A stretch of DNA of 51,802 nucleotides from sequence record NC_031050.1, one strand, 5' to 3'. The DNA comes from Escherichia phage vB_EcoS_NBD2. Positions 1 through 51,802 of this stretch are shown one piece after another. The notes beneath the pieces were generated by a model. It had not been told where the DNA came from. It saw nothing but the letters and a program-made list of their open reading frames with translations, and did not search any database. The translations under genes and the position numbers were made by a program. Within the stretch, counting starts at the first letter, position 1. Each line of letters begins with the position of its first letter.

Positions 1-9
1 GGGTAACAG

Positions 10-38
10 TTGACAACAACCGCGCTACCAGGCACAAT
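10..38 (+). promoter_or_regulatory. sigma70-like promoter TTGACA-17-CACAAT
   Basis: Hexamers at 10-15 and 33-38, upstream of first + strand gene. Confidence 0.45.
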
Positions 39-69
39 GCAGCCATCCACAACCAAAGGAGAAATAACC

Positions 70-576
70 ATGTCAGAGAGAACGTTAGCAAATATCGTGC
101 GCCACATCGCAACCCAGGCGCTCGCCCATGAAGAGCAGGTGTTGGCCGTGTCATTGCCAGCCATCGTGCAAAACCTCGACCCAGACGGCGCGCCGATGCC
201 AGGCACCGAAGAAATGGATGCAGCCGTTGCCGCGCTCAAAAAGAAGATGACAAAATCATACATCACGATCACCATCAACCGCATGAAGGATGTGCAGGCC
301 GTCAATAAATCTGCCGTCGCCCGATTCTTCACGTGTGACGATCGCGGCGTGGCAATGCTGGAAGTCGGATTTAAGGAAGGCAACACGACACGCGAACGGG
401 GCGCAATCCAAACAGACCGCACGCAGTACAAGCGCGGATATCATGACGGGTTAGACAAGGCGATCGCATTCGTGCCAGATTTCGTGGATTACTCCGACGA
501 GGAAACACTCATCGCTCGCCGCCTCCTGGTGGAAATGCGCGCTCACCTGGCGACGCTCAAGGAAGGTGCAGAATGA
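70..576 (+). CDS. hypothetical early protein
   Basis: ORF 10..576 trimmed to ATG at 70 with RBS aaaggag upstream; the ATG at 10 sits inside the -35 hexamer of the upstream promoter. Confidence 0.55.
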   Translation: MSERTLANIVRHIATQALAHEEQVLAVSLPAIVQNLDPDGAPMPGTEEMDAAVAALKKKMTKSYITITINRMKDVQAVNKSAVARFFTCDDRGVAMLEVGFKEGNTTRERGAIQTDRTQYKRGYHDGLDKAIAFVPDFVDYSDEETLIARRLLVEMRAHLATLKEGAE

Positions 577-779
577 AAAAGCACAGAATCGTTTTAGTCG
601 ATACGGTAACGGCGCTTGGCGATCCGGTCAAGTGGTATGCTGCCCAGGTTCGGGTTGCATTCTTCTGGTGGGTTACGATTCATCACTTTTCACAATTGCG
701 TGATGCGCGTTACTGGTTACACCAGAGCGGGGCAACAAAAAGAATGCTGACGGAAAAAGTGTTAAAGGTAATCGAATAG
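573..779 (+). CDS. hypothetical protein
   Basis: 68-aa ORF, ATGA start/stop overlap with upstream gene. Confidence 0.45.
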   Translation: MKKHRIVLVDTVTALGDPVKWYAAQVRVAFFWWVTIHHFSQLRDARYWLHQSGATKRMLTEKVLKVIE

Positions 780-819
780 CACGAATTGTTAAACGTGCCC
801 GATCTGATTAGGGCATAAT
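777..819 (+). promoter_or_regulatory. motif promoter (TAGCACgaaTTGTTAAAC, 22 nt, CATAAT)
   Basis: Motif 777-794, -10-like 814-819. Confidence 0.55.
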
Positions 820-850
820 GCTTTCACACCAACGAAACGAGGCAACAAAC

Positions 851-1294
851 ATGCAGACTGCAAAACTCTTGGCAATCCTGAAACGCATTGATGACCTGAA
901 CGCACAGATCTTTTCTGGTAGCCTGGAAGGTGACGAACTGACGGCAATCACCAATCACCGCAATCAACTTGCATTGCAGTATATGAACGGTCTGGAAGAG
1001 GTAGAGTTAGTCAAGCCTGGTGAGCGTGTCGTTTCTGGCTTTGCTGCAACCGTCCTGGCAATCCACAAAGAATGCGGAATCCAGTTGCGCTATGCGGCAT
1101 TCATGGCTGATTCATGTGATTACACCATCGTTGGGCGAGGGGCTGAATTCATGGCATGGATTGCCAGCATCAAGGCGAAGTACAAAGAAGCGCATCCAGG
1201 TTGGATGTATGGCGCAGACACGATCGGCAATCAGCACCATTTCACAAGCTATATTGTGTCGGGCGCTTACATGGTCGATAGCACTAATTGCTAA
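851..1294 (+). CDS. hypothetical protein
   Basis: ORF 818..1294, start placed at ATG 851 after RBS aacgagg; preceded by motif promoter 777-819. Confidence 0.55.
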   Translation: MQTAKLLAILKRIDDLNAQIFSGSLEGDELTAITNHRNQLALQYMNGLEEVELVKPGERVVSGFAATVLAIHKECGIQLRYAAFMADSCDYTIVGRGAEFMAWIASIKAKYKEAHPGWMYGADTIGNQHHFTSYIVSGAYMVDSTNC

Positions 1295-1321
1295 AACAAC
1301 AATCAGGGGCTATGCAATAAT
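1279..1321 (+). promoter_or_regulatory. motif promoter (TAGCACtaaTTGCTAAAAC, 22 nt, AATAAT)
   Basis: Motif 1279-1297; -10-like 1316-1321 lies in the loop of hairpin GGGGCTAT/ATAGCCCC. Confidence 0.55.
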
Positions 1322-1350
1322 AGCCCCACACCAAACGAGAAGGAAACACC

Positions 1351-1590
1351 ATGAGCGTCACCATTACGCACACAATGAAAATGCGCGTCGAATCGATGCC
1401 ACTGGAAGCAAGAATCATCGGAGTTTATCAGGGTGATGATCTGGTTGATTTCGTGTTTAAGCCTAATCGCATCGAAGTACACGACGACATAATCACTTTC
1501 CTGGATGCGCACGGCGCACATCGTGGCGAAGGGTTCACGGCGGAGGTGAGCTTTAAGCGCGGAACAATCCTGAAAGTTGAGGTGAAGTGA
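1351..1590 (+). CDS. hypothetical protein
   Basis: 79-aa ORF with RBS gagaagga; preceded by motif promoter. Confidence 0.55.
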   Translation: MSVTITHTMKMRVESMPLEARIIGVYQGDDLVDFVFKPNRIEVHDDIITFLDAHGAHRGEGFTAEVSFKRGTILKVEVK

Positions 1591-1907
1591 TGAAACGATT
1601 TTCACTACTGGCACCAATCGCACTTCTTGCAGCGCTAACCATTGCATTAACCGGATGCGACAACTCAACCCGCGTGCCAGTTGAGCAGCGCGGAAAAGTG
1701 CAGGTTAATACGGCTGAATCAGGCCGCGTGCAGGTTCGCAAGATCAGTGAATTTCGCGACGATCTGGCTTACGATGATTATCGCGGAGTGTACATCATCA
1801 CGGACACCGAAACGGGGCAAGAGTTTATCGGCGTTAGCGGCGTTGGTATCAGTGCGATCGGGCAGCACAATTGCGGTAAAAATTGCTGGCGCAAAGACGA
1901 ACGATAG
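1587..1907 (+). CDS. putative lipoprotein
   Basis: N-terminal signal peptide followed by lipobox-like LTGC; start overlaps stop of upstream gene. Confidence 0.55.
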   Translation: MMKRFSLLAPIALLAALTIALTGCDNSTRVPVEQRGKVQVNTAESGRVQVRKISEFRDDLAYDDYRGVYIITDTETGQEFIGVSGVGISAIGQHNCGKNCWRKDER

Positions 1908-1947
1908 CACGAATTGCTAAAACTCATCATCGGGGCTATGCCATAAT
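1905..1947 (+). promoter_or_regulatory. motif promoter (TAGCACgaaTTGCTAAAAC, 22 nt, CATAAT)
   Basis: Motif 1905-1923, -10-like 1942-1947 within hairpin. Confidence 0.55.
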
Positions 1948-2023
1948 AGCCCCATACACAGCACGGGAGCACAGCGCGATGAATGGCGTCGAGCCTCCCA
2001 CACCAAACGAGAAGGAATAGGAA

Positions 2024-2557
2024 ATGATGTTAGAAATAAAGGCAAGCAAGGTTATCCCTGGGCAGATGATGGCAGTTGTTGGCGAAACCCGAATTGATAT
2101 TCCCGATTGGGTTTATAGCGTGGCGGTAGATGCAGATGGCGAATTGTGGGGCTTCTGCTCAATGGCGGAACCAATGCGCGATGGCGAAGTGTGGAACGAT
2201 CACACCAGCGCCGAACAATCACGCGTTGAGTTGCTGGGAGACTTCAAGGGCGGCGTTGTTGGCTGGGCTGACTCATTGACAGTTATCGATCGCGAGCCGA
2301 AGAAGAAGCCTAAAGCAGATCGCCGCGTGCTTCGTGGTCTGGTTCTGGATAGCATCACGCGCGACGTTGAGGCAGGCGAGTTGGGCGCACGCAATACAGC
2401 GGCAATCATTCGCGATCTGGATGTGGCGACGTTCAACGGCTACACAACGTTAAAGCTTGTGCAGGCATTCGCCCTGGCTGGCTATGATATCCGCAACACT
2501 CACACGATGAAGGCATTCGAAGCCATCGATCGCAAGGTTCAAGAGGCCTGGGCATGA
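2024..2557 (+). CDS. hypothetical protein
   Basis: 177-aa ORF, RBS gaaggaa, preceded by motif promoter. Confidence 0.55.
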   Translation: MMLEIKASKVIPGQMMAVVGETRIDIPDWVYSVAVDADGELWGFCSMAEPMRDGEVWNDHTSAEQSRVELLGDFKGGVVGWADSLTVIDREPKKKPKADRRVLRGLVLDSITRDVEAGELGARNTAAIIRDLDVATFNGYTTLKLVQAFALAGYDIRNTHTMKAFEAIDRKVQEAWA

Positions 2558-2658
2558 GCACGCTCGCACCCATTATCATCACAATCTGCGTGTGCCTCGC
2601 TATCGTCGTGATCTCAAGGCTCATCGTAACGGCTATCCGCATCAAGCGGGATGAATAG
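2554..2658 (+). CDS. small hydrophobic peptide (34 aa)
   Basis: ATG 2554 overlapping upstream stop; translation MSTLAPIIITICVCLAIVVISRLIVTAIRIKRDE is one predicted TM helix; below the ORF-track length cutoff. Confidence 0.35.
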   Translation: MSTLAPIIITICVCLAIVVISRLIVTAIRIKRDE

Positions 2659-2698
2659 CACGAAATGACAAAACGGCTGGCTCACTGATTGGTATACT
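2656..2698 (+). promoter_or_regulatory. motif promoter, degenerate (TAGCACgaaATGACAAAAC, 22 nt, TGgTATACT)
   Basis: Motif 2656-2674, extended -10 2690-2698. Confidence 0.5.
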
Positions 2699-2729
2699 TC
2701 TTTCCATACCAACACAGGAGCCAGTTACC

Positions 2730-2915
2730 ATGCAATACAAAACGATTTACACCCACTGCGGCAAGGCCTTTACAGCTAACGCTGACTCAATCGAATATCT
2801 GCCCTGGTTCGGCGTATGGAAGATGTGGAAAATCACATCAAGCGGATATGAAGAGTACTACCTCCGCAAGATGTATGTTGCCGAAGTCATTGAGCATGAC
2901 GAATTTTTCAACTAA
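2730..2915 (+). CDS. hypothetical protein
   Basis: 61-aa ORF, RBS aggag, preceded by motif promoter. Confidence 0.5.
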   Translation: MQYKTIYTHCGKAFTANADSIEYLPWFGVWKMWKITSSGYEEYYLRKMYVAEVIEHDEFFN

Positions 2916-2955
2916 TCACCAATCAGGGGCGCAAGCCCCTTTCAAGGAATAATCC

Positions 2956-3333
2956 ATGAAACGCATTAAAGTTAAATGCCTGGCAGTTGACCGTTACATT
3001 TCCGAGTTTTACACCCCTGGCAAGTGGTACACCCTGGAAGTTATTGAAAAGCTGGATATTGCCCAGCAGACCCGCGAGATTCCAACCGATCGCGATGGTT
3101 GCTCACTTCGTGTTAGCCGTGAGCGCGGCGACAATTACCGCTATCGTGTTGCGGGCTATGAAGGCACGCTGTTTGACTCGAAGCCGTGGCGCTTCCGCAA
3201 GAAGAATCATTTTTGCGTTGATATCGACTACAGCAAATGCGCTCGCTCAATCCGTCGCCAGGCTCGCAACGTAGCCAAAGAGCTTTATTCGTGCGGCAAT
3301 CTGGAGAAGATCGCGCGCAGCTATGGAAAATAG
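2956..3333 (+). CDS. hypothetical protein
   Basis: 125-aa ORF, RBS aagga. Confidence 0.55.
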   Translation: MKRIKVKCLAVDRYISEFYTPGKWYTLEVIEKLDIAQQTREIPTDRDGCSLRVSRERGDNYRYRVAGYEGTLFDSKPWRFRKKNHFCVDIDYSKCARSIRRQARNVAKELYSCGNLEKIARSYGK

Positions 3334-3373
3334 CACTTTTTGTTAAAACGCCGAATCGGGGTTGCGCTATAGT
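3331..3373 (+). promoter_or_regulatory. motif promoter (TAGCACtttTTGTTAAAAC, 22 nt, TATAGT)
   Basis: Motif 3331-3349, -10 3368-3373. Confidence 0.55.
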
Positions 3374-3404
3374 AACCCCATCAACAACGAACGAGGAAAT
3401 GCAA

Positions 3405-3620
3405 ATGCGCCTTTTATGCACATTCAGCCAAACGAAAAATTTCGTTGCTGGCAAGGAGTACGAAAGCGAAGTTGTACGGCGTTGCGGGATGGATTTCAAC
3501 GAGGTTAAGGGTGAAAGCGGCTTTCCCGTATGCCTTCAGCCTGGCGATAGCGCCCGCGATGTATCAGCTTTTTCCGGTCACAAACTGTTAGCGGACTTTC
3601 AACCAGTAGAGGATCAGTAA
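3405..3620 (+). CDS. hypothetical protein
   Basis: ORF 3237..3620 trimmed to ATG 3405 downstream of RBS gagga and motif promoter 3331-3373. Confidence 0.45.
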   Translation: MRLLCTFSQTKNFVAGKEYESEVVRRCGMDFNEVKGESGFPVCLQPGDSARDVSAFSGHKLLADFQPVEDQ

Positions 3621-3622
3621 TA

Positions 3623-3901
3623 ATGGAACGTTTTATCAAGATCAAATCGGATGGCGGTTATCACCTGGCGGCTGGCATGGAGGGCTGCATTGTTCGCCTG
3701 AAAGATATGCTGGGAGGCTTGGCGGTTGTTCATGCTCCAACGCTGGGGCTTTACTGCAAGCCTGAAAATAGTTTCCTTGCGAAACCTTTGGGCGTAACTG
3801 GCGAGCCTAATGATTACTTTTTCGGCACGGAAATGTATGAAGAGGTTGAAAACCCGTTCGCGCACTGGAATAAGATTAAGGGGGCACCTTGCGCAAGCTA
3901 A
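3623..3901 (+). CDS. hypothetical protein
   Basis: 92-aa ORF immediately after previous stop. Confidence 0.5.
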   Translation: MERFIKIKSDGGYHLAAGMEGCIVRLKDMLGGLAVVHAPTLGLYCKPENSFLAKPLGVTGEPNDYFFGTEMYEEVENPFAHWNKIKGAPCAS

Positions 3902-4131
3902 CCCGCGATGAAGAGCGTTTTAAATCGTGTCTCAAGAAGAGCAAGAGCAAAACCATTCACCTTTCAACGAATGGATCTCAACTCTTCTGGTACTTCAAGG
4001 ATGTTGATCAGACGGGCTGGCATCCTGAAACCATCACGGATCTGATCCGCGATGACCTTATTCAAATCAGGCTCATGGTTGGCGGCGGCGCTGGTGTCGC
4101 ATACTACCAGGGCATAACTTGGAGTAAGTGA
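3889..4131 (+). CDS. hypothetical protein (possible TTG start)
   Basis: ORF begins at TTG 3889 with strong RBS aaggggg 6 nt upstream; no in-frame ATG near the start. Confidence 0.35.
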   Translation: MRKLTRDEERFKSCLKKSKSKTIHLSTNGSQLFWYFKDVDQTGWHPETITDLIRDDLIQIRLMVGGGAGVAYYQGITWSK

Positions 4132-4132
4132 A

Positions 4133-4339
4133 ATGCAGATCTACACATCGCCAGGCGGCGCGCAATATCTTGTTTTTCGCGGGCTGGTATATTTCAAGCC
4201 AGTAGACGGCGGCGAGGTTAGAATGTCAGATATGGGGGTTGGTCGATTCCTTGACCTGATCGCCAAAGGATTCATGACATACAGCCGCACCGTCAACCCA
4301 GCATTAGCGTATAGGCCGGAGCACTGGAAACAGCACTAA
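4133..4339 (+). CDS. hypothetical protein
   Basis: 68-aa ORF directly after upstream stop. Confidence 0.45.
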   Translation: MQIYTSPGGAQYLVFRGLVYFKPVDGGEVRMSDMGVGRFLDLIAKGFMTYSRTVNPALAYRPEHWKQH

Positions 4340-4373
4340 TTGCTAAAACTTGCCCAGGGGCATTTGATAGAAT
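4331..4373 (+). promoter_or_regulatory. motif promoter (CAGCACtaaTTGCTAAAAC, 22 nt, TAGAAT)
   Basis: Motif 4331-4349, -10 4368-4373. Confidence 0.5.
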
Positions 4374-4413
4374 GCCTCTCATCAAGTTAACGCAACCAAC
4401 AAACGAGGCAGTT

Positions 4414-5004
4414 ATGACTATTCAACGATACACAATGCGAAGTGTAAATGGAGAGCCTGAAATGGTGGCTCACGGCGCAGGGGCGTATGTAACCTACGCA
4501 TCACACGCCGAAGAATTGCTCCGCGTACAGGGCGAATTAGACGCCTTAAAAGACGGCTTAAAACGTCAAATTTTCGCGCCACTTGAAAAAGCCATGATGA
4601 ATGCGCTTATTAAAACAGCAATGCAGGCAACGCATACCGTCTACACCGTCAACCCATGCGACAAGCTGACTTCCGAGCGAGTGCGTGAAATTATGGATGC
4701 CCAGATCGGAGCGGGGGTAATCAGCCTGGCGGAAGTTGAAGAGCGCGGTTTCGCAACTGGCGGATTTATGGCAATCCCAATAACACGACCAGATCCAGAA
4801 TCCCTGCTTTGCATCAAATCGGACGCCAAAAGCTTCAAGGCTGGAGAGTCTTACCAGTGCGAGGCCAACAAAGACGGCGCTTTGTTCGTAACGCAAGATG
4901 AATTCGTTTCCGATCTGAATGAAGATGATTACTGGCACGTCACGGACGGCGGCGCGTATTACATCGTCGAAACGATCGCGGGTAATGCCTACTTTAAGAA
5001 GTAG
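4414..5004 (+). CDS. hypothetical protein
   Basis: ORF 4372..5004 trimmed to ATG 4414 after RBS aacgagg; preceded by motif promoter. Confidence 0.55.
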   Translation: MTIQRYTMRSVNGEPEMVAHGAGAYVTYASHAEELLRVQGELDALKDGLKRQIFAPLEKAMMNALIKTAMQATHTVYTVNPCDKLTSERVREIMDAQIGAGVISLAEVEERGFATGGFMAIPITRPDPESLLCIKSDAKSFKAGESYQCEANKDGALFVTQDEFVSDLNEDDYWHVTDGGAYYIVETIAGNAYFKK

Positions 5005-5044
5005 CACTTTTTGTTAAACGGGCACGTGTGCTGACTGGTATCAT
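5002..5044 (+). promoter_or_regulatory. motif promoter (TAGCACtttTTGTTAAAC, 22 nt, TGgTATCAT)
   Basis: Motif 5002-5019, extended -10 5036-5044. Confidence 0.55.
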
Positions 5045-5075
5045 GTGCCCACACCAACCAAATGGAGAGGCACCA

Positions 5076-5705
5076 ATGAATGCACTTTACAGCCATATCA
5101 AGCGCCACATTGAGCAGCGCCCGAACAAGCCAGTTTTCATCTTTGACTTTGACGGCACCTTGTCTGACGGATCGCACCGCCTGGACAGACTGCCAACCGA
5201 AAACCTTCACCTTACTGAATCATGGCAGGAGTTTAACGAGCTTTCGGCATTTGATGCGCCGTTTGAGGACACCATTCAGGTGATGAAGGCTTGTTATCAA
5301 TTCGGCACCGTCATTATTTTGACAGGCCGCAGCGATTCGGTGCTTAATCTTTCCGTTCAATGGTTGCTTGACAATGACGCTGATTATTATGATTTCCTGG
5401 TGATGCGCGAGGCAACCGATAACCGAAAAGACACGATCATCAAAGAAGAGTTTTTGCGCTTCATTGGACTTCATCGCATTACCGCCGCCTGGGATGATAG
5501 CCCGAAAGTTATCGAGCATTTCCGAGGCCTGGGCATCACAACTTATCAGGTTTGCGACTACGGCGACAACGTTCACGCTGGCTTGAAGTCTCACGGAGTA
5601 AGCGAGCTTAAGGCGGAGTGCGATCACATCTGGGAGCGTCACAGCACTGGTGACGATTATTATGATTGCTGCGTCAGTTGCGGCAAATCGAAGGGGATTA
5701 AATAA
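5076..5705 (+). CDS. HAD-superfamily phosphatase (nucleotidase or polynucleotide 3-prime-phosphatase-like)
   Basis: HAD motif I FIFDFDGTL near N-terminus; ORF 5028..5705 trimmed to ATG 5076 after RBS ggagagg. Confidence 0.6.
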   Translation: MNALYSHIKRHIEQRPNKPVFIFDFDGTLSDGSHRLDRLPTENLHLTESWQEFNELSAFDAPFEDTIQVMKACYQFGTVIILTGRSDSVLNLSVQWLLDNDADYYDFLVMREATDNRKDTIIKEEFLRFIGLHRITAAWDDSPKVIEHFRGLGITTYQVCDYGDNVHAGLKSHGVSELKAECDHIWERHSTGDDYYDCCVSCGKSKGIK

Positions 5706-5707
5706 CA

Positions 5708-6325
5708 ATGGCAACCATCATCATTTTGAACGCGCCACCGCGCGCGGGTAAAGACACGATCGCGAGCATTATCAATGAGCAATACGGCTTGCAGGTTGTG
5801 AGCTTTAAAACGCAGATGTTCAACATCGCTCGCGCCATCCTGGGCGGCGCTGATTTCGAAAACCCATTCATGCGGGTTTACAATACCGACGAGAAAGACA
5901 CGCGCAAGCTTGATTGCCTGGGAGGGATGACTTGCCGCGAGTTCATGATCTGGATTAGCGAAACCATCGTGAAACCGAAGTTCGGGAAAAAGCATTTCGG
6001 CTGGCTTATGGCTGACCTTCTCACCGAAATGGAAGCAGATCAGGATCTGACGATTTGCAGCGATGGCGGATTCCCTGACGAAGTGGAGGCGCTTATTGAT
6101 TGCGGTCACAAAGTCAAGCTGGTACGTATGCACCGTGAAGGCTTCGACTTCGGCAATGATAGCCGCGATTACATTAATCTTTCGCCGGAGTATCTCGCGA
6201 AGCCTGGCGTTGAGGTTATGGATCTTAAGTTGCAGCACGGCTCGCCGCAAGATGCAGCCGATACGATCGCCGCAATGTTCGTGCGCCCTCATCATGTCGA
6301 TTGGTCTGATGATATTCCCTGGTAA
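5708..6325 (+). CDS. deoxynucleoside monophosphate kinase-like P-loop kinase
   Basis: N-terminal P-loop NAPPRAGKDT resembling the T4 gene 1 dNMP kinase P-loop (SGKDT); 2 nt after the phosphatase stop. Confidence 0.55.
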   Translation: MATIIILNAPPRAGKDTIASIINEQYGLQVVSFKTQMFNIARAILGGADFENPFMRVYNTDEKDTRKLDCLGGMTCREFMIWISETIVKPKFGKKHFGWLMADLLTEMEADQDLTICSDGGFPDEVEALIDCGHKVKLVRMHREGFDFGNDSRDYINLSPEYLAKPGVEVMDLKLQHGSPQDAADTIAAMFVRPHHVDWSDDIPW

Positions 6326-6326
6326 A

Positions 6327-6369
6327 TAGCACTTTTTGTTAAACCCTCTTCGGAGGGTTTTGTTATAGT
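6327..6369 (+). promoter_or_regulatory. motif promoter overlapping a terminator hairpin (22 nt, TATAGT)
   Basis: Motif 6327-6344, hairpin CCCTC-ttcg-GAGGG 6344-6357, -10 6364-6369. Confidence 0.55.
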
Positions 6370-6400
6370 TACTCCATCGAAACGAAACGGAGCGACGGAA

Positions 6401-6625
6401 ATGATTAAGTCAATCAAAGTTAAGTGCATCAAGTCAACTGGCGGCGCATTCATGAAAGGCCAGATCTACAACGCAAGCATGAGTGATGGGGATTGGTGCG
6501 TTAAAGGGGTTGATGATTACAGCTACACAACGTTACGCGGAATGTGGGGAACTATCTACTATTGCAGCCTTGACCGCAAAGTAAGATTCACCTTTGAACC
6601 AGTAGAAAAAGAGGATTTAGAATAA
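6401..6625 (+). CDS. hypothetical protein
   Basis: 74-aa ORF, RBS ggagcgacggaa, preceded by motif promoter. Confidence 0.5.
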   Translation: MIKSIKVKCIKSTGGAFMKGQIYNASMSDGDWCVKGVDDYSYTTLRGMWGTIYYCSLDRKVRFTFEPVEKEDLE

Positions 6626-6915
6626 TGTCTATGAACGCAATCGCAAATATCACCGTTGACCTGAAAGCAAAGATTCAGTACACGATCCCAGAATCCGGCA
6701 CTTTCCTTTTCGCATGGGCTTACCGCGATCAGCCGTTCGCCGCTACTTATCAATGGCGCTCTGGTGAGCTTGCCGTGATGACGGATTCAGGTTACGAGAT
6801 CGCAGGAGTTGGCGCAGCGGAAGAGTATTACCCGCTTCCAGATCTCAATCGCATCGTTGCTGGCGAAGATACCGCATCAAAATTCATCGCTATCGTGGTG
6901 ATCGATGCAGCATGA
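6625..6915 (+). CDS. hypothetical protein
   Basis: 96-aa ORF, start overlapping upstream stop. Confidence 0.5.
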   Translation: MSMNAIANITVDLKAKIQYTIPESGTFLFAWAYRDQPFAATYQWRSGELAVMTDSGYEIAGVGAAEEYYPLPDLNRIVAGEDTASKFIAIVVIDAA

Positions 6916-7183
6916 AAAGGCCAACATTTCACGAAGCAATGATTATTGCTTTACTTATGCTTACGAGCGCGGCGGCATTACGCGCAATCTTATTCTTCGC
7001 ATTCATACAGGGCGCAAAATGAAAACTTTCCTGATCTTCATGGCTGGCTCAATCATGCTGACAGCAACAACCGAAGGCGTAACGCCGTTAATCGCAGGCG
7101 GCCTTATCGCCTGGGCTTATTACCGCTGCGGGCACGATGACGGATTCAAGGCCGGAAAGCGAAACATCTTAACTGGCAAATAG
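6905..7183 (+). CDS. hypothetical protein, possibly membrane
   Basis: 92-aa ORF with hydrophobic C-terminal half; start uncertain (alternative ATG about 7019). Confidence 0.35.
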   Translation: MQHEKANISRSNDYCFTYAYERGGITRNLILRIHTGRKMKTFLIFMAGSIMLTATTEGVTPLIAGGLIAWAYYRCGHDDGFKAGKRNILTGK

Positions 7184-7223
7184 CACGATTTGTTAAAAGG
7201 GCATTCATCCTGATTGGTATAAT
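7181..7223 (+). promoter_or_regulatory. motif promoter (TAGCACgatTTGTTAAAAG, 22 nt, TGgTATAAT)
   Basis: Motif 7181-7199, extended -10 7215-7223. Confidence 0.6.
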
Positions 7224-7253
7224 GCCCACATCAACCACGTAGAGGAATAAATC

Positions 7254-7715
7254 ATGAAACAAGTTGCAATTTGTACTCACTCAATCACCCGCGATTTCGT
7301 TGTTGGCGAATCGTATGAAATCAAGCCAAAAAACGGCGGGCGCGGCTTTTACGTTGGCGGTAACTGGACGGGCTACGCATACGACAGCGAAACCCCCGAT
7401 TTAATCGACGTGCGCGGCGTTAACAGGACGATTGCCAGCTTCAACAAGGGAATCGCACGCAAGAAAAAAAGCCTTCTCAAAATGCTTGTGCGTGCGCATG
7501 TGGTGTATGCAAAATCGCGTGGATGGGGTGATAGCAAAAACGGCGCTCATAAATCCTGGAGCGGCACGCCATACAAGAGCGCGCACGATTGGGCGCGTTG
7601 CTTTGCCCTGGGCTATGACCTAAAAGCGATTGAGCAGGACGCGGAAGCGGAAGGCCAGCCAGTTGATCAGGAGTTCGTAAACTGGTTCGTTGATGAGCAG
7701 ATGAGTTATTATTGA
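7254..7715 (+). CDS. hypothetical protein
   Basis: 153-aa ORF, RBS agaggaa, preceded by motif promoter. Confidence 0.55.
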   Translation: MKQVAICTHSITRDFVVGESYEIKPKNGGRGFYVGGNWTGYAYDSETPDLIDVRGVNRTIASFNKGIARKKKSLLKMLVRAHVVYAKSRGWGDSKNGAHKSWSGTPYKSAHDWARCFALGYDLKAIEQDAEAEGQPVDQEFVNWFVDEQMSYY

Positions 7716-7740
7716 TTGCTGGCGCGAAGTCCTGCATAAT
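7712..7740 (+). promoter_or_regulatory. canonical sigma70-like promoter TTGATT-17-CATAAT (no motif)
   Basis: Hexamers 7712-7717 and 7735-7740. Confidence 0.5.
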
Positions 7741-7786
7741 GCGGGGCTTCATTCAAGCAACCACAAACCAATCAGAGGAAATCACC

Positions 7787-8218
7787 ATGAAATTACGTTG
7801 CCTTTTTGTTTCAACCTCCATGTATTCCGCCGTAGCCGCTCGCCTGTTTGATGTTGGCGCGGAGTATCTGGCAAAGCCTCGCCCTGGTTCGCAGATTGAG
7901 GCGGTCGATATCATCACCAAAAACCCAGCGCGAGAGGGTAACGTTGTGTTAACCGGATTCGTGAACGAGTACACCGGAAACGTTGACATCGTGGCTGGTG
8001 GTGGAATTGTCGCCACTTTCACAAGTCCGAAGGCATCGCGCCTGGCCAAGTCAGAAAAGCGAGTGCCACACAAAGCAGACGGCACGGGGCAAACTGACAA
8101 GCGCCGTTTCCGCCGCGTTTGCCGCCAGTATTGCAAACTTCGCTTCATCAACCCTGCGTTTACGTGCCCAGAGTCACACCGCCAAATGCAAAAGCTGGCG
8201 CAATTCCACCGCCGATAG
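7787..8218 (+). CDS. hypothetical protein
   Basis: ORF 7712..8218 trimmed to ATG 7787 after RBS agaggaa; preceded by canonical sigma70-like promoter. Confidence 0.5.
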   Translation: MKLRCLFVSTSMYSAVAARLFDVGAEYLAKPRPGSQIEAVDIITKNPAREGNVVLTGFVNEYTGNVDIVAGGGIVATFTSPKASRLAKSEKRVPHKADGTGQTDKRRFRRVCRQYCKLRFINPAFTCPESHRQMQKLAQFHRR

Positions 8219-8258
8219 CACGAATTGCTAAAACTCCCCTGGGGTAAGCTGTTATAGT
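8216..8258 (+). promoter_or_regulatory. motif promoter (TAGCACgaaTTGCTAAAAC, 22 nt, TATAGT)
   Basis: Motif 8216-8234, -10 8253-8258. Confidence 0.55.
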
Positions 8259-8289
8259 TACCCCATCAAAACAAACCGGAGCAGCAAAA

Positions 8290-8520
8290 ATGAAAAATAA
8301 CCCACTGGTGATGATTGTCCGCACAACCAACCGCGTAGAGCCTGACGCTCTGACGCTGAAAGAATGCGGTTTCAAGGTTGGCGATGTCGTTGAAATTGAT
8401 GGTTACTACCGCGACGGAACCGCGAGCACTCACGCAATTCGCGAAGGCCTGGGAATCCGCGTTGGCGACAATATCAGCCTTGAGAGTGACGAGTTTGTTA
8501 TTGTGGAGGGTTCCTTATGA
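8290..8520 (+). CDS. hypothetical protein
   Basis: 76-aa ORF, RBS ggagcagcaaaa, preceded by motif promoter. Confidence 0.5.
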   Translation: MKNNPLVMIVRTTNRVEPDALTLKECGFKVGDVVEIDGYYRDGTASTHAIREGLGIRVGDNISLESDEFVIVEGSL

Positions 8521-8822
8521 TCTGGCTTCACACTTACGGAATCGGCAAGTTCGGGCGCAAGATCCGAAAGAGCATTCACACCAGCGAGCAAGAGGCGCTG
8601 GATTCGCAAAAGGTTTTAGGCGGAACCGTCGAGCGATTCCATAGTGATGCAGACGTTGGCATTGAGAAGATGCACATCACCAACGCCATTAACGACGAAC
8701 TAAGCGAAATTATCGACGATTTCAGCAAGATTGATCCGGCGTTTTACGGCTCAAGCGGTTGGGATTGCAAGAAGTTGCGAGCAATTAACATGGTTAGCCA
8801 GATTATCGAAGGGGATTATTGA
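8517..8822 (+). CDS. hypothetical protein
   Basis: 101-aa ORF, ATGA overlap. Confidence 0.5.
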   Translation: MIWLHTYGIGKFGRKIRKSIHTSEQEALDSQKVLGGTVERFHSDADVGIEKMHITNAINDELSEIIDDFSKIDPAFYGSSGWDCKKLRAINMVSQIIEGDY

Positions 8823-9056
8823 ATGTTCGGACTTAGTGAAGCGCACTGGAACATTGTGAAAAGCCAGGCTCGAAAGCTGAATGAAGCGGTTAAGGCAATG
8901 CCTGAGAAAGACCGCAAAAATGATCGCCTAATGATTGAGGTGATCAGCAAGCACCACGAGCCGATCGCAACACTGATCGAGCGTTTAAAGTTCACCTGGA
9001 CGGCTGGCTACCTTGCTGGGCGAGTTGGAAACAAAACAAATGGAGATTATGAGTAA
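8823..9056 (+). CDS. hypothetical protein
   Basis: 77-aa ORF contiguous with upstream gene. Confidence 0.45.
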   Translation: MFGLSEAHWNIVKSQARKLNEAVKAMPEKDRKNDRLMIEVISKHHEPIATLIERLKFTWTAGYLAGRVGNKTNGDYE

Positions 9057-9262
9057 TGTTCACTCACTTACCGAAGAAGGGCGAAATCATCCGTTGTGAT
9101 TCAGTTGTTGGGGCAGCGCCGTTTATGGTTGGCGTGCAGTACACCGTTGAGCACATCGATCGCAAGTTAGGGCACGTTTACGTATACGGCGACGAGGGTA
9201 ACTTAGAAGCGATCGATTACCCTCATGACGCGTTACACGGAAAGTTTTCAAAAGTTAGTTGA
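9056..9262 (+). CDS. hypothetical protein
   Basis: 68-aa ORF, start overlapping upstream stop. Confidence 0.45.
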   Translation: MFTHLPKKGEIIRCDSVVGAAPFMVGVQYTVEHIDRKLGHVYVYGDEGNLEAIDYPHDALHGKFSKVS

Positions 9263-9358
9263 CGGCATCGGCTCTGATTGGTACATTAGAACCGTAGACG
9301 AAAGAGGCGCTTAGTCGCAACGGGCAGCACGATTGCTGCACTACAATTTACAGCGTCA

Positions 9359-9386
9359 TTGATGGCGCTTTCATTCGGGGCATAGT
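9359..9386 (+). promoter_or_regulatory. candidate promoter for tRNA (TTGATG-16-CATAGT)
   Basis: Hexamers 9359-9364 and 9381-9386, about 38 nt upstream of tRNA 5-prime end. Confidence 0.3.
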
Positions 9387-9423
9387 GGTAAGCCCGCCGT
9401 AGACCCGTAAGCGGCACAAATTC

Positions 9424-9511
9424 GGAAGGATGGCAGAGAGGACGATTGCGCGCGGTTGCTAACCGTGAAGCCGGAAACGGCTCAAGGGTTCGAATCCCTT
9501 TCTTTCCACCA
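9424..9511 (+). tRNA. tRNA-Ser (anticodon GCU), class II with long variable arm, CCA encoded
   Basis: Hand-folded cloverleaf: acceptor GGAAGGA/TCTTTCC (one G-U), U8, D-stem GCAG/TTGC, anticodon stem CGCGG/CCGTG, loop TTGCTAA (U33, GCT, A37), variable arm GCCG-gaaa-CGGC, T-arm AAGGG-TTCGAAT-CCCTT, discriminator A, CCA. Confidence 0.8.
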
Positions 9512-9524
9512 ATCAGAGGGTTAC

Positions 9525-9713
9525 ATGATGGTTTATTCTGTGAAGCTTACGATCCTGTTAATGGGCAGGACTTGCGCATCATGTAAGCAAGAATTCAGTT
9601 GCAGAGTTGAGGCCGAAAGCGAGCAAGACGCAGTGACGAAAGCAAAGGCACTTTCTGGAGCCGATCCAGATTTCAATAAATTTCTCGTTAACTATGTAAG
9701 GGCTAAAAAATGA
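9525..9713 (+). CDS. hypothetical protein
   Basis: ORF 9456..9713 trimmed to ATG 9525/9528 because the upstream part overlaps the tRNA; RBS agaggg. Confidence 0.45.
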   Translation: MMVYSVKLTILLMGRTCASCKQEFSCRVEAESEQDAVTKAKALSGADPDFNKFLVNYVRAKK

Positions 9714-9937
9714 ACGTAGCATTCTTCGTTTTCGGTTTTATCGTGGCGGTTGTCCTGGTGATGTGGCGATCCTTCAAGTGGGTTAAGGCCAAAGCCAGTA
9801 AGGGCGAATATGCCTCTGTTATCTACGATCCAGTAAAGAAAGAGTATCGCGTAACCGGACAGTATGCCGGACTAGCGCAAAAGCTGGCAGATATCAGGGC
9901 AGGCCGACAGCCTGGCGCTATTAAGTACGTTGATTGA
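9710..9937 (+). CDS. small membrane protein
   Basis: N-terminal hydrophobic helix MNVAFFVFGFIVAVVLVMW; followed by intrinsic terminator. Confidence 0.5.
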   Translation: MNVAFFVFGFIVAVVLVMWRSFKWVKAKASKGEYASVIYDPVKKEYRVTGQYAGLAQKLADIRAGRQPGAIKYVD

Positions 9938-9945
9938 TAAACTAA

Positions 9946-9967
9946 CCCGCTTCGGCGGGTTTTTTTA
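9946..9967 (+). terminator. intrinsic terminator (CCCGC-ttcg-GCGGG plus T7)
   Basis: GC stem with UUCG-type tetraloop and T-run 9960-9967 after the early region. Confidence 0.7.
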
Positions 9968-9969
9968 CG

Positions 9970-9987
9970 TCTGCAATCTGGTATAAT
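9970..9987 (+). promoter_or_regulatory. extended -10 promoter TGgTATAAT for late operon
   Basis: TG 9979-9980 and TATAAT 9982-9987, directly after terminator 9946-9967. Confidence 0.5.
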
Positions 9988-10021
9988 GCAACCCTATATT
10001 CACACAATGGAGGGCGGAGCC

Positions 10022-10567
10022 ATGTCACGCCATGAAGATGACGATCAGGACTACACGAGCAAGGCGCAGGAGAAAATTAAAACCGGAAACTTCAAAGCCC
10101 TGTACCTCAAGCAGTACGGCGATATTGCAAACCTCAATCACCGCCACAACTACACGCCGGAGCAGGTGTTTAACCTTGCTGTGCGCTATTTTACGTGGGC
10201 TGAGGAAAACGCTATTAAGGCGGCGGAAACAGCAGCTTTTCAGGGCATTGTTACTGAAAATTTAGTTCACAAGGTGCGCATATTTACGATCAATGGCCTT
10301 TCTCTTTTCACGTCGATCTCAAAGGGCGCTTTCTTGAAGTGGCGCAATGAGCCTGGTTTTTGTGACGTGATGGAGTTTATCGACGGCGTGATCCATGAGC
10401 AGAAATTCCAGCTTGCCGCCAACGGCATCATTAACGCTGGGTTTATCGGAAAAGATCTGGGCATCGACAAGCCAGCAGAGGTGAAGGTTGAAAACAACAA
10501 CACCCTAAGCGCGGTGACAACCGAAGAAGTGAAAGACGCGGTGCGGGATATTCTGGGGGAATTATGA
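10022..10567 (+). CDS. putative terminase small subunit
   Basis: Position immediately upstream of and overlapping terL; ORF 9986..10567 trimmed to ATG 10022 after RBS ggagggcggag; preceded by terminator plus TGgTATAAT promoter. Confidence 0.5.
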   Translation: MSRHEDDDQDYTSKAQEKIKTGNFKALYLKQYGDIANLNHRHNYTPEQVFNLAVRYFTWAEENAIKAAETAAFQGIVTENLVHKVRIFTINGLSLFTSISKGAFLKWRNEPGFCDVMEFIDGVIHEQKFQLAANGIINAGFIGKDLGIDKPAEVKVENNNTLSAVTTEEVKDAVRDILGEL

Positions 10568-12150
10568 TTCTATGGGAAGAGTTGAAGCCAGCGCAAAAGC
10601 TGGCAATCAAGGTGATGAGCGAATCATCTTTCGACAAGCTGATCAAGATCTGGTTCCAGTTGATGCAGGGGCAGAAGTTCCAGGGAAACTGGCACTTTAG
10701 CTTGATGTGCTGGAAGGTTGAGCAGATCATCAGGGGTGAGATTCAGAACGTTATTTTTAACGTCACTCCTGGCTCTGGTAAAACGGAAGTGTTTTCAATC
10801 CATACTCCGATTTACGGGATGATCAACAGCGACAAGGTGCGAAACCTCAACCTTTCGTTTTCTGACAGCCTCGTTAAAGACAACGGCACGCGCACGCGTG
10901 AGATCGTAGGTTCCGACGAGTTCCAGGAGTTATGGCCTACTAAGATCACCAAAGCCAGCGGCGGCGATATCACATCGCTAAACGACAAGGGCAAGGCATG
11001 GCTCACGCTAACATCACGAGCTATCGGCGGGCAGGTAACAGGTAAGCGCGGCGGCTACATGGATGCACCAGGCAAGCCCTGGAAGTTCAGCGGAATGTTG
11101 ATGCTTGATGACCCCGACAAGCCAAAAGATATGTATTCAGCAGTGAAGCGCAAGGCGGCGCACACCCTGCTAAAAAACACCGTTCGCTCACGTCGAATGA
11201 ATGACCGCACGCCGTGCGTAGTTGTGCAGCAGCGCCTACACGTCAACGATTCAACATGGTTTTTGATGAATGGCGGCTTAGGTGGCATTAAGTTTGAGCA
11301 AGTTGTGATCCCAGCGTTAGTGACGGAAGATTACGGCGATACGCTTCCTGATTGGTTGAAAGAAGAGTTTGATCGCGATGTGCTATCGTCCGAGCCTGTT
11401 TACATTGACGGCGTAGCGCACTACTCTTTTTGGCCTGCAAAGGAAAGCGCAGAAAGCTTGCTGGCTCTTCGTGAAGCGGATTTGTACACCTTCGAATCAC
11501 AGTACCAGCAGAAGCCGATCGCCCTGGGCGGAAACGCGTTTAAATCGGAATGGTTCCAGCATTACGGCGAGGGTGAGGGCGCAGACCTTCCGACGCCGGA
11601 CAAGTTCGAATACCTGTTTACAACGGCTGACACCGCGCAGAAAACAGACGAGATTCACGATTACACTGTATTCTGCTTGTGGGGCAAGTACAAAAACCGC
11701 GTTTATTTCATTGATGGCATTCGCGGGAAGTGGGAGGCACCAGACCTCGAAAAAATGGCGTTAGCATTCTATGCCGAATCATTCAGGAAAGCGAAGGAAA
11801 TGAAGGTTGCGATCCGAAAGATTTACATTGAGGACAAGGCGAGCGGCACGGGCTTGATTCAGGCAATCAAAAAGAAATTGCCGATCGACATTACGCCAGT
11901 GCAGCGCGATAGCGACAAAGTAACTCGCGCGATGGATGCGGCACCAATCATGAAGGCTGGGCGTTGCGTATTCCCTGAATCGCACCCAATGCTCACCGAA
12001 ATGGAAGCCGAGCTTGTGGCCTTCACGTTCGATGACAGTCACCCTCACGACGATATTGTTGATAACGTGGTTGATGCTGTTAACTTCGAAATGAACATGA
12101 TTGATGATCCGGTTGAGCGCATGAAGCGGCTGGCGGGTATGAAAAAATAG
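10564..12150 (+). CDS. terL: terminase large subunit
   Basis: 528 aa; N-terminal ATPase Walker A-like TPGSGKTE; size and position before portal. Confidence 0.8.
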   Translation: MILWEELKPAQKLAIKVMSESSFDKLIKIWFQLMQGQKFQGNWHFSLMCWKVEQIIRGEIQNVIFNVTPGSGKTEVFSIHTPIYGMINSDKVRNLNLSFSDSLVKDNGTRTREIVGSDEFQELWPTKITKASGGDITSLNDKGKAWLTLTSRAIGGQVTGKRGGYMDAPGKPWKFSGMLMLDDPDKPKDMYSAVKRKAAHTLLKNTVRSRRMNDRTPCVVVQQRLHVNDSTWFLMNGGLGGIKFEQVVIPALVTEDYGDTLPDWLKEEFDRDVLSSEPVYIDGVAHYSFWPAKESAESLLALREADLYTFESQYQQKPIALGGNAFKSEWFQHYGEGEGADLPTPDKFEYLFTTADTAQKTDEIHDYTVFCLWGKYKNRVYFIDGIRGKWEAPDLEKMALAFYAESFRKAKEMKVAIRKIYIEDKASGTGLIQAIKKKLPIDITPVQRDSDKVTRAMDAAPIMKAGRCVFPESHPMLTEMEAELVAFTFDDSHPHDDIVDNVVDAVNFEMNMIDDPVERMKRLAGMKK

Positions 12151-12159
12151 TTGTATACT

Positions 12160-12186
12160 GGCTGGGCTAATAACCCAGCCTTTTTT
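12160..12186 (+). terminator. intrinsic terminator or attenuator between terL and portal
   Basis: Stem GGCTGGG/CCCAGCC, loop ctaataa, T6. Confidence 0.5.
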
Positions 12187-12200
12187 ATGAGGAAAAAACA

Positions 12201-13523
12201 ATGAGTGCAAAAAACAAACAGCCCAACAAGGTTGTAAGGTCTGACTCATACGATCAGACGTTCAAGAGCGAGCAAACCGCAGGCTCATCAATCCTTACCA
12301 TGTACGATCTCACGCAGTTTTATATTGATGACCCGCTAGCGAGAAAGATTGTTGACGTAATCCCAGAGGAAATGGTTACGCCTGGCTTCGGTCTTGACGG
12401 CATCGCAGATGAGAAGGCCTTTAAATCAACATGGGACTCCCTTCACCTCAACGAGAAGATCATTGAAGCGCTTTGTTGGTCGCGTCTGTATGGCGGTTCC
12501 GCTATCGTCGCCGTTGTTCGCGATAATCGCGCGCTTACTTCACCGATCAGTGATTCAGGCGGCGTGCTTGAGTCGATTCGCGTTTACGAGAAAGACCAGG
12601 TGAAAGTTAAATCGAAGGAGCAGAACGCACGAAACCCGCGCTTTGGCCTTCCGAAGATTTACACCATCAACCCTGGCGACGGCGTGAGCGAATACGATAT
12701 TCATTATTCGCGCCTGTACGTGTTTGACGGCTCGCGAATCCCTGATTCAATCCGCAGACAAAATAACGGCTGGGGCGTTACGGTCTTGAGCAAGAAGCTT
12801 GTTGAATCCATCCAGGATTACAACTATTGCGAAGAGTTGGCGACGCAGCTTTTGCGACGTAAGCAGCAGGGCGTTTGGAAGGCTCGCGGCCTGGCGGATT
12901 TGTGCGATGATGATGAGGGGCGTTTCGCGGCTCGCATCCGGCTTGCACAGGTTGACGATAACAGCGGCGTTGGGCGATCGATCGGGATTGATGCAACGGA
13001 CGAGGAATACGAGGTTTTAAACTCCGATATCAGCGGCGTAGATACCTTCCTTGATAAGAAGATGGATCGCATCGTGAACTATTCCGGCATCCATGAAATC
13101 ATCCTGAAAAACAAAAACGTTGGCGGTGTTTCATCAAGCCAAAACACAGCGCTTGAAACGTTTTACAAGCTAATTGACCGCCGCCGCAACGAAATTTACC
13201 GCCCATTCCTAGAATGGATTATTCCATTTATTATTTCGGATAAGGAATGGAATATTCGCTTTGAGCCGCTATCGGTTCCGAGCGAGAAAGACCAGGCCGA
13301 AACCTTCGGCAAGTACGCCAGCGCAATTAAGGATCTGGTTACTGAGCAGGTTGTTGATCCAGACGAGGCGCGCGATACGCTTGAGGCAGTATCGGACGTG
13401 TTGAAGTTGAAGGCCGGAAGCCCTAAACTACCGCCACGAGATCCGAAGGCAAACGCGCAGGGAAATGATCCTGCATCAATCACACCAGAAGGAAAAAACA
13501 ATGAAGGTGAAACGGATAGTTAA
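12201..13523 (+). CDS. portal protein
   Basis: 440 aa directly after terL, before head morphogenesis genes; RBS gaggaaaaaaca. Confidence 0.7.
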   Translation: MSAKNKQPNKVVRSDSYDQTFKSEQTAGSSILTMYDLTQFYIDDPLARKIVDVIPEEMVTPGFGLDGIADEKAFKSTWDSLHLNEKIIEALCWSRLYGGSAIVAVVRDNRALTSPISDSGGVLESIRVYEKDQVKVKSKEQNARNPRFGLPKIYTINPGDGVSEYDIHYSRLYVFDGSRIPDSIRRQNNGWGVTVLSKKLVESIQDYNYCEELATQLLRRKQQGVWKARGLADLCDDDEGRFAARIRLAQVDDNSGVGRSIGIDATDEEYEVLNSDISGVDTFLDKKMDRIVNYSGIHEIILKNKNVGGVSSSQNTALETFYKLIDRRRNEIYRPFLEWIIPFIISDKEWNIRFEPLSVPSEKDQAETFGKYASAIKDLVTEQVVDPDEARDTLEAVSDVLKLKAGSPKLPPRDPKANAQGNDPASITPEGKNNEGETDS

Positions 13524-14256
13524 AGCGTGGCGCTATCCCGAAGCGAGTGAGCGGCAATTAGGCCGCTCTCTTTCAGAGTTCGCGAGCGATCTGGTTGTTT
13601 TCGCTCGTGACAAGCTGGATGGGATGAAGTTCGACGCTTCCGACGCGGAAATCAATATTGCAGAAAAAGAGCTTGAAGATTACGCAGCAGAATTGCTGGC
13701 GGCTCTGGCGATGGCTCTTCCTGCATTGGCGTTGCAGATCTACAAGTTCAATTCAAAGCAGTGGTATCTTGTGGCGGTATCGGCTGGCGGTTCGAAAAAT
13801 GAAGCGGTTGCGCTTCTGGATCTGTTAGGAGCTAACGCTAACGAGCCGTGGTATCAGGAGAAGCAGCAGCAATGGCTATCACTGACGGAAGCCAGTTACC
13901 GCAAATTAGCAAATGACATTATCGCTGATTGGTCGCAGAACGTAAGGCGTGCAAACATCCAGGCCAAAGGCCGTGACTATGTAGACGAAGTGATTGAGCA
14001 GCGTTACAAGGTTTACACTGGCTGGAGCTACAACAGATCGCGCGGAATCGTCGCTACATGGAACAGCATTCTAATGCGTCAACGCCTTGAAGATGCGGGC
14101 GTGACTCACTACCTCTGGCGTGGTAAACTTGACGAGCGCGAGCGATTAAAGCACTTGCGATGGGAAGGCAAGCGAATTGGCGTTGATAGCGATCACATCT
14201 TCCCTGGCGAAGAATATGGCTGCCGATGCTGGGCAGAGCCGGACTTTACAACTTAA
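13501..14256 (+). CDS. head morphogenesis protein (Mu F-like minor head protein)
   Basis: Position after portal; ORF 13465..14256 trimmed to ATG 13501 (RBS gaagga); overlaps portal 3-prime end. Confidence 0.5.
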   Translation: MKVKRIVKAWRYPEASERQLGRSLSEFASDLVVFARDKLDGMKFDASDAEINIAEKELEDYAAELLAALAMALPALALQIYKFNSKQWYLVAVSAGGSKNEAVALLDLLGANANEPWYQEKQQQWLSLTEASYRKLANDIIADWSQNVRRANIQAKGRDYVDEVIEQRYKVYTGWSYNRSRGIVATWNSILMRQRLEDAGVTHYLWRGKLDERERLKHLRWEGKRIGVDSDHIFPGEEYGCRCWAEPDFTT

Positions 14257-14267
14257 AGGAAATAAAA

Positions 14268-15374
14268 ATGAAACAACGTTTCGATTATATCATGTTAAAG
14301 GCGCATAAGGATGAACACGGGTTTCTCGTTGATACTCCGGTTGTCGCCCGCGTTGGCCTGCAAGAATACACCTTGCCAGATGGAACAATTCAGCGAGAAT
14401 TCCGCCCGCGTCACGAGGTTTTCGCCTGGGATTCACTGGAAAGCTATCGCGGGAAATCAATCACTCTAGGGCACGTTGTAGTAACCCCAGAGAACGCAAA
14501 AAAGGTTACGGTTGGTAACTGCTCCGGCGCGGCGTTTGGCGAAGAGGCAGAAGGGAAGGTGCGCTGCCCCGTCACAATCATGGATGAAAAAGCCATTGAT
14601 GCGGCGGAAAGCGGGAAGGCACCAGAGCTTTCGGTTGGTTATACCGTTGTAGAAATCCATGAAAGCGGCTGGGGTTCAAACCAATCAGGCGAATATATTT
14701 TCAAGCGCGATATGCCGGATGATTATGTGATCCCGTCCGATTGGGTTGAGTTCGACGTTTTGCAAACCCAGATCAGGGTTAACCATTTGGCGATGGTAAA
14801 GAAAGGGCGTGCAGGCGTTGCCAGATTAAACCTTGACGGCTCCGAGGAAATCAAATATGATGAGCCTGTCATTAATTCAAACGAAGAGGATAAACCCATG
14901 TTAGTTAAAATTAAGATCGACTCCGCAGAAGTGGAAGTGTCCAAAGACGTAGCCGACCACATCGCAAAGCAGGACGCAGCAATTGCCGCACATCCTGGTG
15001 CGCTGGCTAAAATTGAGGCAGAGCGTGACGCGTTGCAGGTTAAAGTTGACGGCATCCCCGCCGAAATCGAAAAAGCAGTTGCCGCAGAAAAAACCAAAGC
15101 CGACGAAGCCGCCGCGATCGTACTGATTGCCACGGAAGCTGGCATTAAGTGTGACGGCCTGGACAGCAAAGGCATTAAAGTTGCCTTCATCAAGGAAGTG
15201 CTTGGAATCGACGCAAAAGATAAATCTGACGCTTACGTTGATCAGTCGTTTGAAATCGCCAAAGATTCTGATAAGATGGCACAGAATCGCGCGAAAGTTC
15301 ACGGAGACAGCGCAGAAGAGCGCAACGACGCGGCAAATGACCTGCCAGATCCGCAAGCACGCTTCCGTAAGTAA
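14268..15374 (+). CDS. putative prohead scaffolding or protease protein
   Basis: Between MuF-like gene and capsid gene; C-terminal third is Ala/Glu/Lys-rich coiled-coil-like, typical of scaffolds; ATG 14268 with RBS aaagga. Confidence 0.45.
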   Translation: MKQRFDYIMLKAHKDEHGFLVDTPVVARVGLQEYTLPDGTIQREFRPRHEVFAWDSLESYRGKSITLGHVVVTPENAKKVTVGNCSGAAFGEEAEGKVRCPVTIMDEKAIDAAESGKAPELSVGYTVVEIHESGWGSNQSGEYIFKRDMPDDYVIPSDWVEFDVLQTQIRVNHLAMVKKGRAGVARLNLDGSEEIKYDEPVINSNEEDKPMLVKIKIDSAEVEVSKDVADHIAKQDAAIAAHPGALAKIEAERDALQVKVDGIPAEIEKAVAAEKTKADEAAAIVLIATEAGIKCDGLDSKGIKVAFIKEVLGIDAKDKSDAYVDQSFEIAKDSDKMAQNRAKVHGDSAEERNDAANDLPDPQARFRK

Positions 15375-15384
15375 TATCGAAACC

Positions 15385-15405
15385 GCGCCTTTCGGGGCGC
15401 TTTAA
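15385..15405 (+). terminator. weak terminator-like hairpin
   Basis: Stem GCGCC/GGCGC followed by only TTT. Confidence 0.3.
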
Positions 15406-15433
15406 AATCTATCAAGAAAAAGGAAATAACATC

Positions 15434-15967
15434 ATGGCACTTATCAAAGCATCCTGGACTGTACGCCGTTCCAAAGCATATGCGGGCATGACTCCGGCTG
15501 ATACCTCTCTTTATAACATCGACGGCACTTGCTGCGCTGGCGTGCCAAACCTGAAAGCGGGTGTAATCGTGGCGCTGGACGCAACGCAAAAAGTCGTTGA
15601 CGGTCACAAAGTAGTTACCAACGTGATCGACACTGGCTCGGCAAACCCTAAGCTGGTTGGCGCAACAATCATGTCTCACGCGTACTCGCCGGAAGGTGTT
15701 TACGATGAAGGTTCGGCGGTTAACGTCATGACTCACGGTCGCGCCTGGGTTCTGTGTAAAAAAGACCTCACCGACGAAAACAAAGAGTTTGGCAACCAGG
15801 TCTTTGTTGACGCTGACGGCATCGTTTCAAACTCCGGCGCTGGCGTGATTGGTACTGTTTACACCGCAACTGGCGAATGGTTCAAAACTGACGATGCGAA
15901 TTACGATATCGTCAAGATCCAGATCACCCAAGCGCAATTCCAGCTACCAGCAGCGGGCGGCGCGTAA
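15434..15967 (+). CDS. putative capsid-associated structural protein
   Basis: 177-aa ORF between scaffold-like gene and major capsid gene; RBS aaaaagga; bracketed by terminators. Confidence 0.4.
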   Translation: MALIKASWTVRRSKAYAGMTPADTSLYNIDGTCCAGVPNLKAGVIVALDATQKVVDGHKVVTNVIDTGSANPKLVGATIMSHAYSPEGVYDEGSAVNVMTHGRAWVLCKKDLTDENKEFGNQVFVDADGIVSNSGAGVIGTVYTATGEWFKTDDANYDIVKIQITQAQFQLPAAGGA

Positions 15968-15974
15968 TCCGAAA

Positions 15975-15996
15975 GGAGCCGAAAGGCTCCTTTTTT
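15975..15996 (+). terminator. intrinsic terminator (GGAGCC-gaaa-GGCTCC plus T6)
   Basis: Perfect 6-bp GC-rich stem, GNRA loop, T-run. Confidence 0.7.
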
Positions 15997-16017
15997 ATTA
16001 GCTATCACAAAATCTTG

Positions 16018-16045
16018 TTGACCGTTTAGCAAAAAGTGCTATTAT
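16018..16045 (+). promoter_or_regulatory. strong promoter for major capsid gene (TTGACC-16-TGcTATTAT); contains motif dyad in inverse orientation
   Basis: -35 16018-16023, TG 16037-16038, -10 16040-16045; TAGCA-aaaag-TGCTA at 16027-16041. Confidence 0.6.
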
Positions 16046-16087
16046 GAACGCGTGAACTAATCACTTCAAACAACAAAGGAAATCATC

Positions 16088-17041
16088 ATGACTATGAAAC
16101 TTGATTCATTCGAGAAGAACGAAATCACCCACGGCCTCCGCAAAATGGGCGTTTCGGCAAGTAAGGCAGACGGCCTGGGCATCTGGACTGTAGAGCAGAT
16201 GAAGCAGACCTTAAAGCGCCAGTACGAAGCCGCTTACCCTGAAACCTCCGCGCTGGCGTTGTTCCCTGTAACAACCGAGCTTGCGCCAACAACCCGCATC
16301 TTCGAATATATGAAATTCGATGGCGTGACGATGGCAAAGATTATCGCGGATTATACCGATGACCTGCCAACCGTTGACGCAACGCACAGCCTGGAAACTG
16401 GCCGCGTGCATCGCCTGGGTAACGCATGGTTGATTTCCATTGACGAAATCAAAACAGGTCAAGCGCTGGGCACTAGCCTTTCCGACCGCAAAGCGTCACT
16501 GGCTCGCGAAGGCCATGAATCATTGGTTAATGAACTGGTGTTCCAGGGTTCCAAGCCTCACAAAATTCTATCTGTATTTGATCACCCAAACATCACCCGC
16601 GTAACCTCTGCGGCTGGCGCATGGGCTGACCCTGAGAAGGCATCAGACGAACTGGAAGATCTGATCGCGAAGATGGAAGAGCTTACCAAAGGCAAGCACA
16701 AGATCACCGACATCGTGATCCCGCCGTCGCAGCGTAAATTGCTGGCAAAACGTATGCCTGAAACCACGATGAGCTATTTGCAGTGGTTCGAGTCTCAAAA
16801 CTCCGGCATCACGATTTCTTCAATCTCCGAGCTTGAAGATATCGACGGCATCGGCACTAAAGCTGTACTGGCTTATGAAAAAGATCCGCTCAACATGAGC
16901 ATTGAGATCCCAGAAGCCTTTAACATGCTGCCAATGCAGGCAAAAGATCTGCACTTTAAAGTTCCGTGTACTTCCAAAGCAACTGGCCTGATCGTTTATC
17001 GCCCTCTGACGATTATCATGCTGGTTGGCGTAGGTAAGTAA
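16088..17041 (+). CDS. major capsid protein
   Basis: 317 aa; strong promoter (TTGACC-16-TGcTATTAT), strong RBS aaaggaaatcatc, followed by strong terminator; position in head module. Confidence 0.65.
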   Translation: MTMKLDSFEKNEITHGLRKMGVSASKADGLGIWTVEQMKQTLKRQYEAAYPETSALALFPVTTELAPTTRIFEYMKFDGVTMAKIIADYTDDLPTVDATHSLETGRVHRLGNAWLISIDEIKTGQALGTSLSDRKASLAREGHESLVNELVFQGSKPHKILSVFDHPNITRVTSAAGAWADPEKASDELEDLIAKMEELTKGKHKITDIVIPPSQRKLLAKRMPETTMSYLQWFESQNSGITISSISELEDIDGIGTKAVLAYEKDPLNMSIEIPEAFNMLPMQAKDLHFKVPCTSKATGLIVYRPLTIIMLVGVGK

Positions 17042-17046
17042 TCCGA

Positions 17047-17075
17047 AGCCCCTGATTAATTTCAGGGGCTTTTTT
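17047..17075 (+). terminator. intrinsic terminator after major capsid gene
   Basis: 9-bp stem AGCCCCTGA/TCAGGGGCT plus T5. Confidence 0.7.
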
Positions 17076-17076
17076 G

Positions 17077-17105
17077 TTGACACGAGCGGCACCAGAGATT
17101 ATATT
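17077..17105 (+). promoter_or_regulatory. sigma70-like promoter TTGACA-17-TATATT
   Basis: Hexamers 17077-17082 and 17100-17105. Confidence 0.55.
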
Positions 17106-17150
17106 GAAGCCCTCAAGCAGTTAATTAACCAACCAAAGGAAATCTAAATC

Positions 17151-17417
17151 ATGGCTACTGAAAAACTCATTAAGCTGGAAAACTGCGGCGCTTGCCTCAT
17201 CCGTATCGGCAAGGTTGACGTTGCGCCAGAGGGTAAATTTGAAGTCACCGAAGAGCAGTTAAATTCCCAGGGTATCAAGTACCTCTTCAACCGCGAAGAA
17301 GTGCAGTTTGAGGATAACCCCAAACGAACCCGCGAATTCCTCGCGAAGATTCGCGAAAAGAAAAAGCCCGTCGTTGAAAAATCACTGGCAGAACGCGAAG
17401 AAGGCGGTATCGTCTAA
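17151..17417 (+). CDS. hypothetical protein with its own promoter and terminator (possible decoration or head protein)
   Basis: 88-aa ORF flanked by TTGACA-17-TATATT promoter and an intrinsic terminator. Confidence 0.5.
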   Translation: MATEKLIKLENCGACLIRIGKVDVAPEGKFEVTEEQLNSQGIKYLFNREEVQFEDNPKRTREFLAKIREKKKPVVEKSLAEREEGGIV

Positions 17418-17426
17418 AACCTTCCA

Positions 17427-17452
17427 GGGGCGCTTATGCGCTCCTTTTTTTT
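17427..17452 (+). terminator. intrinsic terminator
   Basis: Stem GGGGCGC/GCGCTCC (one G-U) plus T8. Confidence 0.65.
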
Positions 17453-17469
17453 AACTTGAGGAATTAATC

Positions 17470-17880
17470 ATGAACGAAGAGCAATACGCAGCAGCGGAGT
17501 TTATGCGCAGCCTAGCGCCAGCATTAAAGGGCGTTGATGATGTGACGATTATAGCATGGCTAACGCTTGCCGAAATGTTCGTTTGCCGGAACCGATTCAA
17601 AGCAGACTATCCAAAGGCGCTGGGGCTTTACGCAATGCACCTGATGTTTCTTGATGGCGCAATGAAGAAGGAGGGCGAAAGCATTGAGAACTACTCACGC
17701 AGATTGACAAGCTACACTCTGAGCGGTGAATTTTCTATGAGCTATGGCGCTGCAACTTCAAACACGGACGGGCGGCAGATTACCCAGACACCGTGGGGCA
17801 AGATGTACGATATTCTCAACAAGAAAAAAGGCGGCGGCTTCGGTCTGCTTTCCGGCATTAACAGAGGGTGCGGGCGATGA
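17470..17880 (+). CDS. putative head-tail connector or adaptor protein
   Basis: Position in head-tail joining block between capsid and major tail genes. Confidence 0.4.
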   Translation: MNEEQYAAAEFMRSLAPALKGVDDVTIIAWLTLAEMFVCRNRFKADYPKALGLYAMHLMFLDGAMKKEGESIENYSRRLTSYTLSGEFSMSYGAATSNTDGRQITQTPWGKMYDILNKKKGGGFGLLSGINRGCGR

Positions 17881-18251
17881 TTGATTATAACGAAGTGCAG
17901 AGGCTCACCGATCAGGGAATCGAAGCCTTTTCCGGTGGCGGCTCATTTGAGATCATAATCACTGGCGCTGGCAAGAAGATTGTAAACGGTGAAGAGGTTG
18001 TGATCCCAGAGGTTCGCGGCACTGTTTACGGCGCTGTGCGGGCTATCAGTCAACGATACGTTGACGGTGAAACAATCTTGCAGGGCGACAAGCGCGCCTT
18101 CTTCTCGAACGTAACGCCGATTGAAAACGGGATGATCATCATCCTTGAGGGTAAGCACTGGCGGGTAATCGACAATCGACCAGTAAACCCAACGCAAGGG
18201 CACGTGATCGCATATCGCCCAATCTTGCGAAAGGTGGCATCGCATGGCTAA
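17877..18251 (+). CDS. putative head closure protein
   Basis: ATGA overlap with upstream gene; position. Confidence 0.4.
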   Translation: MIDYNEVQRLTDQGIEAFSGGGSFEIIITGAGKKIVNGEEVVIPEVRGTVYGAVRAISQRYVDGETILQGDKRAFFSNVTPIENGMIIILEGKHWRVIDNRPVNPTQGHVIAYRPILRKVASHG

Positions 18252-18687
18252 CTACCAGATCAGAGAGTTTCATGATTCGGTTGCAAAGTGGATTAAGGCA
18301 TCGCAATTGGGGCTGGAGGATGTTGTCAGGATCATGGTTGCCAACATCCACAAGGATTTAGTTTACGGCTCACCAGTTGACACGGGGCGCTTTCGTGCCA
18401 ACTGGCAGATCACCGCCAACGTGCCGCCGTTCTACGCGCTCAATCAGTACGACAAAGACGGGAAGAAAACCATTGCAGAAGGTAAGCGAATCACAAACGC
18501 CATGCTCACCAGGGGCGCTGCAATAACCACGATTTATTTTTCAAACATGCTGATCTATGCCAATGCTCTTGAGTACGGACATTCGAAGCAAGCGCCAGCA
18601 GGCGTGCTGGGAATCGTGGCAATCCGGTTGAGATCTTACGTTAATAACGCAATTAAAGAGTCGAGGCTAAAAAATGGTATTAGATGA
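18244..18687 (+). CDS. putative neck or tail completion protein
   Basis: Overlapping gene in head-tail joining block. Confidence 0.4.
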   Translation: MANYQIREFHDSVAKWIKASQLGLEDVVRIMVANIHKDLVYGSPVDTGRFRANWQITANVPPFYALNQYDKDGKKTIAEGKRITNAMLTRGAAITTIYFSNMLIYANALEYGHSKQAPAGVLGIVAIRLRSYVNNAIKESRLKNGIR

Positions 18688-19102
18688 TTATGATGTTGAG
18701 GTTTCGGCGCGTAAGGCGCTTGCCTCTTTCGTTGGAGAGCGTTACCCGATCGCCTTTCCGAACTATGATTTCACCGAGCCGGATGATGGTTCAATGTGGT
18801 TAAAGTTCGACTACGTGCCAGTTGATAAGGTCTACAGGTCACTTGATCGCAAGTGCGTAAGCCTGATATCTATGATTCAGATCGGCGTTATCTTCCAGCC
18901 TGGGAGCGGTACGGACGACGCGCGCAAGCTGGCGAAAGAGCTTGTGAATTTTTTCGAAGATGGTAAAATCCTGAATGTGGGTTTTATTTTAAGCGGGGCG
19001 GAAACAAAGCCAACGCTAAAACACAATGCGGGCTGGCTAATCCCTATCCGCTTCACTGTCAGATATGACGAACACCCAGAACGGGAAAACAAAGGAGTTT
19101 AA
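18674..19102 (+). CDS. putative tail terminator protein
   Basis: Last gene before major tail protein. Confidence 0.4.
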   Translation: MVLDDYDVEVSARKALASFVGERYPIAFPNYDFTEPDDGSMWLKFDYVPVDKVYRSLDRKCVSLISMIQIGVIFQPGSGTDDARKLAKELVNFFEDGKILNVGFILSGAETKPTLKHNAGWLIPIRFTVRYDEHPERENKGV

Positions 19103-19103
19103 T

Positions 19104-19778
19104 ATGTCTCTTCCAAATGGTTCAAAGGTATTTATCGAGCGCACCCGCGCGGCGCAGGAAATTACCGCAAGCGCGATCTCCAACGCAGAGAATCCGGTTG
19201 CAACCGTAAATTCAACAACTGGACTTGCAGTTGGTGATTTTGTGCTTGTCACGGAATCCGTATGGGCAGGCCTGAAAAACCGCGTGCTTCGTATCAAAAC
19301 CGTAACCGCAGATACAAGCATCACGCTTGAAGGCGATAAGAGCACGAGCACGGTAAACCTGAACAAATACCCAGCGGGCGGCGCGTCAACTCTGGTTAAG
19401 ATCACCTCCTGGATTGAAATTCCGTGCGTAAGTGATATCGCCAAATCCGGCGGCGAGCAGCAGTATTACACTAAACAGTGTTTATCTGATGACCGCGAAC
19501 GCCAGATCCCAACCTTCAAGTCTGCAACGTCGATCGCGTACACCTTCGATTTCGACTACGCAAACCCCGTGACTGATTTGCTGATTGGTTACGATGAAGA
19601 TGGGAAAACCCGCGCGCTTTACATGTTCGTGCCAAAGGCAAGCTTCCCGATCCGCGCCTTCTCCGGCGTGCCGTCATTCGATGACGTGCCGAACACGGTA
19701 ATGAACGAGGATGAAACAACCATCCTGACAATCTCCCTGGACGGTAAATACGTTCACATGCAGGGCGAAGTTGACTAA
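19104..19778 (+). CDS. major tail protein
   Basis: ORF 19065..19778 trimmed to ATG 19104 after RBS aaaggag; followed by strong terminator; lies upstream of chaperone pair and tape measure. Confidence 0.6.
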   Translation: MSLPNGSKVFIERTRAAQEITASAISNAENPVATVNSTTGLAVGDFVLVTESVWAGLKNRVLRIKTVTADTSITLEGDKSTSTVNLNKYPAGGASTLVKITSWIEIPCVSDIAKSGGEQQYYTKQCLSDDRERQIPTFKSATSIAYTFDFDYANPVTDLLIGYDEDGKTRALYMFVPKASFPIRAFSGVPSFDDVPNTVMNEDETTILTISLDGKYVHMQGEVD

Positions 19779-19784
19779 ACCGAA

Positions 19785-19812
19785 AGGGGGGCATTGCCTC
19801 CCTTTTTCTTTT
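19785..19812 (+). terminator. intrinsic terminator after major tail gene
   Basis: GC-rich stem GGGGGGC/GCCTCCC followed by TTTTTCTTTT. Confidence 0.6.
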
Positions 19813-19852
19813 GTGATTTAATAGCGACTCAATCAAACAAGAGGATTAAACC

Positions 19853-20167
19853 ATGTCTTTCAAAGTGAAACTTTCTGAACGCCTGCCAGATTTCCCGCTT
19901 AACGTTAAATTCCATCTACCCAACGGCGTTGAGGCTGAAATTAAATACACCGTAAAGCACCGCAAGGCGAGTGAAATTCAAGAGCTTTACGCTCGTGAGA
20001 ACATCAAGGATCACGAGTTCATCACGGAAATTGCTTCCGGCTGGGATCTTGAAGATGAGTTTACCCCAGAGAATGCGCAAAAGCTGGTTGATAAATTCCC
20101 AGCGGCGGCGCTGGCACTGACTCAAAGTTACATGGCGGCTCTTGCTGGCGTGCGCGTAAAAAACTAA
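19853..20167 (+). CDS. tail assembly chaperone (G-like)
   Basis: 104-aa ORF immediately upstream of tape measure; ends with slippery heptamer A_AAA_AAC. Confidence 0.65.
   Translation: MSFKVKLSERLPDFPLNVKFHLPNGVEAEIKYTVKHRKASEIQELYARENIKDHEFITEIASGWDLEDEFTPENAQKLVDKFPAAALALTQSYMAALAGVRVKN
20158..20164 (+). other. candidate -1 programmed ribosomal frameshift site A_AAA_AAC
   Basis: Heptamer in zero frame as gtA AAA AAC taa; after -1 slip the frame reads CTA AAG CGG GCT GTA ACG CTG ATG... without stops into the downstream ORF. Confidence 0.6.
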
Positions 20168-20184
20168 AGCGGGCTGTAACGCTG

Positions 20185-20484
20185 ATGTTCAAGCGACAAC
20201 CAACCGATCAGGAATTGGAGGATTACGGTTTAACCCGTGAGGATTACGATAATCAAGATCCTGAAATACTCCTTTTCGATGAATCAATGTATCAGTCATG
20301 GGAAACATTCTGCGCAATGCAAACCCAATGGCGATCGGCTGGCGCTGGTGCTTACGGCCTGGATTATAATGTGTTGCCTATGCTGTTTCGAATCTATAAA
20401 ATAGATGATGAAGAAATGGCCTTAAATGATATTCGCGTGATGGAAGGGGAAGCCCTAAAAGCAATGCGAAAACTTCAATCATAG
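20185..20484 (+). CDS. tail assembly chaperone T-like segment (probably expressed as a G-T frameshift fusion)
   Basis: ORF in the -1 frame relative to 19853..20167, open from the slippery site through 20484. Confidence 0.55.
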   Translation: MFKRQPTDQELEDYGLTREDYDNQDPEILLFDESMYQSWETFCAMQTQWRSAGAGAYGLDYNVLPMLFRIYKIDDEEMALNDIRVMEGEALKAMRKLQS

Positions 20485-20505
20485 CGCCTTCGGGCGCTTT
20501 TTTTA
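20483..20505 (+). terminator. intrinsic terminator before tape measure gene
   Basis: AGCGCC-ttcg-GGCGCT plus T7. Confidence 0.6.
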
Positions 20506-20517
20506 TATGGGGGTTTT

Positions 20518-23217
20518 ATGACCGACCAATACGCAGGTTTGACCCTGGGCGTTGACGTTTCCCAGGTAGACAAGGCGGTTAAATCTCTGGACGCATTCGC
20601 AGAGGCGAACGACAGAGCCGCTAAGGGCGTTGAGAGCTTCGTTGATGAGGAGCAGGTTGCTCGACAGAAGGCCAAGGAGTTCGGCAACGAATTGAAGAGG
20701 CAGGCCAAAGAGTTTAAAAACGTTGAGGCCTCGATTGATCCCACCTTTGCCAAAATGCAGAAGTTGCGCGGCGCGGCGGAGCAATTAGACCAACTCTGGA
20801 AGGCGGGAGTTGTGCCAGATGAGAAATTCTTTATTCTTGGCGAAATCATCGAAAACCAGACCGTAGCACTCAATAAATCTCGCGCAGCGCTGACGGAAGA
20901 GGGTAAGGCAGCAGCAGAGAACGCCAGGAAGAAGGCTACGGCTCAACGCGAAGCTGACAGCTTCATCAAGCAACTGACGGCGCAGGCCAACGCAGCAACG
21001 ATGACCAAAAACGAACTTCTCGAACTTCGAGCGGCGGAGTTGGGAGTTACGGCGCAGGCGGCACCATTAATCGCATCGCTCAACAAGCAAACAAGTGCGC
21101 TGAATCTTTCCGGCCTTTCGGCTGGTCAGTACTCCCAGGCGATGCGAATGCTTCCGGCGCAGATCACGGACGTTGCAACATCACTTGCAGGCGGTATGCC
21201 GATTTGGTTAGTGGCAATCCAGCAGGGCGGGCAGATTAAGGACTCATTCGGCGGCGTGGCGAACACGTTCAAAGTTTTGTTGTCTTTCCTTAATCCGGTT
21301 AACGTTGGGATTGCGGCTACGGTTGGCGCGCTGGGAACGCTGATTTATGCGGTGGTCAAGGCCAAAAGCGAGATCACAGCGGCGCAAAAGGAAGTAACTG
21401 AAACGCTGGGAATGACAGGTGATTACGCAGATAAGCTGGCGTTAAACCTCCGCAACATTTCACAGGCCGCAGGTGAGACAACCGCCGAAACAGCAAAGAC
21501 TTTCATCACCACGAAAGACAGCGCAGAGCAGGCGATTGAAAAGCTTATTGATGTTGGATTTAGTTACGACGAGGCGCGCCGGAAGGTTGAAACTTACAAA
21601 GGATCGTCTAACTTCACCAACCTTAACGCCGACATTGAAGAGCACCGCTTACAGGTGTTAGGCCTCAAAGACGCATGGAGTGACGCGGCGGAAGAGGTGA
21701 AAAACTACTACACTGGAGCGAATGAGGGCAAGCAAAGTGTTGCTTTGGGTGGTGCGATTGATCCTATTATGCGCATTATCGAAAACGCAAAGAACTTGCA
21801 GAAGGAAACGAACCAGGCTCGAATTGAAGGTAACAAGATTGTTAACGACACAATCAATTCAATTAACAAAGAGTACCTGGCATCGAACAAGATCGCGGCG
21901 GCGGAAAAGGCGATTGTAGACGCGAAGAAGCAGGCTAAAATTATTTCACAATCCGGCAATGATGTTGCCATTAAGCAGGCCAACGAGCTTGTCAAGATTC
22001 GCGAAAAAGAATTGAAGCAGGCGCAGGATGCGGAAGCAAAACGCAACAAGCCAAAGAAAACATCAACTGGCGCGATCACAAAATCGCCAACCGAACAGCT
22101 TGATCGTGAGCTTTACACTCTGAAAGCGCAACTTGTGGTTATGCAGCAACACGCGAACATCAACGACAAGATCAGCAACCAGAGAAGGGCGCTATGGGCT
22201 ACAGAGGCACAAATTACCGTGCTTAAAGATACCCAGAGCAAACGAGCGCTAACCAACGATGAAAAGGCGTTGTTAGCGAGTCAAGAGAAAGTGCTTGAAC
22301 TTGCAAAACAGAAAGCGGAGTTAGGCGATCAGATTTTGCAGCAAGAGCAGTTAAACGCGCTGAATGACCAATCGTTGAAATTCGTCATGCAAATGAACGA
22401 AAGCACGAAGGCGCTGAACGACTCGCGAGCGATGGGCAACCGTGAAGCAGAAAGGGCGGCAGAGCGTGCGAAAATCACCTCTGATTACCTTAAAAACGGC
22501 GGCGGCGCTGACGATGAGAATCTCAAGAAGATGATTCAAGCCCAGGATGAATACTACGCCGCAGAAGATGCCAAGCGTGCTGATTGGTTAGCTGGGGCGC
22601 AAAACGCCTTTGCCAACTACGGTGACGCGGCAACGGATATGTATTCAAACGTAGGCAGCATCGCAACCAATGCTCTTAACGGAATGTCAGATATGATGAC
22701 CGATTTCCTTATGACAGGGCAGGCCAACTTTGCAGACTTCGCGAAGTCAATCATTAGCCAGATCATAAAGATGATCACGCAGATGGTTATTTTCAACAGC
22801 ATTTCCGGCATGATGGGCGGCGGAGGCGGTTTCTCATTCGCTAAAGGATCATACGCAACGGGCGGCTACACTGGCGACGGCGGCAAGTATGCGCCAGCGG
22901 GCGTGGTTCACCGTGGCGAGTTCGTTATGACGAAGGAGGCAACGAAGAGAATCGGTGTTGATAATCTTTACCGAATGATGCGCGGCTATGCTTCTGGAGG
23001 TCTGGTTGGTGGTTCTGGTTCAGGCGTTTCGGGCACCAATCAGAGCAGCGGGCTTTTATTGAACATCGGCAGCATTCCGGTTAACATCAATAACGGAAGC
23101 GATCCGGCGGGAATGGAGCAAGGGATCAGGATGATTGTTACGCAGATGATGACGGAAGCTTGCGCGCAGGGTGGCGAAATCAATCGCTTTGTAAATGCTA
23201 AAATGGGGAACGGTTAA
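20518..23217 (+). CDS. tail tape measure protein
   Basis: 899 aa, largely coiled-coil-like, Gly-rich C-terminal segment; sits between chaperone pair and minor tail genes. Confidence 0.8.
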   Translation: MTDQYAGLTLGVDVSQVDKAVKSLDAFAEANDRAAKGVESFVDEEQVARQKAKEFGNELKRQAKEFKNVEASIDPTFAKMQKLRGAAEQLDQLWKAGVVPDEKFFILGEIIENQTVALNKSRAALTEEGKAAAENARKKATAQREADSFIKQLTAQANAATMTKNELLELRAAELGVTAQAAPLIASLNKQTSALNLSGLSAGQYSQAMRMLPAQITDVATSLAGGMPIWLVAIQQGGQIKDSFGGVANTFKVLLSFLNPVNVGIAATVGALGTLIYAVVKAKSEITAAQKEVTETLGMTGDYADKLALNLRNISQAAGETTAETAKTFITTKDSAEQAIEKLIDVGFSYDEARRKVETYKGSSNFTNLNADIEEHRLQVLGLKDAWSDAAEEVKNYYTGANEGKQSVALGGAIDPIMRIIENAKNLQKETNQARIEGNKIVNDTINSINKEYLASNKIAAAEKAIVDAKKQAKIISQSGNDVAIKQANELVKIREKELKQAQDAEAKRNKPKKTSTGAITKSPTEQLDRELYTLKAQLVVMQQHANINDKISNQRRALWATEAQITVLKDTQSKRALTNDEKALLASQEKVLELAKQKAELGDQILQQEQLNALNDQSLKFVMQMNESTKALNDSRAMGNREAERAAERAKITSDYLKNGGGADDENLKKMIQAQDEYYAAEDAKRADWLAGAQNAFANYGDAATDMYSNVGSIATNALNGMSDMMTDFLMTGQANFADFAKSIISQIIKMITQMVIFNSISGMMGGGGGFSFAKGSYATGGYTGDGGKYAPAGVVHRGEFVMTKEATKRIGVDNLYRMMRGYASGGLVGGSGSGVSGTNQSSGLLLNIGSIPVNINNGSDPAGMEQGIRMIVTQMMTEACAQGGEINRFVNAKMGNG

Positions 23218-23219
23218 TC

Positions 23220-23567
23220 ATGGCACTTGATGTTTTTAAATGGTGCGTGCAGGTGCAAAATGGCGGTGGCGTGATGAGCGTCACCAACAATGATCGTGAG
23301 GTGCAATTCGGTAATGGTTTTCGCCAGGTTGCATCTTCCGGCTTTAACACCGAGCGGCGCGAATATCAGATCACATACTTCGGCAAGGATTGGCAAGCGG
23401 TGCGTAAGTTTCTTCGCGATCACAGGCTAAAGCCTTTCGCGTTTACGCCTCCTAGCGACACGATCGGCATCTTCCTATTGAAGCCGGACACGTTGAGCGC
23501 AACGCCGATCGCAAACGGTCAACTTGAAATCAAATGCGCTATTGTGGAACAGTTCACAGCAGCGTAA
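23220..23567 (+). CDS. minor tail protein (lambda M-like)
   Basis: 115-aa ORF directly after tape measure; order M-L-K-I-J. Confidence 0.55.
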   Translation: MALDVFKWCVQVQNGGGVMSVTNNDREVQFGNGFRQVASSGFNTERREYQITYFGKDWQAVRKFLRDHRLKPFAFTPPSDTIGIFLLKPDTLSATPIANGQLEIKCAIVEQFTAA

Positions 23568-23586
23568 AATAAAAGCCTCCTTATGG
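23563..23586 (+). terminator. intrinsic terminator
   Basis: AGCCTCC-ttat-GGGGGCT plus T6. Confidence 0.55.
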
Positions 23587-23612
23587 GGGCTTTTTTATTG
23601 GAGGTCAAAATT

Positions 23613-24374
23613 ATGGCTATGTCTCCCGCATTTGTTAACTGCCTGCAATCACTATACCCAGGCGAGATACTAACGCTAGTCGAAGTTGATGGCACCAAAT
23701 TTGGCGCACAGGTATACCGATTCCACGGCGAAAACATACAGTTCACGCCGGAAGAAATTCTTGCAGCAACGCAGGGCGGAACGCTGCAACCTAAAACGAT
23801 CATGTTCCAGGGTAACGAATACGGCGCGCGCCCGTTCGGTATTTCTGGGATCAGCTTCAATGGCAACGGCAAGGCCGGAAAGCCGCAACTGACGTTATCT
23901 AATATTGATAGCCGAGTTTCCGCACTAATCCGATCCTACAACGGCATGATGCAAGCGAAGGTCAATATCTGGATTACCCAGCGCGATCTATTGGGTGAAG
24001 ATGGAAATGTTTCACCTGGCGACTTCCGAAAGCTGACGTATTACATTGAGCGCCCCAACTTTGTTGATCCGAGCCTTGCCCGCTTTGACTTAACATCGCC
24101 TTACGATATGGATGGGATTATGATTCCTCCACGCATCACGCAAAGCGTTTGTTTCTGGGCGCAGCGCGGCTGGTATCGTTCCGGCAGAGGTTGCGACTAC
24201 AACGGCAATAAGTATTTCGACAAAGACAATAACCCTGTAAGCGATCCATCGCAGGACGTTTGCGCGGGCACCGTTACCGCCTGCAAGCTTCGAAATGGCG
24301 GCAAGAATGGCACTGAGTTTGAGTTGCCTTTCGGCGGCTGTGCGGTTGCTTCACTGATGAGGAAAAACCAATGA
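23613..24374 (+). CDS. minor tail protein (lambda L-like)
   Basis: ORF trimmed to ATG 23613 after RBS ggaggt; C-terminal Cys cluster (CDYNG...C...C...C) as in lambda gpL iron-sulfur region. Confidence 0.55.
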   Translation: MAMSPAFVNCLQSLYPGEILTLVEVDGTKFGAQVYRFHGENIQFTPEEILAATQGGTLQPKTIMFQGNEYGARPFGISGISFNGNGKAGKPQLTLSNIDSRVSALIRSYNGMMQAKVNIWITQRDLLGEDGNVSPGDFRKLTYYIERPNFVDPSLARFDLTSPYDMDGIMIPPRITQSVCFWAQRGWYRSGRGCDYNGNKYFDKDNNPVSDPSQDVCAGTVTACKLRNGGKNGTEFELPFGGCAVASLMRKNQ

Positions 24375-25093
24375 TTCACCCTAAAATCAAGATGGCTATC
24401 TTTGAGCACGCAAAAGAAGAATACCCCCGAGAGTGTTGCGGGGTTGTCACCCAGAAAGGCCGCGTGCAGAAGTATTGGCGAGTCGATAACGTGAGCAAAG
24501 ACCCAGAAAATCATTTTCAGATGGACGCAGTGCAGTATGCCTGCATTGAGGATGACGCGGAGTTAACCACGATCGCAATCGTTCACAGTCATTGCGGCGA
24601 CGGTGCAACCACGCTCCCCAGCGCGCATGACACATGCATCATGAATGAAATGCAAGTTCCCTGGGTTATTGTTAGTTTGCCGGAAGGTGATTTGCGGATT
24701 TGCGAGCCGAAAGATATCCCCCTGATCGGTCGCCCGTGGTCGCTGGGTTCGTATGATTGCTGGGGGCTGGTGATGGCCTGGCACAAAGAGCACGGCGTTG
24801 AATTGAACGACTTCCGCAAGCCTTACGAATGGTGGAAGCCGGAGCACGGCGAAAACCTTTACTTTGACAACTACATCAAAGAGGGCTTCATTGAAACTGG
24901 CAAGGCACCAGAGGCAGGCGATATGGTGATCTTTCAGCTACAGGCCGAAGTTTGGAATCATGCAGGCATTTACGTTGGCGACAACCAAATCCTTCATCAC
25001 GCCTTCGGTAAGCTGTCAAAGACGGATATTTATTCCGGCTGGTATCAAGAGCACACAAAAATGATTTGCCGACACAAGGATCTGAAACTATGA
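24371..25093 (+). CDS. tail assembly protein (lambda K-like, MPN/JAB plus NlpC/P60-like)
   Basis: HSHCGDG (JAB-like H-x-H) and a later Cys/His region (DCWGLV...WHKEHG); position. Confidence 0.6.
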   Translation: MIHPKIKMAIFEHAKEEYPRECCGVVTQKGRVQKYWRVDNVSKDPENHFQMDAVQYACIEDDAELTTIAIVHSHCGDGATTLPSAHDTCIMNEMQVPWVIVSLPEGDLRICEPKDIPLIGRPWSLGSYDCWGLVMAWHKEHGVELNDFRKPYEWWKPEHGENLYFDNYIKEGFIETGKAPEAGDMVIFQLQAEVWNHAGIYVGDNQILHHAFGKLSKTDIYSGWYQEHTKMICRHKDLKL

Positions 25094-25689
25094 ACATTGT
25101 AAAAACAATCAAGCTTTCTGGCTCCCTGGGGAAACGCTTCGGCGTTTTCCACAAGTTAGCCGTTGACTCATACCCCGAAGCGATTCGGGCGCTATCCTCC
25201 CAAGTTGAAGGATTCAAAGAGTTTATGACGAGCGAGATCGGATCACGCATGAACTTTGCAATTTTCGTTGATGGCAAAAACATTGGCGAACACGATGAGC
25301 AAAACTTTGCTTGCGCCCGTGAGGTTCGGATTATTCCAGTGCCAACGGGATCGAAGAATGGCGGGCTTTTTCAAATTGTTGTTGGTGCGGTGATGATGGT
25401 TGCAGCATTCTACACTGGCGGCGCATCGCTGGCGCTAATGGGAACGTTTGCAACGTCTGCCTTCATGATGGGCGGCGCGATGGTTCTGGGTGGTGTTATG
25501 CAGATGATTTCACCGCAGCAGGGCGGCGCAAAGATGGAAATCCAGAGCAGCAAAAATAGGCCTTCTTATGCCTTCGGCGGCGCGGTGAATACCACGGCGG
25601 CTGGAAATCCGATCCCGTTACCATATGGGAAGCGAACGGTTGGCGGCGCTGTATTTTCGGCGGCGAGTATGGCAGAAGATATGGTGTAA
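25090..25689 (+). CDS. tail assembly protein (lambda I-like)
   Basis: ATGA overlap with K-like gene; hydrophobic Gly/Ala-rich C-terminal half. Confidence 0.55.
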   Translation: MNIVKTIKLSGSLGKRFGVFHKLAVDSYPEAIRALSSQVEGFKEFMTSEIGSRMNFAIFVDGKNIGEHDEQNFACAREVRIIPVPTGSKNGGLFQIVVGAVMMVAAFYTGGASLALMGTFATSAFMMGGAMVLGGVMQMISPQQGGAKMEIQSSKNRPSYAFGGAVNTTAAGNPIPLPYGKRTVGGAVFSAASMAEDMV

Positions 25690-25695
25690 TTCAAA

Positions 25696-25718
25696 GCCCG
25701 CCTTGCGCGGGTTTTTTT
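25696..25718 (+). terminator. intrinsic terminator before J-like gene
   Basis: CCCGC-cttg-GCGGG plus T7. Confidence 0.6.
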
Positions 25719-25766
25719 ACGCCTGTATAATGAAACTTCACTAAATAGCACGAAAGGTTAAGCACT

Positions 25767-28700
25767 ATGAAAAATAACATGATAGTGACAGGCCGGAAGG
25801 GTGGAAGCAGCAAGCCGAAAACCCCAAAGGAAATGGAAGATAATTTAATCTCCATTAACAAAATCAAGGTATTGCTAGCCGTTTCAGATGGCGAGTGCGA
25901 TCCAGATTTCTCGCTGAAAGATCTGTATTTGAATGACGTTCCGGTGATCGCGCCATCCGGCGAAGAGAACTACAAGGGAATCATTGCAGAGTTTCGCCCA
26001 GGTACGCAGACGCAGGATTACATTAAGGGCTTCACCGACACCGCCAGCGAAATTACAGTTTCGCGAGTGATTAAGGCCGATAACCCTTACATCATCGCCG
26101 TTACCAATAAAACGCTTTCGGCTATCAGAATCAAGATCCTTGCCCCGCGCATGGTATACACCGAATCCGATGGCGATATGGTTGGCACCAAAGTTGAATA
26201 CGCGGTTGATATGGCGATTGATGGCGCAACTTATCAGCAGGTGTTTAAAGACACGATCGACGGAAAAACAATGTCGGGTTACGACAGAAGCAAGCGCGTA
26301 GACCTGCCAGCTTTCAACGATCAAGTGTTGCTGCGAGTTCGCCGCATTACGGCTGATTCAACGGATGCGCGCCGCGTTGATGAAATTCAGGTTCAGTCTT
26401 ACGCCGAAGTGATTGATGCCAAGTTCCGCTATCCCCTGACGGGTTTAGTTTACGTTGAGTTTGATTCTGAAATGTTCCCGCAGATGCCGAACATTTCCGT
26501 TAAAAAGAAATGGAAACTTGTTAACGTTCCGAGCAACTACAACCCTGTTTTGCGCGAATACGTTGGCACATGGGATGGCGTATTCAAAAAGGCGTGGACG
26601 AATAACCCAGCGTGGGTGCTGTACGATTTGATCACCAATCAGCGCTACGGACTCGATCAAAGAGAGTTAGGCATCGCGGTTGATAAGTGGAGCCTTTACG
26701 ACGCAGGCCGATATTGTGATCAGATGGTTCCAGACGGAAAGGGCGGAACAGAGCCGCGCTATCTTTGTGATGTGGTTATTCAGTCGCAGATTGAAGCGTA
26801 TAACCTCGTGCGCGATATTTGCTCAATCTTCCGAGGTATGAGCTTTTGGAACGGTGAAAGCCTTTCCATCGTGATTGACAGGCCGCGCGAAGCGTCTTAC
26901 ATCTTCACGAATGACAACGTGGTTAACGGTTCATTCTCCTACACTTTCGCCAGTGAAAAGAGCATGTACACCACTTGCAACGTGACGTTTGACGATGAAC
27001 AAAACATGTATCAACAGGACGTTGAAGGCGTTTTTGATCTGGAAGCCTCCGTGCGATTCGGGCACAACCCGACGAGCATCACGGCGATCGGATGCACCCG
27101 CCGAAGCGAAGCAAACCGCCGAGGGCGCTGGATTCTGAAAACGAACTTGCGCAGCACAACGGTTAACTTTGCAACTGGTCTGGAGGGGATGATTCCGATG
27201 ATTGGCGACGTGATCGCAATTGAGGACAACCACTGGAGCAGCGGCAACAAGCTTTCTTTATCCGGTCGAGCGATGGAAGTTAGCGGCCTGCAGGTGTTTA
27301 CTCACTTCCGAGTTGATGCGCGCCCAGGTGATTTCATCATCGTAAACAAGCCTGATGGTAATCCGGTTCGCCGCACGATTTCGAACGTATCGGCAGACGG
27401 CAAAACGATTATGTTGAACGTTGGTTTCGGGTTTGATGTTAAGCCGAACGCAGTTTTCGCCATTGACCGCACAGACGTTACTTTGCAGCAGTACGTTGTT
27501 ACGCAGATCAGCAAGGGCGATGGAAGCGATGAGTTTTGCTATTCAATCACGGCGGTTGAGTACGACCCGAACAAATACGACGAAATCGACTACGGCGTAA
27601 ATATTGATGACCGACCGACAAGCATCGTTGATCCCGACAACATGCAGCCGCCTAAAAACATTCGCGTGTCGTCTTACTCGCGAGTTGTCCAGGGCATGAG
27701 TGTTGAAACGATGGTTATCGGCTGGGATAAGGCACCGTATTCGAGCACTTATGATGTGCAATGGCGCAAGGATAATGGCAACTGGAACAACGTTCCACGA
27801 ACCGCAAACAGTGAAGTTGAGATCGAAGGAATTTACTCCGGCAACTATCACGTGCGCGTGCGGTCAATCTCAAGCGGCGATAACATGTCTCCGTGGTCTG
27901 CGGTTGTATCGGTTGGCTTGACGGGCAAAGTTGGTGAGCCAGCAACACCAATTAACCTGACGGCTACGGATAACGAAGTGTTTGGGATTCGCGTTAAGTG
28001 GGGAATGCCTACTGGATCAGAGGACACGGCTTATATTGAGTTGCACCAATCGCCTGACGGCACGGCGCAGAATGCAAGCCTGTTAACTATGATTCCTTAC
28101 CCGCAGTATGAATACTGGCACTCAATACTTCCGGCTGGCTTCGTTGATTGGTATCGAATCCGCAGTGTTGACAGGATCGGGAATGTTTCGCAATGGACAA
28201 AGTTTGTGCGCGGCATGGCCTCTGATGACGTTGATCAGATCATGGACGTAATCAAGATTGACATTGAAAATTCCGAAGGGTTCAAGGAGCTTGCAGAAAG
28301 CACTATCGACAGCGCAAACAAGATTCGTGAGCAGGCGCAAACTGATATTCAGAACGCACTGGCTAACGATTACAATCTGATCTGGACTCGCAAGCAGAAC
28401 GGCAACCGCAAGGCCGAATACGGCAAGGCAGTTGAGCTTATCGCTACAGAAACAGAGGCGCGAGTTGCAGCAATCGAAGAGCTTAGGGCGAGCATTGGCG
28501 ACGATATCCAGGGGCAGATCATCACGCTACGCGAGGCGATCGCAACCGAGGAAGAAGCGCGAGTGAAAGCGGTTCAACAGCTTGATGTGAAATTCACAAA
28601 CGGCCTGGCAAGTGCAAACGCTAACATCGGCAGGCTTGATGAGGCGGTTGTTAACGAGCAGCAGGCGCGGGCGCAGGCGATCACCTCGCTTGATACGAAA

Positions 28701-29369
28701 TTCACAAAACAGGTTGGCGATCTGCGAACTGAAACGCAAGCGGCTATCACCCGCGTTGACAAGGCAATTGCAGACGAGGCGAGCGCGCGAGCAACGGCGA
28801 TCACTCAAGTTGAAGCCAAGACAACAACGGCGCAGAATACCGCGAACAACGCTAACCAAGCGGCGGGAAATGCACAGAATACCGCTAACCAGGCGGCAGC
28901 AACGGCAAGCCAAAAGCTTGACTCCTGGGTTAATGGCACGTCGATTGGCTCAAGCTATACGTTGAAGCTGGGCGTTAAGTACAATGGGGTTGACTACAAC
29001 GCCGGAATGAATATGCAGTTGGTTGGAACGGCAGCGGCACCGAAAGCGCAAATGCTGTTTGATGTTGACCGCTTCGCAGTGGGCAGAATCAGCGGCGGAA
29101 CGCTGGCGCAATTCCCGTTTGTTATCGAAGGCGCGCAAGTATTCATGCAGTCTGTTTTCATCAAAGACGGCTCGATCACAAACGCGAAAATCGGTAATGT
29201 GATTCAGTCAAACAACTATGTTGCAGGTCAGACAGGTTGGAAGATTGACAAAAACGGTAACTTTGAGCTTAACGGCAAGGCTGGCACAGGCCGGATGGTA
29301 ATTAGCAACAACATCATCCAGATCTATGACGCAAACAACCGCCTTCGTGTTCGTATGGGATTGTGGTAA
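25767..29369 (+). CDS. central tail fibre / host specificity protein (lambda J-like)
   Basis: 1200 aa after the I-like gene; long coiled-coil repeat segment in the C-terminal third. Confidence 0.75.
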   Translation: MKNNMIVTGRKGGSSKPKTPKEMEDNLISINKIKVLLAVSDGECDPDFSLKDLYLNDVPVIAPSGEENYKGIIAEFRPGTQTQDYIKGFTDTASEITVSRVIKADNPYIIAVTNKTLSAIRIKILAPRMVYTESDGDMVGTKVEYAVDMAIDGATYQQVFKDTIDGKTMSGYDRSKRVDLPAFNDQVLLRVRRITADSTDARRVDEIQVQSYAEVIDAKFRYPLTGLVYVEFDSEMFPQMPNISVKKKWKLVNVPSNYNPVLREYVGTWDGVFKKAWTNNPAWVLYDLITNQRYGLDQRELGIAVDKWSLYDAGRYCDQMVPDGKGGTEPRYLCDVVIQSQIEAYNLVRDICSIFRGMSFWNGESLSIVIDRPREASYIFTNDNVVNGSFSYTFASEKSMYTTCNVTFDDEQNMYQQDVEGVFDLEASVRFGHNPTSITAIGCTRRSEANRRGRWILKTNLRSTTVNFATGLEGMIPMIGDVIAIEDNHWSSGNKLSLSGRAMEVSGLQVFTHFRVDARPGDFIIVNKPDGNPVRRTISNVSADGKTIMLNVGFGFDVKPNAVFAIDRTDVTLQQYVVTQISKGDGSDEFCYSITAVEYDPNKYDEIDYGVNIDDRPTSIVDPDNMQPPKNIRVSSYSRVVQGMSVETMVIGWDKAPYSSTYDVQWRKDNGNWNNVPRTANSEVEIEGIYSGNYHVRVRSISSGDNMSPWSAVVSVGLTGKVGEPATPINLTATDNEVFGIRVKWGMPTGSEDTAYIELHQSPDGTAQNASLLTMIPYPQYEYWHSILPAGFVDWYRIRSVDRIGNVSQWTKFVRGMASDDVDQIMDVIKIDIENSEGFKELAESTIDSANKIREQAQTDIQNALANDYNLIWTRKQNGNRKAEYGKAVELIATETEARVAAIEELRASIGDDIQGQIITLREAIATEEEARVKAVQQLDVKFTNGLASANANIGRLDEAVVNEQQARAQAITSLDTKFTKQVGDLRTETQAAITRVDKAIADEASARATAITQVEAKTTTAQNTANNANQAAGNAQNTANQAAATASQKLDSWVNGTSIGSSYTLKLGVKYNGVDYNAGMNMQLVGTAAAPKAQMLFDVDRFAVGRISGGTLAQFPFVIEGAQVFMQSVFIKDGSITNAKIGNVIQSNNYVAGQTGWKIDKNGNFELNGKAGTGRMVISNNIIQIYDANNRLRVRMGLW

Positions 29370-29370
29370 T

Positions 29371-29399
29371 AAAAAAGGAGCCGAAAGGCTCCTTTTATT
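29371..29399. terminator. bidirectional intrinsic terminator (GGAGCC-gaaa-GGCTCC)
   Basis: A-run upstream and T-run downstream of hairpin between convergent genes. Confidence 0.7.
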
Positions 29400-29732
29400 T
29401 TAGATGATTTTGTTGGGATCTGGTAGGTAACGGGAAGTCTGTGATGCGATCATGTCATCGCGCCCCATCTTTCCTTTGCCAAAGGCGAACTTCATGGAGT
29501 AGTTGCCCTGGTCTTTGTAGCACATCACGCTAACGTTTTTTCGAAGGTGCTTATCGAAAATCACGTTGCTTGATTCCTGAATGGTGATTTCTTTATTCTG
29601 GCAATCAAGATTAAAAGTAACCTCGCCAGTTAGTGAGAGGCGGCTTGCATCAACCGGATAGCCAATATTAATGTTTAAAGCCATAGCATTTAAAGGCAAC
29701 AGGAAGAGCACAGCGAGCATGATTTTTTTCAT
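29400..29732 (-). CDS. secreted small protein (candidate superinfection exclusion or receptor-blocking protein)
   Basis: Signal peptide MKKIMLAVLFLLPLNAMA; RBS acgagga; lies just downstream of J on the opposite strand. Confidence 0.45.
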   Translation of the reverse strand: MKKIMLAVLFLLPLNAMALNINIGYPVDASRLSLTGEVTFNLDCQNKEITIQESSNVIFDKHLRKNVSVMCYKDQGNYSMKFAFGKGKMGRDDMIASQTSRYLPDPNKII

Positions 29733-29763
29733 TGGTACTTCCTCGTTTCGTTAAGTTGAAATG

Positions 29764-29806
29764 AGTATAGCCCCATTTGCGGGGCTTGTTTTAGCAATTC
29801 GTGCGG
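29764..29806 (-). promoter_or_regulatory. motif promoter on - strand (CCGCACgaaTTGCTAAAAC, 22 nt, TATACT)
   Basis: Reverse complement of 29788-29806 is the motif; -10 is reverse complement of 29764-29769. Confidence 0.45.
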
Positions 29807-30460
29807 TTAGTTGTAACCCTGGAATTTCGCGTATGGTATTTTGAGGTTTCCGCGACCGTTGAAGATTTCAGAGAAAGAGCGTTGGTTTCTTCTGATCCAG
29901 TATGTCTGCAACTGCGATCCCGTCCAGCGCATGAGGTTGCCGGAATAACCCTGAGTTTCTCCGTCGTCGCTCCATTCACCGTAACAGGCATCCCAGAGAA
30001 AGAAGGGGTTAAAACCTGGAGTCACGGAGGCAACGTTAGCCTCAAGGTTGAATGACGCCGGAACGTCAAGGAATCCCATTATTCGAGGCATTGTTGCGGC
30101 GCTAGCGGCAGTCCAAACAAGATTACCGGAAGCGTCGAATACGTCGAGATAGCCGGACGCAAGCGCCTTGTTTCTCGAAGTCCTGATTATCCTGATTGCG
30201 TTAGTGCTGAACATATCCGCGCCAGGGTAGCCCCACTGGTTATTACCTGTAAACTGAATCCAGGTTAGAAAACCATCCTTGCGCTTATCACCATCGCGAA
30301 GATTGCCAAGGGCTTTAACGTCGCCAAATGGCGTGCTTAGGCTGTAAGCCCCAACGTCAATTAGCGGCTGCGGAGTGTAGACGGAATCAAAGATCGTATG
30401 CTTTTGATCGGAGTTGATCAGGACAACACCAGCGTTATTAAGTACCTCAAAGCCTGACAT
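29807..30460 (-). CDS. hypothetical protein
   Basis: 217-aa ORF, first or second gene of a - strand operon from the 30.8-31.2 kb control region. Confidence 0.5.
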   Translation of the reverse strand: MSGFEVLNNAGVVLINSDQKHTIFDSVYTPQPLIDVGAYSLSTPFGDVKALGNLRDGDKRKDGFLTWIQFTGNNQWGYPGADMFSTNAIRIIRTSRNKALASGYLDVFDASGNLVWTAASAATMPRIMGFLDVPASFNLEANVASVTPGFNPFFLWDACYGEWSDDGETQGYSGNLMRWTGSQLQTYWIRRNQRSFSEIFNGRGNLKIPYAKFQGYN

Positions 30461-30468
30461 AAAGCCCC

Positions 30469-30777
30469 CTAGTTAAACACGTAAACTTCAATGGTAAGAG
30501 TCTGATCAACAAACGGGTTGCTTGTTGGCAGGTAAAGAACATCAACGCCGCCGTTTTTCGTCACGGCTGCATAGCTGGGTTTATACACAGCGCCAGCAGA
30601 TGCCACCATGACAACCGCGAACGAGTTGGCACCAGTCAGCCCAGCTACGTTGAAAGAAACCGCGCGAGTAGTTCGCGGGAATGATATGTTTTGCCGGACA
30701 ACAAAGCGCGTGCTGAAATCGCCAAGATCGACAACCAGGTTTCCGCTTGCATCCCAGGCTTGCAGGCCAGCAGGCAT
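30469..30777 (-). CDS. hypothetical protein
   Basis: 102-aa ORF with RBS ggagga upstream of ATG at 30777. Confidence 0.5.
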   Translation of the reverse strand: MPAGLQAWDASGNLVVDLGDFSTRFVVRQNISFPRTTRAVSFNVAGLTGANSFAVVMVASAGAVYKPSYAAVTKNGGVDVLYLPTSNPFVDQTLTIEVYVFN

Positions 30778-31179
30778 GGTGAATCCTCCATTCGTTTGAT
30801 TAAGTCGAAATCATACACCAGGGCGCAGGAAGAAGCAAAAATAACAGAGCGCCAGTTGTTCTATTTGTTATCGCTTGTTTCAGATTTGCGCCGGACAGTG
30901 TTTTGGCTACTTTTTGCACAGACTCACCCAGTGAAATAATACAATAATATCTATATATAATAAGGGTTTAGTAATAATCATCATTATTATATTACTCTGT
31001 TTGTTATACCTGTTATCGTTGTTTCACTATCTTTCCGTGTATCTGCAAAAATATTACTTGAGTGTTTTGTGTGGGTATTGTGGCAGATGCAAACACACAT
31101 ACCCCCCGCAGAAGGTGAAACATATTGAACAAATAGAACAGCGTTGATATTCAAGCATTTTTCTTGTTGCACGATAGCT

Positions 31180-31216
31180 ATAACAAGAAATAACACTTAT
31201 AACAGAATAAATAACA
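31180..31216. repeat. four direct ATAACA repeats at about 10-bp spacing
   Basis: ATAACA at 31180, 31190, 31199, 31211. Confidence 0.6.
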
Positions 31217-31244
31217 TTGACGAATCAAACCAATCGCGTATACT
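31217..31244 (+). promoter_or_regulatory. sigma70-like promoter TTGACG-16-TATACT for recombination operon
   Basis: Hexamers 31217-31222 and 31239-31244. Confidence 0.5.
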
Positions 31245-31276
31245 CCACCACATCAACCACAAGCGAGGATTTACAG

Positions 31277-32335
31277 ATGACACCTACCAAACCGCAAGCG
31301 GATTTTTTCTGGTTCACAAACGATGAAATGCCGAACGACTTTTATCACGATAAAGAAGCCTGGACGTTCGACTATGTTTCCGGTTCAAGCCTGGGTAAAA
31401 TTCACTCATCATGCCTGGCAAAGTGGCGCTTCGAAGAGAATGAGCCAACGGCGGCGCTGGAGTTCGGCACACAGGCGCACACCAACTTTGAAAGCAACGA
31501 GCTATTCGCATCAACCTACCGACGCGCCCCGTTCGTTGAAGATTTCAAGGATGCTATCACTTCGCAAGCAGCATTCGCGGCTAAATTGAAAAGCTTCGGC
31601 CTGACAGGTACAAGCGGGAAGCAATATCCAGAGCTTTGCAAAATATACGCTGATTGCGGTGAAGATCTTAACGTAATGTGGATTGAAGATCTGATCGCGC
31701 AATCAAAGGCGGCGCACGATGGCGTTGAGTTGGTAAAGGCCGAAGATTATGATGCCTGTGTTTCAATGCGTAAGGTGCTGGAGTCTATACCGGAATACGC
31801 ACAACTCATGAACGATCCGGCAGCGATGCACGAGCTTTCATTGTTCGGCAAAATAAACGGCGTGAACGTCAAAGTTCGCCTGGATTACTGCGCAACAATC
31901 AGCGATCCTGAAATGATTAAGTTGCTGGGCTATAACCCAGAGATTAACCCAGAGATTGTGCTGATTCTTGACTATAAGACAACGACCAGCGCCAACCCTC
32001 ACGAGTTCGATCGAAAGGCGTTTGATCTGGGCTATTACTTGAAGATGGCTTTGCAGCGTGATTTGTTTGTCAATGTGTTTGAAGAAACGCGCCCCGTCGC
32101 AGTTGTCCTACTAACCCAGGAAAAGAAAGCGCCATTCTTGCCTCTGGCTCGACCAATGACGAAAGAGCAGATCATTCACGGGCGCAAGCAGTACATGAGC
32201 GTTATTCACCAGTACGAGATCAGCAGCCGTGATGATGTTTGGCCTTCTTACGCAAACGGCGCGCCATTCGTTCACCTGCAAACGCCGGATTACATCAAGC
32301 GCCAACATCCTGATATTTACGGCGAAAACAAATAG
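31277..32335 (+). CDS. PD-(D/E)xK-family recombination exonuclease
   Basis: Motifs VRLDY and ILDYKTT consistent with PD-(D/E)xK nuclease core; ORF 31217..32335 trimmed to ATG 31277 (RBS gaggat); precedes Erf-like and SSB genes. Confidence 0.5.
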   Translation: MTPTKPQADFFWFTNDEMPNDFYHDKEAWTFDYVSGSSLGKIHSSCLAKWRFEENEPTAALEFGTQAHTNFESNELFASTYRRAPFVEDFKDAITSQAAFAAKLKSFGLTGTSGKQYPELCKIYADCGEDLNVMWIEDLIAQSKAAHDGVELVKAEDYDACVSMRKVLESIPEYAQLMNDPAAMHELSLFGKINGVNVKVRLDYCATISDPEMIKLLGYNPEINPEIVLILDYKTTTSANPHEFDRKAFDLGYYLKMALQRDLFVNVFEETRPVAVVLLTQEKKAPFLPLARPMTKEQIIHGRKQYMSVIHQYEISSRDDVWPSYANGAPFVHLQTPDYIKRQHPDIYGENK

Positions 32336-32403
32336 CACTAAAAGCTAAACAAAAAGAGGCTCATACGGTATAATGAGCCTCAATCAAACAAACAAAGAAG
32401 GTA

Positions 32404-33087
32404 ATGAAAATGCGCACATCAGAAACGTTTTCCACGGTAGCGAAGGCACTCATTGCGGCGAAGGCTGATTTTGCACTTGCTAAAAAGTCTGGGCACAACA
32501 AGCACCTGGGCAACAACTACGCCAACCTTGATGACGTGTTAGAGGCGATCACGCCGTCAATGAAAGAAAATAAATTGATGGTTATTCAATCGACGCTCGA
32601 TCGAAGCACGGAAAAGTTGATGTACATAGAAACGATGATTCTCCATGAATCAGGCGAGTTCATGGCGTTTGAGTATCAGATGCCGATCGAAGGAACGAAG
32701 GCGCAGCAGTACGGATCAACAACGTCCTACGGTCGCCGATATGCACTTTGCGCAGTGCTTGGCATTAGTCAGGCCGATGACGACGCAGAGATCGCAAAGC
32801 GCACCGCATCGGATTACAAGAAACTGGTTGAGGCCTGCGAAGATCTCGAAATGCTGGGCAAGATTCACGCAGACGCACGCAGCAAGTTGAGCGCGGCAGA
32901 ATGGAAGATTGCAGAAGGCCACTTGCAGAAGCGCAAAGCAGAATTGACGGCTGGAGCGCGTCGTGGCTTCCCAGGAAATGCGCATAAGCCAGAGGCGCAG
33001 CCGGAACCGCAGCCAGAAAAACAAGAGCCTAGCCAACCAGAGAAAAAGGTTGTAAACTCCGGTTCTGAAATCGAAAACTTCGGTTAA
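32404..33087 (+). CDS. Erf-like single-strand annealing protein
   Basis: Position between exonuclease and SSB; low-complexity Pro/Glu/Gln-rich C-terminal tail. Confidence 0.5.
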   Translation: MKMRTSETFSTVAKALIAAKADFALAKKSGHNKHLGNNYANLDDVLEAITPSMKENKLMVIQSTLDRSTEKLMYIETMILHESGEFMAFEYQMPIEGTKAQQYGSTTSYGRRYALCAVLGISQADDDAEIAKRTASDYKKLVEACEDLEMLGKIHADARSKLSAAEWKIAEGHLQKRKAELTAGARRGFPGNAHKPEAQPEPQPEKQEPSQPEKKVVNSGSEIENFG

Positions 33088-33130
33088 ATATTAACGGGGG
33101 CGAAAGCCCCCAATCACAGAGGAAAAGAAC

Positions 33131-33598
33131 ATGCCGCACACTATCACTGGCGAGATCCGAAAGGCTCCATACACCAAAGACGGAAGCAACAACAATGGGC
33201 GCTGGAAGATGTACGCCGTTGACCTGTCAGAGCGAATGAAAGTTAAGGTTGAAGGGCAGGAACAGACCGTTTACACCAACTACCGCGCAGTTTTCTTCGC
33301 TAACGAAAACATGCTCTCCTGGTACGATGAAGCGTTCCAGTTGGGCAAGGTTGTTTCAATCTCCTGCGACACGCTGAACATCACCAGCCGAGACAGCAAC
33401 GGCACTGTATACACCACCGCCGAAATGATCCGCCCGCAACTGGTATTTAGTCAACGCGGCGCGCAGCAGCAAAGCGGAGGAAACCATCAGGGCGGGAATC
33501 AGCAGCAACAAGGCTGGGGGCAACCGCAACAACCGCAGCAGCAAAACAACCCGCCACCGAATCGCGGAAATCAGTTTGATGACGATATCCCATTCTGA
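33131..33598 (+). CDS. ssb: single-stranded DNA-binding protein
   Basis: Gly/Gln-rich linker and acidic C-terminal tail ending DDDIPF. Confidence 0.8.
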   Translation: MPHTITGEIRKAPYTKDGSNNNGRWKMYAVDLSERMKVKVEGQEQTVYTNYRAVFFANENMLSWYDEAFQLGKVVSISCDTLNITSRDSNGTVYTTAEMIRPQLVFSQRGAQQQSGGNHQGGNQQQQGWGQPQQPQQQNNPPPNRGNQFDDDIPF

Positions 33599-33606
33599 TG
33601 GGGGTA

Positions 33607-33637
33607 AAAGAAAAGGAGCCTTTCGGCTCCTTTTTTT
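33607..33637. terminator. bidirectional intrinsic terminator (GGAGCC-tttc-GGCTCC)
   Basis: A-rich upstream, T7 downstream, between convergent ssb and tail fibre genes. Confidence 0.7.
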
Positions 33638-35933
33638 ATTTCGCAGTAAGCGCTGCAACCAACGCCTTCAACTCTTCAACATCGCTTTCCAGTTTTTCGA
33701 TCCTTAAATCCTTCTCCTCATCCTTTTTCTTTAACTCCTTGAATGCCTCAACGTAAAGCGCAGATAGGGCAGAATAATCAACGCCCAGAGGTTTTTCTAT
33801 CTCCCTGCATTCCTTATCAAGCACCCCCTTATAATCAGTTTCCGTTACCGCTTCCGGCAGAATCTTTTTAACATCCTGAGCGATAACACCAGCCTTTCTC
33901 ACAGTGTCCTGGATCGTGGTGTGCATTGAATAAGTCACGCCGTTAAGCTGGCAGATCTTATCAAGTGCGCTTACCACTGGCTTAATCCAGAATTTCGCCC
34001 TTTCATCAGACGTACTGGTGAAGGTTGTGGCTCGACATTCACCAGTAGCACCGTTTAGCGTTAACTGCTGACCTGAAGCGCCAGTACCGACGTTATCAGA
34101 TCGCAGGTTAAGCATCTGTGTATCGTTAGAATAGATCACGGCGCGGTTTTTTCCGCTAGTGTTCCGTAACCATAAGTGGGTGTTTGATGTCCCAGCACCG
34201 CCACTAATGTAAACGCTCGATCCGTTAACGAAAAGGTTAGCCGTTTCAGTATCTTTTCCGGCAAGCCTGATTCTGTCGCTAAGAGTTATGTTTGACGAGT
34301 GAGTATAGTTATGGAAAACCATATCATCCGTGGTGTTTGAAGGGTTTCCAATATATCCAGTATTCTTTGATAGATCGTTAAACAAGATATAGTGGGAATA
34401 ACCAGCCGTCGCTGGCCTAATCGCAATAGACGCCTCCGGCGATGAAGTTGCGATCTTTGAACTGTTAAAGTTTACGTCTTGCGCCTCAACAGTCAACCTT
34501 CCCCCACCAATGTAAGTGGAACCCTTAGAGATAATGCTCGTATATCCAGCGTGGAATCTCAAGTTTCCGCCACCAATCTGATCGGAGTTCATTCCGTCGC
34601 AAATTATCCTTGCGTCATAGTCATACTTTCCGCCGTAGTGAAAATCAACGTAAGATGCAACGTTCGGGTTTTTAATCCCAACTTCAATATTCGCTGGGGC
34701 TGGAGTCAAGGAGTTGAATGTTACGTAATTCTCCTCTGTAATGGCTATTGTTCTGGGAACCCCTGCTCCGTCACGCTTAATCCACTCAACAGACCCGTTT
34801 GCGTTTGCTCTGTTTTCGCTTGTTACAATCGTTGTGCCATCAGCCCTGTTTCTCCTGGCAACTAATGATCCAGACGGTGCGGAATCATCACTATTTCGCC
34901 TAATCTCCAAAGCGTTATTAAGATACAGGTTTTGGAATGTTGGGGAGTTACCAACGCCAAGCTCAAGGTTATTCCTTGATGTCTCTTTGTTCGCCACGTC
35001 AGAAAGGTTATTAGCCTTCTTCAACTGGTTATCAGGGTTAGCGCTAGCCGCTCTATCCGCCTCCGTTTTTGCCCGATCCGCTTGCTGCGTTGCCGTGGCA
35101 GCCGATGCCGCCGCAGCAACCTTGCTGGAGTTTGCGTTAGTCTCTGACGTTTTGGCGTTAGTTTCTGACGTTTTGGCAGCAGTTGCAGATCCAGAAGCCG
35201 CACTTGCTGAACCAGCCGCCGCCGTCTGCGATGCCGCCGCAGCAACCTTGCTGGAGTTTGCGTTAGTCTCTGACGTTTTGGCGTTAGTCTCTGACGTTTT
35301 GGCAGCAGTTGCAGACCCAGAAGCCGCACTTGCTGAACCAGCCGCCGAAGTTGCAGAAGATGCAGCCGCAGTGCGAGAAGTTCCCGCCGCAGTTTCAGAA
35401 GCTTTGGCGTTAGTCTCTGAGGTCTTAGCCGCCGTCTGTGATGCCGCCGCCGCCGTCTGTGATGCCTTCGACGCATTCTCTGACGCTTTCGAGTTGGTTT
35501 CAGAGGTTTTGGCGTTGGTCGCAGCGGTGCTGGCCGTTTGTGCATCTGCCTTTACCTGGTTGCCAATTGCAACGATACGCTCCCAATCGAAGTTTTGGAA
35601 AAACTCGATCGCATCTTCGATTACGGTTTCTTTGCTTTGGTAGTAACGTAGCGTTTCCGCCACATCCTGCGCCAGCCCGTCAACTGTGATGGAATCGTGC
35701 AACAAGATCACATACTTCGTGCCAGCCGCCACAACTGCGCCATCCGTAGCAGTTGCCCGCATTTCGGTTGGGCTAACGATTGATGAGATAGTGCAGATCG
35801 TTAGCGGTGCAGTTTGAAAAATCATGGTTGCGCCAACGCGAACAAGAGACAGCTTGTCTTGCCAGTTGGTGCCAACCCCCACAATAACGCCCTGGGCATT
35901 TAGCGAGGCCGTGCCCGTTCTGTAAATAGCCAT
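33636..35933 (-). CDS. tail fibre protein with C-terminal intramolecular chaperone-like domain
   Basis: 765 aa; internal Ala/Ser/Thr-rich repeats (KTSETNA units); C-terminal segment with coiled-coil end (EKDLRIEKLESDVEELKALVAALTAK). Confidence 0.65.
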   Translation of the reverse strand: MAIYRTGTASLNAQGVIVGVGTNWQDKLSLVRVGATMIFQTAPLTICTISSIVSPTEMRATATDGAVVAAGTKYVILLHDSITVDGLAQDVAETLRYYQSKETVIEDAIEFFQNFDWERIVAIGNQVKADAQTASTAATNAKTSETNSKASENASKASQTAAAASQTAAKTSETNAKASETAAGTSRTAAASSATSAAGSASAASGSATAAKTSETNAKTSETNANSSKVAAAASQTAAAGSASAASGSATAAKTSETNAKTSETNANSSKVAAAASAATATQQADRAKTEADRAASANPDNQLKKANNLSDVANKETSRNNLELGVGNSPTFQNLYLNNALEIRRNSDDSAPSGSLVARRNRADGTTIVTSENRANANGSVEWIKRDGAGVPRTIAITEENYVTFNSLTPAPANIEVGIKNPNVASYVDFHYGGKYDYDARIICDGMNSDQIGGGNLRFHAGYTSIISKGSTYIGGGRLTVEAQDVNFNSSKIATSSPEASIAIRPATAGYSHYILFNDLSKNTGYIGNPSNTTDDMVFHNYTHSSNITLSDRIRLAGKDTETANLFVNGSSVYISGGAGTSNTHLWLRNTSGKNRAVIYSNDTQMLNLRSDNVGTGASGQQLTLNGATGECRATTFTSTSDERAKFWIKPVVSALDKICQLNGVTYSMHTTIQDTVRKAGVIAQDVKKILPEAVTETDYKGVLDKECREIEKPLGVDYSALSALYVEAFKELKKKDEEKDLRIEKLESDVEELKALVAALTAK
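35104..35355 (-). repeat. in-frame tandem duplication (2 x 126 bp) inside tail fibre gene, each unit containing a 2 x 21-bp sub-repeat
   Basis: Copy 1 starts 35104, copy 2 starts 35230, near identical; encodes repeated KTSETNA-type units. Confidence 0.8.
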
Positions 35934-35944
35934 TTGTCAATCCT

Positions 35945-35975
35945 TCTGTTTGTTAATAGCACGAATTGCTAAAGG
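35945..35975 (-). promoter_or_regulatory. motif-containing candidate promoter for - strand tail fibre gene
   Basis: Motif TAGCACgaaTTGCTAAA at 35956-35973; on - strand it supplies gTGcTATTAA extended -10-like sequence about 20 nt before the start. Confidence 0.4.
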
Positions 35976-35995
35976 CCATTGTAGCAATGTTTCAG

Positions 35996-36022
35996 GCACA
36001 AAAAAACCCTCCGAAGAGGGTT
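35996..36022 (-). terminator. intrinsic terminator for - strand primase transcript
   Basis: CCCTC-cgaa-GAGGG with A8 on + strand, i.e. T8 after the hairpin on - strand. Confidence 0.6.
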
Positions 36023-36027
36023 TAAAT

Positions 36028-36963
36028 TCACTCCGCAGAGTCAATAAGATCCTGCGCGTTAAATAGTTGCCGCCGCATCCCTGTTTTGAAGTCCGATCCG
36101 TTCGGCACGATAACTTTCAACTCCCGATCATCTGCCATGTAAAGCGTTTGCAGGTCATCAGCAAGGCACGCAACGCGCAATTCCCGCTCTCCCTTGTAAC
36201 GATACGCCACGATCTCAAGGTTGCTTGCATCAGTACAAACCCAGACTTCCTGATTGGTTGCGAAGTTCACCCGCTCGCCATCAGCCCAATCATTCACCAG
36301 GTAGATCGCGCCCTCACTCTCTCCGACTTTTATCACCGCTCCCCGCGTGTAATCCTTTGCAAGAAACGATCGGCTTCCATCCTCGAAGGCAAACATTATG
36401 TTGCACATTTCATCATCAAGGCCGTCATCATGCACCATATGGCACGGCAACGCGTGGATAAACTCATCAGACCCATCAGGACGCGATTTAACTCCTACGC
36501 TGTACGATTCGCCGTATAAACCTTCAAAGACCGTTAGAGGCGTGCTTGAGCGCAATTCTGTGCGGCTCATTACTTCAATGCAGGCCTCGTGATCAATCTG
36601 TTTCCCAAACGTGTAGCCGTTGTCTCTGGTTGCCCGCTTATTTGCCTTAACGCGATACTCTTGCGGAACCTTACCCAGAAAGCGCCCCAGGATGTTAATC
36701 ACTTCACTGTACGGCTCGCCAGTTAAGCGCATCATCCAGCCAATGCCCTTATCCGCTCCGCAACTGTTACAGTAAGCGCCGCCGTCGCCAGGCTCTTCAA
36801 GTTTATCAGTCCAGCGGAATCGGTCTTTACCGCCGCATGACGGGCAACTCTGGTGTTTTTTGTTGAACACGATTGATGGCACGCCGCAAACAGACTGCAA
36901 AGCCTCACGCCAAAGGCCTTTCATGTACGGCAATACTTCTTCTTTCTGAAACATTTCATTCAT
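36028..36963 (-). CDS. DNA primase (zinc-ribbon plus Toprim-like)
   Basis: N-terminal CPSCGGKDRF...CNSCG zinc ribbon followed by an acidic-residue-rich domain. Confidence 0.6.
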   Translation of the reverse strand: MNEMFQKEEVLPYMKGLWREALQSVCGVPSIVFNKKHQSCPSCGGKDRFRWTDKLEEPGDGGAYCNSCGADKGIGWMMRLTGEPYSEVINILGRFLGKVPQEYRVKANKRATRDNGYTFGKQIDHEACIEVMSRTELRSSTPLTVFEGLYGESYSVGVKSRPDGSDEFIHALPCHMVHDDGLDDEMCNIMFAFEDGSRSFLAKDYTRGAVIKVGESEGAIYLVNDWADGERVNFATNQEVWVCTDASNLEIVAYRYKGERELRVACLADDLQTLYMADDRELKVIVPNGSDFKTGMRRQLFNAQDLIDSAE

Positions 36964-37017
36964 TGCTTTTGCTCCGGCAATAAAAAAGGTTGCACCGATT
37001 ATGGCACAACCTCTGGC

Positions 37018-37494
37018 TTATTCTTTAGCTTTTAGTGCTGCCTCACGCTCGCGCTTAATCCGTTTCCATGATGGTTGTTCCGGCTTGTGGGCTAACTCAT
37101 CCTCACGAACCACACGCATCATTTCACGCTTTTTGCATCGCACTGTTAATGGCTTGCCGTTGCCGTCGAAGGTGAGATCTGGTCGGCACCATGTAGCGCG
37201 AAAGCCCTTAGCCCCATTTCGCTTATATGCGTTGTGCGCCTTCTGCGCCCCGCGCGCGGAAATCATGCCGTTTTTAATCCAGATGGTGAGCAGTGAGTTT
37301 GAGATCTTCAACTCACGGCAAACGTTGGCCTTCGAGCCGTAAAACTCGATAAGCATTTCAAGGCGGGCACGCAATCCGGCCTTTACTTCATCTTTCAGAA
37401 CGTAGTAGCCTGTAGGCCGCTTGCGCTTCTTCTTGTCTGCGCCGCGCTGCGTTCCGTTGTTCCCGTTAATGGCTCGCTTGTCAACTTCAATCAT
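37018..37494 (-). CDS. HTH DNA-binding protein, putative transcriptional regulator
   Basis: Predicted helix-turn-helix around ANVCRELKISNSLLTIWIKNG; basic N- and C-termini. Confidence 0.45.
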   Translation of the reverse strand: MIEVDKRAINGNNGTQRGADKKKRKRPTGYYVLKDEVKAGLRARLEMLIEFYGSKANVCRELKISNSLLTIWIKNGMISARGAQKAHNAYKRNGAKGFRATWCRPDLTFDGNGKPLTVRCKKREMMRVVREDELAHKPEQPSWKRIKREREAALKAKE

Positions 37495-37505
37495 AAATCC
37501 CCCGA

Positions 37506-37547
37506 TAGCACTTTTTGTTAAACATTCTATTCGATAGCGTGTATTAT
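37506..37547 (+). promoter_or_regulatory. motif promoter (TAGCACtttTTGTTAAAC, 21 nt, TATTAT) in divergent intergenic region
   Basis: Motif 37506-37523, -10 37542-37547. Confidence 0.5.
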
Positions 37548-37585
37548 AGCCGTAATCGAACGAACCTCAAAGGCATTTAATCACC

Positions 37586-39661
37586 ATGAAAATTAAGAGC
37601 ATCAAGAAACAAATTGCAGAGTTGGGCGAAGCCAAAATAAAGGAAATTCAAGAGGCCTACACCTTCAACGGCGTTGTGCCTTATGCGTATCAATGCGTGA
37701 TGTTTGACGAGATCGGGAAGCGGATCGGAAAGTATCAGCACCCATTCTTTGTTAAAGCCTCCGTATCGGCTGGCAAAACGATTGGCTTCGCGATGGTCTG
37801 CAAGCGCCTTAGCCAGATGATCAGTGATAAATTCCCAAAGGGGTTGCCCGCGATGATTCTTGCGCGCCAGGGCGACATTGTGGCGCAGGATAGCGAAGAG
37901 ATCACAAACTTCGGCGTTCCAAATAGCGTTTACTGCGCAGGCCTAAACACAAAATCGGCATATTTCCCCATTATCGTTGGTTCAGAGGGAACCGTTGCGA
38001 ATGGTCTGTTTAAGGCGCTTGGCGATTTCGTTCCATTCGTGCTGGGCATTGATGAATGCCACCAGGTTGATTGGGAAGATCTTGCAGATTCGATCGACAA
38101 GAAAGAAAGCTATGAAGAAATGAGCCGCCCGAAGGATGAGGCATACATGATTAACGGCGAAGTATGTGAGCCAGGGATCAAGATTTCAAGCCTGCTTGAG
38201 CAGATGAATACCGTTGCACCAGGCGCAGGCCGCGCGCAGTACACCGTAATCATTCGCACCCTGCAAGAGCGCTGCAAGCGCGTGCATGGTAAAGAGCTTC
38301 GCATCTTCGGAATGACGGGATCGGAGTTCAGGGGAACAACCCCCATTCTGGTTGAGAACATGAAACTGCCTGGCTTCTGGCGTGAGCAGGTAACGAACAT
38401 CGACACGAATTATCTTATCGAATTCGGTTCAGTTGTTCCCACTGTGTTTGGCGGCACGGAAGGCCTGGGCTATGACTTGAGCGAGTTTAAGGCATCCGGT
38501 CAGGATGGTACGGCAGACTTTAGCGCAGCCGAAATGAAGAAGATGGAAAAGAAAATCCACGATAACGCCAGCATGACAAAGCGGATCATTGAAGCGGTTG
38601 TGAAGGAGGCTCAAAACAGAAACGGAGTGCTGATCACTTGCTCTGGGCAGCGCCACTGCAAAGAGGCCGCAAGCTATCTTCCACCGGATGCAACTTACGC
38701 CATCATCACGGAAAAGACCGGAACAAAGCAGCGCCAGCAGATTTTAGAGGATGCCAACAAGGGCAAGATAAAGTACATTTTCCAGGTTGTGGCGCTAACA
38801 ACTGGCGTGAACGTTCCATTCTGGGATTTCTCTGTCATACTCCGCAAGATCGGAAGCCTCACCCTTCTGATTCAGTTGCTGGGGCGCGGGATGCGATTGT
38901 TGAAGCCGTGGCAGAAGTTGCCGCCTTATAGCATGGTTAAGGAAGATCACCTTGTTTGGGATTTCGCCGGAACGATGGACGAATTAGGGCAGCTTTACTT
39001 TGATCCGATTCTGGAGGAGGCGCAGTATCAACGCCGATTCGACTCGAAGAAGGAGCCGAAGAAGTGCCCGATTTGCGGAACGGAAAACAGTTTCTTTGCC
39101 CGTCGCTGCATCAAGAAGGATGGGAACGGAAACCGCTGTGAGCACTTCTGGAAGTCTCGCGAGTGTGAAGATCAGATCGATAACCGAACAGGCGAAGTGC
39201 TTGTGAAGGGCTGCGGCACGCAAAATGACATTGTAGCGCGAATCTGTAGGCATTGTGATGTTAGCTTGAAAGATCCTAACGAGAATCTAACAGGCAAGGC
39301 GTACACTAAAAACGATTGGTGCGAAGTGCTTGATTTCAGTGTTGGTCTAACCAGAAATCAAACGGGCATCATCTACACTTACAGTCTGCGTGACAATATG
39401 GGCGTTGAGTTCACGGCCTATGAGAAGTTTTTCCCAGAGTCACAGGCGCAGATTTGCGGCACACTCTGGAAGAAGAAAGGCGTTGAGCCTCACGTTGCAG
39501 ACAGTAGGATCTCAAAGTTAATGGGGGCTTACCGAAGCGCACGGCTAATCATGCAAAACGTGCATCACATCATGAAGCCAGTACGCGTGACACATCGCAA
39601 GAATGGCAAGGGCGAGGATATCATTTCCCGCAAAGACTTTGGTATTGAGGTAAACGTATGA
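37586..39661 (+). CDS. SF2 DExH-box DNA helicase with C-terminal zinc ribbons
   Basis: Walker A SVSAGKT, Walker B/DECH in GIDECHQV, C-terminal CxxC pairs. Confidence 0.75.
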   Translation: MKIKSIKKQIAELGEAKIKEIQEAYTFNGVVPYAYQCVMFDEIGKRIGKYQHPFFVKASVSAGKTIGFAMVCKRLSQMISDKFPKGLPAMILARQGDIVAQDSEEITNFGVPNSVYCAGLNTKSAYFPIIVGSEGTVANGLFKALGDFVPFVLGIDECHQVDWEDLADSIDKKESYEEMSRPKDEAYMINGEVCEPGIKISSLLEQMNTVAPGAGRAQYTVIIRTLQERCKRVHGKELRIFGMTGSEFRGTTPILVENMKLPGFWREQVTNIDTNYLIEFGSVVPTVFGGTEGLGYDLSEFKASGQDGTADFSAAEMKKMEKKIHDNASMTKRIIEAVVKEAQNRNGVLITCSGQRHCKEAASYLPPDATYAIITEKTGTKQRQQILEDANKGKIKYIFQVVALTTGVNVPFWDFSVILRKIGSLTLLIQLLGRGMRLLKPWQKLPPYSMVKEDHLVWDFAGTMDELGQLYFDPILEEAQYQRRFDSKKEPKKCPICGTENSFFARRCIKKDGNGNRCEHFWKSRECEDQIDNRTGEVLVKGCGTQNDIVARICRHCDVSLKDPNENLTGKAYTKNDWCEVLDFSVGLTRNQTGIIYTYSLRDNMGVEFTAYEKFFPESQAQICGTLWKKKGVEPHVADSRISKLMGAYRSARLIMQNVHHIMKPVRVTHRKNGKGEDIISRKDFGIEVNV

Positions 39662-40077
39662 TCACCGATAAAGGCGAATATCTTGAGTATTACCAGGCTA
39701 ACCCGCTGGACACGTGGAAAGAGGACAAACACCAGGTTGATTGCGTGGCATGGCTGCGCTATCACTACCCGAACCTTTTATTCTGGCACACAGTCAACGA
39801 AGGGAAAAAGCATATCAATTCCGCCCTTCGTGATGAGCAGGCGGGGCTAAAAAAGGGCGTGAGCGACTTCGTAATCCTGATTGGTCATCACGATCGCAAG
39901 TACGCATTTGCAGCGATTGAGTTGAAGAGAACCAACAAGAGCGGCAAGGCCAAAGCCTCACCAGTTAGCAAAGAGCAGAAAGCTTTCTTGCTTGACGTTC
40001 GCGAGCGCGGAGGATTCGCGGCGGTTGCATACGGTCTGGATCAGTTTAAATTAGCGATCGAAGATATGTTGAAATAG
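39658..40077 (+). CDS. VRR-NUC domain nuclease
   Basis: 139 aa with D...E.K arrangement (DFVILIG...AIELKR) typical of VRR-NUC. Confidence 0.55.
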   Translation: MITDKGEYLEYYQANPLDTWKEDKHQVDCVAWLRYHYPNLLFWHTVNEGKKHINSALRDEQAGLKKGVSDFVILIGHHDRKYAFAAIELKRTNKSGKAKASPVSKEQKAFLLDVRERGGFAAVAYGLDQFKLAIEDMLK

Positions 40078-40117
40078 CACGAATTGCTAAACACGTGCCG
40101 GAGCAATCCGGCATAAT
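40075..40117 (+). promoter_or_regulatory. motif promoter (TAGCACgaaTTGCTAAAC, 22 nt, CATAAT)
   Basis: Motif 40075-40092, hairpin GCCGGA-gcaa-TCCGGC, -10 40112-40117. Confidence 0.55.
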
Positions 40118-40147
40118 CTCCACATCGAAACCAAATGAGATAAGACT

Positions 40148-40876
40148 ATGAAAGACGTTGCAGACAAAGACACTCATGACGCATTCGTAACCTTCGAACA
40201 GGTTGAGCGTGAGAACTTCATCACAAACGCGCTCGTTCCAGGTTGCGGGCATTATTCGGCGGTCAAGCCGGACACGTTCTATCAGGTTACGGGCAACCGT
40301 TATGCCGGAAGCAAGACGCCGGATGTTGTGCGCGATTTGTGGGCTACCGATCGCGAGCTTATCGGCTGGATGGAAAAGCGTTACGGCAAGTATGACATTG
40401 ACGCGGCAGCGAGCGAAAACAACGCAGTGTGTGAAAAGTTCTACGACGAAAAGCGCAACTGTTTGAAAATCTGGTGGGGCAAAGACAAGCACATCTGGCT
40501 CAATCCTCCGTACTCACATCCCGATCCTTTCGTTAAAAAGGCGATTGAGCAGATGGAGCACGGCAACCAGATTGATATGCTTCTTCCTGGCGACAACTCA
40601 ACGGCATGGTTTGCCGAAGCGCGAGCAAACGCGGCGGAGGTCATCTGGATTGAGGCAGAGATCACAGAGATTGACCAGCAGGAATACTGCCGAACCGGAC
40701 GCCTGGCCTTTATCTCTGGGCTAACCGGAAAACCAGTTGACGGCAATAACAAAGGCAGCGTGATTTTCATCATGCGCGAACTGAAAGAAGGCGAGACACA
40801 ACAAACGCATTACGTTTCCGTAAGCGAGATTTGCCCAGGTGTTAGCCGTAAAAAACCACGCAAGCGGAGTGTTTAA
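40148..40876 (+). CDS. dam: DNA N6-adenine methyltransferase (phage Dam-type)
   Basis: Catalytic NPPY motif in IWLNPPYSHPDPF. Confidence 0.7.
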   Translation: MKDVADKDTHDAFVTFEQVERENFITNALVPGCGHYSAVKPDTFYQVTGNRYAGSKTPDVVRDLWATDRELIGWMEKRYGKYDIDAAASENNAVCEKFYDEKRNCLKIWWGKDKHIWLNPPYSHPDPFVKKAIEQMEHGNQIDMLLPGDNSTAWFAEARANAAEVIWIEAEITEIDQQEYCRTGRLAFISGLTGKPVDGNNKGSVIFIMRELKEGETQQTHYVSVSEICPGVSRKKPRKRSV

Positions 40877-40877
40877 G

Positions 40878-41108
40878 ATGCGAGATCGCAACGTTAGACT
40901 GAATGAGATCGGCCTGAAATGTTTATTTGTTGGCCTTGTTTGCGCACAGCTTGAAATGGCTGGATTCACTGGAGATGCCTTCAAGCTGGCAAACTCTCTT
41001 GATATGAGCTTTGAAGAGATAGCGCCGAAGGATATCATTGAATGGGGCGCGCTAATCGCCAAAGACCTTGAAGAGTTCAAGGCTGAAAACCCCGAAGAGT
41101 TCGAATAG
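40878..41108 (+). CDS. hypothetical acidic protein
   Basis: ORF 40839..41108 trimmed to ATG 40878; acidic C-terminus. Confidence 0.4.
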   Translation: MRDRNVRLNEIGLKCLFVGLVCAQLEMAGFTGDAFKLANSLDMSFEEIAPKDIIEWGALIAKDLEEFKAENPEEFE

Positions 41109-41148
41109 CACTAATTGCTAAACATACCCGCCGCCGTGCGGGTATAAT
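41106..41148 (+). promoter_or_regulatory. motif promoter (TAGCACtaaTTGCTAAAC, 22 nt, TATAAT)
   Basis: Motif 41106-41123, -10 41143-41148. Confidence 0.6.
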
Positions 41149-41179
41149 TATTTCTATACCAACCGAACTGGAGCAGAAA

Positions 41180-41434
41180 ATGAAACGCACTTTCGATTAC
41201 TCAAAAACCGTTAGCACCTACAATTTCACAGAGTCACGCGGCAAAATCTTGATGCCTCACCTTCTGCGCCTGGCGCAATCATGCGCGCGTGAATCAATCG
41301 CCCTGGGTGATAATGGAGGGCTTGACGAGGCGATCGCGGTTGTTTATCTTCGCGCCGCATATGGTCATGAACCAGTTGGCACGCTTGAGCAAATGGCTAC
41401 GGCCTTCAACCTGCATGACGGCACATTATGTTAA
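41180..41434 (+). CDS. hypothetical protein
   Basis: 84-aa ORF, RBS ggagcag, preceded by motif promoter. Confidence 0.5.
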   Translation: MKRTFDYSKTVSTYNFTESRGKILMPHLLRLAQSCARESIALGDNGGLDEAIAVVYLRAAYGHEPVGTLEQMATAFNLHDGTLC

Positions 41435-41664
41435 TCGTTGAGCAGGGCAAGCGAGCCGTTTGGGAGCACATGAAAGAAGCTGGAATGGGCGATGATATCG
41501 CCCTGATCGCCAAATACTTCGACATTAAAGATGTGTGCCTAATCTACAACGGCAAGATGACTTTCATCGAAGAGAGGCCGCGCAAGTCAAACAGGATCGC
41601 AGTTGCAACGCAGCCATCGAAATCACTGGCGGAATATCTGAAAGACGCACGAGGCAAGAAATGA
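41428..41664 (+). CDS. hypothetical protein
   Basis: 78-aa ORF overlapping neighbours. Confidence 0.45.
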   Translation: MLIVEQGKRAVWEHMKEAGMGDDIALIAKYFDIKDVCLIYNGKMTFIEERPRKSNRIAVATQPSKSLAEYLKDARGKK

Positions 41665-41918
41665 ACTTACCAGGCTTGAACTTTGACCCCTTCCAGTATG
41701 CAGAGGTTGAGCGCATAACGGATGGTGATTACAGAAAAATCCCTTTCTCTGATTGGTTGCCGCCTGATTTTGAAGATGTGCTTTGCTCGCGCGGAGGAGG
41801 CTATAAGTTGATGTATTTCAGCCCCGCCACTGGTATGATGGCTACGGCTGAAACAGAAACGGCTGGCGAGTTTATCAACCCGAAAGATCTTGATCACTGG
41901 TTGAAAAAGGTAGCATGA
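41661..41918 (+). CDS. hypothetical protein
   Basis: ORF 41535..41918 trimmed to ATG 41661 (ATGA overlap). Confidence 0.4.
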   Translation: MNLPGLNFDPFQYAEVERITDGDYRKIPFSDWLPPDFEDVLCSRGGGYKLMYFSPATGMMATAETETAGEFINPKDLDHWLKKVA

Positions 41919-41989
41919 AACTAATTTTAGCTATAGTATTGCCTCCCGTAATCGGTTTTATTTTAATGTACTTTATTGTTATGTAAGGA

Positions 41990-43147
41990 TTGAAAATGCA
42001 ACGCAAAATTTCAGATGAGCAGTTAATCGCAGAGCGAGAATCAGGCAAAACACAGCGCCAGATCGCGGAAGAGTACGGCATGAATCAGCGCACAGTTGAG
42101 CAGCGTTGCGCACGCCTGGCGAAGAAAGGCCACGGGCACGGTAACAGCACTGTTAGCCGCCATGTGCCGGACGGGTTCGCAGTAAAGGGCACGTCAACCA
42201 TGATTCGCGCGAATGGCGAAGAGGTGATCCGATGGGTTAAGACCGATCAGGATCGCGAGAAGTTAGCAGCCATGATGGATGCGGCTATTGATGCGTTTTG
42301 CGAAGAGTTGCCGCGAGCAGCAGCACAGCCAGCCCCACTGGTTCACAACTGGAAAGAAGATCAGCTTGCTCTTTATCCGGTCTTTGACCTGCACATTGGC
42401 GCTATGGCTCATAAGCACGAGTGCGGCGAAAACTACAGCACTGACATTTCAGAAAAGGTGCTGGGAGACTTCTTCAACTACGCCGTAAACGTAGCGCCGG
42501 AAGCGAAAAAAGCAGTTCTGTTAATCGGCGGTGACTTCCTTCACTCTGACGGCCTGGACGCTGTAACACCTGCAAGCGGTCACGTTCTCGATCAGGACTC
42601 ACGCTACGCTAAACTTGTGCATGTTGCGATCCGCTCCACTCGCCGCGCAGTTGCAAAAATGCTGGACAAGCACGCAGAGGTTGAGATCCAGATCATCGAG
42701 GGGAACCATGACCAGGCGGGCATGATTTGGCTTCGTGCTGCAATGGCTGCATTCTATGAAGATGAGCCGCGCGTCACCGTTGACGTTAGCCCAATGATTC
42801 TGCACCGGACGAAGTGGGGCAAAACGCTGTTAGGATACACTCACGGGCACACGATGAAGAAAGCAGAAACGCGCCTTGCGGCGATGGCTACGGACTTCCG
42901 CGAAGAGTTCGGCACCAGCAAATACATTTACACCCACTCTGGGCACTGGCACCACCAGACGATCACAGAGGGCACTTTAGGGATTGATGAAGTGCATGGG
43001 CAGTTAGGCGCAAAAGATGCCTACGCAGCGCGCGGCGGCTGGCGCTCATATCGTCAAGCGGCGGTGATCGTCTACTCAAAAGAGTTTGGCGAAATCGGGC
43101 GTTTCGTGTATCGTCCAGAAATGGCAGGAAATAGCACGAAAAGCTAA
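41990..43147 (+). CDS. HTH domain fused to calcineurin-like metallophosphoesterase
   Basis: N-terminal HTH-like ESGKTQRQIAEEYGMNQRTVEQ; metallophosphatase motifs DLHIG, GGDFLHSDG, EGNHD, HGH, GHWHH in order. Confidence 0.6.
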   Translation: MKMQRKISDEQLIAERESGKTQRQIAEEYGMNQRTVEQRCARLAKKGHGHGNSTVSRHVPDGFAVKGTSTMIRANGEEVIRWVKTDQDREKLAAMMDAAIDAFCEELPRAAAQPAPLVHNWKEDQLALYPVFDLHIGAMAHKHECGENYSTDISEKVLGDFFNYAVNVAPEAKKAVLLIGGDFLHSDGLDAVTPASGHVLDQDSRYAKLVHVAIRSTRRAVAKMLDKHAEVEIQIIEGNHDQAGMIWLRAAMAAFYEDEPRVTVDVSPMILHRTKWGKTLLGYTHGHTMKKAETRLAAMATDFREEFGTSKYIYTHSGHWHHQTITEGTLGIDEVHGQLGAKDAYAARGGWRSYRQAAVIVYSKEFGEIGRFVYRPEMAGNSTKS

Positions 43148-43174
43148 ACAATTGCCGGAGTAATCCGGCATACT
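43132..43174 (+). promoter_or_regulatory. motif promoter, degenerate (TAGCACgaaAAGCTAAAC, 22 nt, CATACT)
   Basis: Motif 43132-43149, -10 43169-43174. Confidence 0.45.
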
Positions 43175-43204
43175 CCAGCTATACCAACCAAAGAGGAAAA
43201 CATT

Positions 43205-43312
43205 ATGAAAAAGTTTGTTTTAGGCTACGTAATCCCTTTCGTTCTGGGCGCTGTAGTCACCGCCGCTTTACTTTCCGTCATTCACCTGGCATCAAATTTT
43301 AAAGGGTTCTAA
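43205..43312 (+). CDS. small hydrophobic peptide (35 aa)
   Basis: ATG 43205 after RBS agaggaaaa and motif promoter; one predicted TM helix; below ORF-track cutoff. Confidence 0.4.
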   Translation: MKKFVLGYVIPFVLGAVVTAALLSVIHLASNFKGF

Positions 43313-43313
43313 A

Positions 43314-43490
43314 ATGAAAGTTCGCTGCATTCGGAATGATTCAAAATCACTGCCTTACTATGTCGGAGCAGTATATCGCGCGGTTGATATCGGCGGTATG
43401 TATGAGATCCGCGATGGTCAAGGCTCCGCAATTCACGCGCCGCTTGAAGGTCACTATCTTGAATTTATTCCGATAGAAGAAAAGAAATAG
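43314..43490 (+). CDS. hypothetical small protein (58 aa)
   Basis: ATG 43314 one nt after previous stop; followed by terminator; below ORF-track cutoff. Confidence 0.35.
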   Translation: MKVRCIRNDSKSLPYYVGAVYRAVDIGGMYEIRDGQGSAIHAPLEGHYLEFIPIEEKK

Positions 43491-43510
43491 AATCATCACC
43501 TTACCCAATA

Positions 43511-43534
43511 GGAGCCTTTCGAGGCTCCTTTTTT
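43511..43534 (+). terminator. intrinsic terminator (GGAGCC-tttcga-GGCTCC plus T6)
   Basis: Same stem as four other terminators. Confidence 0.65.
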
Positions 43535-43615
43535 GTGCTTCTCGTTTGTCAAAAAGTGCTGTATTATTGGCCTTACTTAATTAAATCATTGACAACTATT
43601 TCAAAGGGGGATCTC

Positions 43616-43831
43616 ATGCGCGAGGTCATTAACGCTATCACTTCCGGCGCTGGCGGCGCTACATTCACCGGAGTTGCAACGGGGCAGCTAGCCATTGCGT
43701 TCGCAACCTTCGTATTTTTCGTCCTGTTTGGCTTCTGGGGCGCATACTGGAAATACAAAGACAGCAAGGCTATCCGCCAGGCCATTGACGCAGGCGACTT
43801 GCAAACGGCGCTAAAAATCAGGGGTAAATGA
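43616..43831 (+). CDS. holin
   Basis: ORF 43535..43831 trimmed to ATG 43616 after RBS aaaggggga; 71 aa with central hydrophobic helix and charged C-terminus; directly upstream of endolysin. Confidence 0.55.
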
Positions 43832-44319
43832 CGATGAAGAAGATCGCAAGCATGGCATTTGGCGCAGCGCTTGCCGCAACGGTTCCGTTAATCGAAAAGT
43901 TTGAGGATGTCAAATACGATGTTTATTACGATATCGCTGGCATCCCTACTGTGTGCGCAGGCATCACAGGATCAGACGTTATCATTGGTAAGCGGTACAC
44001 GAAGCGCGAGTGTGACGCATTGCTAATGAAGCATTTAGCGGTTGCGAAGGCGGAAGTTGACAAGCAAATCAAAGTTGATGTGCCGGACTCTTTCCGCGCG
44101 GCAATGTACAGCTTCACCTACAACGCAGGCACGGGCGCTTATCGTAAATCAACCATGCTGAAACTCACCAACGCTGGCGATCTCAAGGGCGCGTGTAATC
44201 AGTTGTGGTCATGGGTTTACTTCTACAACCCGAAAACGGGCAAAAAAGAGAAGTCGAAAGGCCTTAAAAATCGCCGTGGCTTCGAATATGAATATTGCAT
44301 GAAGGATCTGAAAAAATGA
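43828..44319 (+). CDS. endolysin, T4-lysozyme-like with N-terminal signal-anchor-release (SAR) segment
   Basis: Weakly hydrophobic Ala/Gly-rich N-terminus followed by E...D...T catalytic pattern ([21 protein letters not shown]). Confidence 0.65.
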
Positions 44320-44735
44320 AAAGGCTTTACAAATTAATCAAGTGGATTTTCATCGGGTTAAGCGCAATTGTCATTTGTGGTTGTTCGGCAACGTCTGCCC
44401 TGACTGGTTTAATCGGCAGCAAGCCAGAAATCAGCGCGCAGGCTGGCGCGGAAAACACGAAACAGACGGTTGGGATCAATGGCAAGGTTGACCAATCCAG
44501 CGAGGTTGAGACAACCATCAAAGATTCAACCGTTGGCAAGGTTGACACGTCTAACGGAAAGAAAACCAGCGCCTCAAGCATAACGGCTGACACCATCAAG
44601 GCCGATAAGATTGAGATCAGGAATCAGGAAGGCGGCGATGTTGCCGGATGGATTGCGCTATCTGGCGTTGTTGGTCTGTTTATTTTGCTGGGCGCGTCTG
44701 CGCTACGGAAACGACGATATGAGAAAGGAGCCTAA
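44316..44735 (+). CDS. unimolecular spanin (T1 gp11-like)
   Basis: N-terminal signal with Cys-containing lipobox-like region (IVICGC) and a single C-terminal TM helix. Confidence 0.55.
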
Positions 44736-44752
44736 CGGCTCCTTTTTTTTAT
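44728..44752 (+). terminator. intrinsic terminator after lysis cassette (GGAGCC-taac-GGCTCC plus T9)
   Basis: Overlaps spanin stop codon. Confidence 0.7.
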
Positions 44753-44946
44753 TTGAATCTCTGCACGAGCAAGATCAATTCCCCATCCTGGTTGCATAAC
44801 GTGTGCTCCATCTTCTTACCCGCCCGCATTGAGGTATTGATCAGAGACAGGAGCGCGGCGTTTAACTGATCTTCAGTCAACCCATGCTCCGCGCTGTACC
44901 GGATCACCTCGTTAATTAGCCCCTGCCTTTCCGAATAATTCCTCAT
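44749..44946 (-). CDS. hypothetical protein
   Basis: 65-aa ORF, last gene of - strand operon starting at 46859. Confidence 0.35.
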   Translation of the reverse strand: MRNYSERQGLINEVIRYSAEHGLTEDQLNAALLSLINTSMRAGKKMEHTLCNQDGELILLVQRFK

Positions 44947-45307
44947 CGCTCAATTTCTCAATATTCATCATTTCCCAGGTGTATCGGTCTTTGTCTCCGC
45001 CATAGCACCTGAAATCAAATTCAAAGGGGCGTTTCTGCGCTCCCTTTGCCCCATACCAGCGATTTTCTCCCCATAAGTAACCCAACCCCATCATCCTTGC
45101 GCAAAACTCCTTAGATGCGCTTGAGGCGAAGAATCTGGGCGTTACTCCAGCGGCGCGGGCTAATCGCTCACACTCACGATGTTTGAAGATGAAAACCGCC
45201 AAATGCTGACGGTTGAATTTTTCGTAAGACTCACAAAAGCGGTAAATGTCAAGAAGAAACATATCATCATCCCAGGAGGCGAGGGTTAACGTAAACTTTA
45301 TCACCAA
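44912..45307 (-). CDS. hypothetical protein
   Basis: 131-aa ORF overlapping 3-prime end of the P-loop gene; alternative start at 45262 just after the upstream stop. Confidence 0.4.
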   Translation of the reverse strand: MVIKFTLTLASWDDDMFLLDIYRFCESYEKFNRQHLAVFIFKHRECERLARAAGVTPRFFASSASKEFCARMMGLGYLWGENRWYGAKGAQKRPFEFDFRCYGGDKDRYTWEMMNIEKLSDEELFGKAGAN

Positions 45308-46859
45308 TCACGCAGCAATAGCCCTTTTCCTCCAGTTGAGGGAGTAGGTGATCTTTGATGCGCGTCATTGTTCCGGCCTGGCCTTCGAACGGCTTCACCT
45401 TTCGCGCCGCCTCATACAGAGAACGGACGTTAACAACCCCTTTAGGCGATCCGCTCTTTGCTCCACGGCTCATTATGTCTAAAAGCTTGTTCATTTCCGC
45501 GTTATCCCCAGCGTGCCCAGCGGCGTTTGCGGAAGATAAATACGTTTTACTCAACTCGTGAAACATAATGATCGCCTCTTGCATCGTGTCTAACTCGATC
45601 TCACGAGACTTTGCCGCCGATCCCTTCTCGCTAAACCAGTTGCGCACAGTATGCAGAACGGATGCGATGCGGATTACCTGCTTGTCAAACTTACCCAGGG
45701 CACCGCGTAACATGGTGTGGGAATACTTGCCGCCGTCTGCAAGGTGAGGCTCCATTTCCTGACGCGCTTTGTTCAGGTAGCGCATACCGGACGGGCTAAC
45801 CGTCAACTTCACATCTACTTCGCTCATGATCGCGTGAACCAGCTTGAAGTAATCGGCCTTTAGGCCTCCATCGATCGGCTCGTAAGTCGATTCGCCTTGC
45901 TCGTTGACGAACTGGCGACGGCCTAAGAAAGACTCCTCACGCACCAACAAGAAACGCTCAGAAACACCGATACCGCGCGCGCCTGCATTCATGATGGCGT
46001 TGATTGTCTCATCTTGGGCGATAACAGAAATGCAGCCCAGCGCAACGAATGACATATTGTTATCCGCGTTAGCACGAGCGATCGACACGTTGCCCGCATC
46101 CCACGCTTTAAGCACCAATTCGCTGTTTGTTTTCTTCGAGCCGTCGCCGTAGGTCATGCCCAGAAGGGAGTTAACGCTTGTTGCTTCGTCCGAGATCACG
46201 GCGAAGTTGCCTTGACGGTTGTTAATGCGCGCCAGGCCTTCTGGTGTGGTATCAGATACCGGAAACACGATATCACAAAGGCGCTCAAGCTTTTCTTCTA
46301 ACTCTTCTTTCTCTTCGAACAGCGCCGCCATATCTGACGGTGATTTCTCCTGCTTCATTTCCTTCGCCAGCGCCGAAAGCTTCGCCATGATCTTCTTTCG
46401 ATCACGCTTGCGGATCTCGTTGAGTCGCTCAGTCTCCGAAATCATTGGAGCAAGGGAGAGTGAGTTGATAGCAGACTTCCCCGTCGATGGAGGCTGACTA
46501 GTGACAACGTAAAGCGCCGTTGGTTGTTGCGTGCCGTGATACTCAACCGTGAAGCGCCCAAGCATCGCAGCGGAAACGCAGCCCAGGAAATGAATATAGG
46601 CCGATGACTCTGGGAACTGCACAGATCGCGCAGCGTTACGCGAAAGCTTGCCCACAACGTCAACATCATTGCCCAGAGAGATCACGGGGTATTTCTCGTT
46701 CCCGTTGTCGATTTCGGTCGGCTCGTTCCAGAACGATTGAGAATGACGATAGCCATTCGCATTGATCGCAACGCGCAGCGGAGTTAGGCCGCTCGTGTTG
46801 GCGATTTCAATGATCTGTTGTGGTGTAAGCGTGTTTGTGTTGAAACCTAAATCAAACAT
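45267..46859 (-). CDS. P-loop NTPase protein of unknown function
   Basis: 530 aa; Walker A-like QPPSTGKS and Walker B-like FAVISDE; RBS aaaggag; motif promoter upstream. Confidence 0.6.
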   Translation of the reverse strand: MFDLGFNTNTLTPQQIIEIANTSGLTPLRVAINANGYRHSQSFWNEPTEIDNGNEKYPVISLGNDVDVVGKLSRNAARSVQFPESSAYIHFLGCVSAAMLGRFTVEYHGTQQPTALYVVTSQPPSTGKSAINSLSLAPMISETERLNEIRKRDRKKIMAKLSALAKEMKQEKSPSDMAALFEEKEELEEKLERLCDIVFPVSDTTPEGLARINNRQGNFAVISDEATSVNSLLGMTYGDGSKKTNSELVLKAWDAGNVSIARANADNNMSFVALGCISVIAQDETINAIMNAGARGIGVSERFLLVREESFLGRRQFVNEQGESTYEPIDGGLKADYFKLVHAIMSEVDVKLTVSPSGMRYLNKARQEMEPHLADGGKYSHTMLRGALGKFDKQVIRIASVLHTVRNWFSEKGSAAKSREIELDTMQEAIIMFHELSKTYLSSANAAGHAGDNAEMNKLLDIMSRGAKSGSPKGVVNVRSLYEAARKVKPFEGQAGTMTRIKDHLLPQLEEKGYCCVIGDKVYVNPRLLG

Positions 46860-46879
46860 TAAAAACTCCTTTGTTGGTT

Positions 46880-46930
46880 CCGGCTAATGTACCGGAACCA
46901 TGATACAGACGTTGTGCAAAAAGTGCTATT
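46880..46930 (-). promoter_or_regulatory. motif-containing promoter region for - strand P-loop operon
   Basis: Reverse complement of 46911-46930 is AATAGCACtttTTGCACAAC; TATCAT-like hexamer follows on - strand. Confidence 0.4.
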
Positions 46931-46932
46931 GG

Positions 46933-47349
46933 TTAGAGATATTTCGCTTCAAAGGTTGTACCGTCTGCGATCGAGAAGCCAACCTCTTCGCGGTACAGAC
47001 TCCAGCGGCAACCATCGTTATCGAAGATGTAACCAGCAACCCCGCCCAGCGCGCGCCCCGTTTCCACCTGGTAACGTTTCCCAACCGTGAAAGACTTTTT
47101 CACGGGGTTTTTGTGATCCAGCGCCATGCACTTGAGGGTTTTCGTTTTCAACTCAACGAAGCGGGCGAACACAGAGCCATCACCATTGGCACCGAAGATT
47201 TCACCGCTAACGCCAACCGAAAGGAAAACTTTGCTCTTTCCGGTTCCGGTTGAAATGTTGCCCTCATCGTCAATGCGCGCCTTGATCAGAGTATTGGCGG
47301 CGAAAGATTTGGTTGATGTTTCGGTTACTTTCAGTTTGATAGTTTTCAT
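46933..47349 (-). CDS. hypothetical protein
   Basis: ORF 46933..47436 trimmed to ATG at 47349 (MKTIKLKV); upstream part overlaps small membrane peptide gene. Confidence 0.45.
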   Translation of the reverse strand: MKTIKLKVTETSTKSFAANTLIKARIDDEGNISTGTGKSKVFLSVGVSGEIFGANGDGSVFARFVELKTKTLKCMALDHKNPVKKSFTVGKRYQVETGRALGGVAGYIFDNDGCRWSLYREEVGFSIADGTTFEAKYL

Positions 47350-47359
47350 GATGAGATCC

Positions 47360-47452
47360 TTATACGATCGCGAAGTAAAGAGTTGTGATGAATCCAAAAG
47401 CCAGCCCAGCCAGAGCAAAGAGAACAGCGCCTCCAACCATTAAATCTGCCAT
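47360..47452 (-). CDS. small hydrophobic peptide (30 aa)
   Basis: Translation MADLMVGGAVLFALAGLAFGFITTLYFAIV; motif promoter upstream; below ORF-track cutoff. Confidence 0.35.
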   Translation of the reverse strand: MADLMVGGAVLFALAGLAFGFITTLYFAIV

Positions 47453-47490
47453 TTGAACCACCTGTTTTGTTGTTTCGTTTCGATGTAGTG

Positions 47491-47534
47491 ATAATAACAA
47501 AACCCGCCGAAGCTGGTTTAACAAAAAGTGCTAT
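47491..47534 (-). promoter_or_regulatory. motif promoter on - strand (22-23 nt, TATTAT-like)
   Basis: Reverse complement of 47515-47534 is AATAGCACtttTTGTTAAAC. Confidence 0.45.
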
Positions 47535-48220
47535 TTTGCGTTAGCCTGGAAAACGGCGCGTGCAAAGCCGCGAGGCGTTAGCGATCGGAGTTGCTTAGTC
47601 TTTGCAGACTTTCCGCCGAGGAACTTCCATCCCCAAAAGAAGTGAATCCCTTCATCATCCGGCAATTCCAGCTTTTTCGGTTGTTCGAAGCCCTCGCCAC
47701 ACCAGATACAAGTTTTCTTCGTGTAGCCATCGCGCAGCGGCATTTTCGGATGCCATGAGCCTTCATCGGCGTTGACGTAATACCCAAAATCGCGAGGGTG
47801 AAAATAGAAGTTTGGCTTGCCCATCATATCTGGATTTGAAAGCTTACCGACCGGATTCTCAATCATCCACGGCACGCCGAACGATTCGCCCAGAGACTTA
47901 ACGATCTTTGCATTCTCCAGGGCATATGCTAGTTCATCCTCTTCGCGGGCATGTTTCGCGCCTGAGTGAGCAAACAGCGTGCAATCTGGGAAGCCGAAGA
48001 TTATCCCAGGTTCAGGAATGCCCAGCAACCCGCATTTAATCTGGAAATCCTTGTCAATCCACATGTTGACGTAATGCAAATTTTCGTGCTGCATCTTCAC
48101 AGCGTACTCGCCATGATTGCCGGAATCCGCGTTGAAGCAGTAGACATGATAACCAGCAGTCGCCCAGGGCAAACCCATGATGCCTGAGCCATCAAACAGT
48201 GACCAAACAACCTTTTTCAT
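47531..48220 (-). CDS. putative DNA methyltransferase-like protein (cytosine-5 MTase-like motifs)
   Basis: Motif I-like LFDGSG, Cys-containing FPDC where PCQ is expected, ENP where ENV is expected; only 229 aa. Confidence 0.35.
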   Translation of the reverse strand: MKKVVWSLFDGSGIMGLPWATAGYHVYCFNADSGNHGEYAVKMQHENLHYVNMWIDKDFQIKCGLLGIPEPGIIFGFPDCTLFAHSGAKHAREEDELAYALENAKIVKSLGESFGVPWMIENPVGKLSNPDMMGKPNFYFHPRDFGYYVNADEGSWHPKMPLRDGYTKKTCIWCGEGFEQPKKLELPDDEGIHFFWGWKFLGGKSAKTKQLRSLTPRGFARAVFQANAK

Positions 48221-48465
48221 TCTGCAACCTCTTCAAATTTAGCAACGCCCAGAATCACCCATCCTGACGGGTAAGCCGTTACAGCCTGCCAACTGCTCGA
48301 CCCGTTCCGGCGCTTCTCGTCACCAATCACGATGGCATCGGCTCCAGCGCGTTCGGCCTCGTAAACCTTCCCCTTCGTGAAGTGGGGCTTTTGCTTCTTA
48401 TCGGTTGGCGACACCGCGCCAGTGCATTTGAGTTTCATACTTCGCCTTTTAAAACGGGATTTCAT
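48217..48465 (-). CDS. hypothetical protein
   Basis: 82-aa ORF in compact - strand operon. Confidence 0.4.
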   Translation of the reverse strand: MKSRFKRRSMKLKCTGAVSPTDKKQKPHFTKGKVYEAERAGADAIVIGDEKRRNGSSSWQAVTAYPSGWVILGVAKFEEVAE

Positions 48466-48682
48466 TTATGCAGTTATTGCAAACCGCGTCAATGGTGCAG
48501 GTGCAGTGATGCACGTAAACAGCAGGGGCGCTGCCGGATGGCGTGCTTTCCGCGTCCATATCCATCGCCCCAAGAGCAACATCTAATTCAACGCAACCGT
48601 AAGCAACCTTGAGCGCCCACTCCGCGTTAAGTCCCGCATCAATCGCCGCGCGGTGACGGCTCCAGAAATTATTTTGCTGCAT
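48449..48682 (-). CDS. hypothetical protein
   Basis: 77-aa ORF, overlaps neighbours. Confidence 0.35.
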   Translation of the reverse strand: MQQNNFWSRHRAAIDAGLNAEWALKVAYGCVELDVALGAMDMDAESTPSGSAPAVYVHHCTCTIDAVCNNCINEIPF

Positions 48683-49031
48683 GTTTTTTAAACTCCCGAA
48701 GTTTAGCCGCGCATGACTTGCTGCATGTTTTGCCCCAGCCTCGCGCGAGGTCTGCTTTTTTCACTGCGTAAACTCGCGGGCACCCAGGAGCCTCGCAGCA
48801 CTTCATTGCATTGCTTTTGCCGTAGCCGATAGGCTTCCCGCCACCTAACGCGATGTGAGTTTCTCGCGGTGAGTCATCCTTCTTTGTTCGCCAGAATTGC
48901 TGCACACTGGCGATCACTTCCCCATCTTCAGACAAGAGGATCAGAACTGCCTTTTCGCCAGATTCTACAACTTCGCACATGTGCTGCTTATCGTCACCGA
49001 ACTTGATGAGTACGCGATCGCCAGCTTTCAT
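48669..49031 (-). CDS. hypothetical Cys-containing protein
   Basis: 120 aa with clustered cysteines (CCEAPGC...CSKSC). Confidence 0.45.
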   Translation of the reverse strand: MKAGDRVLIKFGDDKQHMCEVVESGEKAVLILLSEDGEVIASVQQFWRTKKDDSPRETHIALGGGKPIGYGKSNAMKCCEAPGCPRVYAVKKADLARGWGKTCSKSCAAKLREFKKHAAK

Positions 49032-49032
49032 G

Positions 49033-49260
49033 TTAGCCCCCGAAAGAAACGATGAAGATGTTGTGAGTGTCCAGCGCCTTGATCACTTCCGCTTCGGTGT
49101 AGCGAGTGAGGCCGGAGCCTGGAGTTTTACCTACCACAAACGAACCATCACGGCGGGCAGTAACGCACAGTTGAGTGATGCCGCTTGCGCGATCCATCTT
49201 CACTTTTACTGCGCCAGTTTTCGCCAGGTGAGCCATAATGTTTGCGGTTTTAGTTTTCAT
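49033..49260 (-). CDS. hypothetical protein
   Basis: ORF 49033..49293 trimmed to ATG at 49260 (RBS aaggaaa); motif promoter upstream. Confidence 0.45.
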   Translation of the reverse strand: MKTKTANIMAHLAKTGAVKVKMDRASGITQLCVTARRDGSFVVGKTPGSGLTRYTEAEVIKALDTHNIFIVSFGG

Positions 49261-49291
49261 TTCAGTTTCCTTGTTTGGTTGGTGTGAAAGC

Positions 49292-49336
49292 ATTATGCCA
49301 AATCACGCCGGATTAGTTTTAACAAAAAGTGCTATT
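49292..49336 (-). promoter_or_regulatory. motif promoter on - strand (22 nt, CATAAT)
   Basis: Reverse complement of 49316-49336 is the motif; -10 is reverse complement of 49292-49297. Confidence 0.5.
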
Positions 49337-49571
49337 TCAATTTTATTTCGTTGTACGCGCAGAACTCAATCACGTACTCGCATTCGCTGGGCGACTCACT
49401 ACCTCGAAGCACATCACAGCCGCCCTGACTACCCAGAAACGCTGGGCAGGTGATGCACAACTCACCGCCGCATTTCGATTCAACGATTGACAACCCGTTA
49501 CACCTCCCGCCGCCGAATCGGTGCGGGAAGTCATAGGCCATGCAATCGCAGGTAACTTGCTTCCGCATCAC
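49332..49571 (-). CDS. hypothetical cysteine-rich protein (possible zinc-binding)
   Basis: 79 aa with about 11 Cys including CxC and CxxC pairs. Confidence 0.45.
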   Translation of the reverse strand: MMRKQVTCDCMAYDFPHRFGGGRCNGLSIVESKCGGELCITCPAFLGSQGGCDVLRGSESPSECEYVIEFCAYNEIKLK

Positions 49572-49577
49572 TCCCCC

Positions 49578-49856
49578 TTACGCGGTTTTCTTTGCGATCT
49601 TCCAAGCTTCTTTAAACGCTGGTACGTCGTCGATCTCAATCCAAAAGCCAGAACTCATGCCCTCTTCGTACAGCGGGCAAAGGTCGCAGTATGAGTGCCA
49701 GGTTTTTTCTTCGCCGCCGATTGAAAAGCCAGTGCTCATTGCGCAAAGTGCATCTTCAACACGTTCCAGGCGCTCTGCGTCGTTGTCGTGAATTACGAAG
49801 TTCCATTTGCCGTTATACTCGCTACCCAGATTGATTGATTCGCGTACCAGTTTCAT
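49578..49856 (-). CDS. hypothetical protein
   Basis: ORF 49578..49991 trimmed to ATG at 49856; motif promoter upstream. Confidence 0.45.
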   Translation of the reverse strand: MKLVRESINLGSEYNGKWNFVIHDNDAERLERVEDALCAMSTGFSIGGEEKTWHSYCDLCPLYEEGMSSGFWIEIDDVPAFKEAWKIAKKTA

Positions 49857-49893
49857 TTTGTTGCCCTTTTGTGTGCTTCGTTTCGATGGAGTG

Positions 49894-49938
49894 ATAATAA
49901 CAAAAGCACGAACCGCCGTTTTAGCAATTCGTGCTATT
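49894..49938 (-). promoter_or_regulatory. motif promoter on - strand (22 nt, TATTAT)
   Basis: Reverse complement of 49918-49938 is AATAGCACgaaTTGCTAAAAC; -10 is reverse complement of 49894-49899. Confidence 0.5.
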
Positions 49939-49991
49939 TGATTAAGATCGCGCGCGAAACTTCCGCACCTGGGCAGTTGGCCTTTGACCAA

Positions 49992-50180
49992 TCAGCGCGT
50001 CAATTGCTTTTCGTATCGGTTAAGCTTAATCCAGATCTCACCGTACTTGCGCGCCCACTTGTTCGCACCAGGCCGAAAGAGCGCCTCTGTATCGTACAGG
50101 TGAGAATAAACCCACTTCATGCAGGCTATATGCCGGAGCATCCCCTTGCACTTGCCGCGATTTGTCCAGCGCCTGATCAC
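49992..50180 (-). CDS. hypothetical protein
   Basis: 62-aa basic ORF in - strand operon. Confidence 0.35.
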   Translation of the reverse strand: MIRRWTNRGKCKGMLRHIACMKWVYSHLYDTEALFRPGANKWARKYGEIWIKLNRYEKQLTR

Positions 50181-50422
50181 TCGATCACCTCCACTTCATC
50201 ACTACGGAAGTAGATCGAGAAGTTCCACATATCCGGCCCTTCCATGATTTCAGCCGCCGCCCCGCCATGCTTCGCGCAGTCGTGGAGGTGAATATCGAAA
50301 CCCCACTCCGCGCCCATTGCTTCGCTGTGATACTTCGCCTCAACCTCGAAAGGCTTAAACGGGAACTCTTCATTCCATACGTGAACATAATTTTCGTGAC
50401 CGCCGATTACTTTTACTTTCAT
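50177..50422 (-). CDS. hypothetical protein
   Basis: 81-aa ORF, ATGA overlap. Confidence 0.4.
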   Translation of the reverse strand: MKVKVIGGHENYVHVWNEEFPFKPFEVEAKYHSEAMGAEWGFDIHLHDCAKHGGAAAEIMEGPDMWNFSIYFRSDEVEVIE

Positions 50423-50670
50423 GATGATAGCCCCTTGTTGGTTAGTTGTTCTATAATGTTACAGGTTTTGTTTATGCAATCCGCCTGGGCAGATGCGTTT
50501 CCGCTCGTGTAATCACGCTCGACAAGTATATCATAGGCCTCTTCCGTCCAGTGGATGATTGTTACGGTTGTGATTGGTGCTCCCATTCCATTCGAGCGAT
50601 GTTCGCGCCGGACGTAAAGCCCCAAACGTTCAGCCCTGGCAAGAGCGGCGATTAAGCCAGCATGTTTCAT
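50419..50670 (-). CDS. hypothetical protein
   Basis: ORF trimmed to ATG at 50670. Confidence 0.4.
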   Translation of the reverse strand: MKHAGLIAALARAERLGLYVRREHRSNGMGAPITTVTIIHWTEEAYDILVERDYTSGNASAQADCINKTCNIIEQLTNKGLSS

Positions 50671-50927
50671 AATTCCACCGTTAGAAATTGAACTGCCTTT
50701 TCGATGCACTCACCCTGCGAGCCGTAGAACACAGAGAAACCACGCTGGCAGATTGTCCAGGTGCGCGATCCCTTTGCGGTCTGCTTAATCTCAATGTGAT
50801 TGTAAGGATTGCGACGCACGCACTTGAACGCCCCGACCTTCTCACCCTTGCGCTTCGTACTGTATTTGTCCGTAACGACAATCCCGCTATCCGTTGCCAT
50901 GTCGATTGCTTGCTGAATGGTAATCAT
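50667..50927 (-). CDS. hypothetical protein
   Basis: ORF trimmed to ATG at 50927. Confidence 0.4.
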   Translation of the reverse strand: MITIQQAIDMATDSGIVVTDKYSTKRKGEKVGAFKCVRRNPYNHIEIKQTAKGSRTWTICQRGFSVFYGSQGECIEKAVQFLTVEL

Positions 50928-50931
50928 GATC

Positions 50932-51120
50932 TCACCCTCTGCGCCAGATAGAGGCCTTCGCCCCAAATTCAACAACTTTCAATCGCTGCTCAACTCGCGG
51001 AGTCATCTTGTAAGGCCTCCAGTTGAAGTCCGTTTGAAGAGAGAACCATGACCCGTTAGCGGTCTGGATGAATTGCCCATCTTCGCTAGCGTGACGTGTA
51101 CCAGTGATTTCTTTACGCAT
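50932..51120 (-). CDS. hypothetical protein
   Basis: ORF trimmed to ATG at 51120; first gene of rightward-end - strand operon; motif promoter upstream. Confidence 0.4.
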   Translation of the reverse strand: MRKEITGTRHASEDGQFIQTANGSWFSLQTDFNWRPYKMTPRVEQRLKVVEFGAKASIWRRG

Positions 51121-51156
51121 TTTGTGTGCCTCAGTCTGTTTCGTTTCGATGAAATG

Positions 51157-51201
51157 ATAGTAACCCATCTGCGCTGATCGGTTTTAGCAAAAAGTGCTAT
51201 T
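51157..51201 (-). promoter_or_regulatory. motif promoter on - strand for the right-end early operon
   Basis: Reverse complement of 51181-51201 is AATAGCACtttTTGCTAAAAC. Confidence 0.45.
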
Positions 51202-51217
51202 TATTCGATTGCCCTCC

Positions 51218-51275
51218 ATTATTCCAATTATTCCAATTATTCCGAATATTCCATTCCACCAGAATAATTATTCCA
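51218..51275. repeat. tandem 9-bp ATTATTCCA-like repeats
   Basis: Three consecutive near-perfect units plus degenerate copies. Confidence 0.7.
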
Positions 51276-51301
51276 GATCTCGTTACAGATCAGATCCGAT
51301 C
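51276..51301. other. cluster of four GATC (Dam) sites within 26 bp
   Basis: GATC at 51276, 51288, 51293, 51298, followed by TGAT/GATG-rich tract 51300-51380. Confidence 0.6.
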
Positions 51302-51802
51302 GTGATGATTCGATGCCGCTCCTTTCGTGATTAGATTTGATGAGTTTTGATTGTGATGTGATGAATGATGATGATTGATGACACTAGACCGATTGGTCTA
51401 ATCATTTTTTCGCACCGCACTTTTTGCGCTTGTTATTGTTGTTGTCGTGTGTTTCAATTTCACGCCCTCCGTGGAATCCGAAACGGAATAGTTGTTGATT
51501 AACAAAAATAACACTATACCCTTTTATAGTAAGTAATTAATATATATAGGTTTTTTATATTATATAAATATTGTTGTTATAGATTGTTCTATATGTTTCA
51601 CCATTCACGGGAGATATGTATACATTTTCCGAAAGGAATGGGCATATGATATTGCGCTTCCATTTGGACGGCGTGACGTAGGTATACATATACCCCTCCG
51701 CAAATAGCGGAACAAGGGCAACAGCCGATAACATTCGTCGATAACAAGCGGTGCGCCTGCGCTCGCCTCGCAAAAAGTGTTATAAGGCCGATTATTAACA
51801 AC

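Follow-up and report, generated by a model that had tools for sequence, protein, structure and literature searches.

The window analysed here, i.e., the whole stretch of 51,802 nucleotides of Escherichia phage vB_EcoS_NBD2 (NC_031050.1), appears to be a complete, circularly permuted genome and is 97-98% identical to the genomes of the Klebsiella phages HazelMika and KLB19 (Drexlerviridae, Vilniusvirus). On its + strand, two small ORFs (19853-20167 and 20185-20484) sit between the gene for the major tail protein (19065-19778) and that for the tape measure protein (20518-23217; 899 amino acids). Both of these neighbors were taken from the ORF list and are annotated in HazelMika and KLB19, the major tail protein gene at the same position. 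The interval between the major tail protein gene and the first small ORF contains a terminator-like hairpin followed by a T-run (19782-19806, + strand), which was found in a consensus scan and for which a rho-independent terminator is annotated at the equivalent place in the T1 record, and a Shine-Dalgarno-like sequence, AGAGGA (19840-19845, + strand), which can be read directly 7 nt upstream of the ATG of this ORF. The first ORF, a G-like tail assembly (tape measure) chaperone ORF, has a zero-frame product of 104 amino acids (11.9 kDa) ending in GVRVKN, and the second, as listed, encodes 99 amino acids. Between the stop codon of the latter and the tape measure protein gene, the scan revealed a second terminator-like structure, a GC hairpin followed by T7 (20483-20498, + strand), equivalents of which are annotated as terminators in T1 and Sweeny.

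The end of the chaperone ORF reads directly as GTA AAA AAC TAA (20156-20167, + strand). Positions 20158-20164 form the slippery heptamer A_AAA_AAC in the zero frame and in the X_XXY_YYZ phase, covering Lys103 and Asn104, the last two sense codons of the ORF, and abutting the zero-frame stop TAA (20165-20167), itself a possible “shifty stop” stimulator. The place and phase that the earlier note had given for this heptamer proved exact to the base. Its description of the -1 frame as open through the downstream ORF was confirmed by translation: this frame has a TAA at 20092-20094, past which it is free of stops from 20095 up to that at 20482-20484, and within the 70-nt overlap of the two frames the heptamer is the sole slip-prone motif. 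The first codon after a -1 slip would be CTA (20164-20166) and, because 20164 plus 21 equals 20185, the listed ORF 20185-20484 lies in the same -1 frame. The two coding parts share one base, and the conserved protein is continuous across the junction. The predicted fusion (19853-20164 joined to 20164-20484) comprises 210 amino acids (24.3 kDa), reads ...GVRVKN-LKRAVTLMFKRQ... across the junction and, as had also been claimed, lies immediately upstream of the tape measure protein gene. With regard to the decoding of Lys and Asn, the window contains no tRNA gene that could touch it, its only tRNA gene being tRNA-Ser(GCU).

The product of the chaperone ORF matches the Pfam family Phage_TAC_4 (PF08748) over residues 1-104 (E=2e-28; 99.5 bits versus a cut-off of 21.1) as well as PHROG 569 and 17368, and the T-like part, i.e., the -1 frame segment of 106 amino acids plus stop (20164-20484, + strand), contains a DUF1799 domain (PF08809; E=4.5e-13; 49.7 bits versus a cut-off of 26). 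Each half of the pair matches the corresponding half of the PHROG 17368 profile, and the conceptual fusion matches it over positions 4-210 of 213 (E=8e-92; 307.7 bits). This profile spans the whole fusion and, therefore, fused proteins of such architecture are already present in PHROGs. A search of representative proteins revealed, in addition, a protein of 206 amino acids (P0058) in which Phage_TAC_4 and DUF1799 occur within a single ORF. A homologous-protein search with the fusion returned a single DUF1799 protein of 123 amino acids, a search of NCBIfam returned nothing relevant and a sequence search yielded no relatives of known structure. The AF2 single-sequence model of the 104-amino-acid chaperone has a mean pLDDT of 45.7 and is too poor for fold comparison.

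The heptamer by itself was rejected as evidence for frameshifting. On the + strand of the window, XXXYYYZ strings occur 188 times and runs of at least six A's 23 times, and a rough set of ~70 putative genes of the window contains 31 zero-frame X_XXY_YYZ heptamers (Y = A/T), among which A_AAA_AAC occurs seven times besides 20158-20164; since such heptamers are this frequent, one taken alone is weak evidence. Among the 31, only that at 20158-20164 abuts a zero-frame stop, and its -1 continuation extends for 106 codons, the second longest being 38 codons and the median ~6. The combination of a heptamer, an abutting stop and a long -1 continuation is unique among these 31 heptamers of the window.

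A tblastn search with the fusion returned 1102 phage records, nearly all with adjacent halves in two different frames. [quoted passage not shown] A_AAA_AAC with an abutting stop is present in 44 loci (the A6C group), where the stop is TAA in 42 cases and TGA in two and the junction mostly reads GTAAAAAAC and once GCAAAAAAC. The junction of T1 is GCA AAA AAC TAA, the T1-like phages ElisaCorrea and BrunoManser have an identical A_AAA_AAC TAA junction, and the heptamer with its stop also occurs in Sauletekiovirus AAS23 and in the more distant Dhillonvirus Pride. Other slip motifs are found at the same place in Pseudomonas phage SYP (G_GGA_AAC plus stop), in Rogunavirus C119 (GCA AAG G, slip motif A_AAG) and in 38 loci of Webervirus (GCA AAA G, slip motif A_AAA_G).

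Two further observations concern selection. When the codons of 42 distinct chaperone genes were aligned, 19 degenerate residues proved invariant, and Lys103 (AAA in 42/42) and Asn104 (AAC in 42/42) are the only ones written with one codon, the other 17 being encoded by two to five codons each; the slip site is thus kept among the relatives beyond what the protein sequence requires. The second observation concerns the linker L-K-R-A-V-T-L (20164-20184, + strand), which exists in the -1 frame only and upstream of any start in that frame, ATG, GTG, and TTG all being absent from the -1 frame between 20095 and 20185. Among the relatives, the stretch from the slip site to the position of ATG 20185 encodes LKRAV(T/Y)L, of which LKRAV is conserved. 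The variants of these five codons (CTA/CTG, AAG/AAA, CGG/AGG, GCT/GCG/GCC, and GTA/GTT/GTC) are, within the A6C group, synonymous in the -1 frame with the exception of one Lys-to-Asn and one Val-to-Ile change. Because LKRAV is conserved via changes that are almost wholly synonymous in this frame, the linker is translated in the -1 frame despite the lack of a start before 20185.

Conservation of this kind has to be weighed against the possibility that there is no frameshift and that the downstream ORF is expressed as a free DUF1799 protein of 99 amino acids from the ATG at 20185-20187 (+ strand), e.g., by termination-reinitiation 18 nt after the TAA. This ATG is in frame, and HazelMika is annotated with a separate CDS for the downstream ORF, its record listing two CDS. 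A profile-free search of the -1 segment against 1.84 billion representative proteins gave 442 relatives, almost all of them called as short separate genes whose N-termini are ragged; of the 150 DUF1799 representatives listed, about 30 start at the equivalent of Met 20185. However, no Shine-Dalgarno-like sequence precedes ATG 20185, and a start codon at its position is found in 6 of the 80 distinct relatives and is missing in the remaining 74, where the first downstream start lies 50-128 nt past the stop, within the conserved domain. An independent start is also at odds with the conservation of the seven codons upstream of ATG 20185 as -1 frame protein and with the fused architecture of PHROG 17368 and P0058, and leaves the fixed synonymous sites of the heptamer unexplained. 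We consider it, therefore, improbable as a replacement for frameshifting. ATG 20185 is probably an internal Met and not a conserved start, and some free T-like protein may be formed by re-initiation there as a side route in this genome.

Even less probable, in our view, is transcriptional slippage, in which RNA polymerase would add an A in the A6 run at 20158-20163, the resulting A7 mRNA encoding ...VKK-LKRAV.... A run of six A's is indeed present at the junction, its conservation is equally expected under transcriptional slippage, and polymerase slippage at GA6 has a precedent in potyviruses (PMC5009743). However, at the junctions of Rogunavirus (GCAAAGG), Webervirus (GCAAAAG), and SYP (GGGAAAC), the same -1 shift is required although no long homopolymer is present. 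Furthermore, the C after the A run is invariant (AAC in 42/42) though AAT would keep both proteins, which points to a constraint at the level of codons. Efficient slippage of bacterial RNA polymerase is, moreover, known only for runs of ~8-9 or more. The junction peptide would differ between these routes: a tandem ribosomal slip would give ...GVRVKNLKRAVTL..., and a junction reading ...GVRVKKLKRAVTL... would suggest slippage of a single tRNA or an mRNA with A7. Finally, an intron in the chaperone gene, as stated in the paper on KLB19 (the record of which carries a misc_feature), or a frame break due to a sequencing error or a pseudogene has a negligible probability: the A run is A5 in the records of four relatives (HCF1 and three IMG/VR isolates), so homopolymer miscalls probably occur at the junction, but the same break in about 1100 independent records, with A6 plus stop identical in 44 loci, excludes a one-off error, and a self-splicing intron was rejected since the coding parts overlap by one base and leave no intervening sequence and a search of 19700-20700 for Rfam introns or other families revealed none (best E=0.27, the sub-threshold matches all being on the two terminator hairpins).

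With these alternatives considered, we regard it as highly probable that 20158-20164 represents the programmed -1 ribosomal frameshift site of the tail assembly chaperone pair of a T1-like siphovirus (Drexlerviridae, Vilniusvirus); frameshifting at A_AAA_AAC is a strong prediction from the sequence. Most ribosomes would translate 19853-20164 and end at the TAA (20165-20167), producing the 104-amino-acid chaperone of 11.9 kDa. In a minority of ribosomes, the tRNA-Lys and tRNA-Asn on AAA AAC would slip back one base and re-pair with AAA AAA. These ribosomes would read the CTA at 20164 next and the 106 -1 codons to 20484, yielding the fusion of 210 amino acids and 24.3 kDa (...GVRVKN-LKRAVTLMFKR...), with the DUF1799 domain as its C-terminal half. 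By analogy with gpG and gpGT of lambda, the shared N-terminal part would coat the tape measure protein and the C-terminal part of the rare fusion would recruit the major tail protein, which is why a fixed low ratio would matter in tail assembly. The sequences show the geometry, the family membership and the constraint on both the slip site and the -1 linker; we infer the slip itself, its efficiency and this division of labor between the two products. The efficiency may be low, since A_AAA_AAC shifts far less readily than A_AAA_AAG in E. coli (PMC5009743), and a low efficiency would fit a G:GT-type ratio.

The earlier note had pointed to a possible stimulatory structure 3' of the heptamer. A hairpin can indeed form 7 nt past the heptamer (20172-20201, + strand), a spacing within the 5-9 nt of the canonical three-part -1 signal of heptamer, spacer and stable structure, but it is weak and interrupted (2+3+4 bp) because of a C.A mismatch at 20174/20199, and its MFE of -9.4 kcal/mol does not stand out from shuffled sequences (z -0.46). 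Both closest relatives have a G at the equivalent of 20199, and hairpins in the same register occur in HazelMika (MFE -16.1 kcal/mol, z -2.5), KLB19 (-14.9 kcal/mol, z -1.55), T1 (-15.9 kcal/mol, z -4.85), BrunoManser (-19.6 kcal/mol, z -5.0), and Dhillonvirus Pride (-17.1 kcal/mol, z -1.5); in AAS23, C119, and SYP nothing beating shuffles was found at this register. For the named 8-bp stem, 85.5% of the cells in 32 aligned junctions are paired versus 33-57% in slid controls. The support from covariation is thin since these 32 junctions contain just one compensatory pair, restricted to the Vilniusvirus clade, and RNAalifold predicted no consensus structure and no pairs for them. On the upstream side, the alignment contains no conserved dnaX-like Shine-Dalgarno-like stimulator, the candidate AGGG being located in a freely varying Gly99 codon. 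We read the hairpin as a helper that recurs but can be dispensed with and that probably contributes little in this genome; what stays constant is the slip motif together with, in most clades, a stop next to it. Some tailed-phage frameshift sites seem to work without stimulators (PMC5009743).

The adjacent stop probably helps slippage by slowing A-site decoding. A stop that follows a slippery run on its 3' side is an established stimulator, reportedly described as “shifty stops” by Weiss et al. in 1987 (listed in PMC5009743). A more far-reaching idea, which we put forward tentatively and think rather doubtful, is that the recoding signal of this lineage is a two-part module of heptamer and adjacent stop, in which slow release-factor decoding of TAA, and not RNA structure, keeps the ribosome on A_AAA_AAC and sets the G:GT ratio. 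If this were true, the T1-type hairpin would be an optional add-on, able to decay and decayed in this genome. Being exchangeable, such a module would account for the turnover of A_AAA_AAC-stop, G_GGA_AAC-stop, A_AAG, and A_AAA_G among related phages, and the frameshift ratio would be responsive to the release-factor activity of the host.

[quoted passage not shown] As in lambda, two small ORFs separate the major tail gene from the tape measure gene, the second is -1 and overlaps the end of the first without a conserved start, a zero-frame slippery heptamer is located near the end of the first ORF, and a short product plus a rarer fused product are expected. The two differ in the heptamer, which is A_AAA_AAC here and G_GGA_AAG in lambda, and in its distance to the stop, which it abuts here and which follows five codons later in lambda. 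All sequence-level characteristics of this class are present, and the site is predicted to work like that of lambda. The designations “G-like” and “T-like” used at the outset hold for position, architecture and Pfam family but not for descent, since homology to gpG and gpT of lambda was not detected by hhalign of 14-sequence profiles (probabilities of 0.1% and 1.4%, respectively). Judged by these searches, the pair belongs to the Phage_TAC_4/DUF1799 family of T1-like phages and not to the lambda G or T sequence families.

Within this family, the same genes (Phage_TAC_4 plus DUF1799) in the same position and with the same -1 relation are annotated or reported in Sweeny, Stevie, Solomon, and U136B. 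A joined CDS, “tail assembly chaperone frameshift product,” is annotated in Klebsiella phage Sweeny (MK931443), and the chaperone frameshift has been reported for the T1-like Citrobacter phage Stevie (PMC4319613), for K. aerogenes phage Solomon (PMC8407766) and for E. coli phage U136B (PMC8104045), and hypothesized for Rogue1 (PMC3496638). Sweeny and other Webervirus phages have GCA AAA GTT TAA, a slip motif for a single Lys-tRNA, versus the tandem heptamer here. No frameshift is annotated in the records of the T1 reference, BrunoManser, tonijn, RAD2, C119, ElisaCorrea, HazelMika, and KLB19, and an experimental demonstration of the frameshift in any T1-like phage was not found in the literature. 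Tandem Lys-type slippage of enterobacterial ribosomes on an A run is a likeness to IS1 insAB', the frameshift site of which is A6C, and to A_AAA_AAG of dnaX. IS1 is among the IS families that use frameshifting (PMC5009743). E. coli dnaX, which shifts at ~50%, has a Shine-Dalgarno-like element upstream and a hairpin downstream, both of them strong, whereas here the upstream element is not conserved and the hairpin is weak and, therefore, a low efficiency is to be expected.

The kind of signal described here, and its presence in T1-like phages, is already known, and our finding adds no new principle. For annotation, it calls for treating the two ORFs as a single chaperone gene that has a joined product of -1 frameshifting, which corrects their annotation as two separate ORFs (HazelMika) or as an “intron” (the KLB19 paper), a reading that the sequence speaks against. 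If GTA AAA AAC were recoded synonymously, or the A6 run miscalled, production of the long chaperone and, hence, tail assembly should be lost or disturbed. The comparative set forms, moreover, a compact natural series on what sets the efficiency of low-level frameshifting in enterobacterial ribosomes, with an identical heptamer plus stop across several genera, sister clades that use other slip motifs, and a hairpin that some lineages have and that has decayed elsewhere.

In the homologous chaperone genes of relatives, the position of the slip site is fixed while the motif itself changes, i.e., A_AAA_AAC or G_GGA_AAC directly followed by the stop codon, A_AAG, and A_AAA_G, as compared for the loci of C119 (L089), Webervirus (L006/L088), Pseudomonas phage SYP (L095), and Dhillonvirus Pride (L094). 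The A_AAG and A_AAA_G motifs permit only a single Lys-tRNA slip. The single tRNA gene of the window, a tRNA-Ser with anticodon GCU (9424-9511, + strand), a gene also stated for the Klebsiella phage KLB19, has no bearing on Lys/Asn decoding at the slip site.

A protein of the library, P0058 (206 aa), combines Phage_TAC_4 (1-93) and DUF1799 (118-197) within one called ORF, and represents either a natural in-frame fusion of both halves or an indel artefact. [quoted passage not shown] We consider these shortened runs most likely to be homopolymer miscalls; the record of Citrobacter phage HCF1 contains a further single-base indel ca. 20 nt upstream of the slip site. For KLB19 the junction of the chaperone gene has been called an intron (PMC11845039), a reading that we reject since the frames overlap by 1 nt in the sequence; in its GenBank record (PP526029; L002 4074-4705) the two ORFs are covered by a misc_feature only. 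Another zero-frame heptamer, A_AAA_AAT at 18669-18675 (+ strand), three codons ahead of the end of the ORF at 18244..18687, was also rejected as a frameshift site, because the next tail gene, which overlaps this end (18674..19102), is in the +1 and not the −1 frame and the −1 continuation comprises just two codons.

The window (1-51802) looks like a whole, circularly permuted Vilniusvirus genome of ca. 51.8 kb; position 1 of the Klebsiella phage HazelMika corresponds to window position 9939 and that of KLB19 to 10008.

The chaperone gene pair is flanked on both sides by terminator-like structures, each a GC hairpin with a T-run on the + strand found by sequence scan, one 3′ of the major tail gene (19782-19806) and the other following the T stop, ahead of the start of the tape measure gene (20483-20498). 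Phages T1 and Sweeny have annotated terminators at places equivalent to these two hairpins, which may provide graded expression of the major tail protein, the chaperones, and the tape measure protein.

Follow-up and report, generated by a model that had tools for sequence, protein, structure and literature searches.

A diverged TonB-like exported protein encoded beside the J-like gene of a T1-like phage is a candidate YncD-directed superinfection-exclusion factor

The receptor-recognition locus that follows gene J is known to encode exclusion lipoproteins, including Cor, Llp-like proteins and Rtp45 (PMC8594841, PMC13164509, bioRxiv 10.1101/2025.07.07.663478). Small and exported, Cor and Llp (on FhuA) and Rtp45 (on LptD) bind the periplasmic face of the receptor used by their own phage, and the receptor altered in this way no longer fits the receptor-binding protein (RBP). 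Exclusion proteins encoded beside receptor-binding genes have so far been described for FhuA (Cor, Llp) and LptD (Rtp45), and the factor of the YncD-type locus appears in published accounts only as an accessory gene left unnamed. YncD, also called PqqU, is a TonB-dependent transporter, one of the outer-membrane transporters whose Ton box is gripped by TonB through its C-terminal domain (CTD). Infection by the phages IME347 and IsaakIselin depends experimentally on YncD (PMC6499177, PMC8594841). IME347 infects a tonB deletion mutant, whereas its relatives that use FhuA or FepA are TonB-dependent. A 2026 preprint assigned one locus-encoded family to YncD recognition and mentioned one or two uncharacterised accessory proteins (bioRxiv 10.64898/2026.04.02.716166).

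Here we describe such an accessory gene in the genome of a T1-like siphovirus, analysed as a single window of 51,802 nucleotides whose locus region is 97% identical to that of Klebsiella phage vB_KM5a1_KLB19 (Drexlerviridae, Vilniusvirus) and 96.5% identical to that of HazelMika. The gene encodes a protein of 110 residues, starts with ATG and is convergent with the J-like gene, from which it is separated by 30 nt. This is exactly the arrangement and these are the coordinates claimed in the initial annotation, an ORF on the opposite strand right after the J-like gene; the ribosome-binding site that it had also claimed was identified as GAGGAA at 29744-29739, 6 nt before the ATG. Two further genes lie behind it, encoding proteins of 217 and 102 residues, and the next gene after these is that of exonuclease VIII, on the plus strand. 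The features of the locus are as follows.

25767..29369, plus strand: J-like central tail fibre or tip attachment protein of 1200 aa (Pfam FNIII-A_GpJ, Phage-tail_3 and Phage_Tail_Tip; PHROG 31).
29373..29396, no strand assigned: G+C hairpin with A- and T-run flanks, common to the J and 110-aa genes and resembling a bidirectional terminator (sequence).
29400..29732, minus strand: coding sequence of the 110-aa exported protein, stop codon included (ORF list, PHROG 25729, 42 phage-record homologues, dN/dS).
29403..29474, minus strand: C-terminal tail, mature residues 69-92, with a D-M-I-A-x-Q-x-x-R motif, outside the TonB-like core (pLDDT; conservation in close relatives).
29475..29663, minus strand: predicted TonB-C-terminal-like core, mature residues 6-68 (YP..A..L...G motif, invariant F, two invariant Cys, helix-strand-strand-helix-strand).
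29679..29732, minus strand: predicted signal peptide, residues 1-18 (MKKIMLAVLFLLPLNAMA), of signal peptidase I type, with A-x-A and without a lipobox (read from the sequence; 14 relatives).
29739..29744, minus strand: ribosome-binding site GAGGAA, 6 nt before the ATG (sequence; kept in 8 loci).
29764..29804, minus strand: promoter-like element, composed of the motif GCACGAATTGCTAAAAC (29804-29788) and the -10-like hexamer TATACT (29769-29764) (seven copies; footprint in 8 phages).
29769..29786, no strand assigned: G+C hairpin AGCCCC-GCAAAT-GGGGCT in the promoter spacer, terminator-like only when read on the plus strand (sequence).
29807..30460, minus strand: 217-aa protein of the DUF8377 family, candidate YncD-type receptor-binding protein (IsaakIselin and IME347 homologues; PHROG 4524).
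30469..30777, minus strand: 102-aa protein, constant partner of the 217-aa protein (ORF list, PHROG scan, genome comparison).

The 110-aa ORF is a real coding gene: its product matches PHROG 25729 with E = 2.6e-56, and the dN/dS of the mature domain was 0.06-0.24 in eight informative pairs, values that place the gene under purifying selection. The window protein gave 0 matches to Pfam at E<=1, and scans of this protein alone against Pfam, NCBIfam and PHROG returned nothing informative about its function. For the 217-aa protein our Pfam scan returned no match either; PF28254 (DUF8377) is recorded on its prophage homologues. A repeated (W/F)DASGNLV motif occurs in both the 217-aa and the 102-aa protein, whose N-termini are also similar.

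Upstream of the 110-aa gene, a sigma-70 consensus scan found no promoter, and a canonical -35/-10 promoter was rejected, the spacer between TTGCTA and TATACT being 22 nt long; the motif becomes visible only when its copies are compared. The window contains seven copies of the promoter-like element (A)TAGCAC(G/T)AATTGCTAAAAC, four on the plus strand (1287, 1913, 4339 and 8224) and three on the minus strand (29798, 49928 and 51191), and a 14-mer of the motif has 6 matches against 0.69 expected. In every one of the seven copies the -10-like hexamer follows TTGCTA after exactly 22 nt, and every copy stands 64-75 nt upstream of a start codon. These copies serve small, non-structural genes, and there is none in the structural operon at 10-29 kb or upstream of the 102/217 pair. 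Motif, hexamer and spacing are kept upstream of the 110-aa gene in 8 T1-like phages, even where the spacer sequence is unrelated (Bas11, Skenny), a pattern of conservation such as a functional promoter should leave. The motif promoter proposed for this gene in the initial annotation is borne out to this extent, as one of seven fixed-spacing copies conserved in 8 phages. The motif may mark a phage-specific, perhaps early, transcription class; a literature search on the motif found nothing relevant.

Hairpins recur around these elements. Several copies have the -10-like hexamer inside a G+C-rich hairpin (1306-1327, 1932-1953, 4360-4385 and 8247-8272; for example GGGGCTAT-GCAATA-ATAGCCCC). The copy at the 110-aa gene differs in that its hairpin lies next to the hexamer. 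The spacer hairpin is missing from the Bas11 and Skenny versions and, not being conserved, was not treated as part of the mechanism.

The N-terminus of the 110-aa protein was read directly from the sequence. It runs MKKIMLAVLFLLPLNAMA followed by LNINIGYPVD, with a charged n-region (MKK), a hydrophobic core of about 12 residues (IMLAVLFLLPL) and Ala at positions -3 and -1 (A-x-A), which places the cleavage between NAMA and LN and gives the protein the marks of a Sec and signal peptidase I substrate. No Cys lies near the predicted cleavage site of the window protein, and the lipobox of Cor and Llp is accordingly missing from it. This layout is kept in all 14 of the closest relatives, so that the earlier description of a cleavable-looking signal peptide without a lipobox Cys agrees with the window protein and with its clade. 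A periplasmic location of the 110-aa protein is, on these features, very likely. Pro, Ala, Arg and two Cys are invariant throughout the family, and Tyr, Gly and Phe at least nearly invariant; the fully conserved Cys pair is consistent with a periplasmic disulphide.

Elsewhere in the family the mode of export differs. A canonical lipobox (LAGC, VGC or SAC) is present in the orthologues of HK639 and Eeyore, in those of 4 prophage loci of E. coli and in those of 11/11 genome loci of Enterobacteriaceae; the N-terminus of the HK639 protein, MKLLFAAALLLVAGC followed by TNT, is a textbook case. In a third clade (KLB16 MVRK020, L006:4165-4752; P0023-27; P0036) an N-terminal region of 90-170 residues with repeated H-x-EAL-x-MD motifs is followed by a positively charged stretch, a hydrophobic segment and then the TonB-like domain; the hydrophobic segment of this long form is a candidate membrane anchor. 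Even among close relatives the lipobox Cys may be present or absent (P0022 and P0038 versus P0039). Since the family comprises forms with a signal peptide, with a lipobox and with a putative membrane anchor, the domain would always lie beyond the inner membrane, and since orthologues have the lipobox that the window clade lacks, the lipid anchor appears to be interchangeable.

The identity of the exported domain emerged from structural and profile comparisons. An AlphaFold2 model of the 92 mature residues, built from an alignment of 27 sequences, was of moderate confidence overall (mean pLDDT 75, pTM 0.56) and better in the core (81-90), with the predicted topology helix-strand-strand-helix-strand that characterises the alpha-beta-beta-alpha-beta fold of the TonB CTD. 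The first eleven Foldseek matches of this model in the PDB were all TonB or HasB, with probabilities of up to 0.98 and weak E-values (0.05-1.2); against BFVD, the fold search returned only the 110-aa family itself. A family HMM searched against 177,635 distinct PDB sequences gave 7 matches at E<=10, 7/7 of them TonB (E = 0.025-0.6), and hhalign aligned the family to E. coli TonB with E = 2.2e-4 and, over 70 columns, to a TonB profile with E = 2.6e-5. The Pfam family TonB_C (PF03544) was matched by 3/27 family members, with a best E of 0.02, and was the only Pfam family matched by more than one member. NCBIfam TonB models gave E-values from 4.6e-4 to 0.14 (4.6e-4 for the long form, 0.029 for the HK639 form), far below the cut-offs; as with the Pfam gathering threshold of TonB_C, every individual sequence score was sub-threshold.

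Residue by residue, Y25, P26, A29, G36 and F59 of the family align with QPQYPARAQALRIEG...NMFEREV of TonB, that is, with the hallmark residues of the TonB domain. When, in reverse, an HMM of enterobacterial TonB was searched against 3026 ORFs, the top ranks went to the lipoprotein and long forms (E = 0.0014-0.04), whereas with this narrow HMM the window protein scored only 1.5 bits, which is not significant; the link of the window protein to TonB therefore runs through its family. TonB was the sole outcome of five independent searches, two structural and three sequence-based, and neither Pfam, PHROG and Foldseek PDB searches nor Pfam searches with the family members revealed any similarity to Llp or Cor. 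We regard the assignment of the modelled domain to the TonB CTD fold as fairly secure. The protein is not a bona fide TonB energy transducer: its domain follows directly after the signal peptide, and the long-form relatives have a putative anchor and no proline-rich spacer. The C-terminal tail has a pLDDT below 50 at residues 70-81, which are predicted to be disordered, and contains D93, I95, Q98, T99 and R101, all invariant among close relatives.

These results also settle in part a suggestion of the initial annotation, that the protein may act differently from the lipoproteins found at this position because it has no lipobox Cys. Different it appears to be, and not for the missing lipobox, which its orthologues possess (LAGC, VGC, SAC); the difference lies in the predicted TonB-C-terminal-like fold.

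The family to which the protein belongs (PHROG 25729) is small, is restricted to phages and prophages of Enterobacteriaceae and has no member with an annotated function. A first search of 5.8 billion proteins yielded 13 clusters, a search of 1.84 billion 18 representatives, and a profile search 26 clusters. The 110-aa gene was present in 42 phage records, and the 217-aa protein was encoded in 42/42 of them, although only 57/50,697 annotated phage records encode this protein at all; in enterobacterial prophages, too, it accompanied the 110-aa homologue in 15/15 loci.

Three layouts of this association were observed. In T1-like phages the order is J, 110, 217, 102 and exonuclease VIII, as in Bas10 and Bas11, with the 110-aa, 217-aa and 102-aa genes on the strand opposite to J. 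In lambdoid phages and prophages (HK639, Eeyore, 4 loci from E. coli and 11 from Enterobacter, Franconibacter, Pseudescherichia and Siccibacter) J is followed on the same strand by genes for proteins of about 100 and about 213 aa, and the 110-aa homologue is convergent with these, overlapping by 36 nt. In KLB16-like genomes the 110-aa homologue lies about 16 kb from the 217-aa gene, among early and replication genes and far from the tail genes, and two related metagenomic contigs likewise have it among early and replication genes. More distant 102/217 modules, in which the pair directly follows J on the same strand, have no 110-aa homologue (Klebsiella phage JVSB2, L015; Cronobacter phage SG01, L016); these modules may recognise a different receptor or have no exclusion gene. 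As distant 217-aa modules do without it, the 110-aa gene is an accessory and not a structural member of the module.

The HK639 lipoprotein homologue is unannotated in the GenBank record of that phage (HM208537, about 23.5-23.9 kb; L004:4420-4782). Its ORF runs convergently 36 nt into the 3' end of HK639_25, an arrangement seen again in the E. coli and Enterobacter prophages.

The partner of the 110-aa gene points to the receptor. The 217-aa protein of the window is 98% identical to IsaakIselin bas10_0025 and 74% identical to its IME347 homologue, and its locus has the published marks of the YncD type, namely a position directly downstream of the gpJ homologue and membership of a locus-specific family at >30% identity (Maffei 2021; bioRxiv 10.64898/2026.04.02.716166). 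Both IME347 and IsaakIselin carry the 110-aa gene as well as the 217-aa gene. The 217-aa protein is on this basis the candidate YncD-type RBP of the window phage, YncD dependence being known for IME347 and IsaakIselin only. The argument from position made in the initial annotation, that genes at this place often encode exclusion proteins, holds up well here: the gene stands in a receptor-recognition locus with Cor, Llp-like and Rtp45 precedents, and its linkage to the candidate YncD-type RBP is 42/42.

Within the locus, alleles are shuffled. Compared with IsaakIselin, the window has a block of 93-100% identity that begins near 29,680 and ends near 30,760, with sharp recombination junctions to flanks of 60-75% identity. 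Within the block lie the signal peptide, the promoter and both the 217-aa and the 102-aa gene, and its left junction coincides with the boundary between signal peptide and mature domain of the 110-aa protein, at the cleavage site. The window and IsaakIselin are 98% identical in the 217-aa protein and 47% in the 110-aa protein, while IsaakIselin and Bas11 are 60% and 95% identical, respectively. Across 11 genomes the 217/102 pair always travels together and the 110-aa allele combines freely with it, and this free reassortment means that there is no signal of co-evolution between the 110-aa and 217-aa alleles.

Among the 217-aa protein, the 102-aa protein and the C-terminus of the adjacent J protein, it was the last whose variation gave the best rank correlation with that of the 110-aa protein (0.92). 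A coupling of the two was nevertheless rejected, as IsaakIselin and Skenny show 90% against 53%, an exception that makes the correlation one of linkage and not of coupling.

Because the 110-aa gene always occurs with the 217-aa/102-aa pair that marks YncD phages, we propose that it encodes their cognate exclusion or receptor-inactivation factor. An exclusion function is plausible, with a chance that we put at even or slightly above, by analogy with the proteins of neighbouring locus types; that the factor docks on the periplasmic face of YncD, at its Ton box, is a bolder statement, to which we give a little less than an even chance. From fold, linkage and precedent we infer that the target is YncD, that docking takes place at the Ton box and that exclusion results. 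The gene would be transcribed from its own promoter, of the class that drives the small non-structural genes of the phage, and its product exported by Sec and released into the periplasm by signal peptidase I. There it would mimic TonB, docking on YncD from the periplasmic side with a beta-strand added to the Ton box, and would keep the plug and loops in a conformation unusable for the phage RBP, possibly with the help of the conserved C-terminal tail. The infected cell or lysogen would thereby be protected from related phages, and progeny would be spared loss on cell debris.

Docking on the Ton box is the least certain step of this scheme. Simple competition with TonB as the block to re-infection was rejected, IME347 being TonB-independent; because this phage infects a tonB mutant, a conformational effect on YncD must be assumed, like that of Llp on FhuA. 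Counting against exclusion at YncD are the absence of co-evolution between the 110-aa and 217-aa alleles and the membrane-anchored variants, which have no spacer for reaching the outer membrane. A non-structural role is favoured by the promoter class, found only before small non-structural genes, and by the KLB16-like copies situated among early and replication genes.

The same observations were weighed against other explanations. The main rival, which we consider unlikely, is that the protein is a general inhibitor of the TonB pathway, a soluble look-alike of the TonB CTD that caps many Ton boxes or binds TonB or ExbD, in effect a natural dominant-negative fragment. A phage that does not need TonB might, in this doubtful case, use it, not for masking its own receptor, but to shut out TonB-dependent competitors such as T1, phi80 and H8-like phages, together with group B colicins, or to reduce uptake by the host. 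The TonB-like fold and motif would suit such an inhibitor, as would the uncoupling of the 110-aa allele from the RBP allele and the membrane-anchored variants, placed near ExbD and TonB and not at the outer membrane. Howard et al. in 2001 reportedly found that periplasmic TonB fragments exported by a signal peptide block FhuA and FecA transport and sensitivity to phi80 and colicin M. With IME347 independent of TonB and its FhuA- and FepA-using relatives dependent on it, only phages of the IME347 type could afford a general TonB inhibitor. TonB fragments are also known to inhibit energy transduction competitively (bioRxiv 10.1101/2022.09.26.509584). What a general inhibitor leaves unexplained is the exclusive association with the YncD-type 217-aa protein (42/42 and 15/15): the 110-aa gene never occurs with LptD-, TolC- or LamB-type modules, whose phages have receptors other than TonB-dependent transporters and so are not expected to need TonB either.

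A distinctly unlikely variant of YncD exclusion is that the protein acts like Llp and wedges itself from the periplasm against the plug or the rim of the barrel, making no contact with the Ton box, its TonB fold being a scaffold or an over-read model. The locus logic would be that of Cor, Llp and Rtp45, Llp itself makes no Ton-box contact, the sequence E-values against TonB are marginal, and the conserved tail, absent from the model core, could be the true binding element, as the hairpin is in Rtp45. Yet TonB is all that five independent searches bring up, the family's invariant residues are the hallmark residues of TonB, and no similarity to Llp or Cor was found. More improbable still is a periplasmic role unrelated to exclusion, such as modulation of the envelope or of lysis timing, a decoy against Ton-box bacteriocins or a lysogenic conversion unconnected with entry. 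No family member is annotated and the prophage copies are moron-like in their arrangement, lying convergently where the tail operon ends, all of which would fit; on the other hand, such a role does not explain the strict linkage to one receptor-binding module in three layouts, and in T1-like and lambdoid genomes the gene is not near the lysis cassette.

We thus favour, tentatively and at somewhat less than an even chance for the reading as a whole, a diverged TonB CTD that is sent to the periplasm (free, lipid-anchored or membrane-anchored depending on the lineage), occupies the Ton box and locks the YncD receptor, which would constitute an undescribed class of exclusion protein and the first case of a virus mimicking the docking domain of TonB. 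Our literature search found no description of a phage-encoded TonB-like exclusion protein. If the proposed TonB mimicry is true, phages would have a second, structurally different route to a TonB-dependent transporter from the inside, and the protein would be a natural compact Ton-box binder for probing or inhibiting TonB-dependent uptake. The gene would, in the same case, mark YncD tropism and cross-exclusion in phage cocktails against Klebsiella, E. coli and Enterobacter. That a single family changes between soluble, lipoprotein and membrane-anchored forms would mean that this class of function can do without a lipid anchor.

Compared with Cor (T1, phi80, HK022, N15) and Llp (T5), lipoproteins of the outer membrane by which FhuA is inactivated from its periplasmic side, the 110-aa protein is likewise small and exported, has a Cys pair, occurs in virulent and temperate siphoviruses and has a TonB-dependent receptor as its presumed target. 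Its gene, like that of Cor, lies beside receptor-binding genes right after J, whereas Llp is encoded beside the T5 RBP in a different locus. Unlike either, the T1-like clade has no lipid anchor, the predicted fold is that of the TonB CTD, and the target would be YncD and not FhuA; Llp, moreover, jams the FhuA plug without touching the Ton box. With Rtp45 and SE_Oeko, the LptD-directed exclusion lipoproteins of Rtp and Oekolampad (bioRxiv 10.1101/2025.07.07.663478), the protein shares its origin in an accessory gene of a receptor-type-specific post-J locus, an intramolecular disulphide and binding to the receptor from the periplasmic side, the last two being predicted or presumed for the 110-aa protein. 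Those proteins differ in being about 6 kDa in size, against about 10 kDa and a TonB-like fold here, in sending a hairpin into the LptD lumen and in having a target that is not TonB-dependent.

Set against the TonB CTD itself (PF03544; PDB 2GRX, 2GSK, 1XX3), the 110-aa protein falls below the curated thresholds, has neither an energy-transducing anchor nor a proline-rich spacer, is phage-encoded, adds the putative disulphide and a conserved tail of 24 residues and, in the T1-like clade, would be a free domain. Its design is that of the engineered dominant-negative periplasmic fragments of TonB, with which it shares the combination of a signal peptide and a TonB-CTD-type domain released into the periplasm; those fragments, however, are truncated host TonB, whereas the 110-aa protein is a highly diverged viral one.

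Follow-up and report, generated by a model that had tools for sequence, protein, structure and literature searches.

A duplicated module of phased repeats around an AT-rich core in a T1-like phage: a candidate replication origin

The question raised by this locus is what a T1-like phage does with 499 nt of non-coding DNA (30778-31276) lodged between two oppositely oriented sets of genes. The window (the whole stretch of DNA analysed, 51,802 nucleotides) represents all or nearly all of the genome of a T1-like siphovirus (genus Vilniusvirus of the Drexlerviridae). Published analyses of such phages (TLS, PMC11447400; SU57, PMC7718038) report that no origin or iterons were found, so the role of a replication origin is vacant in this group, whose members are abundant, used in therapy work and notorious as laboratory contaminants. 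The first-pass annotation of the sequence had described the region as an AT-rich divergent control region with iteron-like repeats and had proposed either a replication origin or multi-site operators. We report that it bears a conserved, duplicated, cis-acting module, no description of which was found in the published accounts of T1-like phages that were consulted. This module could be the family's still-unmapped replication origin, for which it is the best candidate, or alternatively a transcription control site.

Organization of the region upstream of recE

On its left the region is bordered by three hypothetical genes that read leftward (30777 to 29400), and on its right by the rightward genes for a recE-like exonuclease, Erf and SSB, followed farther on by genes for a tail fibre, a primase (36028-36963), a Cro-like HTH regulator (37018-37494) and a RadD/SNF2-type helicase. 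A second helicase, bearing DUF3987, is encoded at 45267-46859 (530 aa), and the first early gene, at 70-576, encodes a DUF7174 protein. Two close relatives, Klebsiella phages KLB19 and HazelMika, are 97-98% identical around the region. The region itself is a mosaic junction with a sigma-70 promoter on either side, one leftward and one rightward (for recE), and consists of the following elements:

30784-30789, minus strand: SD sequence GGAGGA (30789-30784) with ATG at 30777, serving the three-gene hypothetical operon
30810-30838, minus strand: leftward sigma-70-type promoter, TTGCTT (30838-30833), 17-nt spacer, TATGAT (30815-30810); a consensus match only
30841-30846, minus strand: single TGTTAT unit (ATAACA on the plus strand), 2 nt upstream of the leftward -35
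30856-30882, plus strand: array 1, TTGTTCTAT / TTGTTATCGC / TTGTTTCA, TGTT starting at 30857, 30866 and 30876
30883-30933: variable spacer, containing the DnaA-box-like TTTTGCACA (30913-30921), which is not kept in relatives
30934-30994: AT-rich core, 60 bp with 13% G+C; candidate DNA-unwinding element
31000-31027, plus strand: array 2, TTTGTTATAC / CTGTTATCG / TTGTTTCAC, TGTT starting at 31002, 31011 and 31020
31099-31115, plus strand: conserved word rich in C, ATACCCC(T)CCGCAGAAGG, preceding the recE -35 by about 118 nt
31113-31142, minus strand: array 3, GGTGAAACAT / ATTGAACAA / ATAGAACAGCG as read on the plus strand, AACA starting at 31117, 31126 and 31135
31180-31216, minus strand: array 4, four ATAACA units, the last of which abuts the recE -35
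31217-31244, plus strand: rightward sigma-70-type promoter (recE-erf-ssb), TTGACG, 16-nt spacer, TATACT; a 10/12 match, to consensus only
31266-31270, plus strand: recE SD sequence GAGGA, with ATG at 31277

Two open reading frames inside the region (30987-31196 on the minus strand and 31001-31147 on the plus strand) were considered as hidden small genes, and each is broken by a 1-nt indel in both close relatives; because of these frameshifts we regard the region as not coding. A look-alike of an SD sequence plus ATG on the minus strand is absent in phage LF82-10, and the "peptides" that it would give in the two modules described here are unrelated. A known structured RNA was also looked for, and Rfam gave no match at the gathering score, the only match being at chance level (E = 0.32).

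The repeats listed at first pass are all present, some of them 1-2 nt away from the coordinates given there. The four ATAACA words of array 4 start at 31180, 31190, 31199 and 31211 (spacings 10, 9 and 12). The 17-bp direct repeat consists of TGTTATCGCTTGTTTCA at 30866-30882 and of TGTTATCG-TTGTTTCA at 31011-31026, the second copy having a one-base deletion, and is part of a larger correspondence in which array 1 is a direct repeat of array 2, 145 bp apart. The inverted pair is a perfect 13-nt repeat (30857-30869 and 31128-31140) with its left arm in array 1 and its right arm in array 3. Arrays 1 and 2, in direct orientation, flank the AT core, while the inverted arrays 3 and 4 lie to its right, with about 40 nt between them; a spacer of about 70 nt separates array 2 from the C-rich word ATACCCCCCGCAGAAGG. 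The hairpin adjoining this word is not significant (z = -0.06).

Could such an arrangement be a functionless chance similarity in an AT-rich spacer? The 13-nt inverted repeat by itself is only marginal against the AT-rich background (P ~0.06), and the longest perfect direct repeat in the region is unremarkable. The short words tell a different story: of the 35 occurrences of ATAACA/TGTTAT in 51.8 kb, 8 fall within the 499-nt region, against an expectation of 0.6-0.8, whether this is derived from the base composition of the region or by first-order Markov simulation (0 of 5000 simulations reached 8). When an array was defined as at least three TGTT[ACT][ATC] units, 8-12 bp apart on one strand, six were found in the whole genome (four in the region, one in the terminal non-coding DNA and one at 50447-50474) and none in 30 simulated genomes. 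The four arrays of the region hold 13 TGTTnn units at spacings of 9-12 bp, those at 30857/30866/30876 and 31002/31011/31020 being on the plus strand and those at 31117/31126/31135 and 31180/31190/31199/31211 on the minus strand. The phased repeats are thus real, in helical register and far above chance.

Sequence conservation argues in the same direction. Among three Vilniusviruses, 17 of 64 alignment columns vary (27%) in the spacer at 30872-30936, but the adjacent core, array 2 and the next 50 nt show a change in 1 of 139 columns, with the core and array 2 themselves invariant, and no change occurs from array 4 through the recE promoter. A 17-mer of the core, TATATAATAAGGGTTTA (30954-30970), has been retained in LF82-10 and in phiEB49-like phages even though the sequences on either side of it do not align. 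LF82-10 moreover keeps the hexamers and spacing of the leftward promoter (TTGATT, 17 nt, TATTAT) despite diverged flanks, keeps array 4 in part and has the C-rich word in both of its modules. With the layout conserved in at least eight complete genomes of several genera and at 60 of 66 further recE loci (see below), the chance explanation is effectively refuted.

Promoter matches to consensus are present on both strands, and to this extent the earlier description of a divergent control region holds for this phage; the divergence, however, is not conserved, as the left neighbour is co-directional in TLS and Sushi. Most lineages have an equivalent of the rightward promoter (TTGACT or TTGACA plus TACAAT or TATAAT) ahead of recE; for TLS, a sigma-70 promoter preceding the exonuclease gene (gp51 in the numbering used there) is listed in PMC11447400. 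As every repeat unit lies upstream of the -35 hexamers and not over a core promoter, the units are not classical operators. Nearest units in other lineages are found 12-21 nt upstream of the -35.

Since the modules coincide with canonical sigma-70 promoters that have been noted in large non-coding stretches of this genome, and the promoter-proximal arrays are placed like activator sites, a purely transcriptional role would account for much of what is observed. Under such an alternative, the main rival of an origin and in our view somewhat less likely than it, the arrays would serve early-promoter control only: they would bind a phage transcription factor, for instance the Cro-like HTH protein (37018-37494), which would activate or later shut off the sigma-70 early promoters of both modules and have no role in replication, and the AT core would be an UP-element, curved DNA or a set of extra promoters. 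It is consistent with this that both modules end in consensus-like sigma-70 promoters, that array 4 abuts the recE -35 and another unit lies 2 nt from the leftward -35, and that the nearest unit in other lineages, about 21 nt upstream of the -35, stands at a position like that of a class I activator site; a further 18 sites in the genome carry the T1-type direct repeat (DR). Lambda CII-type activators bind direct repeats at 10-bp phase flanking the -35. On the other hand, no unit overlaps the core promoter elements. Between the recE promoter and arrays 1-3 with the core there are 80-360 nt, and the 144-bp geometry of these elements is copied in the second module, which exceeds the needs of a promoter.

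The terminal module and the AT-rich cores

The first-pass annotation had also noticed that some words of the region recur in the terminal non-coding DNA, and this is indeed the case for TTGTTCTAT, TGTTTCA and GATAACA, found at 51430-51778. The reason why the two stretches have words in common is that the terminal one is a paralogous module, with the same words at the same 144-bp spacing, organized as follows:

51430-51602, plus strand: left part, with an array at 51430-51456, an AT core at 51521-51581 and an array at 51571-51602
51690-51802, plus strand: right part, with ATACCCCTCCGCAAATAG, GATAACA at 51727 and 51740, and TGTTATAA at 51778

Local alignment of the region with this module gives a score of 55, against 28.5 +/- 4.2 for shuffled sequences. 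The 144-bp distance is that between TGTTTCA words (51450 and 51594 in the terminal copy), and the C-rich word is found about 118 nt upstream of the rightward -35 in the region and about 122 nt upstream of it in the terminal module (word at 51690-51707). TGTTAT units are present there as well, and the unit sequence reads TGTTTCAC. The module joins the start of the window, where a promoter across the junction (TTGACA at 10-15, 17 nt, CACAAT at 33-38) serves the first rightward early gene, with ATG at 70. A second cis element with the same repeats, of the kind represented by crr, is therefore present at 51430-51802, and in six other genomes, too, the lineage's words are common to both modules. 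RNA folding or cruciform formation does not stand out in either place, with hairpin z-scores of about 0 in the region and -1.4 to -2.3 in the terminal module.

We calculated duplex stability by the nearest-neighbour method for 60-mers over the whole genome. The two least stable 60-mers are those of the two cores, 51521-51581 (z = 5.9) and 30934-30994 (z = 5.6), followed by array 4 itself (3.5) and by the first segment outside both modules (3.4). The AT-rich character ascribed to the region at first pass is thereby made more specific, as its repeats surround the second most meltable segment of the genome. By its predicted instability, which the homologous site shows as well in 8 genomes and at 60 of 66 loci, this segment is a candidate AT-rich DNA-unwinding element adjacent to the repeats.

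Cumulative GC skew, suggested earlier as a check, turned out to be uninformative. The curve rises over the plus-strand structural genes, peaks at 31-33 kb and has its minimum at the window ends; near 31 kb there is thus a maximum, not the minimum of the bacterial convention, and no strand-compositional switch of origin polarity. Because the curve tracks gene orientation, it says little about an origin at 31 kb, and skew is in any case a weak criterion for phages. If the bacterial convention were applied, the terminal module would be the better choice.

Another alternative is that the region serves some other DNA transaction or an architectural purpose, as a pac-like site, an entry site for RecE/Erf or curved DNA bound by nucleoid proteins without any phage binder. 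We regard this as improbable. In P1 pac, repeats flank a central AT-rich cleavage region, which resembles the present layout; the location of the region at a mosaic junction would also suit such a role, and A or T tracts, which could bend DNA, are present in many of the words (GAAACAA, TTTGTTTTC). A report on T1-like phages places pac in their terminal untranslated region (PMC7718038). In the annotation of T1 a terminal repeat of 2.8 kb begins at position 1, and the records of T1 and TLS both open within a GAT-rich repeat tract, which is situated to the left of the terminal AT core at a distance of about 200-230 nt. A homolog of this tract is present in the window at 51336-51385, but it has no counterpart in the region 30778-31276; the genome-end tract maps elsewhere, in the terminal region, and the region does not qualify as a pac site. 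As to curved DNA, GTAAGAT, GTGTAAC-N3-TGTCTAT and the exact 17-mer GATACACGCAACTACAG are not A-tracts and are identical within a genome, and host nucleoid proteins would not need different words in phages of the same host.

Layout, words and candidate binding proteins across the family

The comparison covered at least eight complete genomes from several genera and subfamilies of Drexlerviridae, and the two-module layout was found in T1, TLS, Rtp, SH2, PHB17, Sushi and LF82-10. In each of these seven phages the two least stable 60-mers are the site upstream of recE and one in the large early non-coding region (z of 5.0-6.5 for the two minima, at most 4.0 for the next), and at 60 of 66 further viral-contig loci the 60-mer of lowest stability in the locus of about 20 kb is found no more than 560 nt upstream of recE. 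The arrays keep their arrangement as well: direct ones flank the core, an inverted one follows about 100 nt to the right, and additional units stand close to the promoter. The repeat words vary by lineage, yet they recur in each lineage's own second module, flanking the core:

TGTTC/TGTTT: TLS, PHB17 and several metagenomic lineages
GTAAGAT: Sushi-type Weberviruses (in Sushi, 10 in the module upstream of recE, 2 in the second module and 5 elsewhere)
GTGTAAC/TGTCTA/ATTACA: SH2 and T1
GTTAC/GTATAC: Rtp and phiEB49
ACTACAG/GATACACG: LF82-10
CCTCCGC: one lineage (L081), in which this word is itself the repeated unit, with about 8 copies

TLS has GTGAACA units in addition. A constant layout with changing words is what one would expect of sites for a phage-encoded binding protein, and because four E. 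coli phages have four different word sets, such a protein is favoured over a host factor. Host sites are also scarce in the region, which holds one DnaA-like box that is not conserved, and neither an IHF consensus nor a GATC. Judging from these patterns, the module almost certainly binds a phage-encoded protein.

The module does not depend on the orientation of its neighbours. In TLS and Sushi it is intact although the left neighbour is co-directional, and in Sushi recE is driven by a DR-type promoter. Upstream of recE in phages outside Drexlerviridae with homologous recE-erf-ssb genes, no such module was seen. Since the module is kept next to a co-directional neighbour and absent outside the family, it is not simply a control region of recE. 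These observations weigh against early-promoter control as its sole purpose: the full module persists where recE has a DR-type promoter and where the divergent partner is missing, while relatives outside the family express recE without such a region.

Which protein may bind the words? The Cro-like regulator encoded next to the primase stands alone in the replication cluster in being predicted to bind DNA sequence-specifically. P22_Cro/YdaS Pfam matches are found among its homologs, and the protein is highly conserved except for the recognition helix, which differs in nearly every lineage. This hypervariability, which would suit a transcription factor equally, is suggestive of a binder role. 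However, when 19 helix types were compared with the words, controlling for the rest of the protein, the primase and recE, helix identity did not predict similarity of the word profiles (partial Mantel r = 0.06, P = 0.23), and TGTT-type words accompany at least 8 different recognition helices. Because the extracted regions are incomplete at some loci, we consider this test weak rather than decisive; still, the lack of covariation counts against the regulator as binder and against the transcriptional alternative built on it. Two other candidates were set aside. The C-terminus of the DUF3987 helicase, its winged-helix part, is 78-79% identical between lineages with different words, which does not fit a specificity determinant. 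The DUF7174 protein (70-576), whose gene adjoins the terminal module, is hypervariable (14-29% identity between lineages), but it has no recognisable DNA-binding domain and the phage of its closest ortholog has different words.

The phage does encode enzymes of the sort that an origin would load. The primase of the window aligns with residues 27-263 of P4 alpha, the primase domain (E = 1e-12), while hhalign and phmmer found no sequence homolog of the P4 alpha origin-binding domain in the window. According to PMC4889955, DUF3987 proteins are replicative helicases of MCM-like type that carry a winged helix at the C-terminus, and for one member 5'-3' helicase activity in partnership with a primase has been demonstrated (PMC11724360).

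How might these elements work together? Phased iterons in both orientations, a meltable core, a second copy, turnover of the words and independence of neighbour orientation are together the grammar of an iteron origin, and for this reason we favour the idea, at a little under even confidence, that 30856-31216 is a replication-origin module of iterons plus an unwinding element, one of two paralogous modules. The origin half of the first-pass proposal thus gains from the phased repeats, the meltable core, the paralog and the family-wide layout, and nothing from GC skew. We infer the steps of initiation from sequence, from protein binding and the identity of the binder to melting, helicase loading and the start of replication. 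A lineage-specific phage-encoded protein would occupy the four arrays of TGTTnn units, phased at about 9.5 bp, and bend or wrap the DNA. This binding, together with negative supercoiling from the two outward-firing sigma-70 promoters, would open the 60-bp core at 30934-30994, where the DUF3987 helicase (45267-46859) and the P4-alpha-like primase (36028-36963) would be loaded. The second module (51430-51802) might be a second origin or a partner comparable to crr in P4. Origin and transcription-control roles are not exclusive.

It is tempting to extend this scenario, more tentatively still, to the whole family. All Drexlerviridae including T1 may replicate from a bipartite P4-like system, with two modules about 20 kb apart, each consisting of an unwinding core and phased iterons, the iterons being re-specified between genera and a phage initiator recruiting the DUF3987 helicase and the P4-alpha-type primase. 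A 360-bp candidate with a paralog and a family-wide layout makes the origin question experimentally direct. If an origin is confirmed, it would provide a cis element for engineering or blocking T1-like phages, and a natural series of re-specified iterons for studies of origin-initiator co-evolution; if the module proves to be transcriptional, it would still identify the early control switch of the family.

Comparison with known repeats and origins

The repeats of the region have to be distinguished first of all from the T1-type 21-nt direct repeats (DR), ATAGCAC-N3-TTGnTAAAA, described in TLS (PMC11447400). Canonical DR copies occur 18 times elsewhere in the window, with a -10 hexamer at a fixed distance of 22 nt downstream. 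Array 3 does end in a look-alike, ATAGAACAGCGTTGATA (31133-31149), and ATAGAACA words point along the direction of transcription on both sides. However, the look-alike has A for C, its spacer is 4 nt instead of 3 nt and no -10 stands in register, so that the region does not belong to this class (ATAGCAC-N3-TTGYTAAA); besides, the DR does not vary within the family, and the arrays differ from lineage to lineage.

The T7 primary origin and T4 oriF and oriG are activated by transcription and are not known to contain iteron arrays, and their promoters read into an AT-rich element. The phage studied here is likewise virulent, with its own primase and helicase, and has an AT-rich unwinding element by strong promoters; it differs in having iteron arrays and in that its recognisable promoters fire away from the core. 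In SaPI and lambdoid origins, two sets of short repeats lie around an AT-rich region, and the repeats change between relatives while the layout stays. Here as well, repeats bracket an AT-rich tract and words turn over within a constant layout. But the cognate initiators of those systems (Rep or O) are known, with specificity domains that vary together with the iterons, whereas no co-varying initiator was found here; moreover, the lambda ori sits inside the initiator gene and the present region is non-coding.

The grammar of the module, as far as a comparison by analogy can tell, is closest to that of P4 ori and crr. The GenBank annotation of P4 lists "ori type 1 repeats" TGTTCACC, 8-bp iterons to which the alpha primase-helicase binds. 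They form groups of 2-3, spaced 10-11 bp apart and facing either way, that surround an AT-rich stretch, and crr is a second cis element 4.7 kb from ori with the same iterons; a literature search for TGTTCACC returned primer sequences only. There are differences. The window phage has its primase, its helicase and any origin binder as distinct proteins, its helicase is DUF3987/MCM-like and not of the SF3 type, the searches detected no counterpart of the alpha origin-binding domain, and each module has an AT core of its own. The likeness of the 7-8-bp words to P4 iterons could be coincidental. Nevertheless, in both systems short units (TGTTCACC in P4; TGTTTCAC, TGTTAT and TGTTCT here) form arrays of 2-4 at a phase of about 10 bp and stand in both orientations around an AT-rich stretch, the site is non-coding, with genes of opposite orientation on its two sides, another element with the same units is found kilobases away, and the primase of the window phage is homologous to the primase domain of alpha.

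Possible exchange and copy-number change in the modules

The leftward genes next to region A, the non-coding module upstream of recE, share 95% identity (window 29647-30770) with Escherichia phages Henu7 and IsaakIselin, which belong to other genera. This similarity ends where the non-coding region begins and, judged by that break, the left edge of the region is a mosaic junction. The two module cores of Rtp (28030-28170 and 46420-46520 of its genome) look near-identical by eye over about 90 nt, a likeness much greater than that between the two cores of the window. Such resemblance may reflect gene conversion between the Rtp modules.

The word (A)ATCCTCCGCAA occurs as a single copy in each module of the window, whereas in the 560 nt upstream of recE in IMG/VR contig 3300045988_054655 it is the repeated unit, present in about eight copies. 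This difference suggests that the word is a separate protein-binding site, itself able to be multiplied. At 31102-31107 the window has a run of six C, while both relatives, KLB19 and HazelMika, read CCCCTCC, one indel of 1 nt apart; this may be either a true difference or a homopolymer sequencing error.

In some public annotations a coding sequence extends over the module, and the following three are probably over-calls:

HazelMika 5919-7037, recE, whose annotated TTG start coincides with the -35 hexamer
PHB17 30025-30339, gp53, whose annotated coding sequence covers the AT core
Rtp 28260-28658, rtp46, an annotated coding sequence placed over the module

The terminal region and the array beyond the modules

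Two tracts are confined to the terminal region, and the only phased TGTT array of the window outside the two modules is the third feature listed here:

51218-51275 and 51336-51385, tract of about five ATTATTCCA copies and GAT-rich tract (GATTGTGATGTGATGAATGATGATGATTGATG)
50447-50474, phased TGTT array closely upstream of a - strand gene that starts at 50422

Because the GenBank records of T1 and TLS open within the homologous GAT-rich tract, this is likely to be the pac region of the window. Near the array lie one ATAGAACA word and, on the - strand, a promoter-like TTGCAT, 17 nt, TTATAG.

Proteins that differ between lineages

The DUF7174 gene (70-576), the first rightward early gene, keeps its place beside the terminal module in every genome that was compared, and its product is only 14-29% identical between genera, in contrast to 50-86% for most orthologs. 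The rightward early region also contains a tRNA-Ser(GCU) gene (9424-9511). The Cro-like regulator (37018-37494, - strand), encoded between primase and helicase, is strongly conserved apart from its HTH recognition helix (residues ~64-72), which is distinct in nearly every lineage. Relative to the window, HazelMika has a single changed helix residue (I to T), yet the words of its region A are the same.

T1-type direct repeats

The T1-type direct repeat ATAGCAC-N3-TTGYTA is present 18 times in the window, spread over 776-51200, with every copy oriented along transcription. Example sites are:

776
1278
3330
37505
51200

Each is followed at a constant distance of 22 nt by a -10-like hexamer, which frequently carries an extended TG. 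Many copies have a short inverted repeat around this hexamer, such as GGGGCTAT..ATAGCCCC. This motif and the direct repeat reported from TLS (PMC11447400) are the same.

Follow-up and report, generated by a model that had tools for sequence, protein, structure and literature searches.

Two near-identical 126-bp units, probably homogenised by intragenic gene conversion, in the lateral tail-fibre shaft of Escherichia phage vB_EcoS_NBD2

The repeat pair described here lies within a tail-fibre gene. The window is the whole analysed stretch of 51,802 nucleotides (sequence record NC_031050.1) from Escherichia phage vB_EcoS_NBD2, hereafter NBD2, which is the type member of Vilniusvirus (family Drexlerviridae); the features at the locus are collected in Table 1. 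An exact-sequence look-up for the 765-aa product returned ANM45899.1 / YP_009284681.1, annotated as the NBD2 tail fiber protein, and the product matches PHROG tail-fibre families throughout. A gp37_trimer region is recognized by Pfam at aa 504-555, ahead of the Peptidase_S74 intramolecular chaperone, so the description of this gene as a tail fibre gene in an earlier sequence-only reading is borne out by its domains as well as by its family matches. The gene is flanked on one side, immediately downstream, by a module encoding an ERF-family annealing protein, a PDDEXK exonuclease and a single-strand binding protein (SSB), and on the other by a primase with a zinc ribbon.

The closest relatives that we found are the Klebsiella phages vB_KM5a1_KLB19 and vB_KaeD_HazelMika (KLB19 and HazelMika below). 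The backbone adjoining the fibre gene is 98.5% identical between NBD2 and KLB19 and 98.2% identical between NBD2 and HazelMika, and in these two phages, as in Henu7, a phage of a different subfamily that we used as an outgroup, the fibre gene has the recombination/SSB module on one side and the primase on the other. Searches for a closer relative gave no better candidate in IMG/VR (anchor domain matched at ~66% aa identity at best), in the JGI and ENA metagenome contigs (best match 68%) or in a search of 5.8 billion proteins, which returned nothing above 61% identity and was swamped by low-complexity words. No relative was found among the GTDB genome contigs, and an exact-sequence cluster look-up placed the NBD2 fibre alone, together with an unrelated 50-aa representative.

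The product is a lateral tail fibre of the Drexlerviridae type, an assignment that follows from the homology of its anchor domain, its genomic position and its C-terminal Peptidase_S74 domain. In tblastn searches the anchor (aa 1-116/130) matches dozens of Drexlerviridae fibres at 60-72% amino acid identity, among them fibres of BASEL phages annotated as lateral tail fibres, and AlphaFold2 (AF2) models it with strands in aa 3-77 and a helix in aa 84-114. Residues 1-122 are 100% identical across the NBD2, KLB19 and HazelMika fibres. Lateral fibres of the Drexlerviridae have been described as composed of an N-terminal coiled coil, a T5-like tip and an intramolecular chaperone (PMC11990801, PMC12090712). 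Gp36 of JakobBernoulli (PMC11990801) and gp28 of the Cronobacter phages CRES7 and CRES9 (PMC12090712) resemble the NBD2 fibre in lying between the SSB and primase genes, in their homologous N-terminus, and in having a long coiled coil, a beta-rich tip and an S74 chaperone. The NBD2 fibre differs from these fibres in its distal half, for which the phages in the collection give 44-56% identity at most, and in missing a 63-aa module that is present in both KLB19 and HazelMika.

Table 1. Features of the NBD2 lateral tail-fibre locus, in window coordinates
Feature	Position	Strand	Evidence or remark
Lateral tail-fibre gene	33636-35933	minus	765 aa; ORF list
N-terminal anchor domain, ~aa 1-116: small beta domain, then helix	35586-35933	minus	homology and AF2
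Heptad array, aa 127-301, 25 heptads A-x-x-S-x-T-A/N, predicted coiled-coil shaft	35031-35555	minus	composition and AF2
Unit 1, 5' copy, gene nt 587-712, putative conversion donor	35222-35347	minus	HazelMika unit 1 114/119, KLB19 unit 1 110/119
Unit 2, 3' copy, gene nt 713-838, putative conversion recipient	35096-35221	minus	own unit 1 117/119; last 7 nt keep ancestral unit-2 state
21-bp sub-repeat GCCAAAACGTCAGAGACTAAC x2 (AKTSETN AKTSETN) in unit 1	35260-35303	minus	Tandem Repeats Finder, period 21, 100%
21-bp sub-repeat twin in unit 2	35134-35177	minus	Tandem Repeats Finder, period 21, 95%
Putative gene-conversion tract, minimum, 94 bp, 13 diagnostic sites	35118-35211	minus	unit-1 state throughout
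Putative gene-conversion tract, maximum, about 126 bp	~35103-35228	minus	same site analysis
Peptidase_S74 intramolecular chaperone, C-terminal, aa 642-697	33843-34010	minus	Pfam PF13884, E = 3.3e-13

An open reading frame of 300 aa on the plus strand (34741-35643) runs antisense to the fibre gene, and we rejected it as a coding sequence. Substitutions among NBD2, KLB19 and HazelMika are mostly synonymous only when read in the minus-strand frame, where the three pairs give synonymous to non-synonymous counts of 24:8, 39:11 and 32:9; the plus-strand frame gives only 13:16, 29:23 and 22:19, and we therefore take it to be non-coding.

Between the anchor and the distal half, the fibre carries a long array of heptads. 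Alanine occupies the first heptad position in 22 of the 25 heptads, serine the fourth in 20/25 and threonine the sixth in 15/25, with alanine or asparagine at the seventh in 19/25. The AF2 monomer model, built from an 18-sequence alignment, has a single uninterrupted helix at aa 117-297, with block-mean pLDDT values of 86-96 over aa 121-280. Coiled coils extend by ~1.5 Å per residue, and at this rise the modelled helix would span ~27 nm and each 42-aa unit ~6 nm. A sequence search of the PDB gave weak matches only (E = 1e-3 to 1e-2), to N-terminal regions of Klebsiella phage depolymerases, to residues 85-237 of T5 pb1 and to residues 182-270 of T7 gp17, which are consistent with fibre shafts but prove nothing.

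The array is predicted to be alpha-helical and to form a coiled-coil shaft of the known Ala/Ser heptad type, PCoil. It is 54% identical to the low-complexity coiled-coil region of an E. coli prophage side tail fibre with the PF08400 domain. Ghosh et al. (2012, PMC3368898) showed that the PCoil of the prophage side-tail-fibre-like proteins EPclA and EPclB is alpha-helical and trimeric. Its sequence repeats as Ala-x-x-Ala/Ser-x-x-Ser, and its length varies among homologues in steps of seven residues (PMC3368898). Like the PCoil of EPclA and EPclB, the NBD2 array is of low complexity, rich in alanine and serine, loosely periodic over seven residues and placed after an N-terminal fibre domain. The two differ in that the NBD2 anchor is of the Drexlerviridae type and not PF08400, in that no collagen domain follows the array, and in the heptad itself, which in NBD2 reads A-x-x-S-x-T-A/N; the word AKTSETN dominates there. 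The shaft is presumably trimeric, like the published PCoil (PMC3368898) and like two domains of the same protein that are trimeric, S74 and gp37_trimer. The spacer between the FDW and NLSDV motifs measures 191 aa in NBD2, KLB19, HazelMika and L009. In Henu7, which has three AKTSETN heptads, it measures 198 aa; homologue lengths thus differ by multiples of seven residues here too.

Two nearly identical 126-bp units lie in tandem in this shaft. Tandem Repeats Finder gives a score of 476 to a repeat of period 126 at 35103-35347, the 1.9 copies of which match at 98% and contain no indels. A separate repeat search paired 35103-35228 with 35229-35354, which are 94% identical when all 126 nt are counted. 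Direct comparison at an offset of 126 bp matches 117/119 bases between 35103-35221 and 35229-35347 (plus-strand coordinates). The near-identical in-frame 42-aa units that had been read from the sequence at 35104-35355 are thus confirmed, with coordinates right to within 8 nt, and the tandem periodicity appears in a comparison of the sequence with itself. Each unit encodes AAGSASAASGSATAAKTSETNAKTSETNANSSKVAAAASQT/AA, that is, the six heptads AAGSASA, ASGSATA, AKTSETN, AKTSETN, ANSSKVA and AAASQTA, and the 21-bp sub-repeats encoding KTSETNA-type heptads were likewise recovered in both copies. To obtain a null expectation we shuffled codons among the heptads 2000 times, keeping the composition of each heptad position. 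With all offsets divisible by 21 allowed, the best match over 119 nt in the shuffled arrays had a mean of 72.9 (sd 2.8) and a maximum no higher than 84, and the repeat pair, with 117, is therefore far beyond chance. Degenerate copies had also been described on either side (35040-35560); they do exist as 21-bp heptads, which make up the whole array, but not as 126-bp units. We considered a third 126-bp unit upstream and rejected it, as the 126 nt preceding unit 1 are just 55-63% identical to it, which is the heptad background.

The two differences between the NBD2 units, at plus-strand positions 35163 and 35190, are both A/G and both synonymous (GGG/GGA and GAG/GAA). Two similar units of ~120 bp in the gene of a receptor-binding protein, differing only at A/G sites, could call to mind a diversity-generating retroelement with its template and variable repeats, or another kind of programmed variation. 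We give this idea almost no weight. Synonymous differences speak against it, as does the tandem placement of the units within the shaft and away from the C-terminal ligand-binding end, and HazelMika, the backbone of which is 98% identical, has no annotated reverse transcriptase.

Our comparison with the two relatives indicates that the number of units has not changed. The alignment of NBD2, KLB19 and HazelMika contains zero indels across the whole array, and the two units and the junction between them (...GCATCGCAGACGG followed by CGGCGGCTGG...) are common to all three. Because there is no indel, because the units and their junction are shared and because the three phages have spacers of the same length (191 aa), we conclude that the copy number is unchanged. 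Judged from these sequences, the two-unit layout predates the split of NBD2 from KLB19 and HazelMika. The sequence-only reading had proposed a recent tandem duplication, but a count of copies across related phages does not support the recent gain of a unit: KLB19 and HazelMika have exactly two units, as NBD2 does, and their copies match at only 100/119 and 90/119 positions, respectively. Its suggestion that such repeats may change fibre length holds for the number of heptads in the distant Henu7, but not among the close relatives, which all have two units.

What sets NBD2 apart is the likeness of its two copies to each other. NBD2 unit 2 matches NBD2 unit 1 at 117/119 positions, KLB19 unit 1 at 112/119 and HazelMika unit 1 at 114/119, but KLB19 unit 2 at 104/119 and HazelMika unit 2 at 89/119. 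It is therefore closer to unit 1 of every genome than to the orthologous unit 2 of either relative. The unit 2 copies of KLB19 and HazelMika match each other at 103/119 positions.

The sites at which the two copies can be told apart locate this likeness. We defined as diagnostic the 16 positions at which the unit-1 and unit-2 consensus sequences of KLB19 and HazelMika differ. NBD2 unit 2 has the unit-1 state at 13/13 of the diagnostic sites in unit positions 10-103 (35118-35211), and it reverts to the unit-2 state at unit positions 119, 120 and 125 (35102, 35101 and 35096). At 12 of the same 13 sites Henu7 shows the unit-2 state. In addition, unit position 88 is an A in both NBD2 units, a base absent from all other sequences compared. 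The exchange changes the heptad AASSKTA to ANSSKVA in unit 2 of NBD2, i.e. A268N and T272V relative to the relatives.

Our analysis suggests that unit 1 was copied onto unit 2 by gene conversion within the gene, because the paralogous copies are more alike than the orthologous ones, the tract has clean edges and the length is unchanged, a combination that is classical for such conversion. We consider it quite probable that the duplication is an older one and that its copies were homogenised by intragenic gene conversion over at least 94 bp within the coiled-coil shaft. The homogenisation can be called recent in a relative sense only, since the copies have diverged by 2/119 (1.7%), a figure that comes from two sites and is not below the 0.6-0.9% divergence of the backbone. 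The effect of the conversion on function appears to be near-neutral.

A new 126-bp tandem duplication that lengthened the fibre could also have left two copies that are 98% identical and strictly tandem, and the variable number of heptads in distant relatives such as Henu7 shows that shafts of this kind do change in length. In this case, however, the total length, the register and the unit junction equal those of KLB19 and HazelMika, with no indel, and the last 7 nt of unit 2 are ancestral, which marks the edge of a conversion tract and not the junction of a duplication. A variant of this idea, in which the old unit 2 was lost and unit 1 was then duplicated again, would yield the same sequence, but it needs two events that both land exactly on the ancestral boundaries. 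We regard a new duplication, in either form, as improbable.

Conversion of unit 2 by unit 1 remains the reading that we prefer, and its direction was weighed separately. The polarity leans largely on Henu7 and on parsimony, because the collections searched contain just two close relatives and the backbones of the three phages form a near-star. Upstream of the fibre gene these backbones are only 0.6-0.9% divergent; the fibre gene itself is 4-12% divergent, which suggests that alleles have been exchanged. It could then be argued that the near-identical units of NBD2 are ancestral and that KLB19 and HazelMika imported a diverged unit 2 from the fibres of other phages, all the more so as the very similar unit-2 segment in Henu7, from another subfamily, indicates that such sequence circulates. 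Such imports would have to be two separate ones of the same length and register, as the unit 2 copies of KLB19 and HazelMika differ at 16/119 positions, and the NBD2-specific base at position 88 is found in both copies, as expected if one had templated the other. We find this reversed direction very doubtful.

The near-identity of the copies in the NBD2 record might also be a product of short-read assembly, since repeats shorter than or comparable to the read length can be mis-resolved. Mis-assembly usually collapses or expands copies, however, and the length here is equal to that in two independently sequenced relatives; moreover, two sites distinguish the copies, and the ancestral sequence returns at a clean edge of the tract. 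An assembly artefact is accordingly highly improbable.

The conversion that we favour could have proceeded as follows. Two ancestral units, ~76-84% identical and with long identical stretches, may have mispaired during replication or recombination. Heteroduplex repair or template switching would then have transferred a stretch of 94 bp or more from unit 1 to unit 2 non-reciprocally, and the two synonymous differences would have arisen between the copies after the conversion. The phage's own single-strand-annealing system (ERF, PDDEXK exonuclease and SSB) adjoins the gene and is a candidate agent by virtue of its location.

We also entertain a more speculative and rather unlikely idea, namely that the array is a recombination hot spot serviced by the ERF/exonuclease/SSB system, in which case lysates may hold minority variants with one unit and with three units. 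If this were true, the shafts of these variants would be ~6 nm shorter or longer and the array would be a contingency locus for the reach of the fibre. Homogenisation would then preserve the substrate for length switching, and the observed conversion would be one footprint of it.

Comparable events are known from other coiled-coil and fibre genes. In the streptococcal M proteins, intragenic recombination or conversion homogenises the repeat blocks of a coiled coil, so that paralogous blocks come to be more alike than orthologous ones. The NBD2 fibre differs from these in being a phage structural protein, and we found no sign of size variation driven by immunity or by the host. In gene 37 of phage T4, in-frame tandem duplications reportedly arise by recombination between short repeats (work attributed to Tetart and colleagues, 1996); these duplications are said to lie in the receptor-binding tip and to alter the host range. 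The NBD2 repeat, unlike those of T4, lies in the shaft and has the same copy number as in the relatives, and the event altered two residues. A literature search for tail-fibre tandem duplication together with gene conversion found nothing.

The NBD2 repeat is thus best regarded as a homogenised pair in a shaft of a known type and not as a new insertion, and as such it probably matters little beyond annotation. The pair would make a clean, small case of concerted evolution within a phage structural gene, and it carries the caution that near-identical tandem copies alone do not imply a recent duplication. For phage engineering, it suggests that the shaft tolerates block-wise exchange and probably also a change in the number of heptads.

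Homogenised blocks of heptads seem to be routine for such shafts, because similar repeats are carried by many related loci. Of the 87 related loci that were fetched, 44 contain direct repeats that keep the reading frame, measure 60 nt or more, are 95% or more identical and are offset by a multiple of 21 nt. Most of these 44 loci are side-tail-fibre genes of lambda-like prophages, and the usual offset between their repeats is 189 nt.

Internal repeats in shafts of this heptad type also occur outside this phage. We collected 87 related loci and screened the heptad region of each for direct, in-frame internal repeats that are 60 nt or longer and 95% or more identical. Such repeats were found in 44 of the 87, with a typical offset of 189 nt (nine heptads), suggesting that repeat homogenisation is widespread in this type of shaft. 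The IMG/VR loci among the 87 (L022-L083) are mostly side tail fibre genes of lambda-like prophages. Short tandem repeats, AT-rich with units of 9-10 nt in 3-4 copies, cluster near the end of the window (51218-51381).

Features in and around the tail fibre gene (window coordinates)
Feature	Window	Strand	Fibre residues or remark
PDDEXK-like exonuclease (DUF3799), ERF-family annealing protein and SSB	31217-33598	+	
Distal half, presumably receptor-binding	33636-34943		aa 331-765
300-aa ORF, ALVSDVLALVSDVL...	34741-35643	+	antisense to heptad array
Site without the ~63-aa module	about 34974-34994		aa 314-320
N-terminal anchor	35568-35933		aa 1-122

In a three-way comparison with the Klebsiella phages KLB19 and HazelMika, the anchor protein is 100% identical, and its DNA differs at 10-21 of 380 sites, every change being synonymous. 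The upstream 2.5 kb diverge by 0.6-0.9% among the same three phages. The alleles of the fibre gene appear to share a much more distant common ancestor than the backbone does, and to have evolved under strict purifying selection. No close relative of the distal half, presumably the receptor-binding one, was found in the phage collection searched; the best match there is Enterobacter phage Ec_L1, with 56% amino acid identity. KLB19 reaches only 45% overall, although the middle part is common to both, and the distal part of HazelMika is entirely unlike that of the window. The KLB19 fibre itself is an intact 785-aa ORF (L001 2501-4858) lacking a CDS annotation in PP526029.1, the record of Klebsiella phage vB_KM5a1_KLB19, where the locus tags skip from MVRG_026 to MVRG_028.

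The fibres of KLB19 and HazelMika share a ~63-aa module which contains GxWG...GGTG, is flanked by the motifs NNLSDV.N..T and ARNNLE, and is absent from the window's fibre. This absence looks like a deletion or a module swap between two short motifs that are repeated. The exonuclease, ERF and SSB genes, which form a complete phage recombination module, lie directly downstream of the fibre gene and are convergent with it.

The antisense ORF, which has a similar counterpart in KLB19, was rejected as a gene. Its substitution pattern carries no coding signal, so the ORF is a side effect of the periodic arrangement of Ala/Ser/Thr codons. The 90%-identity protein cluster of the NBD2 fibre (P0115) has as its "representative" an unrelated 50-aa Logan peptide, which looks like a database oddity.

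Follow-up and report, generated by a model that had tools for sequence, protein, structure and literature searches.

Between the primase and helicase genes of Escherichia phage vB_EcoS_NBD2 (NC_031050.1) lies a small gene for an HTH protein, and the spacer which separates it from the helicase gene holds one copy of a repeated element, TAGCA-N5-TGCTA. An earlier note on this DNA had proposed the HTH protein as the most obvious phage-encoded candidate for the factor recognizing this element as a dyad, potentially regulating its own gene. The question raised by the locus is what the element does and which protein reads it. It was addressed computationally over the whole stretch of 51,802 nucleotides, referred to below as the window, and by comparison with related phages.

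The phage and its regulator locus

The window comes from a T1-like phage of the family Drexlerviridae. Over the 4 kb that surround the HTH locus it shares 98.5-98.7% identity with the Klebsiella phages vB_KaeD_HazelMika and KLB19 and shows a more distant kinship to many Escherichia T1-like phages. The order of genes, namely ERF, SSB, tail fibre, primase, small regulator, helicase, VRR-NUC and Dam, is the one known from T1 and Rtp. The 158-aa ORF on the - strand is a real gene, which has a good SD and belongs to the core genes of the whole family. As the earlier note had it, it is placed between primase and helicase, diverging from the latter across a 91-bp spacer. T1 ST23 and rtp52 occupy the same position between primase and helicase, and the synteny extends to divergent relatives. 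The protein matches PHROG 2856, annotated as 'transcriptional regulator', with an E value of 1.8e-79. Matches to it were found in 823 phage records, and it is essentially absent outside T1-like contigs. The features of the locus are collected in Table 1 together with the boxes discussed below.

Vibrio phage Vc1, Pseudomonas phage Motto and several 'Campylobacter' phages are also T1-like. Since their genomes are close to those of enteric phages, these non-enteric host labels look unreliable.

Table 1. Coordinates of the HTH locus, of the repeated boxes and of sigma-70 promoters in the window.
Feature	Position	Strand	Remarks
Primase gene	36028-36963	-	Zn_Ribbon_Prim
HTH gene terminator hairpin	36985-37014	-	dG -16.7, followed by T-run
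Degenerate box GCAGCACTAAAAGCTAAAGA	37022-37041	-	in last codons of HTH gene (EAALKAKE and stop)
HTH gene, 158 aa	37018-37494	-	ATG at 37494, SD GGGGGA; T1 gp23/Rtp52 family (PHROG 2856)
Helicase promoter box ATAGCACTTTTTGTTAAACA	37505-37524	+	exact match to both marbox consensus forms; 'dyad' part 37506-37520
Helicase -10 TATTAT	37542-37547	+	21 nt after TGTTA of box; TAAACA (3′ end of box) at -35 position
HTH gene sigma-70 promoter TTGAGG-16-TATAAT	37570-37543	-	-35 37570-37565, -10 37548-37543; 10/12 matches
Helicase gene	37586-39661	+	Helicase_C/ResIII; driven by box promoter, box start 80 nt before ATG
Forward cassette box	776-795	+	-10 CATAAT at 22 nt
Forward cassette box	1278-1297	+	
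Forward cassette box	1904-1923	+	
Forward cassette box ATAGCACGAAATGACAAAAC	2655-2674	+	
Forward cassette box	3330-3349	+	
Forward cassette box	4330-4349	+	ACAGCAC variant
Forward cassette box	5001-5020	+	
Forward cassette box	6326-6345	+	
Forward cassette box	7180-7199	+	
Forward cassette box	8215-8234	+	
Cassette box ACCGCACGAATTGCTAAAAC	29786-29805	-	TATACT at 22 nt, hairpin kept
Forward cassette box	32332-32351	+	ERF gene
Forward cassette box	40074-40093	+	Dam methylase gene
Forward cassette box	41105-41124	+	
Forward cassette box	43131-43150	+	
Forward cassette box	47515-47534	-	- strand genes
Forward cassette box	49316-49335	-	- strand genes
Forward cassette box	49918-49937	-	- strand genes
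Forward cassette box	51181-51200	-	- strand genes
Reversed box	16023-16042	-	inside spacer of + strand promoter of major capsid gene
Major capsid gene sigma-70 promoter TTGACC-16-TATTAT	16018-16045	+	
Reversed box, tail-fibre gene	35956-35975	+	24 nt upstream of ATG (35933, - strand)
Canonical early-region sigma-70 promoter	10-38		intergenic
Canonical early-region sigma-70 promoter	31217-31244		intergenic; exonuclease

A directional box in a promoter cassette

The abundance of the motif is far above chance. In the whole window TAGCA-N5-TGCTA is found in 9 exact copies against 0.06 expected, and the number rises to 21 (1.05 expected) when at most one mismatch is allowed. The symmetry implied by the word dyad is another matter, as the copies, when aligned with their flanks, are directional and read aATAGCAC[T/G]WWTTG[C/T]TAAA[a/c]. 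Positions 0, 6, 10 and 16 are strongly conserved and asymmetric (C6 vs T10, A0 vs A16), and G3 is invariant while its dyad partner is either C or T. The invariant parts of the box are GCAC and TAAA, two different recognition elements in a non-palindromic site, as in a marbox. With asymmetry at conserved positions, the box does not qualify as the operator of a symmetric dimer. The copy in the spacer of the HTH gene is likewise real, TAGCACTTTTTGTTA at 37506-37520, but departs from the exact dyad by one mismatch. In the forward copies the box points in the direction of the neighbouring gene, and in at least 11 copies the upstream ORF terminates in the initial TAG of the box. One match, at 29518 (TAGCACATCACGCTA), was rejected as a chance occurrence; it lies inside an ORF and lacks both the AAA flank and a well-placed -10. 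A scan of viral contigs with ATAGCACNNNTTGNTAAA gave mostly single chance matches, and all multi-copy loci were on T1-sized contigs, which makes the scan uninformative beyond the family.

The box beside the HTH gene belongs to a promoter cassette of ~95 bp that is used ~20 times. The cassette consists of the 20-bp box, 18 bp often containing a GC-rich hairpin, a -10, a CA-rich leader resembling catcgaaacgaaac, an SD and the start codon. There are 20 forward cassettes in the window; the distance from the first position of the box to the start codon is 72-80 nt in most of them. A -10-like hexamer is found 21-22 nt after TGCTA in the window copies and is preceded by TGn (extended -10) in 12 of the 20 cassettes. 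A -35 hexamer is absent; its position is filled by the 3′ end of the box. We considered TTGCTA as a -35 hexamer and ruled it out, the spacer being 22 nt. By-eye comparison with the consensus sequences of Fis, CRP, IHF and DnaA gave no fit to the box.

The spacing was then surveyed in the family, using 431 unique box copies collected in 83 T1-like loci, among them T1, Rtp and 80 relatives. A -10 was in range in 93% of the copies, exactly 22 nt after TGCTA in 69% and within 21-23 nt in 91%, compared with 23% in range and a flat distribution for random positions. A -10 at a fixed place, the lack of a real -35 and a conserved upstream box indicate that the copies are promoters. Both the anatomy of the cassette and the orientation of the copy at 37506 are well supported and do not depend on which protein reads the box. 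Canonical intergenic sigma-70 promoters of the early region, in turn, number just three in the window, one of them being that of the HTH gene. Boxes also occur in reverse. The one in the spacer of the capsid promoter has a repressing geometry, and the one of the tail-fibre gene is conserved in T1, Rtp and L204.

Face-to-face promoters at the HTH gene

In the spacer, the -10 of the HTH gene and that of the helicase gene overlap on opposite strands, face to face. The motif copy had been taken as part of the HTH gene's own promoter region, an assignment which has to be withdrawn as the box faces the + strand and forms the helicase promoter with TATTAT. It is situated downstream of the predicted start site of the HTH gene, in 5′UTR DNA, so that the HTH transcript crosses it before reaching the SD. 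Given the overlapping -10s and the transcript running through the box, occupancy of the box should repress the HTH gene, whichever protein binds. The suggested autoregulation is borne out in its geometry, in which an occupied box should shut the HTH gene off, but a feedback loop would arise only if the HTH protein is itself the binder.

This layout is kept in 49 of 53 unique upstream regions, with the sigma-70 promoter 76-82 nt and the reversed box 28-31 nt before the ATG. In many relatives the shared -10 is a palindrome, TGTATAATACA, that serves as an extended -10 both ways. In phage TLS, the equivalent of the HTH gene promoter is P57, one of only three canonical promoters of that phage. At the other end of the HTH gene, the degenerate box in its last codons is the probable box of the primase promoter. 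The loop of the HTH gene terminator holds CATAAT (37003-36998), the primase -10, 22 nt after this degenerate box, and is followed by the primase SD and ATG. Terminator and primase promoter are therefore superimposed, an arrangement equivalent to TLS DR10 plus T57.

The HTH protein

The AF2 model of the HTH protein (pLDDT 86.6) comprises a basic N-terminal arm, which is modelled with low confidence and is highly conserved, a helical domain at residues ~35-92 and a compact C-terminal domain. Residues ~35-92 form a Cro/XRE-type HTH domain with the five helices of the Cro/cI-type fold. Among curated family models, Pfam offered only Phage_NinH at 13.2 bits, below its cut-off of 29.8, and some homologues have precomputed P22_Cro/YdaS matches. 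Invariant residues are clustered in the N-arm (DKRxxNGNNGTxRGxDK) and in the C-domain (GFRAxFxRPDLxFD).

The turn and recognition helix of the HTH, by comparison, are the least conserved segment of the gp23-family protein. Across 80 loci the helix reads NSLLTIW, IQVVQQW, HQTIQQW, PQAVEEW, TKVVTGW, HATLYEW and others, with the same box consensus in every group. In five more divergent phages, whose gp23-family protein is 36-40% identical to that of the window, the helices are GLRMVLW, PLEYREM, HGCIEQC, RHRVARW and INTVKQW, and the box, its spacing to the -10 and the local architecture are unchanged. The co-evolution of operator and helix characteristic of Cro/cI was not seen with the box as candidate operator, the box being asymmetric and invariant and the helix variable. 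A helix reading an invariant box would not vary in this manner, and recognition of the TAGCA-N5-TGCTA dyad by the HTH, the central proposal of the earlier note, is therefore disfavoured; the helix is nearly replaced in relatives having an identical box.

As a candidate regulator the protein keeps part of its standing. It is the product of the sole dedicated HTH regulator-like gene found in the early regions, and the gp23-family gene co-occurs with the box throughout the Drexlerviridae; against this stand the mismatch between helix and box and the match of the box to a host marbox (see below). Besides the HTH gene, only two genes have an activator-independent sigma-70 promoter, here as well as in TLS, which fits an immediate-early regulator. 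Apart from the palindromic shared -10, no group-specific palindromes that could be an operator of its own were seen near the gp23 promoter.

Match of the box to a class II marbox

The ChIP-seq-derived marbox consensus quoted in PMC6900184, GCAHWWWWTGYYAAA, is matched exactly 11 times in the window; when up to one mismatch is tolerated the number is 23, with 1.63 expected. For the consensus form AYNGCACNNWNNRYYAAAY, 9 exact matches were obtained where 0.02 were expected. The phage box fits AYnGCACnnWnnRYYAAAYn except at the last position, where Y is missing in about half of the copies. Its variation stays within the tolerance of the marbox, with T/C at position 1, C/T at position 13 and only A/T at positions 8-9. 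The box at 29786-29805, where ACCGCAC replaces ATAGCAC, has lost the outer TA of the 'dyad' and kept AYnGCAC. The apparent dyad is largely the pseudo-symmetry inherent to a marbox (GCA...TGY) together with the Y/A positions.

Proteins of the MarA family bind as monomers to non-palindromic sites, and RamA does so in Klebsiella and other enterics (PMC6900184). The elements GCAC and C/TAAA of the marbox were defined in PMC9638938. In a class II promoter, a forward marbox overlaps the -35 and is centred at -41.5 (PMC6900184, PMC9638938), and micF, whose box is centred at -41.5, is such a promoter of SoxS/MarA/Rob (PMC9638938). The mar site of E. coli MG1655 is ATGCCACGTTTTGCTAAATC; at micF of the same strain, 18 bp lie between the end of the box, ACAGCACTGAATGTCAAAAC, and the -10 TAGAAT. 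The same 18 bp separate the end of the box from the -10 in most phage copies. The phage box is forward, overlaps the -35 position and, with predicted transcript starts, has its centre near -41.5. The phage box and the marbox agree in sequence, degeneracy, orientation and spacing. That ~22 bits of consensus should match by chance, with orientation and register also correct, is very unlikely, even given the many comparable transcription factor motifs.

According to the literature, enterics carry MarA, SoxS and Rob, and Klebsiella carries RamA in addition. A relative of these proteins was looked for in the phage as well. Searching the window by tblastn with MarA, SoxS and Rob gave a best E value of only 0.87, the MarA query having been verified against MG1655, and a Pfam scan of 103 early-region ORFs gave no AraC-type domain. 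On these grounds a phage-encoded MarA homologue was dropped. In the searchable literature, the coverage of which is incomplete, we found no paper linking the marbox, MarA, SoxS or Rob to T1-like phages.

Which factor reads the box

Reading of the box by host MarA-family activators, i.e., as a class II marbox, is the explanation we tentatively prefer, at a confidence a little short of even. It is favoured by the marbox match, by the asymmetry of the box and its invariance over the divergence of gp23, and by the lack of a phage MarA-like protein in the searches above. A monomer of a host activator of the MarA/SoxS/Rob/RamA type would bind the box forward, centred near -41. GCAC and TAAA would be occupied by its two HTH motifs, and E-sigma70 would be brought to the -10. 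In the spacer between the HTH and helicase genes, this would divert RNA polymerase from the promoter of the former to that of the latter. The gp23-family Cro-fold protein would act as an immediate-early phage regulator whose variable helix is probably not the reader of the invariant box.

Extended to the whole T1-like family, the proposal becomes a more doubtful one, which we rate at nearer one third than one half. It states that nearly all early promoters depend on host MarA/SoxS/Rob/RamA, that reversed boxes repress the capsid and tail-fibre genes and that gp23 is not the reader. Through its ~20 forward class II boxes, early expression would read the drug, bile or oxidative-stress state of the host. 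The early-to-late switch could follow as a short-lived or limited host activator is lost, or is titrated while host DNA is destroyed and phage genomes multiply.

Several observations sit uneasily with a host activator. Unstressed cells contain little MarA and SoxS, and most of their Rob is sequestered, which is awkward for a fast lytic phage with nearly all early genes dependent on them. In a Keio screen with the T1-like phage LL5, marA, soxS and rob were not reported, the three being redundant. That the host is a Klebsiella is itself a presumption, drawn from the close Klebsiella relatives of the phage. Moreover, the marbox consensus allows more variation than the phage box shows. Positions 2 (A) and 14 (T) of the latter are nearly invariant, and the constraint on the phage box may come from something more specific than MarA-family binding. 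Finally, two classes of promoters, with the only HTH regulator on an activator-independent one, is the classic layout for a phage-encoded activator.

The last point leads to the gp23-family protein itself, which we regard as an unlikely reader though one of appreciable weight. It would bind the box, activate the ~20 cassettes from about -42 and repress its own promoter, so that gp23 is made first from the sigma-70 promoter and the helicase and other delayed-early genes are switched on afterwards. The centre of the 15-mer at -42, the position of lambda cI at PRM, agrees with this, as do the conserved feedback geometry, the co-occurrence of gene and motif throughout the Drexlerviridae and the canonical promoter which the gene shares with only two others here and in TLS; nor did the Pfam scan of the 103 early-region ORFs produce another dedicated regulator. 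Even the variable helix can be accommodated, as the strongly conserved N-arm and C-domain could be the DNA reader in its place and give invariant contacts. Nevertheless, the asymmetry of conserved box positions speaks against this model. So does the recognition helix, which is more variable than any other part of the protein and is almost wholly replaced at the same box, and a chance match of ~22 bits to the marbox, with its orientation and the 18-bp spacing of micF, would have to be accepted. The near-invariant A2 and T14, which exceed the needs of a marbox and complete a 5-bp inverted repeat, could also be explained by two readers, a host MarA-family protein activating early and the Cro-fold protein later competing at the pseudo-dyad to shut the early promoters off. 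The phage protein would also alter the occupancy of the reversed boxes of the capsid and tail-fibre genes, which are in repressing positions before late genes, and a protein of Cro-like fold is indeed encoded at the switch locus. This more complex model inherits the problem of the variable recognition helix and does not fit the cassette at 29786-29805, from which the outer TA is missing; we hold it to be quite improbable.

Least probable of all, and in our estimate very improbable, is that the box works without a dedicated protein, either as an UP-element-like substitute for the -35 or as an RNA hairpin (UAGCA-loop-UGCUA) at the 3′ end of each cistron, a processing or stabilizing signal acting with the GC-rich hairpin that follows. 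The box is A/T-rich and in the position of an UP element, as the TLS authors suggested, and the -35 is dispensable in the 12 of 20 cassettes with an extended -10. For the RNA, C/T at position 13 preserves a G-C or G-U pair, at least 11 cassettes have a box that begins at the stop codon of the gene before it, and strong hairpins lie downstream of the box. The invariant G, C, A, C and G are unlike an UP element, however, and the RNA stem would have just 4-5 bp and is broken in AAAAGCTA variants. Nor does a role in RNA account for the conservation of asymmetric flanks or for the constant spacing between box and -10.

Relation to known systems

The nearest counterparts of the cassette are the class II promoters of MarA/SoxS/Rob/RamA, micF as well as lpxC, lpxL and rfaY. 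Both have a forward, asymmetric 20-bp box with GCAC and YAAA, which overlaps a missing or poor -35 and is placed 18 bp from the -10 with its centre near -41. In contrast to the host promoters, the phage cassette is found in a virulent phage genome as a general early promoter with ~20 uses, its box is much less degenerate and as a rule starts on the stop codon of the gene before it, and its -10 is enclosed by a hairpin; binding of a MarA-family protein to it is a prediction.

The box has been described before as a repeat. In TLS, a 21-nt direct repeat, aaATAGCACnnnTTGnTAAAA, was reported in 18 intergenic copies, oriented with transcription and ~76 nt from the start codons (PMC11447400). The repeat was also noted in T1, Rtp and Rogue1, and only three sigma-70-like promoters were recognized in TLS (PMC11447400). 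Consensus, orientation and distance to the start codon identify this repeat of TLS, T1, Rtp and Rogue1 as the same element. Its function was left open by the authors, who suggested a stoperator, an enhancer or an UP element (PMC11447400), and the fixed -10, the marbox match and the link to the gp23-like promoter do not form part of that account. The stoperators of L5, with which the TLS authors drew the comparison (PMC11447400), are similarly numerous, asymmetric and intergenic with a single orientation to transcription. Those sites serve a prophage repressor in blocking elongation and have no fixed link to a -10, whereas the window phage is lytic; its boxes share the orientation, but they are not promoter-free, 91% of the copies having a -10 at a fixed distance.

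Two further phage systems resemble the locus in part. At lambda OR, cI bound to OR2 at -42 activates PRM and represses PR. Common to both are a gene for a Cro/cI-fold protein at divergent, mutually exclusive promoters and an activator site at -42, with activation of one promoter repressing the other. In the window, unlike lambda, the -10s overlap face to face, a single asymmetric box stands in place of three dyad operators, the phage is virulent and the binder of the box is probably not the Cro-fold protein. The middle promoters of T4, which are served by a MotA box plus AsiA, have a sigma-70 -10, no -35 and an upstream activator box, all of which are shared by the cassette. The MotA box, however, is centred at -30 and lies 11-13 bp from the -10, compared with 18 bp for the phage box (22 nt from TGCTA), and no relatives of MotA or AsiA were detected in the Pfam scan of 103 early-region ORFs.

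Significance

The gp23 gene family, annotated as 'transcriptional regulator', and the repeat were already known. The fixed -10, the reading of the box as a class II marbox, the face-to-face switch and the variable helix set against an invariant box were not found in the searchable literature, which is incomplete. The marbox reading would explain a repeat of T1-like phages whose function the TLS authors had left open. With the repeat read as the activator box of a promoter that lacks a -35, and indistinguishable from a class II marbox, the question of how T1-like phages are transcribed becomes one for simple experiments with existing reagents. Should the gp23-family protein turn out to be the reader instead, a phage protein would have converged on the marbox, which would also be worth knowing. 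If the marbox reading is true, the ~95-bp cassette would offer a small promoter module that responds to these stress regulators, and inducers such as salicylate, bile and paraquat should change phage gene expression. The growth of very common E. coli and Klebsiella phages, many of which have been proposed for therapy, would then be tied to the regulators of multidrug resistance in their hosts.

Gene Ends and Hairpins within the Cassettes

In at least 11 of the cassettes, the promoter units in which the 20-bp box fitting the marbox consensus is followed by a −10 hexamer, bases 1–3 of the box (TAG) double as the stop codon, in frame, that ends the preceding gene, so that no spacer is left between that gene and the promoter that follows. 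About 13 of 19 cassettes also carry a stable GC-rich hairpin between box and start site, with ΔG of −12 to −19 kcal/mol and z of −3 to −7.5, and the −10 hexamer is held in the loop or the 3′ arm of most of them. The pairing of the stems is preserved while their sequences are unlike from cassette to cassette. In a read-through RNA such a hairpin would be the 3′ hairpin of the upstream cistron, and it could act as a partial terminator, as an RNA stabilizer or as a DNA structure at the promoter.

Coordinates of the features described in this section
Feature	Position in window	Strand	Sequence or position in relatives
Box TAG as upstream stop codon	777, 1905, 3331, 5002, 7181, 8216, 32333, 40075, 41106	
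Box TAG as upstream stop codon	47533, 49334	-	
Cassette hairpins (examples, among others)	1306-1327, 1932-1953, 5020-5050, 32356-32381, 40095-40114		
Major capsid promoter	16018-16045		TTGACC-16-TATTAT
Tail-fibre reversed box	35956-35975		T1 ~34903; Rtp ~33763; related locus L204 ~2877
Degenerate forward box	25745-25764		ATAGCACGAAAGGTTAAGCA
Degenerate reversed box	43545-43559	-	GCACTTTTTGACAAA, then TGTATTAT
tRNA-Ser (anticodon GCU)	9424-9511		
Tail-fibre protein	33636-35933	-	
Mre11-like exonuclease	41990-43147		

Reversed and Degenerate Boxes

Directly upstream of the major capsid gene lies a sigma-70 promoter whose spacer is filled by a reversed box, the GTGC of which supplies the TG of the extended −10. 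This design is also found in T1 and is absent from Rtp; DR7, one of the numbered copies of the 21-nt direct repeat of phage TLS, is probably its counterpart. The geometry is similar to that at E. coli pbpG, where a marbox in the spacer mediates repression.

Another reversed box, 20–28 nt upstream of the start codon of the tail-fibre gene and directly past the primase terminator, is kept in all T1-like genomes examined, and no good promoter could be drawn around it. In the tail-fibre protein itself, a long stretch rich in Ala, Ser and Thr contains blocks repeated almost exactly (…AAKTSETNAKTSETNANSSKVAAAASQTAAAGSASAASGSATAAKTSETN…), and the C-terminus is similar to an intramolecular chaperone.

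Two degenerate boxes were also found. The forward one, the equivalent of DR8 of TLS, directly precedes the 1200-aa tail-tip (J-like) gene and is accompanied by only a poor −10. The reversed one, with a terminator before it and the holin/lysis genes after it, showed no conservation in T1 or Rtp.

Other Genes of the Window

The left early region is closed by a tRNA-Ser gene called by both ARAGORN and Rfam (50.6 bits). The Mre11-like "DNA repair exonuclease" (PHROG 704, T1 gp16 family) has an HTH-looking start (…GKTQRQIAEEYGMNQRTVEQR…), from which the weak HTH_23/24/28 Pfam hits probably arise. It is the second protein of the phage for which a DNA-binding HTH is possible.

Relatives

Several T1-like genomes bear Campylobacter, Pseudomonas or Vibrio phage labels (records MG0656xx and ON843697; taxon Vibrio phage Vc1), and their gp23-family proteins cluster with those of enteric T1-like phages; these host labels may be unreliable. 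In many relatives, as seen upstream of the gp23 homologue (the small HTH gene) in loci L141, L159 and L172-L195, the gp23 promoter and the helicase promoter share a palindromic −10, TGTATAATACA, which reads as an extended −10 in both strand directions.
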